DNA of 63,956 nt, the filler included, from Acidimicrobiia bacterium (GTDB lineage Bacteria > Actinomycetota > Acidimicrobiia > Spongiisociales > CAZKJJ01), in NCBI GenBank assembly GCA_046759765.1. It is 3 parts of 3 records of this genome, joined end to end, with 100 filler letters (N's around TTAATTAATTAA, not from the genome) between each part and the next. Parts side by side here need not be neighbours in the genome. Positions count along the whole stretch, not along the records: positions 22,531 to 43,779 come from JBHICV010000027.1; 2 more parts are not named here. The stretch is one strand, 5' to 3'. Below are positions 1 through 63,956 of this stretch, in pieces. The notes beneath the pieces were generated by a model, which worked only from the letters and a program-made list of their open reading frames with translations, had not been told where the DNA came from and made no database searches. The position numbers and the translations under genes are program-made. The stretch's first letter is position 1. Every line of letters starts with the position of its first letter.

Positions 1-605
1 AAGCTCAGGATCTGAAGCTCGGTCGATAGGTCTACGTTTCTCAGCTCGACTGTGTCGGGGGAGGACAAGACGGCGGGAGCGAAGTTGAGAATGGACCGAA
101 CCCCCGCCTCGGACAACAACTCGAGGGTTTCCTGAGCTGCGCCGGCCGGAGTCGTGATCAAACCAATCGAGACGTTATGGGCTTCGACGTCGGCCGGAAG
201 GTCCGAGATGTGACGAATGGCGAGACCGTCCACCTTCTTGCCGATCTTGGCGCGATCGATGTCGTAGAGGCCGACGATGCGGAAGCCCCGCTCGGGGAAT
301 CCACCGAAGTTGGAAAGCGCGGAGCCGAGATTGCCCATGCCGACAATTACCACGTTCCAGTCGCGCATCAAGCCAAGCTCGGTTCGGATCTGGAACGCGA
401 GGTGATCGACCTCGTATCCGACGCCTCTTACCCCGTACGACCCGAGGTAGGAGAGATCTTTTCTCACCTTGGCCGAGTTGACATGGGCGATGTGTGCCAG
501 CTCTTGGGATGAGACCGTCCCCTGCGAGTGCTCGAGCCTTTCAAGACATTGGAGGTAGAGGGGGAGGCGCGCGACGGTCGCGGGCGGGATGACAGAACGT
601 GGCAC
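1..605 (-). CDS. rex: Redox-sensing transcriptional repressor Rex (3' end outside window)
   Basis: Absent from the ORF track. My translation of the minus strand from GTG 605 gives MPRSVIPPATVARLPLYL...VSSQELAHIAHVNSAKVRKDLSYLGSYGVRGVGY, the Rex winged-helix signature. GGAG lies upstream. Confidence 0.93.
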   Translation of the reverse strand, partial: MPRSVIPPATVARLPLYLQCLERLEHSQGTVSSQELAHIAHVNSAKVRKDLSYLGSYGVRGVGYEVDHLAFQIRTELGLMRDWNVVIVGMGNLGSALSNFGGFPERGFRIVGLYDIDRAKIGKKVDGLAIRHISDLPADVEAHNVSIGLITTPAGAAQETLELLSEAGVRSILNFAPAVLSSPDTVELRNVDLSTELQILS

Positions 606-686
606 CGCTCCACGATAAACGGCACGCTCCCCTTTCGAGAATCGAGGCCGGATGCGTGAGCAGGGTCGACCGGTAGGCTCGGGCCG

Positions 687-1922
687 ATGCCGAACCCGGA
701 AGTCGTTGTGGTCGGCGGAGGACCCGCTGGATCCGCCGCCGCCTACCGCCTCGCAGAAGCGGGGCGGGACGTCTTGCTTGCGGAGCGTAAGTCGTATCCG
801 CGGGAGAAAACGTGTGGCGACGGTCTCACGCCGCGCGCCATATTCGCGCTTCAGGAGATGGGTTTTGATTTCGAGGTACCGACGTTCCATAAGGTCGACG
901 GCATTCGTTCGTACGCGGGAGACGATTACCTCGAGCTGACGTGGCCGCAGCACTCGCAGTTTCCTGCGTGGGGGGGTGTCATTCGCAGGTCGGACCTGGA
1001 CGAGCAGGTGGTGGCTCTGGCTCGAAAGCAGGGCGCAGCGGTTTCTGAGAACACCGAAGCCCGCCCGTTGCTGGTCGATGGAAGCCTCGAGGGAGTCGAG
1101 CTGGTATCCGATGGCGAGACGGAGACCATGAACCCGTTAGTGGTGATCGTGGCCGACGGATCGCTTTCGCGGTTCGGCCGAGCTCTGGGCGCGGAACGTC
1201 GCCGGGACTACCCGTTGGGCCTGGCCGCTCGGGCCTACTGGACCAGCCCGAGAGCCGATGATCGATTCATGGAGAGCCAGCTCGACCTCCGCGACGCAAG
1301 AGGCGACACGCTGCCCGGGTACGGCTGGGTGTTCCCACTCGGAGACGGAACCGTCAACGTTGGGGTGGGTTTGTTGTCGACCTTCAGGCGCTGGAAGGAC
1401 GTCAACACCACCACGATGCTCTACGACTACGCCGCTAGCGCACCGGACTATTGGTCGATCTCGGAAGAAACGCGGCTGACCGATCCGCGCGGCGGCAAGC
1501 TGTCGATGGCTCTATCCCTCGGGCCCTTGGTGGGGCCTAATTGGGTGGTAGTAGGCGACGCGGCCGCGGCCATCAATCCGTGGAATGGAGAGGGGATCTC
1601 TCTCGCCTACGAGACGGGCAGGATGTCTGCGGAGGTGGTACACGCCGCCCTCGAGGCCAATGATCTCTCGCTTCTCTCCCGATACCCGCAAGAGTTGAGC
1701 GACACCTACGGCGACTACTACCGCTTCGCCCGCCTGTTCGGCAGGGCGATCGGCCGTCCGACGGTCATGAGGTCGCTGGCCCACGTCGGCCTCAACTCCA
1801 GGCCGCTGATGGAGTGGGTGCTCACGGTGATGGCAAATCTGCTCGAGCCATCCGAGCGAGGCATAGGCGAACAGGTTTATCGAATGCTCGAGCGGCTGGT
1901 CCGGGTCACGCCCGGCTTCTAG
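687..1922 (+). CDS. Geranylgeranyl reductase family FAD oxidoreductase (MenJ-like menaquinone reductase)
   Basis: GGGPAG FAD motif, REKTCGDGLTPRA, GYGWVFP, GDAA..NP.NGEGI; position just upstream of nuo as in actinobacteria. Confidence 0.85.
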   Translation: MPNPEVVVVGGGPAGSAAAYRLAEAGRDVLLAERKSYPREKTCGDGLTPRAIFALQEMGFDFEVPTFHKVDGIRSYAGDDYLELTWPQHSQFPAWGGVIRRSDLDEQVVALARKQGAAVSENTEARPLLVDGSLEGVELVSDGETETMNPLVVIVADGSLSRFGRALGAERRRDYPLGLAARAYWTSPRADDRFMESQLDLRDARGDTLPGYGWVFPLGDGTVNVGVGLLSTFRRWKDVNTTTMLYDYAASAPDYWSISEETRLTDPRGGKLSMALSLGPLVGPNWVVVGDAAAAINPWNGEGISLAYETGRMSAEVVHAALEANDLSLLSRYPQELSDTYGDYYRFARLFGRAIGRPTVMRSLAHVGLNSRPLMEWVLTVMANLLEPSERGIGEQVYRMLERLVRVTPGF

Positions 1923-4747
1923 CGAACGGCCGCGAGGATCTTCCACTCGCCGGGAACCCCTTTGAGCGGGTGCGCTCCCTGCTCTTCGAACCGAAAGCCC
2001 GACCCGACTGCCAGCGCCGCGGTCGTCTCGGACACAAACACCTCACCGGCGCCGGCCAGGTCCGAGATCCTCGAGGAGATGTGCACTCCGATCCCACCTA
2101 TGTCGTGGCCTCGCAGTTCGATCTCGCCGGTGTGTACGCCGGCCCGCATCTCGAGTCCGAGGGGCCGGAGCCGATCTCGAAGGCCGAAAGCGGAGTCGAT
2201 CGCGTAGGTGGGCGCATCGAAGGTGGCCATCAGCCCATCTCCCGAGGTCTTGATGATCGTGCCCTCGTGGTTGCCGATCACTTCGGTCGCAATGCTGTCG
2301 TGAGTGTCGAGCAGGGCCTTCCATCTCCGGTCGCCCATCTCGGCTGCCATTCCTGTCGAGTCGATCAGGTCGGTGAACAGCACGGTGGCCAGAACGCGGC
2401 TCCCGCGGGCCTGTGCACCCAGCTTGCTCCGCACCCGGTCGGCCATAACCCGAGCACCGAGCGCCTCGAAGATGTCGAGCGCGGTCTGCAAAGAATCGGG
2501 CTCGTCTGACTCGGCCAGTGCCACCGCTTGCTCGTACGGCTGACCCTGTTCCTCCCATGCCTCGGCGGCTGTATCCCACTTCCCCTCGATCAGCCACCGG
2601 TAGGGATCGGAGGCTTGGAATGGGGCCCGGTCCAACATCCCTGCCCGCCAGGCCCAGAGTGCCATCTGTCCGACCTGCTCGCCTCTCCCGAGCGAAAGCG
2701 CCAGGTCGTATGCGTAACGAAGGTCGCTCGTGATGCCGCCCATATCCCCCTCGAACCAGGCGAGTTCCGCGCGGGCAGCCATGGCCGGAACAATGCGTTG
2801 CAGCTCCCCCGTTGCCTCGGCCTTTTCCCAGACCTTGGCTACGGTTCCGGCCGCGGCTGGGTCTCCTCTACGTACCTGTAGCGTCCCTTTCACAATGCCG
2901 GCGGGCAGCAGGGTGATCCGAACGTCCTCGGGTCGGGAGAGAGCAGCATCAGCGTCTTTCTCGGCTCCCGCCCAGTCGCCGATCTGCGTCCTGATAATGG
3001 CTCTGGTCGCCATGAGATAGGTCTCGAAGCCCGTCTGGTCGTACTCACGGCTATAAGCAAGCGCCTCCTCGAGGAGGCCGGCCGCCCGGTCATATTGGTA
3101 GTCGCTGATGAGGTACCAGACGAGGTTGGTGTACGAGCGACAAGCATGCTCGTGCAAACCTTCCCGCCTAGCGAGGTCAAGGCTCTTCCGTACAAGGATC
3201 TCGCCCTCGGATGCTTCTCCGCCGATCCAGAGGGCCGAGCCGACGTTGTTGAGGGCGTGGCTGAGGGGTTCGTAGGCTTCGAGCCTTTCGGCCAGCTCGA
3301 TCGCCTTTCTACCCCAGGAAAGGGCCGCGTCTTTTTGCTGCGCAAGCATCGCCAGCTGGGCGAGGTTCGAATACGCCATGGCTAGATGCTCTGAGGGGGG
3401 AAGCTGCTCGAGCGCCTCGACTGCCTCGGCCGCGGCCCGCTCCGCTCGGGACCTTTCCCCACGCCACCAATAGATCCGGGAGACCAGCCGTAGAGTGCGC
3501 CCGACGCCGGCCTGGTCCTCTAGTTCTCGTCTCAGTTCCAGAGCCTGCAGAGCGGCTTCGATCGCTGCGTCGCCGTGATCGATGATGTAGGACTCCATCG
3601 CGTACTCCTCATACACCTGGGCGCGTTCCGAAACATCGAGGCGATGGAGAATGGGCAGAGTTCGCGCGAAGTGGGCGGAGGCCTCGCGATGGGCGCTCAC
3701 CTTGGCGGCTTGACGCGCCGCTACTACGGCCCATCTCAGCACGGCCTCTGTATTTCCTGCCTCCTCGGCATGGTGGACCAGGCGGGCGGGATCCGCCTGC
3801 TGCTCCTCGAGCGCCCGCAGGACCTCGTAGTTGAGCGCTCGACGCCGCCGATCCGGGAGAGATGACTCGACCGCTCGGCGGGCGAGCTCGTGGCGAAACC
3901 AGATTGTGTCGGAACTCGCGTGCAGTAGTGCCTGCTCCTCACACTCCGTCAGGCAGCGGTCGAGATCGGCCACGCTCGCCTCCAGGAGTTCCCTCTCTGC
4001 GCGGGCCGGAACGACGGATGCCAGCTCGAGCAGGTCTCGAGCTTCTTTCGAGAGGCTCCCGGTTCTCGCCAGGACCGCCGCCCGGACGTTACGAGGAACT
4101 GTCTCCGGAGGTGCTGCCACGAGTTCCGTAACGAAGAAAGGGTTGCCGCCGGTTATCTGGATCAGCTCTTCGACTGCCCAATCGTGCCCCTCAGCGAGCG
4201 CGGCCACGGCGTCCGCGCTGAGCTCACCCAGCTCGATACGTCTCAGCGAGGTGGGCGGGAGGCTCCCCACGGTGATCAATAGAGGATGGTCGGCTGCCTC
4301 GTCGTCACGGAACGAGACGATGACGACCGCCCGCGAGCGCTCCAGTCGCCGACCGGCGAACCGGATCACGTCGAGCGAGGCTTGATCGGCCCAGTGGGCA
4401 TCTTCGATGACCGCGACAGTCGGACGGCTACCGCGCTCGAGCTCGGTGAGGAAGGCCGCCATCACTTCATGAGGCTCGCCGCGGTCCTGAAGCAGTTGGG
4501 CCAGCTCGCCACCGGTCTGGCGGGCGATGTCGTGGAACGGTCCGAGCGGTCGCGGGGTGAGAAGGTCGTCGCAGGCACCCCAGAGCGTTCTAGCTCGGTC
4601 GCCCTGCTCATCGAGAAACGCCTCTATCAGCGAAGTCTTGCCCACGCCGGCCTCGCCCGAGATCAAGACCAGCGACCCGCGACCGGCCGCGGCATCGTCG
4701 AGCGCGTCCCCTAGATCGGTGAGTTGTTGATCCCGTTCCAACAGCAT
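1919..4747 (-). CDS. STAND (AAA_16/MalT-like) ATPase with TPR region and C-terminal class III adenylate/guanylate cyclase domain
   Basis: Walker A GEAGVGKT, Walker B IEDAHWAD, TGGNPFF, TPR-like helices; C-terminal TVLFTDLIDST, IKTSGDG, RAGVHTGE, GVHISSRI. Confidence 0.88.
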   Translation of the reverse strand: MLLERDQQLTDLGDALDDAAAGRGSLVLISGEAGVGKTSLIEAFLDEQGDRARTLWGACDDLLTPRPLGPFHDIARQTGGELAQLLQDRGEPHEVMAAFLTELERGSRPTVAVIEDAHWADQASLDVIRFAGRRLERSRAVVIVSFRDDEAADHPLLITVGSLPPTSLRRIELGELSADAVAALAEGHDWAVEELIQITGGNPFFVTELVAAPPETVPRNVRAAVLARTGSLSKEARDLLELASVVPARAERELLEASVADLDRCLTECEEQALLHASSDTIWFRHELARRAVESSLPDRRRRALNYEVLRALEEQQADPARLVHHAEEAGNTEAVLRWAVVAARQAAKVSAHREASAHFARTLPILHRLDVSERAQVYEEYAMESYIIDHGDAAIEAALQALELRRELEDQAGVGRTLRLVSRIYWWRGERSRAERAAAEAVEALEQLPPSEHLAMAYSNLAQLAMLAQQKDAALSWGRKAIELAERLEAYEPLSHALNNVGSALWIGGEASEGEILVRKSLDLARREGLHEHACRSYTNLVWYLISDYQYDRAAGLLEEALAYSREYDQTGFETYLMATRAIIRTQIGDWAGAEKDADAALSRPEDVRITLLPAGIVKGTLQVRRGDPAAAGTVAKVWEKAEATGELQRIVPAMAARAELAWFEGDMGGITSDLRYAYDLALSLGRGEQVGQMALWAWRAGMLDRAPFQASDPYRWLIEGKWDTAAEAWEEQGQPYEQAVALAESDEPDSLQTALDIFEALGARVMADRVRSKLGAQARGSRVLATVLFTDLIDSTGMAAEMGDRRWKALLDTHDSIATEVIGNHEGTIIKTSGDGLMATFDAPTYAIDSAFGLRDRLRPLGLEMRAGVHTGEIELRGHDIGGIGVHISSRISDLAGAGEVFVSETTAALAVGSGFRFEEQGAHPLKGVPGEWKILAAVR

Positions 4748-4836
4748 TGGGTCATCGTACGCGAGGCCCCGATGGTGGTTTTGTGATATCTCCGACCCGC
4801 TTCCTAATCTCAGCTATAGGACTAGGAAGTGAGCCC

Positions 4837-5247
4837 TTGACCCTGGCCGACTACCTGCCAATCGCCGTTATGTTCGTGTTGGTAGCGGGTTTCGGGGTTT
4901 TCTCGCTGGTGGTCTCGCGTCTGGTCGCACCCAACCGCCCCACCCCGGAGAAACTCGCTCCCTACGAGTGCGGCATCGTCTCGGAGTACGAGCCCTCACA
5001 GCGATTTCCGGTCAAGTTCTATCTCATCGCGATGCTATTCGTGGTATTCGATGTCGAGATCGTGTTTCTGTTCGCCTGGGCGACCCGGTTTCGCGAGCTG
5101 GGTTGGTATGGGATTGCAGTCATCGGGATCTTCACCTTCCTGGTGATCGAGACACTCGCTTACGTCTGGAAGCGGGGAGCGCTGGACTGGAACATCCGCC
5201 GCCGGGCGCGTTATCGGGAGCTAGCAGAGGTAGACGAGGCGGCCTGA
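4837..5247 (+). CDS. nuoA: NADH-quinone oxidoreductase subunit A
   Basis: [28 protein letters not shown] 4837 with AGGAAG upstream. Confidence 0.93.
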
Positions 5248-5714
5248 TGGTCAGCTCCCCGTCCAACCTTCTCACCACCACGCTCACCAAGGCGGCTAAC
5301 TGGGCAAGAACGCAGTCGATGTGGCCGGCGACCTTCGGCCTGGCGTGCTGTGCGATCGAGATGATGGCGACCGGGGCCGCCCACTACGACCTGGCCCGCT
5401 TCGGAATGGAGGTCTTTCGGGCTTCCCCCCGCCAAGCCGACCTGATGATCGTGGCGGGCCGCGTGTCCCAGAAGATGGCGCCCGTCCTGCGCCAGGTCTA
5501 CGACCAGATGACCGAGCCCAAGTGGGTCATCTCGATGGGAGCGTGCGCCTCGACCGGCGGGATGTTCAACAACTACGCGCTGGTTCAGGGCGTCGATCAG
5601 GTCGTTCCCGTCGACATCTACGTGCCTGGTTGTCCTCCCGGCCCTCAGTCACTCATGCACGGCATCCTCACCCTCCAGCAGAAGATCATGTCCGGGGAGC
5701 TGGCCCGGACATGA
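5247..5714 (+). CDS. nuoB: NADH-quinone oxidoreductase subunit B
   Basis: [38 protein letters not shown] coupling. Confidence 0.97.
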
Positions 5715-6235
5715 CGGACGAATCGGTACAGACGGAGTCCGAGGGGGCGAGGCCGCTTCCCGACGACCCAGCCATCAGGGCCGTGTTGGAACCGTTTGAT
5801 GAAGTCTCATGGGAGCAGTCTCTCGGCCAGGACGTAGCGGTAGTTCCACCCCATCTTCTTCGGGAGGTGGCGGCCGCGGCCCAAACCGCAGGATTCGAGA
5901 TGTGTGCCGACGTCACCGCCGTTGACTACAAAGGCCGTCGGTCCGAGCGTTTCGAGGTCGTCGTCTCTCTCCTGTCGATGAGCCATCGCCTCCGCCTGCG
6001 GCTGCGCGTGCCTGTCTCGGGAGCGGACCCGGAGGTTCCTTCCCTTTGTCCCGTGTATCCAGGCGCTAACTACTTCGAGCGAGAAGTGTTCGACATGTTC
6101 GGCGTCAGCTTCGCCGATCATCCTGACCTGACGCGGATCCTCATGCCCGACGATTGGGAAGGTCACCCACTTCGTAAGGACTTTGGGGTGGGGTCCGTCC
6201 CGGTTCAGTTCAAAGCGTCCCACCAGGTGCAGTGA
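5711..6235 (+). CDS. nuoC: NADH-quinone oxidoreductase subunit C
   Basis: [35 protein letters not shown] overlap. Confidence 0.95.
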
Positions 6236-7584
6236 TGGCAGACGAAGAGCGGACCACAACTGAGATCTGGGTGTCCGGAACCGAGGAGCCCGACTTCATG
6301 CAACGGGGGACGGAAGAGGGCGACCAGGAACTGCGGGTGAAGGAGGTCGGGCCGCGGCTGGCGGAGCAGACGGGGTCGAGCGTGCTCGAGGACTACGTCG
6401 TTTTCGACGAGGCCGCGGACGACGAGACGATGGTCATCAACATGGGACCGCAGCATCCCTCTACCCACGGCGTGCTGAGGCTGCAGCTGGAGCTGGAAGG
6501 GGAGATTGTCCGCCGGGTGAAGCCGATCATCGGCTATCTGCATACCGGGATGGAGAAGACGGCGGAAGAACTGACCTTCATGCAGGGTCCCACCAACGTC
6601 ACTCGAATGGACTACCTCTCCCCGTTCTTCGAGGAGCTGGTGTTCTCGCTGGCAACCGAGGAGCTGCTCGGAATCGAAGTGCCGCCGCGAGCGGCTGCGA
6701 TCAGGGTGATGATGACCGAGCTCAACCGGGTCACTAGCCATCTCGTGGCGCTGGCCACCCAGGGCCTGGATATGGGCGCGCTCTCGATGATGATCTACGG
6801 CTTCCGAGAGCGGGAGCCGATCCTCGACTTCTTCGAGAAGGCAACCGGGCTGCGGATGAACCACAACTACATCCGCCCCGGTGGCGTGGCTGCCGATCTC
6901 CCGGACGGCTGGGAAGAGGACGTTGCCGAGATCGTGGAGCTGATTCCCGAGCGGCTCATCGAACACGAGGATCTTCTCCGTCAGAACCCGATTTGGGAGG
7001 GCAGAACCCACGGCGTCGGCATCATCACGACGGAGGAGTGCTTAGCCTTGGGCGTCACCGGCCCGACTTTGCGGGCGACCGGCTCCGACTGGGACCTGAG
7101 GAGGGCCATGCCCTACTCGGGCATCGAGCAGTACCGGTTCGAGGTACCGACTGGGAGCAACGGCGATGTATTCGACCGGTACGTGGTTCGTCTCGAGGAG
7201 ATGCGCCAATCGATCGCGATCGTGTCGCAGGTCGCCGAGACAATGCCGAGCGGCGATTACCGAAGCACAGATCGCAAGGTCACGCCTCCGCCCCGCGCCC
7301 GGCTCGACGAGTCGATGGAGGCGTTGATCCATCACTTCAAGCTCTTCACCGAGGGCTTCAAGGTCCCTGAAGGAGAGACGTACGTCGCCGTCGAGTCACC
7401 AAGAGGCGAGCTGGGCTGCTACCTGGTGTCCGACGGTGGGGGCCGGCCGTGGCGCTGCCATGTGCGAGCCCCCTCATTCGCCAACCTGCAAGCCCTTCCG
7501 GTCATCATGGCCGACTCGCTAGTGGCGGACACGATTGCTGCCATCGCGTCGCTGGACCCGCTGATAGGAGACGTCGATCGATGA
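6235..7584 (+). CDS. nuoD: NADH-quinone oxidoreductase subunit D
   Basis: NMGPQHPSTHGVLRL, GYLHTGMEK, ESPRGELG, C-terminal GDVDR. Confidence 0.97.
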   Translation: MADEERTTTEIWVSGTEEPDFMQRGTEEGDQELRVKEVGPRLAEQTGSSVLEDYVVFDEAADDETMVINMGPQHPSTHGVLRLQLELEGEIVRRVKPIIGYLHTGMEKTAEELTFMQGPTNVTRMDYLSPFFEELVFSLATEELLGIEVPPRAAAIRVMMTELNRVTSHLVALATQGLDMGALSMMIYGFREREPILDFFEKATGLRMNHNYIRPGGVAADLPDGWEEDVAEIVELIPERLIEHEDLLRQNPIWEGRTHGVGIITTEECLALGVTGPTLRATGSDWDLRRAMPYSGIEQYRFEVPTGSNGDVFDRYVVRLEEMRQSIAIVSQVAETMPSGDYRSTDRKVTPPPRARLDESMEALIHHFKLFTEGFKVPEGETYVAVESPRGELGCYLVSDGGGRPWRCHVRAPSFANLQALPVIMADSLVADTIAAIASLDPLIGDVDR

Positions 7585-7606
7585 CGCGCTTCAGGCGAGA
7601 AGGCCA

Positions 7607-9571
7607 GTGACCTCGCTCGACGTCGACCACGCCGAAGGCCTTATCGACCGCTATCCCGAGCGGCGCTCGGCGGTGCTCCCGTTGCTCTACCTGGCGATGA
7701 AGCGCGATGGCCACATCGGGGACGAGGCGATGCGCTGGGTGGCCGGAAAGGTGGGCCTGACGCCCGCTCAGGTCCACTCAGTGGCCAGCTTCTACACGAT
7801 GTTCAAGCAGGAGCCGGTCGGCCGCTATCTCGTGTCGGTGTGTACGTCCATTTCTTGCATGCTCGAGGGCAGCGACGACGTGCTCGAGGCTATAGAGGAC
7901 GAAACCGGTGTCCCCGCCGGCGAGACGGACAGCTCGGGCCTTCTGTCGGTCGAGCACGTCGAGTGCATCGGTGCGTGCGGGGGTGCCCCGGCTTTGCAGG
8001 TCAACTACGAGCTGGTCGAGGGCATCAACCCGGAAAAGGCGAGGGCCCTAGGCCGCTGGCTGCGCGATGCGCAACCCGACGTGGTCGGAACCGACGAGAT
8101 GCAAGAGCTGTTCGGAGGGAGACGCTCGTACGACTGGGGAAGCCGCGAGTCCGTGGGCGCCGTCGGTCCCTATCCCGCCTTCGGTCCCTACGGAACCGGG
8201 GGGAAGACTGCGGCTTCCGAGCCCTCGACCCCGGCCACCGAGGACCTCGCGCAGGGCCGCACAGGGTTGAGCAAGGCGGACGCAACACCCCTCATCCTCA
8301 CGCAGCGCATGGAGGACCACCCTGCGGACAGCCACCTGCTGGAGCGATACGAGGCCACCGGCGGGTATCGGGCTCTGCGGAAGGCCCTCGACGTGGAGCC
8401 GTCAGACATAACCGAACAGGTGAAGGCCTCCGAGCTACGGGGACGCGGCGGGGCCGGCTTCTCCTGCGGAATGAAGTGGTCCTTCCTCGGACAGGCCCGC
8501 CCGGCCTATCTCATTGTGAACGCTGACGAGTCCGAGCCGGGGACGTTCAAGGACCGGCAGCTCCTGGAACGCGACCCGCACCAGATGCTCGAGGGAACAA
8601 TCATTGCTTCGTTCGCCAACGACGTAAACGAGGCCTTCGTTTACGTGCGGGGCGAGTACGCAAAGCCTGCCCGTCGCGTGCAGCAAGCGGTGGAAGATGC
8701 TTACGGCGCCGGATACCTGGGCAAGAACATCCTCGGATCCGGATACGACCTCGATGTAACCGTCCATCTCGGAGCCGGCGCCTACATCTGTGGTGAGGAA
8801 ACCGCTCTTCTGAACAGCCTCGAGGGACGGCGCGGCGAGCCCCGTCTCAAGCCTCCCTACTACCCGGCCGCGATGGGCCTCTACGACCTTCCCACCATCG
8901 TCAACAACGTTGAGACACTCTCGAACATCCCATTCATCATCTCGGAGGGAAGCGCCTCCTATTCGTCGCTTGGCCCAGAAGGATCGAAGGGCACCCGACT
9001 GTTCAGCCTGTCTGGCGCCGTCGAGCGGCCCGGCAACTTCGAGATTGTCATGGGCATGACTTGGCGGGAGCTGATATACGCGATCGGAGGGGGCATCCCG
9101 GGAGGGAAGGAGCTCAAGACATGGGTTCCCGGAGGGGCGTCCGCTCCCTGGCTGGGACCCGAGCACCTGGACACGCCCGTAGCCATCGACGAAGTCGGTG
9201 AGCTCGGCACAATGCTTGGCTCCGGCGCGGTCATCGTGATGGACTCCGAGACCTGCACGGTCAGAGCCGCCGAGCGAATCGTCCGGTTCTTCGCCCACGA
9301 GTCCTGTGGCCAGTGCACGCCCTGCCGGGAAGGCGCCACCTGGCTCGAGATGGTCCTCCGACGCATCGAAGAAGGTAGCGGCCGGGAGCAGGACATCGAT
9401 CTGATCCTCGACGTTTCGGACAACATCAGCCCCGGGCTCGATTGGCCGCCGAAGATGACCACCATCTGTCCACTGGGACCGTCAGCGGTCTCTCCGATCA
9501 CGTCGCTGGTCTCCTTCTTCAAGGACGAGCTTCTCGACCACATTCACGGCGGAGGCTGCCCCTTTGACTGA
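7607..9571 (+). CDS. nuoEF: Fused NADH-quinone oxidoreductase subunits E and F
   Basis: N-terminal NuoE [2Fe-2S] motifs (VCTSISC, VECIGAC), then in frame NuoF (LRGRGGAGF, NADESEPG, GAGAYICGEE, ESCGQCTPCREG). Confidence 0.9.
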   Translation: MTSLDVDHAEGLIDRYPERRSAVLPLLYLAMKRDGHIGDEAMRWVAGKVGLTPAQVHSVASFYTMFKQEPVGRYLVSVCTSISCMLEGSDDVLEAIEDETGVPAGETDSSGLLSVEHVECIGACGGAPALQVNYELVEGINPEKARALGRWLRDAQPDVVGTDEMQELFGGRRSYDWGSRESVGAVGPYPAFGPYGTGGKTAASEPSTPATEDLAQGRTGLSKADATPLILTQRMEDHPADSHLLERYEATGGYRALRKALDVEPSDITEQVKASELRGRGGAGFSCGMKWSFLGQARPAYLIVNADESEPGTFKDRQLLERDPHQMLEGTIIASFANDVNEAFVYVRGEYAKPARRVQQAVEDAYGAGYLGKNILGSGYDLDVTVHLGAGAYICGEETALLNSLEGRRGEPRLKPPYYPAAMGLYDLPTIVNNVETLSNIPFIISEGSASYSSLGPEGSKGTRLFSLSGAVERPGNFEIVMGMTWRELIYAIGGGIPGGKELKTWVPGGASAPWLGPEHLDTPVAIDEVGELGTMLGSGAVIVMDSETCTVRAAERIVRFFAHESCGQCTPCREGATWLEMVLRRIEEGSGREQDIDLILDVSDNISPGLDWPPKMTTICPLGPSAVSPITSLVSFFKDELLDHIHGGGCPFD

Positions 9572-11993
9572 GGCCGTAACGATCACTATCGACGGCCGGC
9601 CCGTAAAGGTCCCGGCCGACCAGCTTCTAATCGCCGTCGCCGAAGACAACGGCACGTACATCCCCCGGTTCTGCTGGCACCGGAGGATGAAGCCCGTCGG
9701 GATGTGTCGCATGTGTCTCGTCGAGATCGAGACACCACGAGGGCCGCTCCTCACCACCGCCTGCACGACAACTGTGAGCGAGGGCATGGCGGTGATCACC
9801 GCTTCGGATGTTGTCCGCAAGGCGCAGGAGGGAGTACTCGAATTCCTTCTCATCAACCACCCGCTCGACTGCCCGGTCTGCGACCGGGGCGGCGAATGCC
9901 CGCTGCAGGACCAGACGATGGCCCACGGGCCGGGCGAGAGCCGCTTCGTGGAGGAGAAGCGCCACTTCTCGAAGCCGATCTCGATCTCCGACCTCGTGCT
10001 GCTCGATCGTGAGCGCTGCATCCTCTGTGCGCGCTGCACGCGGTTCTCGGATGAGGTCTCGGGTGATCCGCTCATTGAATTCATCGACCGGGCCTATGGG
10101 ACCCAGGTGAACACGTTTCCCGACGAGCCTTTCGCCTCGTACTTCTCCGGCAACACAGTGCAGATCTGCCCCGTCGGGGCGCTTACCGCCGTGCCCTACC
10201 GGTTTCGGGCTCGTCCCTGGGACCTGACCTCGGTCGAGAGCACCTGCCCTCACTGTGTCGTTGGTTGCCGGATCTCCGTCCAGGCAAGCCAAAACCAGGT
10301 TCTACGCTTCCTCGGCGTCGACAACGAGCCGACCAATCAAGGGTGGCTTTCCGACAAGTGCCGGTTCGGCTTCGAGTATGTGAACTCGCCCGACCGGCTG
10401 ACAACTCCTTTGATCCGAAACGGCGACGGCGGCTTCTCCGAAACCACCTGGAGCGATGCGCTCGGGTTGGTTGCCTCTCGGCTGTCCGAGATCATCGCCT
10501 CCCACGGCGAATCGGCGGTGGCGGCCATCGGCGGGGCCAGGGGCACGAACGAAGACGCCTATGCCCTCGCCAAGTTCATGCGCGTTGCCGTGCGAAGCAA
10601 TCACGTCGATGCTCAACTCGACGACGGGCTGGAGCCGGGGTTCCTGGCCGGTGTCACACCGAGAGCCAAGATCGCCGATCTGGACGACGCCAAGACGATC
10701 CTGCTGTGGGGCCCCGACCTCAAGGAGGAAATAGGGACCCTCTATCTGCGAGTAAGACACGCCGTCCAGGAGCAAGGTGCCCGGCTCGTTGTCCTTCATC
10801 CCCGCCGCACGGGCCTCGATGACAAGGCAGAGTTTCGCTTCATTTACCGGCCGGGTCAGGGCAGTGCTGTCCTAGCGAAGCTGGCAGTCGGGCAAGGCGA
10901 GTTCGCCGATGCTCGGGCTGCTTTGGCCGAGGGTGGCGTGGTCGCTCTCGTGGGTCGAACCGGACTGACGGAGGATCGACGCCTGGCGGAGTCTGTCGCT
11001 GCTTTTGCCCGCGACGACCTGGGAGCCAGGATCATGCCGCTTGTCCGCCGCTCCAACACTTACGGCGCGCTGGATATGGGCCTTGCCCCGACTCTACTGC
11101 CGGGACGGGCGTCCATCGAGCAGGGACGAGGGAGCCTGACGGAGGGGTGGGGGGAGCTACCGGAGGGGCCGGGTCGCGAGACAGCCGGGATGTTGCTGGG
11201 CCTCGTAACCGGGGACATCAAGGCGCTGGTCCTCGCCGGTGCTGATCCAGTTTCGGATGTGCCCGACGGCGGGCTGGCGAAACAGGCGCTGGAAGCCGCG
11301 GATTTCATCGTTGCCTTGGATTTGTTTCTGACGGACTCGTCCCGATTGGCAGATGTGATTCTTCCCGCGAAAGCCTTCACCGAGAAGGAAGGGACCGTCA
11401 CCAACCTCGAGGGTCGCGTGCAAAAGGTCAACCAGCTGATCGCCGGCCCCGGGCAGGTAAGGGCCGAGTGCGACATCTTCGACGAGATTGCCTCCCGGAT
11501 GGGCAGACCCATTGGTCTGCCTTCTGCCGGCGCAGCACAGAAGGAAGTTGCAGTGCTGGCCTCCGCTTACGAGGGGCTCACGTGGGACTTTCTCGACGAA
11601 CAGCGTGAGGGAGTCGTTGTCCCGGCCGCGGGGGCCGCTCAACCATTCGAATTCCTGCCGGTGTGGCACGAGCTGCCGGCCACCGCGGCTCCGATGGTGC
11701 TGCATCTGGCGCGAACTCTCTACGACGACGGAGTCACGATCTCCAAGAGCCCGACGCTTGGGAAGCTCGCGCCAGGTGGAGCGGCGTGGCTACATCCCGA
11801 CGAAGCATCGGCCCTGGGTCTCGAGCAAGGAGAGCTGGTTCGACTCCGCGGCCAAACCACCGAAATCGAGCTGCCGGTGGAATTAGATCCTTCGCTCCTG
11901 CCCGGAGTGGTCTACGTGCCGTTCAACCAGCCAGAAACCCCGCCCCTGGGGACCGACCTGGAACTCACGGTGGCGAAGGCGGGGGTGCACTGA
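9564..11993 (+). CDS. nuoG: NADH-quinone oxidoreductase subunit G
   Basis: PRFC..H, GMCRMC, NHPLDCPVCDRGGEC, RCILCARC, CPHCVVGC. Confidence 0.95.
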   Translation: MTEAVTITIDGRPVKVPADQLLIAVAEDNGTYIPRFCWHRRMKPVGMCRMCLVEIETPRGPLLTTACTTTVSEGMAVITASDVVRKAQEGVLEFLLINHPLDCPVCDRGGECPLQDQTMAHGPGESRFVEEKRHFSKPISISDLVLLDRERCILCARCTRFSDEVSGDPLIEFIDRAYGTQVNTFPDEPFASYFSGNTVQICPVGALTAVPYRFRARPWDLTSVESTCPHCVVGCRISVQASQNQVLRFLGVDNEPTNQGWLSDKCRFGFEYVNSPDRLTTPLIRNGDGGFSETTWSDALGLVASRLSEIIASHGESAVAAIGGARGTNEDAYALAKFMRVAVRSNHVDAQLDDGLEPGFLAGVTPRAKIADLDDAKTILLWGPDLKEEIGTLYLRVRHAVQEQGARLVVLHPRRTGLDDKAEFRFIYRPGQGSAVLAKLAVGQGEFADARAALAEGGVVALVGRTGLTEDRRLAESVAAFARDDLGARIMPLVRRSNTYGALDMGLAPTLLPGRASIEQGRGSLTEGWGELPEGPGRETAGMLLGLVTGDIKALVLAGADPVSDVPDGGLAKQALEAADFIVALDLFLTDSSRLADVILPAKAFTEKEGTVTNLEGRVQKVNQLIAGPGQVRAECDIFDEIASRMGRPIGLPSAGAAQKEVAVLASAYEGLTWDFLDEQREGVVVPAAGAAQPFEFLPVWHELPATAAPMVLHLARTLYDDGVTISKSPTLGKLAPGGAAWLHPDEASALGLEQGELVRLRGQTTEIELPVELDPSLLPGVVYVPFNQPETPPLGTDLELTVAKAGVH

Positions 11994-13081
11994 TGGACTT
12001 CGTCGACGTACTGATCGTGGTCGTCAAGTCGGTCGTCATCTTCGGCCTGCTTCTCGTCATGACGCTGTTGCTGATCTGGATCGAACGCAAGCTCGTAGCC
12101 GATATGCAGAGCCGAATCGGCCCCGATCGCGCCGGGCCGTGGGGAATCCTCCAGAGCCTTGCCGACGGCATCAAGCTCTTCTTCAAGGAGCCACTGACAC
12201 CGCGGAAGGTCGAACTGGGGGTCTATCTGGCCGCACCGATCCTGGCGATCATCCCCGCCTTCTTGATGTTCATGGTCATCCCTATTGGCGACACGGTGAC
12301 GATTGGAGGCAGAGAGATCACCCTGCAGGGAACCGATCTGAACATCGGAGTGCTTTACGTTTTGGCGGTTTCCTCGGTGGCCGTCTACTCGGTCGTTCTG
12401 GCCGGATGGTCCTCCGGCTCCAAGTATCCGCTACTCGGGGGGATCCGAGCCAGTGCTCAGGCCATCTCCTACGAAGCTGCACTAGGGCTGGCGCTCGTCC
12501 CGGTCGTCGCGTATGTGGGGACGATGTCCCTGGCGGGCATCGTTGCCCAGCAGGCAGGAACGTTCGAGGATGCCCTGCCTGCTCTGGGGTGGGTACTTCG
12601 TTTCGTGCCGGCCTGGAACGTCTTCCCCATGTTTGTGTCCTTCGTGATCTTCTTCATCGCGGCCGTGGCAGAGACCAACCGCGCTCCGTTCGACCTGGTC
12701 GAGGCCGAGCAAGAGCTGGTCGGAGGATTCCACACCGAATACTCGGGAGTCCGCTTCGCGATGTTCTTCCTGGCCGAGTACATCAACATCTTCACGATGT
12801 CCGCCCTAATCGCCGTCATCTTCCTCGGCGGCTGGAACGGGCCGCTCTTCGAAGACACCCTTCCCACCTGGGTCTCCTCGCTCCTCCCGGTCGGTTACTT
12901 CTTCGCCAAGACCGCGCTGGTTCTCTTCGTCTTCTTCTGGATAAGGGCCACGCTGCCGCGATTCCGGTATGACCAGCTGATGACATTGGGCTGGAAACGG
13001 CTCATCCCCGTCGCCCTGGTTTGGCTCGTGGCTTCAACTGTGGCCGTGGGTTTGCGCGAGTTCGGCCTGCCTTGGTCGTGA
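11993..13081 (+). CDS. nuoH: NADH-quinone oxidoreductase subunit H
   Basis: ERKLVADMQSRIGP, ETNRAPFDL, EYSG, RATLPRFRYDQLM. Confidence 0.96.
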   Translation: MDFVDVLIVVVKSVVIFGLLLVMTLLLIWIERKLVADMQSRIGPDRAGPWGILQSLADGIKLFFKEPLTPRKVELGVYLAAPILAIIPAFLMFMVIPIGDTVTIGGREITLQGTDLNIGVLYVLAVSSVAVYSVVLAGWSSGSKYPLLGGIRASAQAISYEAALGLALVPVVAYVGTMSLAGIVAQQAGTFEDALPALGWVLRFVPAWNVFPMFVSFVIFFIAAVAETNRAPFDLVEAEQELVGGFHTEYSGVRFAMFFLAEYINIFTMSALIAVIFLGGWNGPLFEDTLPTWVSSLLPVGYFFAKTALVLFVFFWIRATLPRFRYDQLMTLGWKRLIPVALVWLVASTVAVGLREFGLPWS

Positions 13082-13085
13082 GCTG

Positions 13086-13769
13086 ATGGGGATAGTGAAG
13101 GACTTCGCGAAGGGCCTAGCGGTCACCTTCCGGCACCTCGGGCGGAAGCCCGTCACCAGCCGCTACCCACAGGAGAAGAAGCCCAAGCCACAACGCTTCC
13201 ACGGTCGTCACGTCCTCAATCGCTACGAAGACGGCATGGAGAAGTGCATCGGTTGTGAGCTCTGCGCCGGGGCGTGTCCGGCTGACTGTATCTACGTGCG
13301 CGGCAAGGACAATCCGCCCGACGATCCGGTCAGTCCGGGCGAGCGCTATGGGTTCGTTTATGAGATCAACATGCTTCGCTGCATCTTCTGCGGACTCTGC
13401 GTCGAGGCCTGTCCCACCGAGGCCATCACCATGACGCACCTGTTCGAGTTCTCGGTGACCGATCGGGAGGACGCGATATACACGCGAGCCGAGCTGCTCG
13501 TTGAACCGGACGGAACGCCGAACCATCCCCAGCCGGAAGGGCCGCTCGTCGATCTCGGTGAACTTCAGAAAGCGGACGGATGGATGAGGGCTACGGCACC
13601 ATCAGGACGCGCTTCGTATGAGGGAACCGCGTCTTGGACACCATCAGCCGGCGTGGGCCTGCGCCCGCCTGAGGTGGGGCAATCGGCCGACTCCGATGAG
13701 GCGGTGGCTTCCTCCTCCAGCCCCGCGGGGGAGAGTCCCGAGCAAAGCGAGGCGGAGGGGGTTCTTTGA
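13086..13769 (+). CDS. nuoI: NADH-quinone oxidoreductase subunit I
   Basis: CIGCELCAGACP and CIFCGLCVEACP; low-complexity C-terminal extension. Confidence 0.96.
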   Translation: MGIVKDFAKGLAVTFRHLGRKPVTSRYPQEKKPKPQRFHGRHVLNRYEDGMEKCIGCELCAGACPADCIYVRGKDNPPDDPVSPGERYGFVYEINMLRCIFCGLCVEACPTEAITMTHLFEFSVTDREDAIYTRAELLVEPDGTPNHPQPEGPLVDLGELQKADGWMRATAPSGRASYEGTASWTPSAGVGLRPPEVGQSADSDEAVASSSSPAGESPEQSEAEGVL

Positions 13770-14284
13770 TCGAAGCCATTCTCTTCGTGATTCTCGCCTC
13801 GGTAGCCGTGGCCGGAGCCTTGGCCGTGGTACTCGCCCGCAACCCCGTATACAGCGCGATGGGGTTGCTGGCGACGATGTTCGCACTCGCGGTTTTCTAC
13901 GTAGTCCACTTAGCCCACTTCGTCGCCGCGGTCCAGGTGATCGTCTACGCGGGCGCCGTGATCACGCTGTTTCTGTTCGTGATCATGCTGATCGGCGTCG
14001 ACCGCGCGGAAGACACGACTGAGAGCCTCCCGGGCCAGCGGAAGCTCGTAATCGCTCTCGTAGCAGTCACGGGCGTCGTAGCCGCGGCGCTGACCTTCGC
14101 GGCTCCATTCGATTGGGTCGCCCCAGAAATCGGGGGTGAAGCACCCAACGGCACGATCGAAGCCGTCTCAACGGTCCTGTTCTCCGAATGGCTGGTCCCG
14201 GTGATTGGAACCGCGCTCCTGCTCACAATCGGAGCAGTCGGCGCCTTGTCCCTTGCCTACTTCCGACCCCGGAGAGAGCCGTGA
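13766..14284 (+). CDS. nuoJ: NADH-quinone oxidoreductase subunit J
   Basis: [23 protein letters not shown]; operon position. Confidence 0.93.
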
Positions 14285-14586
14285 TCGTCACCGCGGGCTG
14301 GTATATGGGCCTGGCCGCGGCCCTCTTCCTGATCGGCGCGGTTGGGCTCCTGGTCCGGCGAAACGCCCTCATCATGTTTATGGCGGTCGAGCTGATGCTG
14401 AATGCCGTAAACCTGACCTTCGTTGCCGCCGGGCGTGAGCTGAGGAATTTGGACGGGCAGGTGGCGGTGTTCTTCGTCCTGGTTGTGGCGGCGGCGGAGG
14501 TTGCGGTGGGCCTGGCGATCATCGTGGCGGTGTTCCGTCAGAGGGCCACGGCTTCGGTTGACGAGCTGGCGGAGATGCGCGGCTGA
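14281..14586 (+). CDS. nuoK: NADH-quinone oxidoreductase subunit K
   Basis: [36 protein letters not shown] overlap. Confidence 0.95.
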
Positions 14587-16469
14587 TGCCAACCGAGTTC
14601 GTCTGGGTTGTGATCGCCCTGCCACTAGCCGGCGCGGTGCTCCTGCATTTCGTGGGAGGGCGTCTTCCTTCGCCGGCCTCGGGCTGGCTGGCGACTGCCA
14701 CCGTCGGCTTGTCCTTCGTCGTAGCTCTCGTAGCAGCGGTGCCCTTCTTCGAGGGCGATGGGCAGGCAGAGGTCGTCGTTCTCTACTCGTGGATGCCGGC
14801 GGTCGGCGCCACCGTCGAATTCCTTTGGGATCCCCTCTCGGCGTTCATGACATTGATCGTCACCGGTATCGGTGCGCTGATCCACCTCTTCTCGATCGGC
14901 TACATGAGTGGTGACGATCGCTTCGGGAGGTTCTTCACGTATTTGAACCTCTTCGTCGCTTCGATGCTGATTCTGGTGCTTGCCAACAACTTTGCGGTCT
15001 TGTTCGTCGGCTGGGAGCTCGTGGGGCTTTGCTCCTACCTCCTGATCTCCTTCTGGTTCACTAGGCCGGCTGCAGCTGCGGCCGGCAAGAAGGCCTTCGT
15101 TGTCAACCGTATTGGAGATGTCGGTTTCATCGTCGGCCTCATGCTCACTTTCGCGGCTTTCGGCACGCTCTCGTACTCGGAGGTGCTGCATGATCCCGCC
15201 GAGACGATCGCGGCCGGAACCGCAACGGCGATCGGCCTGCTTCTTCTCCTAGGCGCGACCGGAAAGTCGGCTCAGCTTCCGCTCCACGTTTGGTTGCCGG
15301 ATGCCATGGAAGGACCGACACCTGTCTCGGCACTCATTCACGCGGCGACCATGGTCACGGCTGGGGTTTATATGATCGCCAGGGTTTCTCCAATCTATGA
15401 GCTGGCGCCCACGGCATCGGCGATCGTGCTGGTTGTCGGTGCCCTTACCGCCCTCTTTGCCGCCACGATCGCGCTGACCCAGACTGACATCAAACGCGTC
15501 CTCGCCTTCTCAACTGTCAGCCAGCTCGGCTACATGTTCATGGCAGTTGGTGTCGCCGGCTATGTCGCCGGCCTCTTCCATCTCATGACACACGCCTTCT
15601 TCAAAGCGCTGCTCTTCCTCGGCGCCGGCTCGGTGATACATGCACTGGCTGACGAGCAGAACATGCATCGGATGGGAGGGCTCTTTCGGAAGATGCCCAT
15701 CACGGCCGTGACCATGGCCATTGGAACCCTGGCGCTTGTCGGCGTACCACCGTTCGCGGGCTTCTGGTCGAAGGACGAGGTCCTAGGAGTGGTATTCGAT
15801 CAAGGCGGCTGGTTTTACGTCGCGTGGGGAGTCGGGATCCTCACTGCGCTCCTGACGGGCTTCTATGCGACTCGTCTCCTTGTCCTCACCTTCGGCGGTC
15901 GCCCCCGCTGGCGCGGCGTCGAACCCCATGAGTCTCCCCGCATCATGACGGTACCTCTGATCGTGCTGGCGGCTGGGGCAATGCTGATCGGGTTCTCCAA
16001 CACGCCGATCGGCGTGTGGCTCGAGCACTTCTTGGAGCCGTCGTTCGAAGGCGTGACACTGGCTGTGCCACCTGCTCCTCCCGTCTTCTTCGCCCTGGCG
16101 TTGGTAGCGCTCCTCGCCTCAATGTCCGGGTTGGTGATCGCAGCCGTTATCTATATCGGGCCGTTAGACGTTCGAGTGCGGCTCTACTCGCTCGGGAGGC
16201 GATCCTGGGAGCTGGTCCGTAGCGGGTACCGCGTCGACGATGCCTACGGAGCCGCAATAGTCGCACCGTCCTATCGACTCGCCTCGTGGACCGCGTTCAG
16301 CTTCGACGCGCAAGTCGTAGACGGAGCGGTCAACGGAACCGGACGGTTGATTACCCAGCTGGGAGAGTCGCTGCGAGGACTCCAGACCGGATACGTTCGG
16401 AATTACGCACTGGGGCTCGCGGGCGGGGCGCTGGCGATCGTCGTCTGGTTGATCGCGAGAGCCCTGTGA
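14586..16469 (+). CDS. nuoL: NADH-quinone oxidoreductase subunit L
   Basis: GKSAQLPLHVWLPDAMEGPTPVSALIHAATMV, HAFFKALLFL. Confidence 0.96.
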   Translation: MPTEFVWVVIALPLAGAVLLHFVGGRLPSPASGWLATATVGLSFVVALVAAVPFFEGDGQAEVVVLYSWMPAVGATVEFLWDPLSAFMTLIVTGIGALIHLFSIGYMSGDDRFGRFFTYLNLFVASMLILVLANNFAVLFVGWELVGLCSYLLISFWFTRPAAAAAGKKAFVVNRIGDVGFIVGLMLTFAAFGTLSYSEVLHDPAETIAAGTATAIGLLLLLGATGKSAQLPLHVWLPDAMEGPTPVSALIHAATMVTAGVYMIARVSPIYELAPTASAIVLVVGALTALFAATIALTQTDIKRVLAFSTVSQLGYMFMAVGVAGYVAGLFHLMTHAFFKALLFLGAGSVIHALADEQNMHRMGGLFRKMPITAVTMAIGTLALVGVPPFAGFWSKDEVLGVVFDQGGWFYVAWGVGILTALLTGFYATRLLVLTFGGRPRWRGVEPHESPRIMTVPLIVLAAGAMLIGFSNTPIGVWLEHFLEPSFEGVTLAVPPAPPVFFALALVALLASMSGLVIAAVIYIGPLDVRVRLYSLGRRSWELVRSGYRVDDAYGAAIVAPSYRLASWTAFSFDAQVVDGAVNGTGRLITQLGESLRGLQTGYVRNYALGLAGGALAIVVWLIARAL

Positions 16470-18007
16470 CGGACTTTCCCTTGCTCACGGCCATCATTCT
16501 CTTGCCTTTCCTCGGCGCCGTCATCGTTTCACTCCTACCGCGACGGCGTCCCGAATTGCTACTTCCTGTCGGTGTCGTGGTCAGTTTGCTTCCTCTGGGC
16601 GCCGTCGGGTACCTCTACGCGACTTTCGAGGTGGGCGTCGCCGGTTTCCAGTTCGTCGAAGACGCCAACCTGTACCGGCCGTGGGGCATCAGCTGGCATC
16701 TGGGTGTCGACGGGATCTCACTGGTACTGGTGGCGCTGACCGCACTGCTCGTACCGATTGCGCTCGCCGCTTCCGTGGCCATCACCGACCGGGTGAAGTC
16801 CTTCATTGCCGCCACTTTGACACTCGAAGCAGGTCTGCTCGGTGTCTTTCTATCCCTCGACCTTCTGGTCTTCTTCGTCTTCTTCGAGGTGATCCTCGTG
16901 CCCATGTACTTCATCATCGGGATCTGGGGCAGCGAACGGCGCCTCTACGCGGCCATAAAGTTCTTCCTCTTCACGGCGTTCGGCTCCGCGCTCATGTTGG
17001 GCGGTATCGTCGCTCTGGGACTGCAACACCTCGATCAGGTCGGACGGCTCTCGTTCGACTACCTGGCGCTTCTCCAACTCGACTTGGATTCGTCCAGCCA
17101 GCTCTGGCTCTTTGCCGTGTTCGCACTCGCCTTCGCCATCAAGGTGCCGCTCTTTCCGCTGCACACGTGGCTGCCCGACGCGCACGTGGAGGCGCCGACG
17201 GCGGGTTCGGTGCTGCTGGCCGGTGTGCTCCTGAAGCTTGGCACCTATGGCTTTCTCCGCTTCAACCTGCCGCTGTTCCCGGAAGCATCCGTAGATCTGG
17301 TCCCCGTGCTGGCGGTTCTCTCGGTGATTGGGATCATCTATGGAGCCGCGGTAGCCACCGTCCAGCCCGATCTCAAGAAGCTCGTGGCGTACTCCTCGGT
17401 CAGTCACCTGGGGTTCGTGGTTCTCGGGATCTTCGCGCTCACCAGTCAAGGCTTGCAAGGTGGAGTGATTCAGATGGTCAACCACGGCCTGACCACCGGA
17501 GCCCTCTTCCTCCTCGTCGGAATGCTTTACGACCGCAGGCACACCAAGAACATCTCCGACTTTGGTGGCTTGCAGAAGGTGATCCCGGTCTTCGCCGGGA
17601 TCTTCCTGTTCATGGCGTTTGCATCCATCGGCTTGCCGGGCCTGAACGGCTTTGTCGGCGAGTTCATGATTCTGCTCGGCAGCTACGTGACCCTTCCCGG
17701 CTTCGCGATCGTGGCCGCCGTAGGTGTTGTTCTCGCGGCCGTCTATCTGCTTTGGGCTTATGAGCGGGTCTTTACCGGGCCTGTGCAGGAGGAGAACAAG
17801 AGCGTTCCGGACGTCGGACTTCGCGAGATAGTCATCGTGGCTCCCCTGGTGGCTCTGGTGGTGTTGCTGGGCGTGTATCCGCGGGTGGCGCTCGACAGGA
17901 TCGCTCCCTCCACCGAGTTGGTGCTAGAGCGAATCGCGGCCGAAACCGGTTACGAGGCCCCGTATCCGGGCAGGGTGACTGACGTCGCCGGAGGCTCGGG
18001 AGGATGA
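16466..18007 (+). CDS. nuoM: NADH-quinone oxidoreductase subunit M
   Basis: LGVDGIS, KVPLFPLHTWLPDAHVEAPT, AYSSVSH; GTGA overlap. Confidence 0.96.
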   Translation: MTDFPLLTAIILLPFLGAVIVSLLPRRRPELLLPVGVVVSLLPLGAVGYLYATFEVGVAGFQFVEDANLYRPWGISWHLGVDGISLVLVALTALLVPIALAASVAITDRVKSFIAATLTLEAGLLGVFLSLDLLVFFVFFEVILVPMYFIIGIWGSERRLYAAIKFFLFTAFGSALMLGGIVALGLQHLDQVGRLSFDYLALLQLDLDSSSQLWLFAVFALAFAIKVPLFPLHTWLPDAHVEAPTAGSVLLAGVLLKLGTYGFLRFNLPLFPEASVDLVPVLAVLSVIGIIYGAAVATVQPDLKKLVAYSSVSHLGFVVLGIFALTSQGLQGGVIQMVNHGLTTGALFLLVGMLYDRRHTKNISDFGGLQKVIPVFAGIFLFMAFASIGLPGLNGFVGEFMILLGSYVTLPGFAIVAAVGVVLAAVYLLWAYERVFTGPVQEENKSVPDVGLREIVIVAPLVALVVLLGVYPRVALDRIAPSTELVLERIAAETGYEAPYPGRVTDVAGGSGG

Positions 18008-19464
18008 GCGAGGCGGGAGTCTCCTTCCTGGCCGTGGCGCCGGAGATCGCGCTCGTGATCGGCGCGTTGATCATTCTCGGTGGGGAGGTCTACCGACATC
18101 CGCCTACCCAACAGCTCGGTGCAGTTGTCGGGGTGACGCTGGCGGTCGCCTTCGGGCTGGCTGTGGCGCAGTGGGTTCAGGTCCGGAACTGCGGTGCGTT
18201 CTTGTCGTTCGGCGGGATGATCCTCACCGACCACTTCAGCGTCTTCGCACGGTTCGTCGTGCTGGCAGTGGCGGCAGGTGGCCTGGCGGCCGCGTGGGGG
18301 ATGATCGACAGTGTCGGCCGCCGAGCAGCCGAAGCGCTTGTCTTGATGCTTCTCGCCGCCGTCGGCTTCCAACTCATGGCCGCGTCAGTCCAGCTGATGA
18401 TGACTTTCGTGGCGCTGGAGATCGGTTCGATCAGCCTGTATGTCCTGGCCGGCTTTACCCGAGAGCGGATCTCGGCCGACGAAGCGGCGCTCAAATACTT
18501 CCTGCTGGGTGCATTCGCCTCGGCGATCTTCGTCTATGGGATCGCACTCACCTACGCAGGAACGGGCACGGTCTCCCTGTTAGAAATCGGCTCCTGGAGC
18601 GCAAGCCAGGGCGTTGCTCCTCCGACGGTCGTGCTGCTCGGCCTGGCCCTGCTTCTGTCTGGTCTGGCCTTCAAGATCTCTGCGGCCCCATTTCACGCCT
18701 GGGCGCCGGATGTTTACCAGGGTGCCCCCGCCGGCGTGACCGGTTTCATGGCTGCCGTCGCCAAGGTGGGAGGATTTGCAGCTCTGCTGCGAATCACCGG
18801 CCTCGGTTTCGCCGACCTAGACGAGCTCTGGGGCTCGGCTCTCGCGGCTCTGGCCGCTGTCTCGCTGGTCGTGGGCACGGTGCTCGCCATAGTCCAGCCG
18901 GACGTGCGGAGGATCCTGGCCTACTCGGGAGTCGCTCACGCGGGATTCATACTCATCGGAGTACTCGCCGGAGCGGACGGCTACTCAGCTGTGTGGTTCT
19001 ACTTGGCTGTTTACGCGGTCCAGATCATGGCCGGGTTCGCGGTCGTGGCGGCAGTTGGCGGCGCGTCGGCGTCGGGTGCTCCCCTCGAGCAGTTCACTGG
19101 GCTGGGCGTACGCAGCCCCTTCCTCGCAGCCTCGCTGGCGGTGATGATGCTGGCCATGGCCGGGATCCCCCTCACTGCCGGGTTTGTGGGCAAGTTTGCA
19201 GTCTTCGTCGCCGGCTGGGAGGCCGGGTACGAGTGGCTCGTGATTTTGGGCCTGGTGACAGCCGTGGCGGGTTTGTTCTTCTATCTGCGAGTCATCGTTG
19301 TGATGTACATGGGAGCTCCCGTTCCGGTCGAGGCCCCCGGTGCGGCGCGTGCCAAGCTCCACACTCCAGGTCCCATCCGCTGGTTGCTTGCCGTTTCACT
19401 GGCGGTGACAATCGTGCTGGGTATCTACCCCACTCCGCTTTTGAGTTTCCTCGGTGTCCTTTGA
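18004..19464 (+). CDS. nuoN: NADH-quinone oxidoreductase subunit N
   Basis: EAALKYFLLG, FKISAAPFHAWAPDVYQGAP, LAYSGVAHAG. Confidence 0.96.
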   Translation: MSEAGVSFLAVAPEIALVIGALIILGGEVYRHPPTQQLGAVVGVTLAVAFGLAVAQWVQVRNCGAFLSFGGMILTDHFSVFARFVVLAVAAGGLAAAWGMIDSVGRRAAEALVLMLLAAVGFQLMAASVQLMMTFVALEIGSISLYVLAGFTRERISADEAALKYFLLGAFASAIFVYGIALTYAGTGTVSLLEIGSWSASQGVAPPTVVLLGLALLLSGLAFKISAAPFHAWAPDVYQGAPAGVTGFMAAVAKVGGFAALLRITGLGFADLDELWGSALAALAAVSLVVGTVLAIVQPDVRRILAYSGVAHAGFILIGVLAGADGYSAVWFYLAVYAVQIMAGFAVVAAVGGASASGAPLEQFTGLGVRSPFLAASLAVMMLAMAGIPLTAGFVGKFAVFVAGWEAGYEWLVILGLVTAVAGLFFYLRVIVVMYMGAPVPVEAPGAARAKLHTPGPIRWLLAVSLAVTIVLGIYPTPLLSFLGVL

Positions 19465-20677
19465 GCGGACCTCGTTGGTCCTTCTGATCGCCGTCCTGGC
19501 GGCGATCCCCGTCAGAGGTGGACCGAATCCGGAGAGTGTTCGGAGGATGAGCGACATCGTCGTGATCTCGGAAGGCGAGCGGCTGGCCGACGACTTGATT
19601 GTTGTGGCACGAGACACGCGGATCGCCGGGACCGTAACTGGCGACGTCCTCGTGTTCACCGACAAATTGACGGTGACCGGCAGTATCGAAGGAGACATCC
19701 TCGGCTTTGCCCGCCGGGCCGATATCTCGGGCGAGGTGCTCGGCTCGGTTCGTCTCACGGGGGGAACGGTCGAGATTCCGGGATCGGTGAGCGAGGACGT
19801 GACGACTGCCGTGGTGACGTTGTCTGTCGCCGGAACGGTATCCCGCGATATATACGCACTGGGAGGATCTCTTCAGATCTCGGGCCGCGTGGGCAGGGAC
19901 GTCGCCGGCCGCGTGACCCGCCGGACCGTTCTATCTGGTCAGGTAGGCAGGGACCTCGAGCCGGTAACACCGGTGTTGGTTGTCACTGATTCTGCCTCTG
20001 TGGCTGGCACGATCGTCGTATGGCCTCGAACCGATGCTTCGATTTCCGAAGCGGCTGACGTGGGTTCGGTGGCCCAGCGGTCGGCAGCCGGAAGCCAGCT
20101 CCAGGTTCGCGCAGGGCTTTTGCTCATCCGCCTCGTGGTCTCCATCCTGTTCGTCCTCGCCGGCATTGGCCTGTTCTGGCTGTTTCCGAATTCCCTGGCT
20201 CGTGCGGACCGGAGAGTGCGGGCCAAGTTGCTGCCGACGGCCCTGTGGGGTCTTCTGGCACTGGCGATCCCGCTACTGCTGGCGATCATCACAACTGTCG
20301 TCGCCGCGCTTGCTCCCGTGTTCGTCGCGGCCCCGGCCCTGGTGGTGTTAGTACCGCTCACTTTGCTCGTCGGAGCGTTGGCAGCCGTCGCGGTGCTGGT
20401 AGCGCCAATTCCAGTGTTGGCTGCTGCAGGGCAAAAGGCGTTTCGAGGCCGGGTCAGTCCTGTGGCGGGGTTTGTAGCCGCAGCTGTGGTCTGGCTGATT
20501 GTTATTGCCTTGCCGTACGTTGGTGGCGTGGTGGGAGCCGCCGTGGCTGTGATCGGTGTGGGAGCTTGGATTTCGGGAGCTTGGGGAGCTCGGGGCGATC
20601 CGGCTTGGGCCTTTGAAACCGAGGAGTCAGGGCCTTCGAGTGAGATTGAGTCCCCTCTGGATAGCGAGGCCGGCTAG
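19454..20677 (+). CDS. Membrane protein with bactofilin-like beta-helix repeats and C-terminal TM helices
   Basis: Signal-like N-terminus; repeated (I/V)xGxVxGD(V/I) units; several hydrophobic C-terminal helices. Confidence 0.65.
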   Translation: MSFERTSLVLLIAVLAAIPVRGGPNPESVRRMSDIVVISEGERLADDLIVVARDTRIAGTVTGDVLVFTDKLTVTGSIEGDILGFARRADISGEVLGSVRLTGGTVEIPGSVSEDVTTAVVTLSVAGTVSRDIYALGGSLQISGRVGRDVAGRVTRRTVLSGQVGRDLEPVTPVLVVTDSASVAGTIVVWPRTDASISEAADVGSVAQRSAAGSQLQVRAGLLLIRLVVSILFVLAGIGLFWLFPNSLARADRRVRAKLLPTALWGLLALAIPLLLAIITTVVAALAPVFVAAPALVVLVPLTLLVGALAAVAVLVAPIPVLAAAGQKAFRGRVSPVAGFVAAAVVWLIVIALPYVGGVVGAAVAVIGVGAWISGAWGARGDPAWAFETEESGPSSEIESPLDSEAG

Positions 20678-21453
20678 ATCCCGGCTCCACGCATGCTGCC
20701 GGTCAGCGGGTCATCCGATGTCGGCTGGATGAGACATAGCACTGTTCGATCGCCGAACTGCCAGCCCTCCTCTTCCGGGTAGAGGTAGGCAAAGTCCAGT
20801 ACCGACGTCTCCCAACGGTGGTCGACGAAGGCTTCAAACTCGTCCAGGCAGAATGCGTCCGACTGGTCGAGGATCACCGCGAGCCCGGGGTACGGCGCCT
20901 GAGATTTGTCGGCATACACGTATTCGGCGTATGCCTCGTATGTGTGAGGTTCGAGGCACGGCACCAGCTCGGCCTGTTCGATCGAGACGACACTGTCATC
21001 GGGAAGGCTGAAGCAGTCGCCGACGCGGATGTCAAACGCGGACACGACTCCGGCTTCGACCACCGCGCCCTCCTCGTCGCGCTCGGGCCCCGAGAAGGCG
21101 CCCGACAAGGCCGCCCAGCCCAGTGGGATGAAGACGATGACCCCGATCACGGCCAGTACTTTCACCCACCTCCTCGATTGGCGACGTGGGGCAGGCGGCG
21201 CGGTCTCGGTCGCTCCAGCCGGCTCATAGCCCTGGCTTCGAGGCCGAGTCTCGGACGTGGTTCCGTACGGAGCTGGGGTGGCATCCGGCCAATCGCCGAA
21301 CGGGTCGGCCATAGATCGATCGGCGTCGGTCTGTCCTTGACTAACGGTCTGTCTTTGACCAAGCAGCGGCGACCGGCAGGAGGGGCAGTAGGCAGGGTTG
21401 CCCTGCCCGACATCGCTGCCACAGGAAGGACACAGGACCCCGGTCTCGCGCAT
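20674..21453 (-). CDS. Zinc-ribbon, TM-anchored septum-formation-family protein
   Basis: CPSC...CPSC, Pro-rich linker, one TM, then VGDCF, VPCLEPHTYE, P..EGW..GDRTVLC. Confidence 0.7.
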   Translation of the reverse strand: MRETGVLCPSCGSDVGQGNPAYCPSCRSPLLGQRQTVSQGQTDADRSMADPFGDWPDATPAPYGTTSETRPRSQGYEPAGATETAPPAPRRQSRRWVKVLAVIGVIVFIPLGWAALSGAFSGPERDEEGAVVEAGVVSAFDIRVGDCFSLPDDSVVSIEQAELVPCLEPHTYEAYAEYVYADKSQAPYPGLAVILDQSDAFCLDEFEAFVDHRWETSVLDFAYLYPEEEGWQFGDRTVLCLIQPTSDDPLTGSMRGAGI

Positions 21454-21489
21454 GAGGGTGCTATCGGACGGGAGCGGCTTCTACATGAC

Positions 21490-21607
21490 GGTTTCCTGTG
21501 GGGCGGCTCTGCCGCCCTCCTCAACCGCCTCCGCCGCGCTTCGCTCGGCACCTCCCCAGCGGAGCTAGGGGAGGCTGGGAGGGGGCCGCCCGTAGGGCCG
21601 GAGGGGG
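21490..21607. repeat. GC-rich multi-hairpin intergenic element (REP-like)
   Basis: Inverted repeats gggcggc/gccgccc and cctcccc-agcggagct-aggggagg. Confidence 0.45.
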
Positions 21608-22430
21608 TTAGGCCACCAGCAACGGTACCTCCCGCTCCTCCGGCTCCAGCCCGCCGTGAAATCCGATCCAGCGGAAGCCGACCGAAGGGACGAGAAGCGC
21701 CTTTCCGGTGTTGGCAAGCAGGCACAGATCCGGGGTTCGATCGGGAAGGCGGGGATGGTCCTCGCCCTCGGGTCCCCACAAGGAAAGGAGCTCGTCGCCC
21801 CCGACCAACGTGGCGGGCAATGAGTCGAGGGTTTCGAGGGCCTCGCTCGGCCCTCGGGCGTACAGCGCCCTGGGCTCGCCGGCGAAGCCCACCTCGGAAG
21901 GCTCCTTGACCTCCACCACGGCGTCTCCGACGTAGTCGACATGACCGTGATCAGCCGTGCCAAGCAACGCCGAGCCGCCCGGCAGACGCGCCGCTAGCTG
22001 ATCCCAGATGCGCCCCACCACACGCATTGCATCGTCGTATTCGTTTGACGATTGGCCGGAGGTGTGGGCGGCAACGTCGACATGGGGAACATAGGTGAGG
22101 ACGAAGCGGCGAGGTTTGGAGGCCAGATCCAAGGTGGCGTCGATGAGGTCCTGTGCCGACCAGGCGGGCTCGAGACGGCATCCACGGTAGAGCATGCGCG
22201 ACAAGGGTGAATCCGCAAAGTGGCCCGGCTGCACGGTGATGGGCTCAACTCCGCCGGCCGAGAGCCTTTCCCATAGATTCGGCGCCGGCAGGACGGCCGC
22301 GTAGTCGGCCTCGATTGGGTCACCCCAGGGAGATGTCCACCGCAGCACATTCACCGGCGGTGAAATTCCCTCAAACCACATCTGGTAGCCGACGATCCCG
22401 TGCCGGCGCGGGACGAGGCCCGTGGCCACG
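21608..22430 (-). CDS. Alkaline phosphatase/nucleotide pyrophosphatase family protein (5' truncated at contig end)
   Basis: ATG..P..HGIVG, YVPHVDVAAH, TADHGH, GFHGGL. Confidence 0.8.
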
Positions 22431-22530
22431 NNNNNNNNNNNNNNNNNNNNNNNNNNNNNNNNNNNNNNNNNNNNTTAATTAATTAANNNNNNNNNNNNNN
22501 NNNNNNNNNNNNNNNNNNNNNNNNNNNNNN
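22431..22530. other. Artificial contig linker (N run containing TTAATTAATTAA)
   Basis: 100 nt with a six-frame stop linker; genes are truncated on both sides. Confidence 0.97.
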
Positions 22531-22635
22531 AAGTATTGCCGTGACTATCCACCACCCTAGTGCAGCCGCCACCAGGGCGGCTATGACCGCACCGGCCACC
22601 AGGATCGCCCTGACCGTGTTGAACGGGCCGAACAC
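22531..22635 (-). CDS. Small hydrophobic membrane protein, 3' truncated
   Basis: GTG 22635 preceded by TAGGAT; reads MFGPFNTVRAILVAGAVIAALVAAALGWWIVTAIL into the gap. Confidence 0.5.
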
Positions 22636-22652
22636 GTCTTCGATCCTAAGGA

Positions 22653-23558
22653 CTACGACGAAGGAGCGAGCTGGCTCACCACCGCACCAAACGACACCAG
22701 AGCAATACCCGCCACCTCCGCCAAACCGGGCACTTCACCGAGGAACAGCCAGGCCAGCAAGGCGATCTGCACCAGCATCGTGTTGTTGATCACCGCCGAT
22801 TCCGTTGCCGATAGGCGCCGCAAGCTGAAGTTCCACAGCGTGAAGGCCAGTGCGGTGTTGACGAGGGCCAGCCAGGAAATAATCAACCAGCCCCGTGCCG
22901 ACAGGCTCGGAATCCCTTCCACGGCTACGCCGGCGCCTAGGAGGACGAGTGCTCCGGTAGCCATGCTCACCGCCGTGACGGTTACGGGAGGAAGGGCTTG
23001 GGTTCGGTTGATTGCTCTTCCCAGTAGTGCCGAGATGGAATTTGCCACCAGCGCGGTAAGTGCGGCGATCATGCCGACGACCGTGGCTCCGAGGTCACCG
23101 ACGAAGTAGAGGAGTGCGCCGGATACGACAAGCGCTACCCCCGCGGCCTGGCGGCTGCTCGCCCTTTCGCCGAGCGTGAGCGAGGAGAGGCCGACCACCA
23201 CTATTGGGGACATGGCGAGGAGGAGGCTCGTAGTGGCGGCAGGTTGGTTGTCGATGGCGACGAACTGGGCGCCCTGGGTTAGGGCGTAGAAGACAAGGCC
23301 TAGTACCACGAGTCTGCCGACAACCTTCCGACTGACCCGTTGGATCGACTCCCTCTGCCCGACTGCCACGACAGTGGCTAGGGCTGCCGCGGCTAGGACA
23401 TAGCGGAGGCCAGCGAACGTGATGGGCTCGAGTCCTTCGTCGTCCAGACCCCACCGGATCAGCACCCACGACGAGCTCCACAGGAATGTGACGAAGAGCG
23501 CCGCCAGCACCGCAGAGCGATGTGCCCTCGATTCTGACGTCGGTTGCTTGACGGACAC
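22653..23558 (-). CDS. EamA/DMT family transporter
   Basis: About 10 TM helices in two repeats, FLWSSSW, LGE motifs; GAGGAG 5 nt before GTG. Confidence 0.9.
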   Translation of the reverse strand: MSVKQPTSESRAHRSAVLAALFVTFLWSSSWVLIRWGLDDEGLEPITFAGLRYVLAAAALATVVAVGQRESIQRVSRKVVGRLVVLGLVFYALTQGAQFVAIDNQPAATTSLLLAMSPIVVVGLSSLTLGERASSRQAAGVALVVSGALLYFVGDLGATVVGMIAALTALVANSISALLGRAINRTQALPPVTVTAVSMATGALVLLGAGVAVEGIPSLSARGWLIISWLALVNTALAFTLWNFSLRRLSATESAVINNTMLVQIALLAWLFLGEVPGLAEVAGIALVSFGAVVSQLAPSS

Positions 23559-23585
23559 GGGGGCTCCTCGGCACGGCTTACTCGT

Positions 23586-23704
23586 GCCGACGTCTCCCCT
23601 CGAGGCTTTTGTCCGTTGAGGTGCTAGCCCGTGCTTGGGCCTTCTGTGGCGCTTGGACCGGTCCCCGCAAGAGCGAGCGGAACCCTAGCCACCCTTCAGT
23701 CGAC
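23586..23704 (-). ncRNA. ykkC-family riboswitch, divergent variant, in the 5' UTR of the EamA gene
   Basis: Minus strand reads GUGGC-UAGGGUUCCG-CUCGC(UCUU)GCGGG-GACCGGUCCAAG-C-GCCAC...GCCC(AAGCAC)GGGC-UAG-CACCUCAACGG-ACAAAAG-CCUCGAGGGGAG; all ykkC hallmark blocks occur in order. Confidence 0.85.
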
Positions 23705-23711
23705 GACTGCC

Positions 23712-23717
23712 AGGCTA
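23712..23717 (-). promoter_or_regulatory. Putative -10 element (TAGCCT) of the riboswitch-EamA transcript
   Basis: TAnnnT hexamer of the type seen before many starts in this window; implies a TSS near 23704. Confidence 0.55.
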
Positions 23718-23745
23718 CCGGTCTCGACGCTTTCCGAGGAGACGA

Positions 23746-23900
23746 TTACCGCAGGTCCTCTACCGACCGGTTTCCAGGCAGGTCAAGAATCTCGGAATCG
23801 CCGGTCAACAGAACCGCGTCATGAGACGCGGCGGTGGCAAGGGCAAATGCGTCACCGAGGGCTACTGGATGCTCAGCCTTGATGGCTACCCTCGCTGGCT
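23746..23900 (-). pseudogene. C-terminal remnant of a PIN-domain (VapC-like) nuclease
   Basis: AIKAEHPVALGDAFALATAASHDAVLLTGDSEIL resembles the C-terminal half of PIN; the upstream frame is merely antisense to tag. Confidence 0.6.
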
Positions 23901-23901
23901 G

Positions 23902-24465
23902 ATGCAGCGGTGTGAGTGGGTTCCGGTCGATGATCCGCTTTTCGTGGCCTACCACGACGAGGAGTGGGGTGTCCCGGTTCACGACGATCAGACCCATTTC
24001 GAGTTCCTAATTCTCGAAGGCGCCCAGGCCGGGCTCTCATGGCGCACCATCCTGATGAAGCGGGAGAACTACCGCGACGCCTTCGAAGGCTTCGATCCCG
24101 TCAAGGTGGCCGCCTACGACGAAGGCAAGGTCGCCGAGCTGCTCGAAAACCCGGGGATCGTTCGAAACCGGCTGAAGGTCACCTCTGCGGTCGACAACGC
24201 CCGCCACTTTCTCGACGTTCAGGCCGAGTTCGGCAGCTTCGACAAATACCTATGGGGCTGGGTCGGTGGCCAACCGGTAGTAAACAGCTTCAAGAAGATG
24301 GAGGAGATCCCGGCTAAGACACCACTAGCCGAAGACCTGAGCAAGGACCTGAAGAAGCGGGGCTTTAGGTTCGTTGGACCGACCATCATCTACGCACATC
24401 TGCAGGCGGTTGGCGTCGTCAACGACCACACTGTCGACTGTTTCAGGTACGCGGAACTCACCTGA
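23902..24465 (+). CDS. tag: DNA-3-methyladenine glycosylase I
   Basis: MQRCEW, YHDEEWG, LEGAQAGLSW, GFRFVGPT, VNDH...C. Confidence 0.95.
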   Translation: MQRCEWVPVDDPLFVAYHDEEWGVPVHDDQTHFEFLILEGAQAGLSWRTILMKRENYRDAFEGFDPVKVAAYDEGKVAELLENPGIVRNRLKVTSAVDNARHFLDVQAEFGSFDKYLWGWVGGQPVVNSFKKMEEIPAKTPLAEDLSKDLKKRGFRFVGPTIIYAHLQAVGVVNDHTVDCFRYAELT

Positions 24466-24499
24466 AACCGGCCGCCCCTATAGCATCGAGGGCGATGCC

Positions 24500-26065
24500 A
24501 TGACCAGCCGCCCGACCGGCACCGTTACCTTCCTGCTGACGGACATCGAGGCCAGCACGCGGCTCTGGGAGCAGAGCCCGAGAGTCATGAATGAGGCCGT
24601 CGCCTGGCACGACGAGGTCCTTCGTCGCATTATCGAACGCAACGGCGGCTTTGTCTTCACGACGGCGGGCGACGCCTTTGCGGCAGCTTTCTCCGATCCG
24701 ATGCTGGCCGCCGCAGCCGCGGTCGAGGCCCAACACGAGATCGGTGCCCGCGAGTGGGAGGAAGTCGGAGCGCTTCGCGTACGGATGTCGCTTGACACAG
24801 GCATCGCGCAGGAGCGCGACAACGATTACTTCGGGCCTCCGGTCAACCGGGCGGCGCGGATTCTCTCCCTGGCGGACGGGGAACAGGTTCTCGCCTCTCA
24901 TACCACGGCCGACCTGCTCCGACACCACCTCGACGAAGGGATACGCCTCGAGAATCTAGGTGAGCGCAAGCTCAAGGATGTCGAACAGCCCGAGCGGGTC
25001 TTCGCGGTCGAGTACGGTCCTGCGCGGCCTGATGAGGCTCCTAAACCGGGTCGGGCGGTTATCAGGGCCGGCATCGTCATAGGCGCCGCGGCTCTGGCTG
25101 TCGTGCTGGCGGTGCTGCTTCTCGGAGGTAGCACTCCGCCTGAGGTAGGGCTGGTCTATGGCGGCAGAACAGGGTTCGGAACCTACGACGATCTCCTGGC
25201 CAGCGGACTCGAGCAGGCCGGGCGGGAGTACGACTTCGAGGCGGTTGAGATTGCCATCCTTACCGACCCGGAGGAGGACTTCCGCCGCCTCGCCGAGACC
25301 GGTGCCGACCTGATCATCAGCGGCGGCAGCCTGTGGGTCGATGGCTTCCGGCTGGTTGCGGAGGACTTTCCTGATCTGGACTTCGCCATTGTCGATACGA
25401 CGGTCGACTTGCCCAATGTGCTCTCCGTAGTGTTCGCCGAGGAGGAAGGCTCCTACCTCGTGGGTGCCGCAGCCGCGCTCAAATCGGAGACCGGAGTCAT
25501 CGGCTTCGTCGGAGGCTTTCAAACGCCCCTTATCGAAAGGTTCCAGGCGGGCTACGAGGCGGGCGCTAGGGCTGCCCAACCGGATATCGAGATAATCGCT
25601 ACCTATGTTGGAAGCTTCTTTGATCCGGAGCTCGGACAGCAGGCGGGTACAGCGCTCTATAGAAACGAAGCCGACGTCGTCTATCACGCGGCCGGTGGCG
25701 TCGGGTTCGGGCTGTTTCAAGCTGCCCACGACCTGACCCCCGAGCTGGGACGCCATCTCTGGGCGATCGGCGTCGATACGGACCAGTGGCTGCAGGCTCC
25801 CCCTTCCATCCAGCCCCACATCCTGACCTCGATGATCAAACGCGCCGACGTGGCGATTCGCACGACGATCGCCGACTACGTCGAGGGAACCTTCGAGCCG
25901 GGTGTTCGCGTTTTGGGGTTGGCCGACGAGGCGCTCGATTTCTCTGTTGCAGGCGGATTCGTGGCGGACGTCGCCAACGTGGTCGGCCGTCTGAAGCTTC
26001 AAATCATCGATGGCGTGATCGAGGTGCCGGTGGTTCCGACCGTAGAGCCCATTCCGACTACATAA
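24500..26065 (+). CDS. Class III adenylate/guanylate cyclase - TM - BMP (PnrA-like) substrate-binding domain fusion
   Basis: TVTFLLTDIEAST, TAGDAF, DYFGPPVNRAAR; one TM; FAEEEGSYLVG, GFVGG, IGVDTDQ, ILTSMIKR. Confidence 0.85.
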   Translation: MTSRPTGTVTFLLTDIEASTRLWEQSPRVMNEAVAWHDEVLRRIIERNGGFVFTTAGDAFAAAFSDPMLAAAAAVEAQHEIGAREWEEVGALRVRMSLDTGIAQERDNDYFGPPVNRAARILSLADGEQVLASHTTADLLRHHLDEGIRLENLGERKLKDVEQPERVFAVEYGPARPDEAPKPGRAVIRAGIVIGAAALAVVLAVLLLGGSTPPEVGLVYGGRTGFGTYDDLLASGLEQAGREYDFEAVEIAILTDPEEDFRRLAETGADLIISGGSLWVDGFRLVAEDFPDLDFAIVDTTVDLPNVLSVVFAEEEGSYLVGAAAALKSETGVIGFVGGFQTPLIERFQAGYEAGARAAQPDIEIIATYVGSFFDPELGQQAGTALYRNEADVVYHAAGGVGFGLFQAAHDLTPELGRHLWAIGVDTDQWLQAPPSIQPHILTSMIKRADVAIRTTIADYVEGTFEPGVRVLGLADEALDFSVAGGFVADVANVVGRLKLQIIDGVIEVPVVPTVEPIPTT

Positions 26066-26146
26066 ACGCACCGGAATTCGTAGGCCAGGCCGGCGCCTGC
26101 CTAGGCTCTGGCCCGCTTCAAACGACTCAGAGGGAGGGAAGCAGCC

Positions 26147-26650
26147 ATGGAAATCGGTCCGTTGCAGGTATTGGTGGTCGGGTTCGTGGATCCGAAGCTG
26201 GACGGGAGCGTTCTTGGTGCGCTCGAGGACGCCTCCGCGGCCGGACATATCCGGGTGGTTGACCTACTCGGTGTGTACAAGGACGAAGAGGGAAACATCC
26301 TGGCGGCTGAGATGACCGAGCTGACCGAAGACGAGGCCATGGTCTACGGCGCCTGGGTGGGCGCTCTCATCGGGTTGGGTGCCGGAGGCCGGGAAGGCGC
26401 GGAGATGGGCGCCGTGCTGGGGGCGATGTCGGCAGCGGATGAGTACGAGTACGGCATCGACGCCGATGGCCTCTCCACAATCGCCGACGACATCCCGGCC
26501 GGTGGCGCCGCCATGTTGCTAGTGATCGAGCACCGCTGGGCGATCCCTTTCCGGGACGCGGCAAGAGCATCCGGTGGAATCCTGATCGCGCAGGACTTCC
26601 TCAGTCCCGAGGCACTGATCGCGTTCGGTGCCGAGGTGGCGGAGGGCTGA
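26147..26650 (+). CDS. DUF1269/DUF6325-like protein
   Basis: GPLQVLVVGF, IRVVDLL, Gly/Ala-rich segment, LLVIEHRWA; GGAGG upstream. Confidence 0.65.
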   Translation: MEIGPLQVLVVGFVDPKLDGSVLGALEDASAAGHIRVVDLLGVYKDEEGNILAAEMTELTEDEAMVYGAWVGALIGLGAGGREGAEMGAVLGAMSAADEYEYGIDADGLSTIADDIPAGGAAMLLVIEHRWAIPFRDAARASGGILIAQDFLSPEALIAFGAEVAEG

Positions 26651-26654
26651 ACCG

Positions 26655-26763
26655 TTTTGGTGACGCTTACCCACCGCGTAGGTGAATTACCGTCACAAAA
26701 ACGAGCGGCTCCCCTTTTGGTGACGCTTACCCACCGTATAGGTGAATTGCCGTCACAAGAACG
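26655..26763. repeat. Two tandem ~49-bp imperfect palindromic repeats (60-bp period) between convergent genes
   Basis: Copies 26655-26703 and 26715-26763 differ at 4 positions; arms ttttggtgacg/cgtcacaaaa. Confidence 0.9.
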
Positions 26764-26781
26764 GGTCGGGATTGAAGAGAC

Positions 26782-29268
<2,487 letters not shown>

Positions 29269-29450
29269 CCCAAACGCCTCCTATATACGTCTGGCGCTTC
29301 CCGGTTGCCCGAGTCGCGCCTCGGGAAGTATAGCTCTGAGCCGGGGACAACCCCCCGCACACTTCTCTTAACGCTACCCGGCCAGTCAACCTTCCGGGCA
29401 TGGTCTTTCCGGCAACCGGTACCATGACCTTGGACCAACAGGAGTCTCCC

Positions 29451-30446
29451 ATGGACGCTCCAATGCTCAAGGACCTCGTGCCACTCCCAGCCGTCTGGCA
29501 TCGCCTCCAGCTGGTGGAGACGCGCCTCCTTGAAGTATCGGCGTCGTCGGAACCGTTCCTGACTCAAATTGCCCAGCATCTGATCCAGGCGGGCGGCAAG
29601 CGGTTCCGACCGCTCGTTGCCCAGCTGGCGGCTGAGTTCGGCCCGACTGACGACGGTCGGGCGGTCGATGCGGGCGCAGCCGTTGAGCTGATCCACCTTG
29701 GGAGCCTCTACCACGATGACGTGATCGACGAGGCGGAGAGCCGGCGGGGTGCGGAGTCCGTGAACGCCAACTGGAGCAATACCATCGCCATCCTGGCGGG
29801 TGACTATCTATTGGCACGAGCCTCGGAGTTGGCGGCCTCCCGACTAGGGCTCGAATCGGTCGAGCTGCTCGCCACCACCTATGCGGAGCTCGTTGAGGGG
29901 CAAACCCTCGAACTGCATCTCACGAACGACCTCTCTCATAGCCGCGACGAGTACTTCAAGATCGTTGCGGGCAAGACCGCGTCGCTCATCCGTACCTCGG
30001 CGCGTCTCGGAGCTTTGGCGACGGACGCCGAAAGGCCGGCGGGCGAGGCGCTGAGCGAATGGGCGTGGGAGCTCGGTGTGGTGTTTCAGATGACTGACGA
30101 CGCCCTGGACCTGGTTGCCACAGACGACTATCTGGGCAAGCCGGCAGGTTCCGATATCCAGGAAGGTGTATTCACACTTCCGGTCCTGTACGCGCTGGAG
30201 GGCGCTAACGGCGAGCGCGTCCGCGAGCTTCTGTCCGACGGCAAACCGTTCACTGCTGAGGCAGTCTCCGAAGTGATCGACCTGGTCCGCGACGGCGGTC
30301 ACGTGGAGCGGGTCCTCGCCGACGCGCTCGAGCGAGCCGAGCGCGCTGAGCGGCACATCGTCAATTTGCCTGACTCAGATGCCAAGGTCGTGCTCAAGTC
30401 ACTTGGCGCCTACCTGCTGGATCGGGTGGAGGCGGCCCGGGCTTAG
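29451..30446 (+). CDS. Polyprenyl diphosphate synthase
   Basis: GGKRFRP, HDDVID, FQMTDDALD; AGGAG before ATG 29451. Confidence 0.92.
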   Translation: MDAPMLKDLVPLPAVWHRLQLVETRLLEVSASSEPFLTQIAQHLIQAGGKRFRPLVAQLAAEFGPTDDGRAVDAGAAVELIHLGSLYHDDVIDEAESRRGAESVNANWSNTIAILAGDYLLARASELAASRLGLESVELLATTYAELVEGQTLELHLTNDLSHSRDEYFKIVAGKTASLIRTSARLGALATDAERPAGEALSEWAWELGVVFQMTDDALDLVATDDYLGKPAGSDIQEGVFTLPVLYALEGANGERVRELLSDGKPFTAEAVSEVIDLVRDGGHVERVLADALERAERAERHIVNLPDSDAKVVLKSLGAYLLDRVEAARA

Positions 30447-31948
30447 GAACCTGAAGACCGCAGGTGGGGAAAAAGTTGAACGTCCCGGATATGGGCGGTG
30501 TCGCTGAGGACCATCACCAGCCGGTCGACACCGATCCCCAGCCCGCCGGTCGGGGGAAGGCCGTATTCCAGAGCAAGGACAAACTCTTCATTGAGGGCAT
30601 TCGCTTCGGCGTCTCCCGCCGCTCTGGCGTGTAGCTGCTCTTCGAAGCGCTGCCGTTGCTCGACCGGGTCATTGAGCTCAGAGAAAGCATTGGCCATTTC
30701 CATCCCACAGATGAAAAGCTCGAACCGCTCAGCCAGGTTCGGATCTGCGCGGTGAGTCCTTGCTAGAGGAGATACCTCCAGGGGATGATCGAACACGAAG
30801 ACCGGCTCCCACAGGTTGGGCTCGACGTGCTTCTCGTAGACCTCGGAAATAGTCCTACCGGGCCCCCAGTTGGCGTCAGGCTCCACTCCCAACCGCACAG
30901 CTTCTGCGCGCAACTCCTCCCCAGGCGTTTCGAAGTCCAGCCGGCTCCCCGTGTAGGAGGCGACCAGCTCCAGCAGCGTTGCCCTGCGAAAAGGAGGAGT
31001 CAGGTCGACCTCTCGGCCCTGATACGCAAGCGAATGCGTTCCTGAGACCGCCACTGCGACCTCGCCCAGCACCTGCTCGATCAGCTCGGCGATGTCGTGG
31101 TAGTCGGCATAGGCCTGATATCCCTCCAGCATCGTGAACTCGGGGCTGTGAGTCGAGTCAACGCCCTCGTTGCGGAAGTTGCGGCCTATCTCGAAGACGC
31201 GTTCCATGCCCCCGACAACCAGCATCTTCAGCTGGAGCTCAAGCGCGATCCGTAGATACATGTCGACGTCGAGAGCCTCGTGGTGGGTGACGAAGGGCCG
31301 GGCGACCGCGCCTCCCGGAGCCAGGTGCAGAACGGGAGTCTCGACCTCGATGAAGCCCCGGTCCTCGAAGGCCGTCCTGAGCGCGGCGATGGTCCCAATA
31401 CGCTTCTGCACCACCCTCCTCGCCTCTTCGTTGACCGTCAGGTCAAGGTATCGCTGTCGTGACCGGCGCTCGACGTCCTGCAGACCGTGAAACTTCTCGG
31501 GTAATGGGCGCAAAGACTTGGCCAGAAGCGTCACCTCTTCGACCCGAACCGACAATTCGCCCTTGCGGGTGGTCATGATCGCTCCCGAACAACCCAGCCA
31601 GTCACCCAGGTCGACGGAGTCGATCAGGTTCACAGCATCGCCCAGAAGGTCCTCGTCCAGATAGAGCTGAATTCGGCCGCTTTGGTCCTGAAGAACTCCG
31701 AACCGCAGCCGGCCCATATCGCGCATTCCCATCAGCCGGCCGGCGACGGTCACGCGGTCGTCGGTCTCGCTCCCCGGAGGAAGTTCGGCGTATTTCTCAT
31801 GCAGCTCGACCGCATGATCGGAGATCTCGAAACGGAGCGGGTAAGGGTCTACCCCCAGCTGTTGGATCGACTCCAGCTTTTCAACCCTGCGTGCGGTCAG
31901 TGGATGATCGGCGAGGGCTTGGCGATCGGTCGACGCCTCGTCTCCCAT
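30443..31948 (-). CDS. lysS: Lysine--tRNA ligase (class II)
   Basis: OB fold, YLRIALE, FRNEG, GLPPTGGLGIGVDRL. Confidence 0.97.
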   Translation of the reverse strand: MGDEASTDRQALADHPLTARRVEKLESIQQLGVDPYPLRFEISDHAVELHEKYAELPPGSETDDRVTVAGRLMGMRDMGRLRFGVLQDQSGRIQLYLDEDLLGDAVNLIDSVDLGDWLGCSGAIMTTRKGELSVRVEEVTLLAKSLRPLPEKFHGLQDVERRSRQRYLDLTVNEEARRVVQKRIGTIAALRTAFEDRGFIEVETPVLHLAPGGAVARPFVTHHEALDVDMYLRIALELQLKMLVVGGMERVFEIGRNFRNEGVDSTHSPEFTMLEGYQAYADYHDIAELIEQVLGEVAVAVSGTHSLAYQGREVDLTPPFRRATLLELVASYTGSRLDFETPGEELRAEAVRLGVEPDANWGPGRTISEVYEKHVEPNLWEPVFVFDHPLEVSPLARTHRADPNLAERFELFICGMEMANAFSELNDPVEQRQRFEEQLHARAAGDAEANALNEEFVLALEYGLPPTGGLGIGVDRLVMVLSDTAHIRDVQLFPHLRSSGS

Positions 31949-31960
31949 GGTGGCCGCACC

Positions 31961-32731
31961 TTACCGAGGGGCATCGTGGTTCAGGTCGTAGATCCGCCTC
32001 AGGCCTTTCAGGGTCAGGAACTCGTCGATTCGGTCGACCGTCTGACAGTGCGGAATGATGAGCGAGGCCAGACCTCCCGTCGCCACCACCTCGGTTTTGG
32101 GTCCTAGTTCAGCCGACATCCGCGCAACCATCCCATCTACCAGGCTCGCGTAGCCGAAGACACTTCCGCTCTGGATTGCCTCCACCGTGCCCTTGCCGAT
32201 CACAGAGCGGGGAGGAACGAGATCGACCCGACGCAAGGCGGACGTCTCGTGTATCAGCGCATCGACGGCTATCTCCAAGCCCGGGGCTATCGCTCCTCCG
32301 AGGTAAGCACCGTCGGGGCCGAGAGCATCAAGGGTCGTGGCGGTCCCGAAGTCGACCACAATGGCCGGCCCGCCGTAGAGGTCAAAGGCAGCAAGGGCGT
32401 TCACGATGCGGTCTGCGCCGACCTCCCTGGGATTGTCGATTCGGATCGAGATACCAGTCCGAACGCCTGGTCCGACGACGAGTACCGGGCCGTGGGACAG
32501 CTCTTCCAGAGGCGCGCGTAATGCCTTAGTGGCCGTCGGGACCACGCTGGAGAGTGCCGCTCCGTGGATCTCGACCGAGTTCTCCTCCTCGAGAAGACCC
32601 CGCAGGAGCAGCCGGTATTCATCGGAAGCCCGGTCCCTGACAGTCGAGATGCGCCAGTCGTGAGAGAGATCGTCACCTTCGATCAGGCCGATCACGGTCT
32701 GCGTGTTCCCCACGTCAATAGCCAACAGCAC
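31961..32731 (-). CDS. coaX: Type III pantothenate kinase
   Basis: IDVGNT, GADR, VDFGTATT, GGAIAPG. Confidence 0.96.
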   Translation of the reverse strand: MLLAIDVGNTQTVIGLIEGDDLSHDWRISTVRDRASDEYRLLLRGLLEEENSVEIHGAALSSVVPTATKALRAPLEELSHGPVLVVGPGVRTGISIRIDNPREVGADRIVNALAAFDLYGGPAIVVDFGTATTLDALGPDGAYLGGAIAPGLEIAVDALIHETSALRRVDLVPPRSVIGKGTVEAIQSGSVFGYASLVDGMVARMSAELGPKTEVVATGGLASLIIPHCQTVDRIDEFLTLKGLRRIYDLNHDAPR

Positions 32732-32734
32732 TCG

Positions 32735-33631
32735 CTATCTCCTTTCGTAGAGCACACTTCGATGGTCGAGGACTCGCCCGAAGTCCGGCTCGATCTGTCC
32801 GTCAGGGCCGAACGACACACAGAGGTTGTCGATCAGCCTGCTTTCTCCAACCAGAGCCGCTACGGCCAAGAACCCGGTTCGGTCTAGCGTCTTGATCCGT
32901 TTGACCTCCTCTGCGTCGACGAGCTCGGCGTACTGGAGTGCGAGGCCCCGCTCCTCCGCCTCGGATCGAGCGATCTGACAGAGCGTGGCTGCGTCGCGCT
33001 CACCCGTAAGGATCGCCGTCTGAGCAGCTCTGAGCCCCTGCGAGAGCCCAAGAGCTCTCTGGCGGTCTTCAGTTCCTAGATGGATGTTTCGGCTGGAGAG
33101 TGCCAAGCCATCGGACTCGCGAATGGTTGAACAGCCGATCACTTCGGTCGGGAACGACAGGTCCGAGACGAGGCGTTTGACGACCGCGAGCTGCTGCGCG
33201 TCCTTACGTCCGAAGTAGGCGCGGTCGGGCCGGAGCCCGGCCAGCAGCTTCGTGACGACCGTGGCTACTCCCGCGAAGTGGCCCGGACGGTGAACTCCCT
33301 CTAGCGGGTCGGCAAGAGGTCGGACCGTGACCGTGGTGTGAGGTTCGGTTGGAAACACCTCGTCCAGAGGTGGGGCAAACAGGACATCGGCGCCTGATTC
33401 TTGGGCCAGTTCCGAGTCGCGTGCCAGGTCCCTCGGATACGAGTCCAGGTCCTCAGCTGACGAGAACTGAAGCGGATTGACGAAGAGGGTCACCACGACC
33501 GTGTCCGAGTCACGATGGGCCGCCTCGATCAGGCTCAGATGACCCTCGTGCAGGAATCCCATCGTCGGGACACAGCCGATCACGCCGCGATAGCTCTTCC
33601 GGGCGGCCTCGAAAGAGCCGGCGACCTCCAT
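32735..33631 (-). CDS. panC: Pantoate--beta-alanine ligase
   Basis: VPTMGFLHEGH, FVNPLQF, RPGHF, FGRKDAQQ, GLALSSRN. Confidence 0.96.
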   Translation of the reverse strand: MEVAGSFEAARKSYRGVIGCVPTMGFLHEGHLSLIEAAHRDSDTVVVTLFVNPLQFSSAEDLDSYPRDLARDSELAQESGADVLFAPPLDEVFPTEPHTTVTVRPLADPLEGVHRPGHFAGVATVVTKLLAGLRPDRAYFGRKDAQQLAVVKRLVSDLSFPTEVIGCSTIRESDGLALSSRNIHLGTEDRQRALGLSQGLRAAQTAILTGERDAATLCQIARSEAEERGLALQYAELVDAEEVKRIKTLDRTGFLAVAALVGESRLIDNLCVSFGPDGQIEPDFGRVLDHRSVLYERR

Positions 33632-34446
33632 CAGAGGATGCCCTCGAAATTCTCGAGGGTTCCGGCAAGCCGAGCGGTGGCCCGACCGAAGGCACGGAAG
33701 TCCTCCTCGAGATGGGGGGCGTGCTGCCGGATGCCCGCCAGTTGGGCCTCGACCGTGGAGATGTCGCCCCGAGCTATGGGCCCCGTGAGAGCGGACTCGG
33801 CACCAAAGGAGAAGACGTTGCTGGTGACGGCGTTGACAAGTGGCCGGGCCGCCTCGTAGGGGACTCCAGCCGCGGTCGCCAGAGACTCCGCCAGCCCCAG
33901 CGCCGCCGTGACGTAGTTAGCGGCCGCGGCTGCCGCCGCGTGGTAGAGGGGCTTCAACTCATCTGCTAGCCGGAAAGGCCTGGCTCCTAGGTCCTGCGAG
34001 ACGCCTTCGAGCAGGGCGGCTAGCTCCTCCGAGTCGGTGGTAATAGCCATCCAAGCGCCCTCGAGGCGGTCCGCCCCGACCTCTGCGTTGGGCAGGGTCT
34101 GCAGTGGATGCCACGACCCGATAGCAGCACCGCGCGCGGCCAGCGACTGGAGGGTTCGAATTTCCTGCAGGCCTGAGAGATGTACGGCGGCAGCAGCCGG
34201 CAGATTCTCAGCAAGGGTCTCGGCCACTGGCTCGATGGCGTCGTCACGAACGGCCAGGAGCACGATGTCGGCTTCAGGTAGAGCTGAACCAAGCCTGTAG
34301 GACCGAGCTGAAACGAGTTCCGCCAGCAAGTCTGCGCGCTTGCGATCACGTCCGATCACGGCGGCAACCTCATGGCCCGCTCTATGTAATGCGATCGCCA
34401 GAGCGCCCCCGGCGCGGCCGGGCCCTACCACGGCAAAACGAGTCAT
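33631..34446 (-). CDS. Rossmann-like/DUF2520 oxidoreductase (PanG-type ketopantoate reductase)
   Basis: GPGRAG, HLSG, HPLQT, YHAAA, LTGPIARGD; directly upstream of panC. Confidence 0.85.
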   Translation of the reverse strand: MTRFAVVGPGRAGGALAIALHRAGHEVAAVIGRDRKRADLLAELVSARSYRLGSALPEADIVLLAVRDDAIEPVAETLAENLPAAAAVHLSGLQEIRTLQSLAARGAAIGSWHPLQTLPNAEVGADRLEGAWMAITTDSEELAALLEGVSQDLGARPFRLADELKPLYHAAAAAAANYVTAALGLAESLATAAGVPYEAARPLVNAVTSNVFSFGAESALTGPIARGDISTVEAQLAGIRQHAPHLEEDFRAFGRATARLAGTLENFEGIL

Positions 34447-34488
34447 GGTTCCAGTCCGATCTCCGGTACCGGTCCTGACCTCAGGCTA
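34447..34488 (-). promoter_or_regulatory. -10 element plus short 5' UTR forming a bulged-A hairpin (pan-motif-like)
   Basis: TAGCCT (34488-34483), then CCGGU-A-CCGG-AGA-UCGG-ACUGG (34472-34451), 4 nt before the ATG. Confidence 0.5.
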
Positions 34489-34531
34489 ACCCGTTCCCTC
34501 TACCCCAGGCAGACGCCTAGGTTTCGACTTC

Positions 34532-36064
34532 GTGCGCGCGCCATGGATGGTCTTGGCTCTCCTCCTGGTAGCCGGGTGCTCCCCCACAGAGTCGGCGCAG
34601 ACCACGATGGCGACGACTCAGCCGCCGGTCACTGCCACCGCTGCTGCCGCCCCTACCACCTCTACCGCGGCTGTGTCCGGTGAGGCCGCCTCGTGTCCGT
34701 CTGTCGAGCCCGGGATCGGCGACAGTCTGTTCCCTGGCCTCGGGAATATCGGCTACGACGTCGCCCGCTATGAGCTGGAGCTCGAATTCGAGTTCCCGGA
34801 AGATGTCACCGAACCGAGAACTTTCGCCGGAACCGCCACCATCCACGCCACCGCCACGGACAGGCTGGCGGCATTCAACTTCGACGCCACCGAGCTAGAT
34901 GTTTCGAAGGTCACAGTCGATGGCCAAGTTGCACAGTGGTGCACCGAAGATCGGGAGCTAACGATCGTCCCCGGCGAAGCAATCGGAAGCGGTACCGCCT
35001 TCTCTGCGACGGTCGAATATTCAGGCTTTGCGCGTCCTCGCACCGAGGTCACCGCGTTTCAGACGGGGCTAATGCGCGCCGGGCCCGGGCTGGTCGCCAT
35101 CGATCAACCGAACGGCGCTTCCAGCTGGTTTCCGTCCAACGATCATCCTCTCGACCGAGCGCAGTTCCGTCTGAGTATGACAGTCCCGGCTGATCGCGAG
35201 GTTGTTTCGGCCGGTGACCTTCAAAGCGTGGAGGAGGGCGCCAGTACGTCAACGTATGTCTGGGAAACCGTCGAGCCGATGCCGCCCTATCTACTGCCTT
35301 TCGCAATCGGCCGCTTCGAAGAGGTCGAAGGGGAAGGTCCGGATGGGCTACCGCTGACCTTCTACTACGAGGAAGGTCTTGACTCGTCGGTCCGAGCCGG
35401 GTTCAGTCAGATGGGGAGAATGATCGAGCTGTTCGAGAGTCTGTTCGGTCCTTACCCGTTTGACCGAGCCGGCGCCCTCGTGGTCGGTTCCGGCGCGTTT
35501 GTCGCCCTAGAGACTCAGCCTATCCACACATACACGCACACGATCCTCGAGGAGCCATTGATAGGACCGCAGCCCGTGATTGCCCATGAGACGGCGCATC
35601 AGTGGTTTGGGGACTGGGTGGCGGTTGCCGACTGGAACGACATTTGGCTCAATGAGGGGTTCGCTACCTACGCCGAGTATCTCTGGGCAGAAGAGGTGGG
35701 CGGGATTGAGCGGGCCAACGGTCAGATCAGCCTCGACTACGCGGGCTTTTCAGGATTCGCGGAGGAGCAGCAGCTCTCGCCGCCCGGGAACATACCTAGC
35801 CGGCCGGACATGTTCAGCGCGTCGGTTTATGTCTGGGGCGGTTTCACTCTGGTTGCGCTACGAGACGAGGTGGGCGACGAGGTGTTCTTCGACATCCTCC
35901 GGACCTGGGTCGAGCGGTACGGGGGGTCCAATGCCACCACGGACGATTTCCTCGCCTTGGTCGAAGAGAAGGGCGGCGCCGAGGCTCGAGACTTGGTACG
36001 CAGATGGCTCTTCAGTCCAACGTTGCCTCCATTGACCGCCCGCGGCCTCGGAACAGAGGGCTGA
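34532..36064 (+). CDS. M1 family zinc aminopeptidase, lipoprotein
   Basis: LLVAGC lipobox, WFPSNDHP, HETAH...WLNEGFA. Confidence 0.9.
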   Translation: MRAPWMVLALLLVAGCSPTESAQTTMATTQPPVTATAAAAPTTSTAAVSGEAASCPSVEPGIGDSLFPGLGNIGYDVARYELELEFEFPEDVTEPRTFAGTATIHATATDRLAAFNFDATELDVSKVTVDGQVAQWCTEDRELTIVPGEAIGSGTAFSATVEYSGFARPRTEVTAFQTGLMRAGPGLVAIDQPNGASSWFPSNDHPLDRAQFRLSMTVPADREVVSAGDLQSVEEGASTSTYVWETVEPMPPYLLPFAIGRFEEVEGEGPDGLPLTFYYEEGLDSSVRAGFSQMGRMIELFESLFGPYPFDRAGALVVGSGAFVALETQPIHTYTHTILEEPLIGPQPVIAHETAHQWFGDWVAVADWNDIWLNEGFATYAEYLWAEEVGGIERANGQISLDYAGFSGFAEEQQLSPPGNIPSRPDMFSASVYVWGGFTLVALRDEVGDEVFFDILRTWVERYGGSNATTDDFLALVEEKGGAEARDLVRRWLFSPTLPPLTARGLGTEG

Positions 36065-36087
36065 GTCTGTCGCGGTAACGTCGGAGG

Positions 36088-37200
36088 ATGGCTGAGCTGC
36101 CGTCCACTGCTGAGGTCGTCGTGATCGGTGCCGGCATCATGGGAACCTCGACTCTGTACCACCTTGCCTCAATGGGCTGCACAGACACCGTGCTCCTGGA
36201 AAGGGAGATCATCGCGGCCGGTTCAACGAGCAAGGCCGCCGGTGGGTTTCGGGCTCAGTTCTCGGACCGGCTGAATATTCAGATCGCGCTCGAGTCCATC
36301 GGCCGTCTCACTCGCTTCGACGATGAGTTCGGCGTGGACATCGACCTCAAGCAGTGGGGATACCTGTTCCTTTTGCAGAAGGAGAACGTTCCCTCGTTCG
36401 CGGAGTCGTTGCGCCTCCAGAACGAGATGGGGGTGCCGTCTGTGTTGCTGAGCCCGGCAGAGGCTGGCGCGATGGTGCCCGAGCTCAATACCGACGACCT
36501 GGCCGCGGCCACGTTCTGCCCGATGGACGGGTACGCAACCCCGGAGACCGTCGCCCAGACCTACGCCAAAGCCGCGATCGACCAAGGGGCCCGACTCGTC
36601 CAGGGGTGTGAGGTGTTGAAGGTTCTGGCCGATGGCGACCGAGTGATAGGCGTCGAGACGTCGCAGGGGAGCATCACAACGCCGGTGGTCGTTTGTGTAG
36701 CCGGAGTCTGGTCGCTGCCACTTGCCGCGCAAGTCGGAGTGGAGCTACCGATACAGCCCGAGAAGCGGTACGTGTTTCTAACCGACGAGCCCGACACCCT
36801 TCCTCGTGAGCTACCGCTGACCATCGACTTTGCGACCGGCTTCTGGTTCATGCGGGAGGCGGATCGGATCATGTTCGGAGGCCGACAGCGAACACTGGAC
36901 GACCTGGCTCCCTACGCGGTAGCTCGCTTGCCCATCCTCGAGGAGCTGTCCGTTAAGCCGGGCTGGTGGGGCTACTACGGGATGAGCCCCGACCACAACG
37001 GCATCGTGGGTGAGGCTCAGTCACCGCAAGGGTTCTTGTATGCCACGGGGTTCTCGGGACACGGATTCCAGCAAGGGCCTGTAGTTGGTCAGTACCTGGC
37101 CGAGCTGGCCCTTTCGTTGAAGCCGGAGCTCGACCTATCTCCGTTCTCGCTGGAACGGTTTGAGCGCGACGACTGGCGACCCGAAGCGAACGTTATTTGA
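36088..37200 (+). CDS. FAD-dependent oxidoreductase (DAO/sarcosine oxidase beta-like)
   Basis: GAGIMG, GSTSKAAG, SPDH, GFSGHGF. Confidence 0.85.
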   Translation: MAELPSTAEVVVIGAGIMGTSTLYHLASMGCTDTVLLEREIIAAGSTSKAAGGFRAQFSDRLNIQIALESIGRLTRFDDEFGVDIDLKQWGYLFLLQKENVPSFAESLRLQNEMGVPSVLLSPAEAGAMVPELNTDDLAAATFCPMDGYATPETVAQTYAKAAIDQGARLVQGCEVLKVLADGDRVIGVETSQGSITTPVVVCVAGVWSLPLAAQVGVELPIQPEKRYVFLTDEPDTLPRELPLTIDFATGFWFMREADRIMFGGRQRTLDDLAPYAVARLPILEELSVKPGWWGYYGMSPDHNGIVGEAQSPQGFLYATGFSGHGFQQGPVVGQYLAELALSLKPELDLSPFSLERFERDDWRPEANVI

Positions 37201-37215
37201 CGGGCTGCTACGCCG

Positions 37216-37282
37216 CTTCCCTCCCCGCGAGGCTGCGCCCCGCTTCCCCCTCCCGCCTCGCGGGAGGGCGTTAGGGGGAGGG
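37216..37282. repeat. GC-rich hairpin element between convergent genes (REP-like or terminator)
   Basis: ccctcccgc-ctc-gcgggaggg (37248-37268) flanked by C-rich and G-rich tracts. Confidence 0.45.
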
Positions 37283-37289
37283 TCTGTCC

Positions 37290-38231
37290 TCATAACACCC
37301 ACGGAATCAGCCGCCTCCGGACCCGCTGGCGGTAGTCGCCGTAGCTCGGGTAAGCCTCCTCGAGGAGCCGTTCCTCGAAAGCGGACTTGAACCAGAAGAG
37401 AACTCCGAGGCCGGCCGTTATCGCCAGCGCCGGCCAGCTGGATCGAAGCAGGGAGAGCCCCAAGGCCCCGACCAAGGCTCCGCCGTAGATCGGATGCCGC
37501 ACCAATGAATAGACACCCGAATCGGCTAGGCGTCCGCCTTTGACCGGAGCCGGGTAGGGCGTGAGGCTGCGGCCCAGCACCCGCACCCCCGCCAGCCACA
37601 AGATCGCCCCGGCGACGAGGAACAGCGCCCCGACCAGGGTCCACGCACCCCACGACCCGCTCACCAAGATGACCGCGACGAGAAGCGCAAGAAGCAGCAG
37701 ATTTTGCCCGAATACGAACCATCCCCCCTTGCCCGAGAAGGCTGAGTCGGCGGGAAACGACATCGTGACGCGCTCAACGCGTTGGTCGGCCACACCAGGT
37801 AGCGAGTCCGAGACGCGCCGGCCATCGGGCAGAGCTGCCTCCGGCCAGACTTCGCGGAGCGGCTCGAGCACGAAGCGGCGCTCCAACATCCTGGGATGCG
37901 GGACCCTCAAACTTGGTTCGTTGATCGTCTCGTTTCCGAATAGGAGCAGGTCGAGGTCGATCACCCGCGGTCCCCACCGCTCCCCTCGCTCTCGGCCCAT
38001 GGACTCCTCGATAGCCAGGAAACCCTCCATGAGCCCTTGCGGCGTTAGGTCCGTCTCCAGAATGACCACCAAGTTCAGATAGTCCGGCTGCGGTGGCCCG
38101 ATCGCCTCGGTCGCGTAGATCGAAGACACCCCCTCGTACGAGCCGAGGTCGCCGAGACGGCGGACCGCCTCGTGGAGCTGGCGTTCAGGCTGGCCCAGGT
38201 TAGCCCCGAGGCCTATGGCTACCCGCGTCAT
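37290..38231 (-). CDS. folK: FolK (HPPK) fused to an isoprenylcysteine carboxyl methyltransferase/PEMT-family membrane domain
   Basis: IGLGANLG, QPDYLN, RWGPRVIDLDLL, VPHPRMLERRFVL; then TM helices, LTPYP, GVYSLVRHPIY, EERLL...Y..Y. Confidence 0.88.
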   Translation of the reverse strand: MTRVAIGLGANLGQPERQLHEAVRRLGDLGSYEGVSSIYATEAIGPPQPDYLNLVVILETDLTPQGLMEGFLAIEESMGRERGERWGPRVIDLDLLLFGNETINEPSLRVPHPRMLERRFVLEPLREVWPEAALPDGRRVSDSLPGVADQRVERVTMSFPADSAFSGKGGWFVFGQNLLLLALLVAVILVSGSWGAWTLVGALFLVAGAILWLAGVRVLGRSLTPYPAPVKGGRLADSGVYSLVRHPIYGGALVGALGLSLLRSSWPALAITAGLGVLFWFKSAFEERLLEEAYPSYGDYRQRVRRRLIPWVL

Positions 38232-38236
38232 GCTGG

Positions 38237-38285
38237 TTTCTTGTCAATCTCAGCCGCGGAAAGCGCGGCCCAGATTGAAAGGAAC
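38237..38285. repeat. Dispersed palindromic repeat, copy 1
   Basis: tgtcaatctcagccgcggaaagcgcggc (38242-38269) is identical to 54354-54381. Confidence 0.85.
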
Positions 38286-38298
38286 GCGTAGAGACACC

Positions 38299-38781
38299 TC
38301 ACCCGGTCTGCGGGTCGGGAATTAGCCGCCGTCCCTCCGGACCGAGGGGACGACCCACGATCTCCTGGACGACGGCGGTCGCCATGATCGGATCTTCTAG
38401 CAGCTCGGAGTGAAGGAGATACCCGGCGAGGATTCCCGCGACTGTGTCGTCGACCAGGTCGCGGTGAACCAGAAGGATCGTCTCGGGCGGAGCCAGCGCC
38501 TCGTCGATGGCCGCGAAGACCTGCTCAACGTCCTCCGGCTCCATCTCGAGCGGGAGCGGGGAGTGATGCGTCCGGAAGCCGGCTCCCTGGTAGCTGCGCA
38601 GGTTCTGGTTGCCGTCGAGGAGCGACAGCACGGCGTTGATGCCCCGTTGCTTCAGCCAGGCGACTTCCTCTTCTCGCCGGACGCGCCGATGCTGGACGCC
38701 GTGGCCACCAATTCGCTCCGAGACGGCAAGGAGATCCTGAATGACCCATGCGAAACCACGTGGTTTCAGGCCCGTGACCAC
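38299..38781 (-). CDS. Dual-specificity/PTP-phosphatase-like protein lacking the catalytic Cys
   Basis: F.W...LAVSER, LK..GINAVLSL, LLVHRDLVDD in place of HCxxGxxR. Confidence 0.55.
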   Translation of the reverse strand: MVTGLKPRGFAWVIQDLLAVSERIGGHGVQHRRVRREEEVAWLKQRGINAVLSLLDGNQNLRSYQGAGFRTHHSPLPLEMEPEDVEQVFAAIDEALAPPETILLVHRDLVDDTVAGILAGYLLHSELLEDPIMATAVVQEIVGRPLGPEGRRLIPDPQTG

Positions 38782-38784
38782 CCT

Positions 38785-39633
38785 CTACCCCCTTGGAGAG
38801 GTCTGTCGGACGATAGCGTCCGCCACCCTGGCGATATCGCTTGAAATGGCCACATTGTGGACCCGAACGGCGAACGCCCCGCCGGCGATGGCGAGGGCAA
38901 CTGTTGCCCCGGTGCCTATGTCTCGAGCCTCCGGGTCGGGCTTATTGAGGATCGCACCGAGGAAGGACTTGCGGGAGGTTCCTACCATCACCGGATAGCC
39001 CAACGCGGCCAACTCATCCAGCCTGCGCAGCAGCGTCAAGTTGTGCTCGGCGGTCTTTCCGAAGCCGATGCCCGGGTCAATACAGATTGCTTTGGGGTCG
39101 ACTCCAGCCTCGATGGCGAACTCGGCACGTTCCCAAAGGAACTCACCGACCTCTTTCGTAACGTCTTCGTAGATCGGGTTGGTTTGCATGGTGCGGGGCT
39201 CGCCCTGCATGTGCATGAGCACCACCCCGGCCCCGGCATCAGCCACCAAGGGGACCATGTCCGGATCCGATAGCGCGGAGATGTCGTTGACCACCACCGC
39301 TCCAGCCGCGAGGGCAGCCTCCGCCACCGAGGCCTTCGAAGTGTCGATCGAGACTCGCACACCCGCTTCTACCAGGCCCTTTACCGCGGGAATCGCTCTC
39401 CGTAGCTCTTCCGACCCTGCTACCGAGTCGGAGCCAGGCCGCGTGGACTCGCCGCCGACGTCCACGAGCGCGGCGCCTTGCGACTGCAGCCGAAGACCAT
39501 GCTCCACTGCCAAGTCAGGACCGAGGTACTTGCCCCCGTCAGAGAACGAATCCGGGGTGACGTTGATGACGCCGACGATGGCGGTGCGGTCGCCGGAGAT
39601 GACGCCGTCTCGAATCTTCCAGCTGGAGCTCAC
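38785..39633 (-). CDS. folP: Dihydropteroate synthase
   Basis: NVTPDSFSDGG, GGESTRPG, DPGIGFGK, GTSRK, RVHNV. Confidence 0.97.
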   Translation of the reverse strand: MSSSWKIRDGVISGDRTAIVGVINVTPDSFSDGGKYLGPDLAVEHGLRLQSQGAALVDVGGESTRPGSDSVAGSEELRRAIPAVKGLVEAGVRVSIDTSKASVAEAALAAGAVVVNDISALSDPDMVPLVADAGAGVVLMHMQGEPRTMQTNPIYEDVTKEVGEFLWERAEFAIEAGVDPKAICIDPGIGFGKTAEHNLTLLRRLDELAALGYPVMVGTSRKSFLGAILNKPDPEARDIGTGATVALAIAGGAFAVRVHNVAISSDIARVADAIVRQTSPRG

Positions 39634-39653
39634 GGCCGACGGCCGTTCCGGAA

Positions 39654-41558
39654 TCAGGACTCCGACTGGGCGGCTGCCACCCCCTTGGGGCCGGCTTGTT
39701 CCGGTACCGGCATTCGTATGCGCATGGCGCCGCCGGAGTCATGCTCCCACTTCGGTACGTCCGCCAGGATCTCGGCCACGTCGTCCGAATCGATCGTTTC
39801 CCGCTCAATGAGGAGGTTGGCCAGCTTGTCGAGTGCGTCTCGGTGGGTCGCCAGGATTTGTCGAGCCTCCTCGTGAGCCTGCCCGATCAGCTTGCGAACT
39901 TCCTCGTCAATGAAGCTGGCCACCTCGTCCGAGTAGTCCTGCTGGCGCGCGTAGTCCCGGCCTAGGAAGACCTCACCAGTGGCTTGGCCATATTTCATCG
40001 GCCCGAGGCGGTCGCTCATCCCGTATTCCATGACCATCTTGCGGGCTTGCTCCGTGGCCTTGTCAATGTCGTTGGCCGCTCCCGTAGAGGGATCCACGAA
40101 GATCAGCTCCTCCGCTGTGCGACCCCCCAACAGCATCGCCAACTGATCTACCAGCTCACTCCGCTTCATGATGTACTTGTCTTGCTCTGGCAGAGATTGC
40201 GTATGCCCGAGAGACCTTCCGCGAGGGATGATCGTGACCTTGTGAATCGGATCGGCCATCGGTAGTGCCCATCCGACGAGGGCATGGCCGGATTCGTGAT
40301 ATGCGATGACCAGCTTCTCCTCGTCCGAGATCAGCCGGCTCTTGCGCTCCGGGCCAGCGATAACCCGGTCGATCGAGTCCTCCAGGTTCTGCATCGAGAC
40401 CTTCTTCTGATCGTGACGAGCCGCAAGAAGGGCGGCTTCGTTGATCAAGTTGGCGAGGTCGGCGCCCGTGAATCCAGGTGTCTGGCGGGCCAGCACCTCG
40501 AAGTCGACGTCATCGACGAGCGGCTTGCCCTTGGCGTGCACCTCGAGGATGGCCTTGCGGCCGAGCAGGTCGGGGCGATCGACGACAATCTGCCGGTCGA
40601 ACCTCCCTGGCCGTAGGAGAGCGGGATCGAGTATGTCCGGCCGGTTGGAGGCCGCGATGACAATCACGCCCGTGTTTACGTCGAATCCGTCGAGCTCCAC
40701 CAGTAGCTGATTGAGGGTCTGTTCGCGTTCGTCGTGTCCGCCGCCGAGCCCTGCGCCTCGGTGCCGGCCGACCGCGTCGATCTCGTCGATGAATACGATC
40801 GCCGGTGCGTTCGACTTTGCCTGGTCGAAGAGATCACGCACCCTGGCGGCCCCAACACCAACAAACATCTCGACGAAGTCCGACCCTGAGATCGAGAAGA
40901 ACGGCCTGGCTGCCTCGCCGGCAACCGCGCGAGCGAGCAAGGTCTTGCCTGTGCCCGGAGGGCCGTAGAGCAAAACGCCTTTGGGGATCTTGGCTCCCAT
41001 CTGGGCGAATCGCTTCGGATTCTCGAGGAACTCCTTGATCTCGACTAGCTCTTCGACCGCCTCGTCGGCTCCAGCCACGTCGTCGAACGTGACCTTGGGC
41101 ATGTCCTTCGTGATCTGCTTGGCCCGAGCCTTGCCGAATTGCATTACTCGGTTACCGCCTCCCTGCATCTGGAAGATGATGAACACCATGAAACCGATCA
41201 GGAACAGCCAGGGCAGGAACTGGAGAAGGATGGCGAAGACGCTGGGGGGCTCGGCGTCGACTTGGTACTCGATGCCCTGGTCGATCAGCGACTTGGTGAG
41301 TATCTCCTCATATCCGTCGTTGTAGGCGGCGGTGAAGTCGGGATCGCCGTCCTCCTGGCCTCGGGTTTCCCACTGGACGGCTTGCGATTCTCTGAGGATG
41401 ACGACGTTGGCGACGCGTCCCGCGTCAAGGTCGCTCTGGAACTGGGTAACCGTGACCTCCTCGGGCGCAGTAGCCCGTTCCACCCAGTTCTGAGCAACGA
41501 AGACGGCGACAAGAACCAAAGCGCCGTAAATCAGGATGGTTCGCAGGGTGCGGTTCAC
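39654..41558 (-). CDS. ftsH: ATP-dependent zinc metalloprotease FtsH
   Basis: Two TMs, [32 protein letters not shown]. Confidence 0.97.
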
Positions 41559-41647
41559 CCGTCCTCCTCAGGGACGCGTCTTACATGGTATGCGAACGGA
41601 CCGCGTAATGGGCAAACTCCTCCTTCCGACGTGCCGGCACAAACCTC

Positions 41648-42190
41648 TCACGTAGACCGGAGCAGCTCCTCGGCTTCTTCGCCGGTCATCACGGCCACAT
41701 AGGGGAGATTCCGGTACTTGCCTGCGTAATCGAGCCCATACCCGATCACAAACTCGGGGCCAATCTCGAACCCCAGATAGCGAACCTCCAAAGGAACCCT
41801 CTGAATTCCTTTCTTGACGAGCAGGGCGGCCACCTCAAGCGATGCCGGTCTTCGAACCCTCAGGCTCTTCAGAAGGTAGTTGAGGGTAAGACCGCTGTCG
41901 ATGATGTCCTCGACGATAAGGACGTTCCGGCCGGCGATCTCCTGGTCCAGGTCCTTGAGGATGCGAACGACCCCAGATGTTTGTGTGGCGGCGCCATAGG
42001 ACGAGACAGCCATGAAGTCGAACTCCACGGGGAGGTCGATGTGTCGAGCCAGATCGGCCATGACAATGAAGGCGCCTTTGAGCACCCCGACTATGAGGAG
42101 GTCCCGTCCCTGGTAGTCCTCAGTGATTGCACGACCCATCTCCTCCAGCTTGGCCGAGATCTCCTCGGCCGAGATCAACACATCGCTCAC
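41648..42190 (-). CDS. hpt: Hypoxanthine phosphoribosyltransferase
   Basis: GVLKG, VLIVEDIIDSGLT, GYGLD...YRNLP; GTGA overlap with tilS. Confidence 0.95.
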   Translation of the reverse strand: MSDVLISAEEISAKLEEMGRAITEDYQGRDLLIVGVLKGAFIVMADLARHIDLPVEFDFMAVSSYGAATQTSGVVRILKDLDQEIAGRNVLIVEDIIDSGLTLNYLLKSLRVRRPASLEVAALLVKKGIQRVPLEVRYLGFEIGPEFVIGYGLDYAGKYRNLPYVAVMTGEEAEELLRST

Positions 42191-43521
42191 CGCGCCTCCC
42201 GTTCCGCCCGCATCCAAAGGTAGCGCCGAGTTTCGAGTGTCACCCAATTGCGCTGTGCGCTCCGGACACCCGGTATCCACAGAACGTCGTCGTTAGCCGT
42301 TACTGCAGGCCAGCTCTCACGCTCACGGACGGGTACCTCCGCCTCCGCGAGTGCCTTCTTCACCTGTTTGTTACCCACCAGCATCGCCATCACGTCCCCT
42401 GGGCGGACACCTCGAACCTCACCCTTGGAGGGCAGGAGGTCGGCGTCGAAGACTGCCGTCCAGGGCGACAGAGGAAACGCGGTCGGAGCGAGTTCTTCCA
42501 CCCAGGCCTCGATTCTCCATTGGCCAAACCGCACCTCTCCCCTGAGACGCCAAGCCACCACATCGGGCGGCTCTTTCGACTCTCGTGCAGGCACTAGAGC
42601 CAACCACGGTCCCTCCCGGATGACTGCAACACCGCCTTCGATGTGTTCCGAGGGTTCCCCGGCGGCGACGGCCAACGCGGCCCTGACCTCGGCATCGGAA
42701 CCCCCGTAGGGCGCATGGACCACGCGGAGAGCCCGCCGGACCACCCTCTCGCGGAGGGGTAGCGGAAGACCAGCTAATGCGGGAACAGGGATCCGAACCT
42801 CTCCCCCTGGTCCGCTGGTCACCGGGACGCTCAAGGCCTGCTCGTCTAACAACGCCTCGTCGCGGCCTGCCTGCGCCGCCAATCGCACTAGGGCCTCCCT
42901 CAATGCCGGGTTGAAAGTCCGCTCAAGATCAGGAAATGTCGAGCGGCGAAGCGCGTTGCGGGGAGTGCTCTCATCGAGGTTGCTTGGATCGTCCTTCCAG
43001 GGCAGCCCGAGGATCGTGGCGAGCTCCCGTGTCTCGCGTCGCCATACCGACAGAAGCGGGCGGACGATGCGCCCTCTCTTGGCTGCCATCCCTGCCAGCC
43101 CTGACAGACCGGTGCCCCGAATCAGGTTGGCCAAGATCGTTTCGGCTTGATCGTCGGCCGTGTGACCTGTGACCAGCCACTCGCCTGCCTCAAGCCCTGC
43201 CTCCAGAGCCGAATAGCGCACACTGCGAGCTTGAGCCTCGGGTGAGGGGCCAACGGGTATCGAAACTCTCTCTATGTCGAGGGAAAGCTCCAAAGCTTCT
43301 GCTACTTCTTTGGCCGCCACTTCCATGAGGTCCGAGCCCGGCAACCCGTGATGGACGAACACCGCTCGAACCCGACCGCCCAACTCCTTCACTGCCCACG
43401 CGCACACGGCGCTGTCCGCTCCCCCGCTCAATGCGACGACCGCGGACCCGGCCGGCATCTGCGATCGCACCGCGTCGGTCACTCGATCCGACAGCGAAAT
43501 CAGGCGACGCGGGCCAGCCAC
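42187..43521 (-). CDS. tilS: tRNA(Ile)-lysidine synthetase
   Basis: ALSGGADS, HHGL, GHTADDQAET, RPLL, DPSN. Confidence 0.93.
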   Translation of the reverse strand: MAGPRRLISLSDRVTDAVRSQMPAGSAVVALSGGADSAVCAWAVKELGGRVRAVFVHHGLPGSDLMEVAAKEVAEALELSLDIERVSIPVGPSPEAQARSVRYSALEAGLEAGEWLVTGHTADDQAETILANLIRGTGLSGLAGMAAKRGRIVRPLLSVWRRETRELATILGLPWKDDPSNLDESTPRNALRRSTFPDLERTFNPALREALVRLAAQAGRDEALLDEQALSVPVTSGPGGEVRIPVPALAGLPLPLRERVVRRALRVVHAPYGGSDAEVRAALAVAAGEPSEHIEGGVAVIREGPWLALVPARESKEPPDVVAWRLRGEVRFGQWRIEAWVEELAPTAFPLSPWTAVFDADLLPSKGEVRGVRPGDVMAMLVGNKQVKKALAEAEVPVRERESWPAVTANDDVLWIPGVRSAQRNWVTLETRRYLWMRAEREAR

Positions 43522-43779
43522 TGTCCGGAATCCTCTATCTCGGCTCTAGTAGGTAGGTAGTCGGGGCCCTGCCAAGCAGCATCCAGTGCCGTCCACCCCG
43601 CTTGTTCGGTGACGGCGCGCACGAACCTCTCTCCCAGCTCGTACTGACGAAGCTTCAGCTCGAGGCCGGTCACGCGCAGGAACGCCTGCATCCGAGGGTC
43701 CATCCTGCGAGCTTTGAGAATCCGCGCCATCCGGGCGTGACTCTTCAGCAGCCGGGAACCGATGCGGTCCATGACCGCG
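43500..43779 (-). CDS. Zinc-dependent metalloprotease-like (DUF2342) protein, C-terminal part
   Basis: GLELKLRQYELGERFV...LPT.AEI....W..R; usual neighbour upstream of tilS; truncated at the gap. Confidence 0.75.
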
Positions 43780-43879
43780 NNNNNNNNNNNNNNNNNNNNN
43801 NNNNNNNNNNNNNNNNNNNNNNNTTAATTAATTAANNNNNNNNNNNNNNNNNNNNNNNNNNNNNNNNNNNNNNNNNNNN
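43780..43879. other. Artificial contig linker (N run containing TTAATTAATTAA)
   Basis: Same 100-nt linker design as 22431-22530. Confidence 0.97.
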
Positions 43880-44137
43880 GGCGGTCGCCGCTCGAATGCC
43901 GCGCACCTTGTTGGCAGCCACCGCGGCCCCGGCTCCGGAACCGCATACCAATATGCCGCGGTCGGCACGATCCTCGCGAACTGCGGAGGCAACCGCGGCC
44001 GCGATGTCCGGATAGTCGATGGGATCCTCGGAGTCCGTCCCCAAATCGAGCACCGCGTGCCCCTGGGCAGCCACCTCTCCCAGCAGCTCTTGTTTCAGTC
44101 TGAAGCCCGCGTGGTCGGACCCGATCGCGACACGCAC
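43880..44137 (-). CDS. rpiB: Ribose-5-phosphate isomerase B family (3' truncated)
   Basis: IGSDHAG, DYPD, GILVCGSG, ANKV.GIRA. Confidence 0.9.
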
Positions 44138-44175
44138 GGCGCGGAGGCTAGCGGCGTCCCGGTACGCTTGATCAG

Positions 44176-44673
44176 ATGCACAGATGGGCCGCGGTTCTGC
44201 TCATCGCCACCGCATGCGCCGGCTCGGTCCCCGCGCCGCCCATCGAACCTACGAGCCAGGTCTGCGCCGATTCTTTTTGCGTAACCGTGCCTGCCGGATG
44301 GCAGCACGAAGCCGGCGAAGAGGCCATCTCTTTCTCCCATCCCGATGCCACCTCAGCGATCGCCTTTGTCTCCCTCGTTGACATGAGCTGGATGTTGGAG
44401 TCGGTCGGCGCCACCTGGCCCTCTTCGCTCGAATCCGTCGAACGCGCCTACTGGAGCCTTCTCAGCGACCCGCCGCTGACCCCGGATCGGCTCACCGTCT
44501 CGGAGGAAGGGTGGGCCAGCTCCCAAGGTCGATTCGAAGGCTTGCCTCGCTGGCACGCGGTTCACGCCTTGGGCGACGGTCCCGTTGCCTTGGCGATCAC
44601 GGTTGAGGCGCCAGGAGATCAATGGGAAGCCCACGCCAGAACCTTTCTCGAAGGCGTGACGTTGCTTCCGTAA
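44176..44673 (+). CDS. Hypothetical lipoprotein
   Basis: LLIATAC lipobox; VTVPAGW motif. Confidence 0.55.
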   Translation: MHRWAAVLLIATACAGSVPAPPIEPTSQVCADSFCVTVPAGWQHEAGEEAISFSHPDATSAIAFVSLVDMSWMLESVGATWPSSLESVERAYWSLLSDPPLTPDRLTVSEEGWASSQGRFEGLPRWHAVHALGDGPVALAITVEAPGDQWEAHARTFLEGVTLLP

Positions 44674-44702
44674 AACCTCCTCCTCTCCGTAGGATGCGCG
44701 AT

Positions 44703-45965
44703 GTGCACGAAATAGTGGTTGCCGGTGGCCGGCCCATTGAGGGCATCGTCTCCGTCAGTGGCGCTAAGAACGCGGTCCTCAAGCACATGGTGGCGTCGGT
44801 ACTGGCACCAGGGACGCATGTTCTTCGCAATGTGCCGGCCATTGCAGACGTCGAGCTGATGGTGGAGGTGCTCACCTACGTCGGGGCTACGTGTACGACG
44901 GAAGGTGACGTTCTGACCATCGTGATGCCGGAGGTCGTGCGGCCCGAGGCTCCTCTTGATCTTGTGCGGCGCTTCCGGGCGTCGATCCTCGTTCTGGGAC
45001 CTTTGCTGGCGAGGTGCGGAGTGGCGCGGGTCGCTTTTCCCGGCGGTGACGAGTTGGGGGCGCGACCCATCGACATGCACATCGACGGCCTCCGCCGCAT
45101 GGGAGCTATGTTCTCGCTGGCGCACGGCGTGCTCACGGGCAATGTCGAAGGTCGGCTGCGGGGAGCCGAGATCGATCTCGAGTTCCCGAGTGTCGGCGCC
45201 ACCGAGAACCTCATGCTGGCGGCTGCGACAACCGACGGCGAGACTCTCATTCACAACGCGGCTCGCGAACCCGAGATCCAAGACCTGGCCAAGCTGCTCT
45301 CCGAGATGGGCGCCCGGATCGAGGGCACCGGAACGGCCACGGTCCGGATAGAGGGCGTGACCGAGCTCGTTCCTGCAGATCACGAGGTGATTCCCGATCG
45401 GCTGGAGGCAGGTACTTACGCGGCCGCGGCCGCGATCACCGGAGGGACGGTGACGGTGAAGGACTGCGTACCTGCCGATCTCCGGATGGAGCTGCACAAA
45501 CTGGCGGAGGCCGGCTGCGAGATCTCACGGGGCGACGACGCCTTCGAGGTGACCGGCCCGAATCGTCCGATAGCGGTGGACGTAGCCACCTTGCCTTTCC
45601 CGGGCTTTCACACCGATATGCAGCCGCAGATGGTGTCGTTGCTGTCGGTCGCCGATGGGACCTCGATCATCACCGAGAACCTCTACGACGCCCGCTTCCG
45701 TTACGTCGGTGAGCTCGCTCGCATGGGAGCCGACATAACTATCGAGGGACAGCACGCAGTGGTGAGGGGAGTCGAGCGACTATCCGGCTGTCCTGTCGAG
45801 GCTCCAGACATCCGAGCAGGAGCGGCTCTTGTCCTGGCCGGCCTGAGGGCCGACGGATACACACGCGTCGGCGAGATTCATCACATTGATCGCGGGTACG
45901 GCGACCTGGTCGGGAAGTTGCGGTCCCTCGGAGCCGAGGTCAGCCGCGCCGAACGTGTCGATTAG
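44703..45965 (+). CDS. murA: UDP-N-acetylglucosamine 1-carboxyvinyltransferase
   Basis: SGAKN, RASILVLGPL, GGDELGARPID, PSVGATEN, PGFHTDMQ, HIDRGY; start is GTG 44703 or ATG 44694. Confidence 0.95.
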   Translation: MHEIVVAGGRPIEGIVSVSGAKNAVLKHMVASVLAPGTHVLRNVPAIADVELMVEVLTYVGATCTTEGDVLTIVMPEVVRPEAPLDLVRRFRASILVLGPLLARCGVARVAFPGGDELGARPIDMHIDGLRRMGAMFSLAHGVLTGNVEGRLRGAEIDLEFPSVGATENLMLAAATTDGETLIHNAAREPEIQDLAKLLSEMGARIEGTGTATVRIEGVTELVPADHEVIPDRLEAGTYAAAAAITGGTVTVKDCVPADLRMELHKLAEAGCEISRGDDAFEVTGPNRPIAVDVATLPFPGFHTDMQPQMVSLLSVADGTSIITENLYDARFRYVGELARMGADITIEGQHAVVRGVERLSGCPVEAPDIRAGAALVLAGLRADGYTRVGEIHHIDRGYGDLVGKLRSLGAEVSRAERVD

Positions 45966-47556
45966 AAGACTGGCGACTGCGCTCCTTCTCTTGACGCTGA
46001 TCGCGGCAGCGACCCCCACCGCAGCTGCTCAGGATGATCCGCAGGAACCGGTCGGGTTCTTCCGCGAGGTCGAGTTGGTCCCGGCGGAGGGGGTGAGGTT
46101 CACTTGGGAGGGCGGGGTCTACGAAGGTTCGCTGATCGTCCGCGGCCACGCTGACGGGCTCTCACTGATCGAGACCGCCTCCCCGGAGCGCTACTTGCTC
46201 GGGATTCAGGAGGTTCCCTATTCGTGGCACATCGAGGCTCTTCGGACACAGGCGGTAGCGGCCCGGACCTACCTGGCATGGACGCTGGCCCGAGGTCGTG
46301 CAGGCGCAGCAAGGCAGTATGGGTTCGACATCTGCGCCACGTCCGCCTGCCAGGTCTATAGAGGGCTTGGGCTCCTCGAGGGTGGGATCGGAGATACCTG
46401 GGCAGAGGCAGTGACGTCGACGACAGGCGAGGTGCTCCTTCACGAAGGAGCACCGGCCCTAACGCTCTACAGCTCGACCACGGGCGGCCGGACCAGCTCC
46501 ATCGAGGATGTCTATATCGATCGCGATCCGGTCCCCTACCTCCAGGGCGTCCCCTCGGGGGGAGAGCCCTCCCCGTTCGTGGACTGGTCCTTTCTGCTCC
46601 CCCAAAACTCCATGGAGCGGATTCTCGACGAGTGGGGGGAGCTCCCCGGCTTGCTTGAGGACATAGAGGTGACCACGAAGGGGGTCGGCGAAGGCCCCTG
46701 GACCGTCACGCTCACCTCCGACCAGGACTCGGTCGATATGTCGACCTGGCAGTTCAGATCGGTGATGAACCAGTTGGGACCGGATGCAGCTCCCGACTAC
46801 CTGCCCGGACCACGGCCCGAGGGCGGACGCTACCCGCAAACGGTGCTGGCTCCGACCTACACGATCATGAAGCAGACGCGGTATGTGCCCACGGACGGGC
46901 CCCGTGGCCTCCAGCGCATGGTCGTCTATCGATTCCGCGGCGGCGGCTGGGGCCACACAGTGGGCCTGAGCCAATACGGAGCTCTCGCCATGGCCGAGGA
47001 GGGCGCTGCTTACGCAGAGATACTCAGCCACTACTACACCGGCCTCTTTCCCGACGAAGCACCCGATGCCCTCCCGGAGGAGATAACGGTGGGTTTGGCG
47101 TGGAGACGCGACCGGGTGACGCTGAGACCGGATGGCCCCGTAACTGTGATTGCGGACGGAGAAGAGATTGCCACCGAGGCACTCGGGACCTGGAGCTTCC
47201 GACCTGACCGAAGGGATGTCGTCGTGCAGGCGCCGGTCGGGCTCGGGTTCCCGCTTGTCGTCCGGGACACCGCGCCGTTGATAGCCGCCGCGTTCGGGGA
47301 AGCTCCGGTGATTCCTTTCACACTCTCCGGCCCCGCTGAGGTGCGTCTGGTGGTATTCGACGGGCCCGGGGTAGCCGCCGAGGGAGAGTGGGTGATCCGG
47401 GAAGCCGGTAATCAGGTGATCGTGTGGGACGGGCTCGCGCAAGGGAAGCTGGCCTCTCCGGGCAGATACAGGGTCCTGATCGAAGCCCGCTCCTCGGAAG
47501 GTGCCGCCTATCAACTGACGACGGTCGGAATCGGCCAGGTTCGGACTGCCCCCTAA
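45955..47556 (+). CDS. SpoIID/LytB domain protein (lytic transglycosylase-like) with C-terminal Ig-like domain
   Basis: Signal peptide, EALRTQAVAARTY, CQVY, G.GWGH.VGLSQYGA, IL.HYY; WDG...G.Y tail. Confidence 0.85.
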   Translation: MSIRRLATALLLLTLIAAATPTAAAQDDPQEPVGFFREVELVPAEGVRFTWEGGVYEGSLIVRGHADGLSLIETASPERYLLGIQEVPYSWHIEALRTQAVAARTYLAWTLARGRAGAARQYGFDICATSACQVYRGLGLLEGGIGDTWAEAVTSTTGEVLLHEGAPALTLYSSTTGGRTSSIEDVYIDRDPVPYLQGVPSGGEPSPFVDWSFLLPQNSMERILDEWGELPGLLEDIEVTTKGVGEGPWTVTLTSDQDSVDMSTWQFRSVMNQLGPDAAPDYLPGPRPEGGRYPQTVLAPTYTIMKQTRYVPTDGPRGLQRMVVYRFRGGGWGHTVGLSQYGALAMAEEGAAYAEILSHYYTGLFPDEAPDALPEEITVGLAWRRDRVTLRPDGPVTVIADGEEIATEALGTWSFRPDRRDVVVQAPVGLGFPLVVRDTAPLIAAAFGEAPVIPFTLSGPAEVRLVVFDGPGVAAEGEWVIREAGNQVIVWDGLAQGKLASPGRYRVLIEARSSEGAAYQLTTVGIGQVRTAP

Positions 47557-47599
47557 ACTGGAACAGGTAGGCGCCGTAAAACGTTTCTGAGGACGACCT

Positions 47600-47875
47600 A
47601 TGACCCAGGAAGTGACAATCCGGAGCTCTGCGCAGCCCTCCGAGGACGTTGTCGATCTTGCGGAGCTCGAAGAGACGCTCGATTATATCCGACCTGCTCT
47701 CCAGTCCGATGGCGGTGATCTGATCCTGCTGGGCGTGGAGGGCGGACGGGTAACTCTGCAGATGGTCGGCGCCTGCGGCGGCTGCCCTCTCTCGACATTG
47801 ACGCTGCAGGCCGGAATCGAGCGTATCCTCACCGACCGGGTTACAGGCGTGACCGAGGTGATTGCCAAGGCCTAG
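47600..47875 (+). CDS. NifU/NfuA-type Fe-S carrier
   Basis: IRPALQSDGGD, GACGGCP. Confidence 0.9.
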   Translation: MTQEVTIRSSAQPSEDVVDLAELEETLDYIRPALQSDGGDLILLGVEGGRVTLQMVGACGGCPLSTLTLQAGIERILTDRVTGVTEVIAKA

Positions 47876-47927
47876 GTCCGTTACTGGATCAACATTCGCA
47901 CTGCGGTCTACCCCTAGCCTCGCGTCA

Positions 47928-48854
47928 ATGTCAGGTCTTGCCGAGCTCGTGCGCGAAGGGGACTCGAGAGCAGTGGCTCGTCTTATAACCCTTCTCGAGG
48001 AAGGCGATCCGACGGGCCAAAAGGCTCTGGCCGACCTCTTCCCGCACACAGGGCGAGCGCACGTCGTCGGCGTCACCGGAGCGCCTGGAGCAGGTAAAAG
48101 CACTATCTCCGACCAGATCATTCGACTGGTTAGGCGCAGCGAGCAGGGGATTGGGGTGCTCGCCGTCGACCCCACCAGCCCTTTCTCCGGGGGAGCGATT
48201 CTCGGAGACCGCGTTCGCATGCAGGATCATGCTTCCGACCCTGAGGTCTTCATTCGCTCACTGGCCAGCCGCGGGCACCTCGGCGGCCTGTCGGCGGTTG
48301 CCCCCCAGGCCGTCGCGGTCCTAGACGCGGCCGGGAAGCCATTCGTTCTGGTCGAGACGGTAGGGGTAGGCCAGGCAGAGGTCGAGATCGTCGAGCGGGC
48401 CGACACAATCGTCGTGGTCGTCGCGGCCGGCTGGGGAGACGGGATCCAAGCCGCCAAGGCGGGACTGCTCGAGATCGCCGATGTATTCATCGTCAACAAA
48501 GCGGACCGTCCCGGCGCCGACGAGACCATCTCCGACCTCCGGCAGATGCTTCAGCTCGGGAGTGAGCGGCCCTGGACGCCTCCGATCATCAAGGCGGTTG
48601 CGACCAGCGGCGAAGGAATCGCGGAGGCGTGGGATGCGGTCCTTGCCCACCGTGAGCACCTCACCTCCAGCGGTGAGCTGAACCAGAGGCGAGCTGCTCG
48701 GCTCCAGAGCGAGCTCAACGAGGCCTTAGCCAGTGAGATGAGGCGGGCGGCCGCCAAGAAGTCTGGTCGAGAGATGACGAGCCTCACCGAGGACGTCTTG
48801 AGCCGGCGCGTCGACCCGTGGACGGCGGCCCGGCGCTCTGCCGAAACTGCCTAG
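47928..48854 (+). CDS. meaB: Methylmalonyl-CoA mutase-associated GTPase MeaB
   Basis: GAPGAGKST, AVDPTSP, ILGDRVRM, ETVGVGQ, NKAD. Confidence 0.92.
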   Translation: MSGLAELVREGDSRAVARLITLLEEGDPTGQKALADLFPHTGRAHVVGVTGAPGAGKSTISDQIIRLVRRSEQGIGVLAVDPTSPFSGGAILGDRVRMQDHASDPEVFIRSLASRGHLGGLSAVAPQAVAVLDAAGKPFVLVETVGVGQAEVEIVERADTIVVVVAAGWGDGIQAAKAGLLEIADVFIVNKADRPGADETISDLRQMLQLGSERPWTPPIIKAVATSGEGIAEAWDAVLAHREHLTSSGELNQRRAARLQSELNEALASEMRRAAAKKSGREMTSLTEDVLSRRVDPWTAARRSAETA

Positions 48855-48907
48855 CCCGAGCCGGGCCCATCCTCCCCACGGTTAGGCTGCCGCGCCGAGG
48901 AGGCGAC

Positions 48908-49675
48908 GTGGAACTATTGGAATACTCAGTAGACGGGGCCGTGGTGCTGATAAGGCTGAACCGGCCCCCGGTAAACGCAATCTCAAATGAGGTCACGCAC
49001 GAACTAGCTGAGGCATTCGAGAATGCGTCTGATCCGGGCATTCGTGCGGCCGTTATCTGGGGCGAACCTCACTTCTCGACTGGAGCGGATATCAAGGGGT
49101 TCGTTGCCCATCAGAAGGAAGGATCCGGAGAGCAATACGACATTCCTCTCCGCGCTGCAATTCGAAAGTTCGAGCAGCTCGCCAAGCCGACCTTCGCCGC
49201 CGTTTACGGCTACGCGCTCGGAGGGGGCCTGGAGCTCGCGGTGGTCGCCGACTTTCGTTACCTGGCCTCAGACGCCCAGGTAGGGCAGCCCGAAATCAAC
49301 CTGGGACTTATACCCGGCGCGGGCGGCACCCAGCGACTCACGCGACTCGTCGGCGTGAGCAAGGCACGGGACATCGTCTACTCGGGGCGTTTCGTTCCCG
49401 CCGATGAAGCCCTCGCCATAGGTCTGGCGGACAGGGTCGCAGATCCCGACGAGCTTTTGGACGTGACCCTCGAGGATGCAGCTCGCTATGCCAAGGGGCC
49501 GACCCTCGGGCTGGCCGCGGCCAAGCGGGCCATCAACGACGGCTGGGGCAGGCCGATCGACGAGGCCGTAGCTGTCGAGGAGCAGGCCTTCAACGACGTC
49601 TTCTGGACGGAGGATGCCGAGGCCGGAGTGGCGGCCTTCATTACCAAGGAGTCTCCCGAGTTCACCGGCCGCTGA
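48908..49675 (+). CDS. Enoyl-CoA hydratase/isomerase
   Basis: LNRPPVNA, GADI, GGGLELA, GQPEINLGLIPG; GGAGG RBS. Confidence 0.92.
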   Translation: MELLEYSVDGAVVLIRLNRPPVNAISNEVTHELAEAFENASDPGIRAAVIWGEPHFSTGADIKGFVAHQKEGSGEQYDIPLRAAIRKFEQLAKPTFAAVYGYALGGGLELAVVADFRYLASDAQVGQPEINLGLIPGAGGTQRLTRLVGVSKARDIVYSGRFVPADEALAIGLADRVADPDELLDVTLEDAARYAKGPTLGLAAAKRAINDGWGRPIDEAVAVEEQAFNDVFWTEDAEAGVAAFITKESPEFTGR

Positions 49676-50096
49676 GGACCCGCTCGGTCAACAGGGCCAG
49701 GCTGCGGCGCCAGATACGGAGCAGAATCGGCCGAGCGGCAAAGATTCCGAGTCTTCCTCCCATATACCAGGGGAACTCCAGATCCTCGCTCCAAGTCACC
49801 TTGGTAGCTCCGCCCACGTCGTCGAGGCGAAACTCACCGGTTCCTTTCACTCGCCCCCGATGAGCGACGGAGAGGACGTTTGGCTCGTCCCAGGCAATGA
49901 CTTCCAGCAGGTCCTGGACTCGAAACGGCCCAACTCGGCTGCCCACGATCATCCTGGTTCCGAGGCCGCTCCGTTGACTGGTGGCGAACTCGATCGACGT
50001 CACGTCGCTCATCCACTCGGACTGACCGGCAAAGTCGGCCAGTTCGGCCCAGACCCGCGGTGGCGGCGCTTCGATTCGCGCGGACAGGGAGATCAC
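49662..50096 (-). CDS. SRPBCC (polyketide cyclase/dehydrase-like) family protein
   Basis: I.APP.RVW..L.D....EW, W.E...FPW. Confidence 0.75.
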   Translation of the reverse strand: MISLSARIEAPPPRVWAELADFAGQSEWMSDVTSIEFATSQRSGLGTRMIVGSRVGPFRVQDLLEVIAWDEPNVLSVAHRGRVKGTGEFRLDDVGGATKVTWSEDLEFPWYMGGRLGIFAARPILLRIWRRSLALLTERVLSGR

Positions 50097-50118
50097 GCGA
50101 TCTGGGACAATACCGATC

Positions 50119-51248
50119 ATGTTGTATCTCGATCATGCGGCTACGACGCCTATGCGTCGCGAGGCGTGGGAGGCAATGGAGCCGTTCGCCGGGGATCTTT
50201 TCGGCAACTCGTCGGGCATACACGCGACCTCCCGTAAGGCGAAGGACGCTCTCGAGGAGGCGAGGGAACACTCCGCCGAGCTCATCGGCGCCGCTCCAGG
50301 CGAGGTGGTCTTTACGAGCGGTGGCACGGAAGCTGACAACCTGGCGATCAAGGGGAGAGCGTTGCTCGGCGGGGGGCGAAAAGCGATCGTTACGTCCGCG
50401 GTCGAGCACGATGCGGTGCTCGAGAGCGCTCGCTTCTGCGAGGTTCTCGGCTGTCGAGTGGACATTGCTCCGGTCGACGGGTGGGGACGGGTCGATCCCG
50501 AGCGGATGGCTCATCTGGTGGACGAGGAAACGGCAGTCGTCTCCTTGATGACGGCCAACAACGAAACGGGAGTCATCGAACCGGTGTCGGAGATGGCCGA
50601 AGCCGCCAAGGCCCGGGCTGCCGGCGTCGTCGTTCACACCGACGCGGTGCAGGCGTTCGTGTCTACCGAGATCGACGTGGAACGGCTGAATGTCGACATG
50701 CTCTCGCTGGCGGCGCACAAGTTTGGCGGACCCAAGGGCGTAGGCCTTCTCTACGTCAAAGACGGCGTGGACCTCGAGCCCGTGGCTCACGGCGGCGGAC
50801 ACGAGTTCGGCCGGAGATCGGGAACGCACAACGTCATGGGCGCGGTCGGAATGACTGCGGCGATGAGCGTCGCCGCCAAGGATCGAGACCGATTCCAGGC
50901 GGACGTCTCGGAAGCCCGGGCTCGGTTCGAGAGCCATCTCCGCGCGGGTAGGCCGGACGTCGAGCTGACCGTTCCGCCGGACTCGCGCCTCGTGCAGCAC
51001 TCTCATGTTCGCATCCCGGGAGTGCAGAACGACACGCTGCTGATCAAGCTCGACCAGGTCGGCTTGGCGGCCTCTTCGGCGTCGGCATGCCAGAGCGGCG
51101 CCGTTTCGGTCTCCCACGTGCTGCGCGCCATGGGTTTCACAGGTGAACGCGCTCGAGAGTGCATCCGCTTCACGTTCGGGTGGACTACCAGACCCGACGA
51201 CGGCACCACTGCCGCGGCTCTCGTGCTCGAGGCGCTGGAGAGGATTGG

Positions 51249-51252
<4 letters not shown>
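50119..51252 (+). CDS. iscS: Cysteine desulfurase (IscS/NifS type)
   Basis: YLDHAATTP, TSGGTE, NNETG, HTDAVQ, AHKFGGPKG, SASAC. Confidence 0.9.
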
Positions 51253-54340
<3,088 letters not shown>

Positions 54341-54348
54341 GAGAACGC

Positions 54349-54398
54349 GTTCGTGTCAATCTCAGCCGCGGAAAGCGCGGCTCATATTGACAGGAAAC
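54349..54398. repeat. Dispersed palindromic repeat, copy 2 (between convergent genes; possible terminator)
   Basis: tgtcaat-ctca-gccgcg-gaaag-cgcggc-tcat-attgaca. Confidence 0.85.
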
Positions 54399-54794
54399 TC
54401 AGAAGGAGAAGAAGCTCCAGTCATACGACCCCGTGTCGGTTAGGCCCACCGTCGTGTTCCAGAGGATTCGGACCGCGTGCTCGCCGCGGCTCCATTGCTC
54501 GAAGAGCCGATTGGGGCCCGGCCGCCAGGAGTGGACGCCCGTTGCTGCCACGACGACGAGCTCGGCGTCGGGTATTTCCACGCCGTCGATGAACAGCTCC
54601 AGGTCATATCCGGGCAGCATGTCGACCTCGATGGGCGATTGCCTCTGCACCGAGTCACCGGGTCTCGGGCTGATGCTCTCCACGGGGTCCGGCAGAGGGA
54701 TTGCATCTCCTCCTATCGATCCAAAGGCGATGCCGAGGGCGACCACGGCCACTAGGGCCAGAGCCAGACCGGTGTAGATGAGCCGGTAGTTCAC
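54399..54794 (-). CDS. Hypothetical membrane-anchored protein with a beta-rich domain
   Basis: N-terminal TM; TACAAT 7 nt before GTG. Confidence 0.6.
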   Translation of the reverse strand: MNYRLIYTGLALALVAVVALGIAFGSIGGDAIPLPDPVESISPRPGDSVQRQSPIEVDMLPGYDLELFIDGVEIPDAELVVVAATGVHSWRPGPNRLFEQWSRGEHAVRILWNTTVGLTDTGSYDWSFFSF

Positions 54795-54856
54795 CGGCTG
54801 GATTGTATGAAGTATGACCTCGCTACCTCCTCAGACCGCGCTAGTAGCGTGACCTC

Positions 54857-55996
54857 GTGCGAACGAATCCGGTACTCGACGAGCTTGGCTCATACGCGAT
54901 CGCCGAGCTCCAGGAGAAGGCGCGGTTGCTGCGTTCCCAGGGAGAACCCGTTTTGGACTTCTCGATCGGCGACCCAATCGAGCCGACACCCGGGTTCATC
55001 CGCCATGCCGTTGCTGGTGCCGTTCCGGAGGTCTCCCAGTACCCAACGGTTCCCGGACTGCCGGAGCTCCGGCAGGCACTCGCCGGCTATGTAGAGCGCA
55101 GGCTCGGGATCGAGGTGGATCCGGAGTCCCAAGTGCTGCCCACCTCAGGCTCGAAGGAGGCCATCTTCTCGGCCGCGATGGCGTTCTGCAGTGAGGGCGA
55201 CCTGGTGGTTTGGCCCAGCCCGGGTTATCCAATCTATGAGCGAGGTGCGCGGCTGACTGGCTCAGCGACGCACACGGTCCAGCTGACAGGCGACTTCGTG
55301 TTGACCCCCGAACAGATCCCGGCCGAGATCTGGGGTCGGGCCCGTCTGCTGTGGATCAACTACCCGCACAACCCGACCGGTGCCGTCGCCTCCCGCTCAG
55401 CTCTCGAGTCGCTGTATCGGGCCAGCCGCGAGCACGGCACGTTGCTGTGCACAGACGACTGCTATCTGGATATCTACGAGGGAGATACTCCTGCCTCGGC
55501 GCTGCAGGTTGCCGACCAGGGATTCACAGGGATGCTCTCCTTTCTCAGCCTGTCGAAGCGATCCGGGATGACGGGATATCGCAGTGGAGCCATCATCGGT
55601 GATGCCGACGCCATCGCCGCCCTTCGGTTGCTCCGCACGTCCACGGGGACCGCGCCACCGGAGTTCGTACAGGCCGGCGCCATCGAAGCCTGGAGCGACG
55701 ATGATCACGTCTCGGAACGGCGCAAGGTCTTTGCCGAGAAGCGAGGGGTGCTGCGCGCCGCGTTCGAGTCCATCGGCTTGGAGGTGATCGCGTCAAAGGC
55801 GGCGATTTATCTGTGGGTTGCCGTCCCCGACGAAGTCGCTGCGGCCGATCGGCTGTTGGCTCAGAACGTGGTCGTCTCACCGGGCCACACCTTCGGACCA
55901 GGAGGAGAGGGTTTCCTACGGCTTGCCCTGGTTCCCTCGTTCGAGCAGTGCGAAGAGGCGGCAGGGATTCTGAAGGAATGTCTGACCGGGATCTGA
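54857..55996 (+). CDS. dapC: Class I/II aminotransferase, probably N-succinyl-diaminopimelate aminotransferase
   Basis: GSKEA, NYPHNPTG, DDCY, SLSKRSGMTGYR; in an operon with dapD and dapE. Confidence 0.8.
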   Translation: MRTNPVLDELGSYAIAELQEKARLLRSQGEPVLDFSIGDPIEPTPGFIRHAVAGAVPEVSQYPTVPGLPELRQALAGYVERRLGIEVDPESQVLPTSGSKEAIFSAAMAFCSEGDLVVWPSPGYPIYERGARLTGSATHTVQLTGDFVLTPEQIPAEIWGRARLLWINYPHNPTGAVASRSALESLYRASREHGTLLCTDDCYLDIYEGDTPASALQVADQGFTGMLSFLSLSKRSGMTGYRSGAIIGDADAIAALRLLRTSTGTAPPEFVQAGAIEAWSDDDHVSERRKVFAEKRGVLRAAFESIGLEVIASKAAIYLWVAVPDEVAAADRLLAQNVVVSPGHTFGPGGEGFLRLALVPSFEQCEEAAGILKECLTGI

Positions 55997-56784
55997 TCGA
56001 AGCCGCCTTCCACGACCTGGATCGTCTCCCGGAGGCGACCGACGCGGTAGAGCGGACGATCGCGGCGCTCGATGAGGGCCGGCTCCGAGTGGCGGAGCGC
56101 ATCGGAGGGGCGTGGACCGTCAACGACTGGGTGAAGCAGGCCATTCTCCTCTACTTCCGTTTGGCTCGGGTCGAGACCCTCGAGTCGGGGCCGTTCGAGT
56201 ATCACGACCAGATTCCCACCAAGCAGGGCCTCGCTTCGGCGGGTGTGCGGGTGGTGCCGCCCGGCTCGGTTCGTTACGGAGCCTTCCTGGAGCCAGGCGT
56301 GGTCGTCATGCCGGCGTTTGTGAACATCGGCGCCTACGTGGGAGAGGGATCGATGGTTGACACCTGGGCGACCGTGGGCTCCTGCGCGCAGATCGGGCGC
56401 GGCGTCCATCTGTCGGGCGGCGTGGGCATAGGGGGCGTACTCGAGCCTCCTGCAGCCCAGCCTGTGATAGTGGAGGACGGCGCCTTCGTGGGGTCACGGT
56501 CGATACTCGTCGAAGGCGTGCTCATCGAAGAAGAAGCCGTTATCGCGGCCAACGTGTCCATCACGTCCAACACGCCGATCATCGATGTCTCCGGCCCGGA
56601 GCCTGTCGAGCATCGGGGAAGGGTCCCGCCCCGTTCCGTGGTCGTACCGGGAACCCGCCCGAAGGAATTCCCCGCCGGTTCCTATGAGGTGCAAGCCGCA
56701 CTGATCATCGGACAGCGAAAGGAAAGTACGGACCGCAAGACCTCACTCAACGAGGCGCTTCGTACCTTCGAGGTTTCCGTGTGA
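55978..56784 (+). CDS. dapD: Tetrahydrodipicolinate N-succinyltransferase
   Basis: WVKQAILL, VNIGAYV, MVDTWATVGSCAQIG, GGVLEP. Confidence 0.95.
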   Translation: MSDRDLIEAAFHDLDRLPEATDAVERTIAALDEGRLRVAERIGGAWTVNDWVKQAILLYFRLARVETLESGPFEYHDQIPTKQGLASAGVRVVPPGSVRYGAFLEPGVVVMPAFVNIGAYVGEGSMVDTWATVGSCAQIGRGVHLSGGVGIGGVLEPPAAQPVIVEDGAFVGSRSILVEGVLIEEEAVIAANVSITSNTPIIDVSGPEPVEHRGRVPPRSVVVPGTRPKEFPAGSYEVQAALIIGQRKESTDRKTSLNEALRTFEVSV

Positions 56785-57836
56785 GCAGCCTCTCGGACAC
56801 GCTTCTGGACCTGGTTCGGATTAAGAGTGTGACCGGCGACGAAGGTCGGCTGGTAACCACTATCTCGGAACGGCTGTTTCAGTCTGTCGGTCGGGAGGCG
56901 ACCGAGCGCATCGGCAACAATCTCATAGTCGGGCGGCGCACCGGGAAACGGCTGCTACTGCTTGTCGGGCATCTCGACACGGTCCCCGCGCAGGTAGACC
57001 GTGCGCCCTACATCGAAGGCGATCTCCTCTTCGGCCTGGGCGCATCAGATATGAAGTCGGGCCTGGCCGTGATGATCCATCTCCTCGAAGACCCGGACAT
57101 CGTCGCGGGGCCATACGACGTCGTGGGTGTGTTCTATGACAGGGAAGAGGGGCCGGCTGAGGACAATGGGCTGGCCATCCTTCTTCGGGAGGGACCCTGG
57201 CTAACCGAAGCTGAGTTCGCAGTCGTGTTGGAGCCGACCGGACTGGAGATCCAGCTCGGATGTGTAGGTGGGATCAACGCTCGAGTCGCCTTCACCGGCT
57301 CTTCGGCGCACAGCGCACGCCCCTGGCTGGGCGAGAACGCGATTACCCGAGCGGGGGAGTGGCTGGCCTCCCAACACCGACGCCGGCGCGTGCCCGTGGA
57401 CGTCTCCGGCCTCGAGTTCTACGAGGTCGCAACAGTGACCGTGGCGGAGGGCGGAATCGCAACTAACGTCGTGCCGCCTCGATTCGAGATCAACGTCAAC
57501 TATCGGTTCGCACCCAACATGACCTTGGACGAAGCCGAGGACAAGCTGAGGGAGCTACTGGACGGGGTCGATGAAGTGGAGATTTTGGACCAGGCTCCGC
57601 CCGGACCCGTTCCGGAGAACAACGAGCATCTCGATCGCCTGAAGTCACTGTCCGGAGCCTCGGTGGCGCCGAAGCAGGGCTGGACGGACGTGGCGCGGCT
57701 GGCACAGGTGGGAGTGGACGCGGTCAACTACGGTCCCGGCGACCCTGCTCAGGCGCACCAGGCTACCGAGAATGCACCGTTGGGTGCGATGGACGAGGCT
57801 TTCTCAGTGCTGAAGGAGCTGCTGACCGAGAGCTAG
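56781..57836 (+). CDS. dapE: Succinyl-diaminopimelate desuccinylase (M20 family)
   Basis: GHLDTV, GASDMKSG, EE, LEPT, HSARPW, GWTDVAR, GPGD..AH. Confidence 0.9.
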   Translation: MSSLSDTLLDLVRIKSVTGDEGRLVTTISERLFQSVGREATERIGNNLIVGRRTGKRLLLLVGHLDTVPAQVDRAPYIEGDLLFGLGASDMKSGLAVMIHLLEDPDIVAGPYDVVGVFYDREEGPAEDNGLAILLREGPWLTEAEFAVVLEPTGLEIQLGCVGGINARVAFTGSSAHSARPWLGENAITRAGEWLASQHRRRRVPVDVSGLEFYEVATVTVAEGGIATNVVPPRFEINVNYRFAPNMTLDEAEDKLRELLDGVDEVEILDQAPPGPVPENNEHLDRLKSLSGASVAPKQGWTDVARLAQVGVDAVNYGPGDPAQAHQATENAPLGAMDEAFSVLKELLTES

Positions 57837-59137
57837 GGCTCGAGCGGGTCGCCGTCGTCCACTTGCTCGAAAACGCGTTGGGCCTTCCCTACCTCTTGGC
57901 GCGGCATCGCCCCGGGGGGACGCAGCTCGACCTCGACTCGGATGCGCACTTGCTCCGCGAGACGATCCTGCAGGCGGCGGGCAATCTGGGGAGCTCTCGA
58001 GACGGCTTCCTCGCTCTTTAGCTCCGCCCTGGCTCGCAGCTCCGCCATCGTCCCCCGCCGGTCAACGATCAACGCGTACTGGCCGGCGACGTCCGGGTCG
58101 TCGAGTATCACCGACTCGACCTCGCGCGGGAAGACGTTGACGCCGCGGACAATGAGCATGTCGTCCGCCCGGCCTGCGATTCGCTCGATTCTTCGGAACG
58201 TGCGTCCACAGCTGCATGGCTCTTCGATCAGCCCGGTGATATCGCCGGTCCGATAGCGGAGAACCGGCTGTGCTTCCTTGGTCAGCGTGGTGAGAACGAG
58301 CTCGCCCTGTTGGCCGGCCGGCAGTGGCTCACCTGTCTCCGGGTCGACGATCTCCGGATAGAAGTGGTCCTCGAACACGTGGAGGCCGCGCTTCTCTTCC
58401 CTGCACTCCATTGCCACGCCGGGCCCGATCACCTCGGACAGCCCGTAGATGTCGCAAGCGTCGATTCCGCCCCAGGCGTCCTCGAGCTGGTTTCGATAAG
58501 CGTCAGACCAGGGCTCGGCGCCGAAGACTCCGTATCGGATCGTGATCTGGTCTTCTATCTCTTCCGCCCGGACGCGTTCGGCGAGCAGCATCCCAAAAGA
58601 CGGAGTGCACGCGATACCGGCCGCGCTGAGGTCGACGATGAGCTGTAGCTGGAGGCCGGGGTTGCCGCCAGAGGCGGGTACCGCGGTTGCCCCCAAGCGC
58701 TCAGCTCCGTAATGGAGGCCCAAGCCTCCGGTGAAGAGGCCGTACCCGTAGGCGATGTGAAAGACGTCCCCCGGGCCTCCGCCTGCGCATGCGATCGAGC
58801 GAGCGTTGACGTCGGCAAACACCGAAACGTCGGCGGCGGTGTAGGCGACGACCGTGGGCTTGCCCCGTGTTCCAGAGGAGGCGTGGACACGAACGGTGTC
58901 ATCCAAGGCGATGGCCAGCATGTCGAATGGATACGTGTCCCGCAGCTCGGCTTTGACAGTGAATGGAAGCTCCTCTATCTGCTCGATCGATTTCAGGTCC
59001 GGAGCGGTGGCGAGCTTCTCCTTCCAGTATGGGGTTTTGGAAGCCTTGAGCCGCGCCAGAAGCTCGGAGAGCCGCTCACCTTGGAGCGCTTGACGAGCTT
59101 TCCGGTCTTGAGTTTCGAGTTCCGGCTGGAAGAACAT
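57833..59137 (-). CDS. paaK: Phenylacetate--CoA ligase family
   Basis: HASSGT.GKP, YGYGLFTGG, GAEPWS, YGLSE, RYRTGD, GRADDM. Confidence 0.9.
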   Translation of the reverse strand: MFFQPELETQDRKARQALQGERLSELLARLKASKTPYWKEKLATAPDLKSIEQIEELPFTVKAELRDTYPFDMLAIALDDTVRVHASSGTRGKPTVVAYTAADVSVFADVNARSIACAGGGPGDVFHIAYGYGLFTGGLGLHYGAERLGATAVPASGGNPGLQLQLIVDLSAAGIACTPSFGMLLAERVRAEEIEDQITIRYGVFGAEPWSDAYRNQLEDAWGGIDACDIYGLSEVIGPGVAMECREEKRGLHVFEDHFYPEIVDPETGEPLPAGQQGELVLTTLTKEAQPVLRYRTGDITGLIEEPCSCGRTFRRIERIAGRADDMLIVRGVNVFPREVESVILDDPDVAGQYALIVDRRGTMAELRARAELKSEEAVSRAPQIARRLQDRLAEQVRIRVEVELRPPGAMPRQEVGKAQRVFEQVDDGDPLEP

Positions 59138-59172
59138 CGATGAGAGTTTGGCACGGCTGCTGGAATGGCGTC

Positions 59173-59562
59173 ATGACGCGGCTCGTGTTCCTGTGCACCC
59201 ACAATGCCGGCCGCTCCCAGATGGCCGCCGCGTGGGCACGCCACTTCGGAGGGGACGATCTCGAGGTCCTCTCCGGTGGCTCCGAGCCTGCCGCGGAGAT
59301 CAACCCCCACGCTGTGACTGCTATGGCCGAGGTCGGTATCGACATCTCGAAGGCAAAACCAACCCGGTTCACGGACGAGGACGTGCGTTCGGCTGAGCGC
59401 GTCGTCACGATGGGATGCGGCGATCAGTGCCCCGTGTTCCCCGGGGTCCGCTACGAGGACTGGGAAATCCCCGACCCCGCCGGTCGGGACCTGGATTTCG
59501 TGCGATCCGTGCGCGACACGCTCGAAGTCAGAGTGCGCGAGCTTCTCGAGTCGGCACTCTGA
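59173..59562 (+). CDS. arsC: Arsenate reductase ArsC (LMW-PTP fold)
   Basis: FLCTHNAGRSQMA, TMGCGDQCP, DW...DP. Confidence 0.9.
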   Translation: MTRLVFLCTHNAGRSQMAAAWARHFGGDDLEVLSGGSEPAAEINPHAVTAMAEVGIDISKAKPTRFTDEDVRSAERVVTMGCGDQCPVFPGVRYEDWEIPDPAGRDLDFVRSVRDTLEVRVRELLESAL

Positions 59563-59564
59563 GT

Positions 59565-59591
59565 GCAACCCTCGAGCTCTGCCCGGTGTTC
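59565..59591 (+). promoter_or_regulatory. Putative ECF-type promoter (GCAACC-N16-TGTTC) before the ECF sigma gene
   Basis: AAC-containing -35 and GT-containing -10 at ECF-like spacing, 9 nt before ATG 59601; no SD. Confidence 0.45.
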
Positions 59592-59600
59592 AATACTTCG

Positions 59601-60146
59601 ATGGAGCTAACAGCCCGGCTGGCGCGCGATGTTGACGAGGCGTACGCGGGTGTGATCGAAGAGCTGCAGCACGGTGTTTTCTCAACCGCACTCCAGTTGG
59701 TCCGCAACCGACATGATGCCGAGGACCTCACGCAGGAGACCTTCGTTCGGGTCTATCGGGCGCTGACCGGCTTCACGCCCGCCCGGATCCGAGATATGAG
59801 CCTCAAGTCCTACGTGTGGACGACCCTGATCAACTTGTCGCGGAACAGAGCCCGCTACGCCCGTCGCCATCCCGAGTTTCCGGCCGACGGCGAGGAGATT
59901 CCGAGCCGGATCGAGACTACGGAAGCGCCGGAGGACTGGGTCGAGGCGGAGCAGATATGGCGGCCGCGCCTTGCGCAGCTCTCGGAGCGCCAGCGCATGG
60001 CCGTGCTCTTGAGGCACGTGGCCGGGCTCTCGTACGCCGAGGTGGCCGAGACGCTGGAGGTTCCTGTGGGCACGGCCAAGGCAGACGTTCACCGCGGGTT
60101 GGAGCGTCTCAGGACAATGATCGAAGCCGAAGGAGCAGTCGCATGA
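59601..60146 (+). CDS. ECF RNA polymerase sigma factor
   Basis: Region 2 DAEDLTQETFVR; region 4 LSERQR..VLLR...GLSYAEVA..L..PVGT. Confidence 0.93.
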   Translation: MELTARLARDVDEAYAGVIEELQHGVFSTALQLVRNRHDAEDLTQETFVRVYRALTGFTPARIRDMSLKSYVWTTLINLSRNRARYARRHPEFPADGEEIPSRIETTEAPEDWVEAEQIWRPRLAQLSERQRMAVLLRHVAGLSYAEVAETLEVPVGTAKADVHRGLERLRTMIEAEGAVA

Positions 60147-60718
60147 TTACCGAATTGGAGCAGCTCTACGTCGAAGCTCCCGAGTCGTTGATGACCCGAG
60201 TGCTTGTGGACACGGGATTGGCCGACGGCTACGTGTCCCGCCCGAGCGGCATCGGTGACGTGTGGATCGCATTCAACGGCAACGGTGTCTCCGCCTGTTT
60301 TCCCACGGACTTCGTCGAGAGCGTCGAGGACTACTTGGGAGAGATGACTGGTCGCGAGGCCTTCCCTGCCGAGATGCCGAAGCGGCTGGCCGGGCGGGTC
60401 GATCAGGCCCTGGCGAGCGGCAGGGCCCAAGATGTTCCCTTCGACCTTCGGGGGGTGAGTCCCTTCCAGCGGGCCGTGCTCCGGAAGACCACGGAGATCC
60501 CTCCGGGTGAGGTCAGGCCGTACGGCTGGGTAGCCCGCGAGATCGGCAAGCCCAAAGCGGTCCGAGCGGTCGGCACGGCCCTGGCTCGTAATCCCGTGCC
60601 CGTACTCATTCCATGTCACCGAGTGGTTCGGTCTGACGGCACTGTCGGCCAGTACGCGTATGGCTCGGAGCGGAAGAAGGCGATACTTCGGTCGGAGGGC
60701 GTTGAAACTACCGTATAG
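60143..60718 (+). CDS. ogt: Methylated-DNA--protein-cysteine methyltransferase with anti-sigma-like N-terminal helix
   Basis: PFQRAVL, IPPGEVRPY, AVRAVGTA, NPVPVLIPCHRV; ATGA overlap with the sigma gene. Confidence 0.88.
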   Translation: MITELEQLYVEAPESLMTRVLVDTGLADGYVSRPSGIGDVWIAFNGNGVSACFPTDFVESVEDYLGEMTGREAFPAEMPKRLAGRVDQALASGRAQDVPFDLRGVSPFQRAVLRKTTEIPPGEVRPYGWVAREIGKPKAVRAVGTALARNPVPVLIPCHRVVRSDGTVGQYAYGSERKKAILRSEGVETTV

Positions 60719-60746
60719 GTAGGTCAACAAGAACGGATCGCCGCCG

Positions 60747-61838
60747 ATGGGAAGCGGCCTCTACTACAGCGACTACCTGCACCTCGACAAGCTGCTCGGG
60801 GCCCAGGACCGAGAGAGCGCCCGCAAGGGCGAGCCGGCCCATGACGAGATGCTCTTCATCGTCGTGCATCAGGCCTACGAGCTCTGGTTCAAGCTGGTGC
60901 TGTTCGAGCTCGAGTCGGTGATCGAGATCATGGACCGCAGCTTCGTGGACGACGATGACATGGGCCGCGTCGTCCAGCGGCTCCGTCGCATCATCGAGAT
61001 CCAACGTCTCCTCCAGCCGCAGCTGGACATCCTCGAGACGATGACGCCGCTGGACTTTCTGGACTTCAGGGACCATCTCGTACCCGCCTCCGGGTTTCAG
61101 AGCTGGCAGTTCCGGCTCATCGAGAACCGCCTCGGTATTCGCCCGGAGCGGCGGATACAGATCGACGGCGCCTCTTATACGTCCCGCCTCTCGGCCGAAC
61201 ATCGGGCGCTGCTCGAGCAGTCCGAGCAGGAGACGTCTCTCTTCGATGTTGTGGAAAGCTGGCTGGGCAGGACCCCATTTCTCCACTTCGGGCAGTTCGA
61301 CTTCTGGCACGAGTACCGCAAAGCGGTAGAGGGCATGCTGGCCTCGGACCGCGCCGTGATAACGACCAACCCGAGCCTTTCTGCCGAGCAGCGGGAGGCT
61401 CAGCTAGCCGTTTTCGATTCTTCTGCGGCCCATTTCGACACTCTTTTCGACGCCGACCGCTATAAGGAGCTCAAGGACGCGGGAGTTCGCCACCTGTCCC
61501 ATGAGGCCTTCCTCGCCGCTCTGCTGATCAACCTCTACCGGGATGAGCCGATTCTCCAGCTTCCCTTCCGGCTCCTCCAGAGCCTGATGGATATCGACGA
61601 GGGCTTCACGTCGTGGCGTCATCGCCACGCCCTCATGGTCTCGCGGATGATCGGCTCGAAGATCGGAACCGGGGGTACCAGTGGCTTTGAGTATCTCCGT
61701 TCCACCACCGAGCAGTACAACGTGTTCAGCGACCTCTTCGAGCTCTCGACCTTTCTGCTCCCGCGGTCGGGCGTTCCCAAGCTGCCTCCCGACGTGCGGG
61801 AGAAGATGGCTTTCCGGTTCGAAGGACCCGAGGGCTAG
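60747..61838 (+). CDS. kynA: Tryptophan 2,3-dioxygenase (long form)
   Basis: [50 protein letters not shown]. Confidence 0.93.
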
Positions 61839-61885
61839 CCGCCTCTTCGGGTCAGCGACAGCAGGCTCACCTCTACACTCGGCCC

Positions 61886-62179
61886 GTGCCCATCGACATC
61901 GATATCGCCTATGTGGCGCGTCTGGCGCGGCTGCAGCTCGACGCCGACGAGCTGGACTTTTACGGGACTCAGCTGGAGGTGATCCTGGAGCACGCGGCGC
62001 AGATACAGGCGCTGGCCACCGACGATGTGCCACCGACCTCCCATGCGCTGCCGGTTGTCAACGCGTTCAGGGACGACGAGCTCGTCCCCTCGCTCGATCG
62101 CGACGAGGTGCTCTCGCAAGCACCGCAACAGGAGGACGGATACTTCCGCGTTCCGCCGACGTTGGAGGAAGAGCAGTGA
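61886..62179 (+). CDS. gatC: Asp/Glu-tRNA amidotransferase subunit C
   Basis: VARLARL, N.FR.D, AP...DGYFRVP. Confidence 0.93.
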
Positions 62180-63645
62180 CGGCTCCCGCCGACCTCACGG
62201 TGGCCGAGGTCGGTGACGCGCTCCGGGCTGGGGAGCTCTCGGCTGTGGATTTGCTCGACTCCGTGAGCCAAAGGGCGGCCGTGACAGAGGCCGAGCTTCA
62301 TTCGTTTCTCCACATCGATCACGACGGGGCCCGGCAGGCGGCCGAGCGCGCCGATAAGGAGCTCGCCGCCGGGGAGGACCGGGGACCCCTGCACGGTATC
62401 CCGATGGCGATCAAGGACAACATGACGACCAGGGGTATTGCGACGACCTGCGCCTCGCAGATCCTCGAGGGATACGTGCCTCCTTACGACGCCACAGTGG
62501 TCAAGCGGCTCCGAGAGGCCGGGGCGATCATCTTCGGCAAGGCCAACCTCGACGAGTTCGCAATGGGCTCGTCTACCGAGAACTCGGGCTACGGACCCAC
62601 CCGCAACCCCTGGGACACCTCCCGCGTTCCCGGAGGATCCTCGGGCGGGGCGGCGGCGGCGGTGGCCGCCGGCAGCGCCCTCGCCGCGCTCGGCTCGGAT
62701 ACCGGAGGCTCCATCCGTCAGCCGGCATCGCTTTGCGGGGTCGTCGGTATGAAGCCGACGTACGGTCTCGTGTCTCGTTACGGCCTCGTGGCATTCGCCT
62801 CCTCTCTCGATCAGATCGGCCCGCTGGCCAAAACCGTCGAGGACTCGGCTCGGGTGCTCGCCGCGGTGGCGGGTCATGACCCGTGCGACGCCACCTCGTA
62901 TTCAGGCGATACACCGGATTTCCTGACGGGCATGATGGAAGGCGTCGCCGGGTTGCGCGTCGGCGTCGTGCAGGAGCTCGCCGGCGAGGGCATCGATCCC
63001 GAGGTGAAGGCCAGCCTGGATGGGACAATCGCGGCACTGGCCAGCGCCGGCGCCGAGGTGAGCCAGGTGTCTCTCCCGGCCATCGCTCACGCGCTCTCTG
63101 CCTACTACCTGATCGCGCCGGCCGAGTGCTCGGCCAACCTGGCCCGTTTCGACGGAGTCCGCTACGGGCTGCGGGTCGACGGATCCTCGGTGGAGGACAT
63201 GATGGGTCGGACGCGGGCGGCGGGATTTGGTCCCGAGGTAACTCGCCGAATCCTGCTTGGCACTTATGCGCTTTCGGCCGGTTACTACGACGCCTTCTAC
63301 GGACAGGCCCAGAAGGTGAGGACGCTGGTCATATCCGACTTCGAGCGCGCCTATGAGTCGTCTGACGTGCTGGTATCGCCGACGAGCCCGACGACTGCCT
63401 TCGAGCTGGGAGCGCGCACCGAGGATCCCCTCTCGATGTATTTGAGCGACATCTGCACCATCCCATCGAACCTGGCCGGCTCTCCGGCGATCTCGGTTCC
63501 GGTCGGACTCGATGCCCGTGGGCTTCCGATCGGGTTTCAGGTGATGGCCCCGCCTCTAGGCGAAGGGGCGATGTTTCGGTGCGCGGCGGCCGTGGAAGGG
63601 CTTGCCGCCTTCAGCGCTCGCCCACCGTTGGTGGAAGCGGCGTGA
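62176..63645 (+). CDS. gatA: Asp/Glu-tRNA amidotransferase subunit A
   Basis: [35 protein letters not shown] overlap. Confidence 0.96.
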
Positions 63646-63956
63646 GCTTCGTACCAACTATCGGTGTGGAGACCCACGTAGAGCTGAATACAGCCTCCAA
63701 GATGTTCTGTGGGTGTTCGACTCGCTTCGGCGATCCTCCGAACACCAACATCTGTCCTGTGTGCCTAGGCCTCCCCGGCGCCCTGCCGGTTCCGAACCTC
63801 GCCGCTATAGAGGACATTCTCCAGATCGGGGTGGCGCTCAGGTGTGAGGTCAACGAGGAGTCGATCTTCCATCGCAAGAACTACTTCTACGCCGACATGC
63901 CCAAGAACTATCAGATCTCTCAGTACGACATCCCGATCTGCACCGCCGGCTCTTAT
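63642..63956 (+). CDS. gatB: Asp/Glu-tRNA amidotransferase subunit B (runs off the window)
   Basis: My translation from GTG 63642: [25 protein letters not shown]...[11 protein letters not shown]...[20 protein letters not shown]. Confidence 0.95.

Follow-up and report, generated by a model that had tools for sequence, protein, structure and literature searches.

Which metabolite, if any, controls the EamA transporter gene that follows a structured leader in a 63,956-nucleotide stretch of DNA from an Acidimicrobiia bacterium (GenBank assembly GCA_046759765.1; the whole stretch is referred to here as the window)? No RNA fold illustrates better than the ykkC scaffold how a single architecture can be retuned to widely differing ligands, and among the named ykkC classes only subtype 2d still lacks a ligand. 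An initial annotation had read the leader as a divergent ykkC-family riboswitch. We argue that it is probably a subtype 2 ykkC riboswitch, most likely the published orphan subtype 2d, which would act as an ON switch through competition between a helix joining its two ends, P0, and a downstream hairpin.

The leader of the EamA gene has the ykkC fold

Every sequence block named in the initial annotation was found on the minus strand at its given position, and the family call was borne out by a covariance-model match to Rfam RF00442 (Guanidine-I) that lay above chance. The match covered 23596-23699 on the minus strand (model positions 1-107) with 46.3 bits, equivalent to an E value of 3.3e-7 in a 501-nt search and of 4.3e-7 against the whole 2.73-Mb genome, and Guanidine-I was the best and only meaningful Rfam match of the aptamer. 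Because this score falls under the RF00442 gathering score of 63 bits, a default Rfam scan of the window listed nothing, and RF00442 appeared only under an E-value threshold. A family model, R1, matched the aptamer with 128.6 bits over model positions 1-123. The span first assigned, 23692-23593, holds the core but left out two extensions that belong to the aptamer on the minus strand, 23693-23707 at its 5′ end and 23586-23592 at its 3′ end. Its parts are as follows.

23586..23707, minus strand: whole aptamer (P0, P1/P1a/P1b, P2, P3, and tails), as matched by R1
23699..23704, minus strand: P0 5′ strand GUCGAC, pairing with 23586-23591
23693..23698, minus strand: 5′ junction UGAAGG between P0 and P1, recognized by letter conservation
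23646..23692, minus strand: P1 region, with GUGGC at 23692-23688 and GCCAC at 23650-23646
23626..23641, minus strand: P2 hairpin GGCCC/GGGCU, including the GCCC/GGGC first named, in which 4/5 pairs change on both sides
23598..23623, minus strand: CAC and P3, CCUC..GG-ACAAAAG-CC-UC-GAGG, letters almost invariant
23592..23597, minus strand: P3-P0 linker GGAGAC, family pattern G-G-A-N-A-N
23586..23591, minus strand: P0 3′ strand GUCGGC, doubling as the 5′-arm sequence of the next hairpin

Between the P1 strands lie UAGGGUUCCG, the P1b hairpin CUCGC/GCGGG, and GGUCCAAG (also given as GGUCCAAGCG), and the 3′ part of the RNA reads CAC..GG-ACAAAAG-CC..UCGAGGGGAG, down to 23593 on the minus strand. 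The A-rich loop of P3 spans 23606-23612, and P3 also carries the family signature CCUCGAGG. All elements of the ykkC fold are present, namely P1 with its internal loop and P1b, P2, and P3 capped by the A-rich loop, and the conserved ykkC blocks UAGGGUUCCG, GGUCCGAG, and AAAAGCC are invariant or nearly so among 53 distinct sequences. The EamA gene is preceded by a ykkC-fold RNA leader at 23586-23707 on the minus strand.

Covariation supports the core helices and P0

The R1 model retrieved 63 genome copies, 53 of them distinct, with scores of 72.7-136 bits. A motif scan of metagenomes found at least 120 stretches carrying the family P3 motif, and R1 matched 80/80 of the loci retrieved from these. 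This comparative set of more than 100 distinct copies comes mostly from Acidimicrobiia. Covariation was counted on the 53 distinct genome-derived sequences and compared with 500 shuffles and with slid pairing partners. For all helices together, 95.4% of cells were paired (slid controls, 33-48%), and 19 of the 33 pairs changed on both sides, a count reached by 0/500 shuffles. These pair counts favor P1 (3/5 pairs covary), P1b (6/7), and P2, and also P0, in which two-sided change occurs at 6/6 pairs and the paired cells amount to 95.3%.

The single-stranded tails are conserved as well. The junction letters G-A-A-G-G are kept in 43, 52, 49, 49, and 51 of the 53 sequences, and the linker letters G, G, A, N, A, N in 51, 51, 47, and, at the fifth position, 51. 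Within P3, the GG/CC pairs show no variation at all. The "extra CCUC/GAGG outer stem" that had been described for this RNA found no such backing: its letters are almost invariant, two-sided change occurs at 0/4 pairs, and the outermost pair is broken in 8 of the 53 sequences. As compensatory change is absent, covariation does not show that stem.

Pocket letters place the RNA outside guanidine-I

In guanidine-I aptamers the subtype marker is an A (A46 in S. acidophilus, A38 in D. dadantii) and the base at the pocket floor is a G (G67 in D. dadantii), whereas the marker of subtype 2 RNAs is a pyrimidine. Pocket positions were mapped onto our RNA by alignment to the Rfam consensus and by eye. The marker, at 23651 on the minus strand, is C in 53/53 relatives, and CAC is followed by C, also in 53/53, with C-U replacing the guanidine-I G-G. 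The departure from guanidine-I at pocket positions is supported and holds across the relatives, with C at both marker and floor. Against RF00442, this aptamer scores 46.3 bits and none of the same-order matches (0/15) reaches 63 bits, and canonical guanidine-I copies from the same phylum (L024, L027, L029-L031) retain GAGAG and CACGG. The altered pocket letters are not decay, since they are kept in more than 100 copies. With a pyrimidine at the marker and an EamA gene context unrelated to guanidine, the aptamer is, by its letters, assigned to the non-guanidine branch (subtype 2) of the ykkC fold.

Could the RNA nonetheless be a guanidine-I riboswitch that has diverged yet kept guanidine as its ligand, with the EamA protein as a guanidine exporter? 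Guanidine-I is its only meaningful Rfam match, and the two share P1/P1a/P1b, P2, P3, and the docking blocks UAGGGUUCCG, GGUCCGAG, and A-AAAAGCC; guanidine exporters belong to the DMT superfamily; and the authors who described 2d proposed a guanidine-like ligand, in the available text of PMC5912903. Against this stand the score of 46.3 versus 63 bits, the C at marker and floor in all or nearly all copies (marker A to C; floor and neighbor G-G to C-U), the presence of a P0 helix, and a gene context without carboxylase, SMR, or ABC partners. Binding by the D. dadantii aptamer drops about 200-fold with G67A and about 10-fold with A38G, and the subtype 2 RNAs assayed so far did not bind guanidine, according to the available text of PMC7266159; the letters altered here are kept in more than 100 copies. 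We regard guanidine sensing as very improbable.

The aptamer is linked to EamA transporter genes

The gene following the aptamer was confirmed as an EamA/DMT gene, as initially annotated.

22653..23558, minus strand: EamA/DMT transporter gene, 301 aa, GTG start, with two Pfam EamA domains (E 8.6e-38)

The best NCBIfam match of the protein was TIGR00950 ("2A78 carboxylate/amino acid/amine transporter"), with a score of 96.4 bits versus a cut-off of 230. The likeness to TIGR00950 (2A78), to the O-acetylserine/cysteine exporter EamA, to the exporter of aromatic amino acids YddG, and to TIGR03340 phn_DUF6 consists of two EamA repeats in about 300 aa. All family matches fall far below the curated cut-offs (96 versus 230, 32 versus 472, and 27 versus 300 bits), and homology does not reveal the substrate. 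A search of solved structures with the single transporter sequence gave no match at E values up to 0.01, and a profile search of structures gave one borderline match, to 5y78, a putative hexose phosphate translocator (E 0.043, 16.5 bits).

An EamA gene lies downstream of the aptamer in 13/15 same-order loci and in 72 of the 80 metagenome loci (80 drawn from at least 120 stretches). Viewed from the transporter, 45 of 80 EamA orthologue loci have the aptamer in front, and the other 35 are without it. Downstream genes were identified by crude ORF calling, which often gave wrong frames in GC-rich loci; where the first frame gave no family, second frames were scanned. At L014, the partner protein best matches NCBIfam TIGR03340 phn_DUF6, with 127.7 bits. 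TauE did not occur in the 95 downstream genes examined, and neither NUDIX nor HAD genes turned up downstream of aptamer copies. A few loci carry something else behind the aptamer: a glutamate dehydrogenase gene at L015 and an isochorismatase-like ORF at L113 and L176. At L010, the scanned frame gave no family match.

For the upstream side, we scanned 138 of 152 candidate ORFs from 41 aptamer loci (14 ORFs were left out). These neighbors were mutually unrelated and varied by locus. A divergent 3-methyladenine glycosylase gene in the window (23821-24465) was considered as a clue to the ligand and rejected, its domain occurring in none of the 138 ORFs. The aptamer and the EamA gene thus seem to form a gene unit on their own, with the downstream side crudely examined.

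Relation to orphan subtype 2d

The initial annotation had proposed a new or orphan system. "Orphan" stands and "new" does not, as EamA-linked ykkC variants are already in print as orphan subtype 2d; the window adds no new ykkC class. Sherlock and Breaker (2020; PMC7266159, available text) describe 2d as ykkC variants preceding EamA genes, first annotated as phn_DUF6, and TauE genes, and Sherlock et al. (2018; PMC5912903, available text) likewise describe EamA/TauE-linked variants as 2d. The same 2018 text places 2d nearest to guanidine-I and offers a small guanidine-like cation as a guess for its ligand. We found no 2d ligand in print, and the latest statements found (2020 and 2023) call the subtype orphan. 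Table S2 of PMC9881157 scores its entries against a 2d model but contains no row with an EamA, DMT, DUF6, or TauE neighbor.

The RNA studied here shares with 2d the ykkC fold, the marker pyrimidine, downstream EamA/phn_DUF6 genes, and the lack of a known ligand, and its gene association is that described for 2d (13/15 and 72/80 loci, with the phn_DUF6-like L014 partner) apart from TauE, which was not seen. The published subtype was compared by its prose description, in which, as far as the available text goes, end extensions are not described, and our assignment to it is accordingly based on the associated genes and the marker. One could instead suppose a separate, unnamed EamA-linked subtype with a P0 and tails of the 2a-2c type, its own CCUCGAGG P3, and a ligand unlike that of 2d. 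Such a subtype would fit the available text of PMC5912903, in which 2d is nearest to guanidine-I and conserved 5′ and 3′ extensions are mentioned only for 2a-2c, as it would the 6/6 covarying pairs of P0, the tails resembling PRPP and ppGpp examples by eye, and the absence of TauE among the 95 downstream genes examined. However, the gene association and the marker pyrimidine are the same as in 2d, and the early subtype-2 models were made without structural features that were added later (PMC7266159, available text). The metagenome set was, moreover, picked by the P3 motif of this very family and would have missed TauE-linked forms whose P3 differs. We consider a separate subtype unlikely and favor identity with 2d, as the shared association and marker suggest. 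Compared with the published descriptions, the P0 helix and the PRPP/ppGpp-like tails of the EamA-linked RNA seem to be new.

The ends of the RNA resemble those of phosphate-sensing subtypes

The published PRPP and ppGpp riboswitches (2b and 2a; PMC6031431, PMC9881157) have an end-to-end P0 helix that is part of the expression platform, a GAAG-type 5′ junction, a marker C with a neighboring G, CAC followed by C, and a purine-rich P3-P0 linker, and our RNA is like them in each respect. By eye, its 5′ junction resembles the GGAAAG/AGGAAG tails of the printed PRPP and ppGpp examples, and the octamer GGAUAGGU, found at the linker in many relatives, also occurs in two PRPP-type examples. Unlike in these riboswitches, each P3 strand is 1-2 nt longer (by eye) and contains the invariant CCUCGAGG, and the partner is a transporter gene and not a biosynthesis gene. 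Subtype 2c was compared on gene context, and its NUDIX and HAD genes were not found downstream.

These likenesses raise the question of whether the RNA senses a ligand already assigned to the P0-bearing subtypes (ppGpp, PRPP, or ADP/CDP) in a new gene context. P0, the GAAG-type junction, and the CAC-C block are common to those subtypes, the marker C and its neighboring G occur in 53/53 sequences, and many copies have the GGAUAGGU linker. Yet P3 is longer than in the printed 2a and 2b examples and carries an invariant CCUCGAG block, and one PRPP-contacting linker position is not conserved: the letter aligned by eye with G104 is G in 24, A in 15, C in 12, and U in 2 of the 53 sequences. EamA genes are also absent from the known 2a-2c gene sets, which comprise branched-chain amino acid, glutamate, natA, purine, and NUDIX/HAD genes in the available text of PMC7266159. 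A known ligand in a new context is, in our view, improbable. A nucleotide-like ligand, as the initial annotation suggested, may be possible: the RNA has P0 and tails in common with phosphate-binding subtypes, though the ligand guessed for 2d in print is a small guanidine-like cation.

We tentatively propose, from this comparison, that the EamA-linked class is built like the polyanion-sensing subtypes and might respond to a small phosphate-, phosphonate-, or sulfonate-bearing anion, which the EamA protein might export. In PRPP and ppGpp aptamers, P0, the GAAG junction, the G-C marker pair, and the adenine-rich linker hold phosphates through Mg2+, and the same build here would imply an anionic ligand. 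This possibility fits the published phn_DUF6 and TauE partners; if true, earlier screens may have missed binding, should they have relied on constructs lacking P0 or been directed at guanidine-like cations. The identity of the ligand would also give a substrate for a widespread EamA clade that homology cannot annotate.

A predicted start at P0 and a competing hairpin suggest an ON switch

Three further elements flank the aptamer.

23712..23717, minus strand: -10-like hexamer TAGCCT (TANNNT), 7 nt upstream of P0
23568..23590, minus strand: hairpin UCGGCACG-AGUAAGC-CGUGCCGA, mutually exclusive with P0
23564..23568, minus strand: Shine-Dalgarno-like AGGAG, 5 nt before the GTG, as read from the sequence

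Of the 53 distinct genome-derived relatives, 51 have a TANNNT hexamer whose end lies 5-8 nt before P0, against 0/53 within a control window 20-27 nt upstream; in the metagenome set (from at least 120 stretches), it ends 4-10 nt before P0 in 68/69 distinct copies. A sigma-70 consensus scan of the window region gave no promoter. The hexamer, which seems not to have been described for this class before, predicts a transcript start at or next to P0, and with such a start the RNA would begin with the P0 5′ strand. With the more than 100 distinct copies and the apparent gene unit, the predicted start, the covarying P0, and the invariant CCUCGAGG block delimit a full-length construct and reduce the range of ligand types to be considered.

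The hairpin overlaps the P0 3′ strand. RNAfold gave -18.5 kcal/mol for this segment, and among 48 distinct relatives 90.2% of cells pair, versus 21-51% with a slid partner. Its covariation was no better than that of shuffles (131/500; 48 distinct relatives), and RNAalifold predicted no structure on the hairpin alignment; counted by its own structure, the hairpin is kept among relatives without covariation. A scan of the minus strand found no terminator-like site and there is no U tract after the hairpin, so that this GC-rich element, which adjoins the ribosome-binding site, is unlike a classical terminator. A terminator-like site on the plus strand (23592-23606) proved to be an artefact of P3 and its A-rich loop, whose reverse complement it is.

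The lack of covariation in the hairpin and in the lower stem of P3, together with the lack of a known ligand, would suit a conserved leader that is no metabolite sensor and is instead bound by a protein or works only through its hairpin. This is extremely improbable: the whole set of ykkC tertiary contacts is kept (UAGGGUUCCG, GGUCCGAG, and the A-rich loop), those contacts build the ligand pocket in every solved ykkC member, and conservation is strictest at the pocket-adjacent letters.

Taken together, P0 with its tails, the -10-like hexamer, and the P0-competing hairpin suggest an ON switch acting on translation, and the known ykkC subtypes are ON switches whose P0 contributes to the expression platform. 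For the subtype 2 switch that we favor, transcription would start next to the hexamer and the RNA would open with the P0 5′ strand. Ligand binding would bring the two ends together as P0 (GUCGAC with GUCGGC), enclosing the P1-P2-P3 core; without ligand, the P0 3′ strand would pair with the downstream segment, forming a stable hairpin right beside the ribosome-binding site, and expression would be low. Ligand would thereby turn on the transporter, which probably exports the ligand or a close relative. A P0-competing hairpin beside the ribosome-binding site also seems to be new relative to the published descriptions. In partition-function calculations, the mean accessibility of the ribosome-binding site was 0.44 with P0 enforced versus 0.38 with P0 blocked, no clear difference, and was higher under enforced P0 in 32/52. 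The first A of AGGAG is the closing nucleotide of the hairpin, and relatives have a GGAG-like motif 3′ of theirs.

A ykkC-fold aptamer lies in the leader of an EamA gene

The genes and sites around the aptamer (23586-23707, minus strand) are as follows.
About 22431-22530: spacer N/TTAATTAATTAA/N, with stops in all six frames, at the contig join
22653-23558, minus strand: EamA gene, encoding two EamA domains (E 8.6e-38)
23821-24465, plus strand: divergent 3-methyladenine glycosylase gene, on the other side of the aptamer

All of the ykkC sequence blocks listed in the initial annotation were found at their coordinates on the minus strand, in the leader of the EamA gene. A default Rfam scan of the window returned no match. 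When 23400-23900 was scanned under an E-value threshold, the Guanidine-I model (RF00442) matched 23596-23699 on the minus strand over model positions 1-107, with 46.3 bits and E 3.3e-7; the ykkC fold proposed earlier is recovered by a significant covariance-model match, though one below the gathering score of 63. The same match had an E-value of 4.3e-7 when the whole assembly was searched (2.73 Mb, 308 contigs). One other candidate, insignificant, was returned by that search, at 9439-9526(-) of contig C17 (L002; 20.8 bits, E 0.2). By its fold, family, and gene context, the leader RNA is judged a genuine riboswitch.

The aptamer belongs to a family centered on Acidimicrobiia

RF00442 matches below threshold (34.5-55.8 bits, none reaching 63) were detected in 15 of 151 same-order genomes, and the leaders at these 15 loci align nearly letter for letter. 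The covariance model built from them, R1 (123 positions, 33 pairs), matched 8/151 genomes sampled evenly across the class and 9/151 sampled evenly across the phylum, the latter count including an unpublished genome (G341) whose locus, L028, was left out of all later analysis. The weak matches in the phylum (L024, L027, and L029-L031; 27.7-50.4 bits) prove to be standard guanidine-I RNAs carrying GAGAG and CACGGCGGGA..CCCGGGAG. Canonical guanidine-I aptamers are present in other Actinomycetota, and the 151 same-order genomes searched gave no such aptamer at E ≤0.001.

A search of genome contigs with an EamA protein alignment gave 220 relatives, 80 of which were kept; judged by record titles, most are Acidimicrobiia MAGs, alongside Nitriliruptorales and many "Chloroflexia" MAGs. 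At 45 of these 80 loci, R1 matched immediately before the gene and in the same orientation (72.8-136 bits), and the motif was absent before the other 35, which include one locus (L081) without upstream DNA to examine. At many aptamer-less loci with Chloroflexia titles (L037, L040, L042, L046, L050-L053, L055, L057, L065, L097, L099, L102, L104, and L106), a conserved upstream coding sequence appears by eye to end right before EamA, and its C-terminal region looks alike between loci.

Metagenome contigs scanned with the P3 motif of the family yielded at least 120 stretches. R1 matched all 80 of the metagenome loci that were fetched. In 78 the score was at least 61 bits; of the other two, one is truncated at a contig end and one matches weakly (18.5 bits). 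A second RNA sub-clade was seen among them (L117, L121, L130, L135, L140, L143, L146, L147, L158, L179, and L182), with a 5′ GAUGG junction, CAUCU, GAGGAGACAGGUCGGC, and a shifted P0 (CGACC/GGUCG). Where downstream DNA suffices, which excludes L146 and leaves only a 55-aa N-terminal piece at L158, its EamA proteins have higher Pfam EamA scores (E about 1e-40).

Covariation supports P0, P1, P1b, and P2

Standard pairs made up 95.4% of pair cells in the 63 genome copies (53 distinct), and pairing fell to 33-48% with slid partners. Among these homologous leaders, 19 of the 33 pairs change on both sides; the observed values were reached by 0/500 shuffles, in an alignment that was fitted to R1 and so favors structure, and with a kinship of sequences that inflates the shuffle test. 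Despite these biases, the picture per helix is clear. P0, the end-to-end helix, occurs in the family as GUCGAC/GUCGGC, CCGAU/AUCGG, GUCGGU/GGCCGGC, and CCGGA/UCCGG.

Table. Pairs changed on both sides, by helix
P0: 6/6
P1: 3/5
P1b: 6/7
P2: 4/5
CCUC/GAGG (the putative "extra outer stem" of the initial annotation): 0/4; outer pair broken in 8/53

The aptamer is a subtype 2 RNA, in all likelihood of orphan class 2d

According to passages of Battaglia et al. 2017 (PMC5340920) and Knappenberger et al. 2018 (PMC6031431), guanidine-I aptamers carry A as the marker and G at the pocket floor, whereas subtype 2 RNAs have pyrimidines at those positions, and the marker alone sorts gene contexts. The marker (window 23651) is C in 53/53 family members, and CAC is followed by C and then by U, each in 53/53. 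Because of these letters, the aptamer is by sequence a subtype 2 RNA, and it should not bind guanidine.

Subtype 2d comprises ykkC variants before EamA (earlier phn_DUF6) and TauE transporter genes, and its ligand is still without assignment in the passages of Sherlock & Breaker 2020 (PMC7266159) and Sherlock et al. 2018 (PMC5912903) that treat it; the class is called an orphan in papers of 2020 and 2023, and no 2d ligand was found in the literature later than these statements. Since the subtype 2 letters coincide with the published EamA association of 2d, the aptamer is in all likelihood a new member of this known orphan class. Of the candidate new system that had been proposed, the unit of ykkC riboswitch and EamA gene stands, but not its newness, as EamA-linked 2d RNAs were already published.

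Passages of PMC5912903 place the 2d consensus closest to guanidine-I and name conserved end extensions only for 2a-2c. Unlike 2d as so described (the comparison is with that description alone), the family has end extensions, namely P0, a 5′ junction, and a linker. The junction reads G-A-A-G-G (conserved in 43, 52, 49, 49, and 51 of 53), and the P3-P0 linker follows G-G-A-N-A-N. By eye, these ends look like those of PRPP and ppGpp riboswitches printed in Table S2 of PMC9881157, where 5′ GGAAAG or AGGAAG is seen and where P0 comes after 3′ ...GGAUAGGU. Structures of the PRPP and ppGpp aptamers, described in part in PMC6031431, show the phosphates or their metal ions contacted by the 5′ tail, the marker G-C, the C after CAC, and linker purines. 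Also by eye, P3 is where the family departs from the PRPP/ppGpp examples: both strands carry one or two extra nucleotides, the CCUCGAG block is invariant, and the linker position aligning with a PRPP contact is variable.

EamA usually follows the aptamer

EamA lies downstream of the aptamer in 13 of the 15 same-order loci (that of the window and 12/14 others); the remaining two are L015, with another gene, and L010, with no frame assigned. In metagenomes the count is 72/80 (51 by the first frame chosen and 21 by the second), the other eight being four loci with <140 nt downstream, L113, L176, L139 (an EamA fragment only), and L126 (a weak RNA match). Upstream neighbors at 41 aptamer loci (138/152 ORFs scanned) are mutually unrelated, and so the aptamer and the EamA gene look like a unit of their own, on the upstream side at least.

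At L015 (G054, 1495-1617, minus strand), the gene after the aptamer is a large one for an NAD-glutamate dehydrogenase, not EamA. Several conserved letters of this RNA are altered (CCAGGG, CAUCU, GAAC) and the usual hairpin is absent; it may be a relic after transporter loss. L113 and L176 hold a good aptamer (118.3 bits) and, 160 nt downstream of it, a long isochorismatase-domain ORF, without EamA.

The window EamA protein has its best NCBIfam match to TIGR00950 "2A78" (96.4 bits, below cut-off). The partner protein of L014, the most divergent same-order RNA, shares just 23% identity with the others, and its best NCBIfam match is TIGR03340 phn_DUF6 (127.7 bits, full length, below cut-off).

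P0 is predicted to compete with a hairpin before the start codon

Two further elements flank the aptamer.
23712-23717, minus strand: TAGCCT hexamer, of TANNNT pattern, before P0
23568-23590, minus strand: hairpin UCGGCACG-loop-CGUGCCGA, starting with the P0 3′ strand

A TANNNT hexamer precedes P0 in 51/53 genome copies, ending 5-8 nt ahead of it (0/53 in a control window), and in 68/69 distinct metagenome copies among those listed, ending 4-10 nt ahead of it. Given this hexamer just upstream, the transcript should begin at P0.

The P0 3′ strand (23586-23591) doubles as the start of the hairpin, and AGGAG and a GTG start come directly after it; P0 and the hairpin are mutually exclusive. Over 48 distinct relatives, 90.2% of hairpin cells are paired (21-51% with slid partners), and covariation was no better than in shuffles (131/500). 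Known ykkC subtypes are ON switches with P0 within the expression platform, as stated in part of PMC6031431. From this precedent and the exclusive pairing, we propose an ON switch in which ligand binding would lock P0, locked P0 would dissolve the hairpin, and the dissolved hairpin would, we infer, permit translation initiation. Modelled ribosome-site accessibility gave no clear difference favoring this last step. Because no U tract follows the hairpin, control of translation is predicted as more likely than classical termination.

Other genes of the window

Contig C26 spans window positions 1-22430 and C27 begins near 22531. The riboswitch is on this second contig, its gene unit about 120 nt from the start, and the downstream side of the EamA gene falls at the contig edge. 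Just before the spacer, an ORF with a type I phosphodiesterase/nucleotide pyrophosphatase domain (21608-22429, minus strand) is cut by the contig end. In a 563-aa ORF (24374-26065, plus strand), residues 45-202 form an adenylate/guanylate cyclase catalytic domain and residues 278-552 a substrate-binding domain of PnrA/Bmp type; such a joining of a cyclase to a nucleoside-binding lipoprotein fold is unusual.
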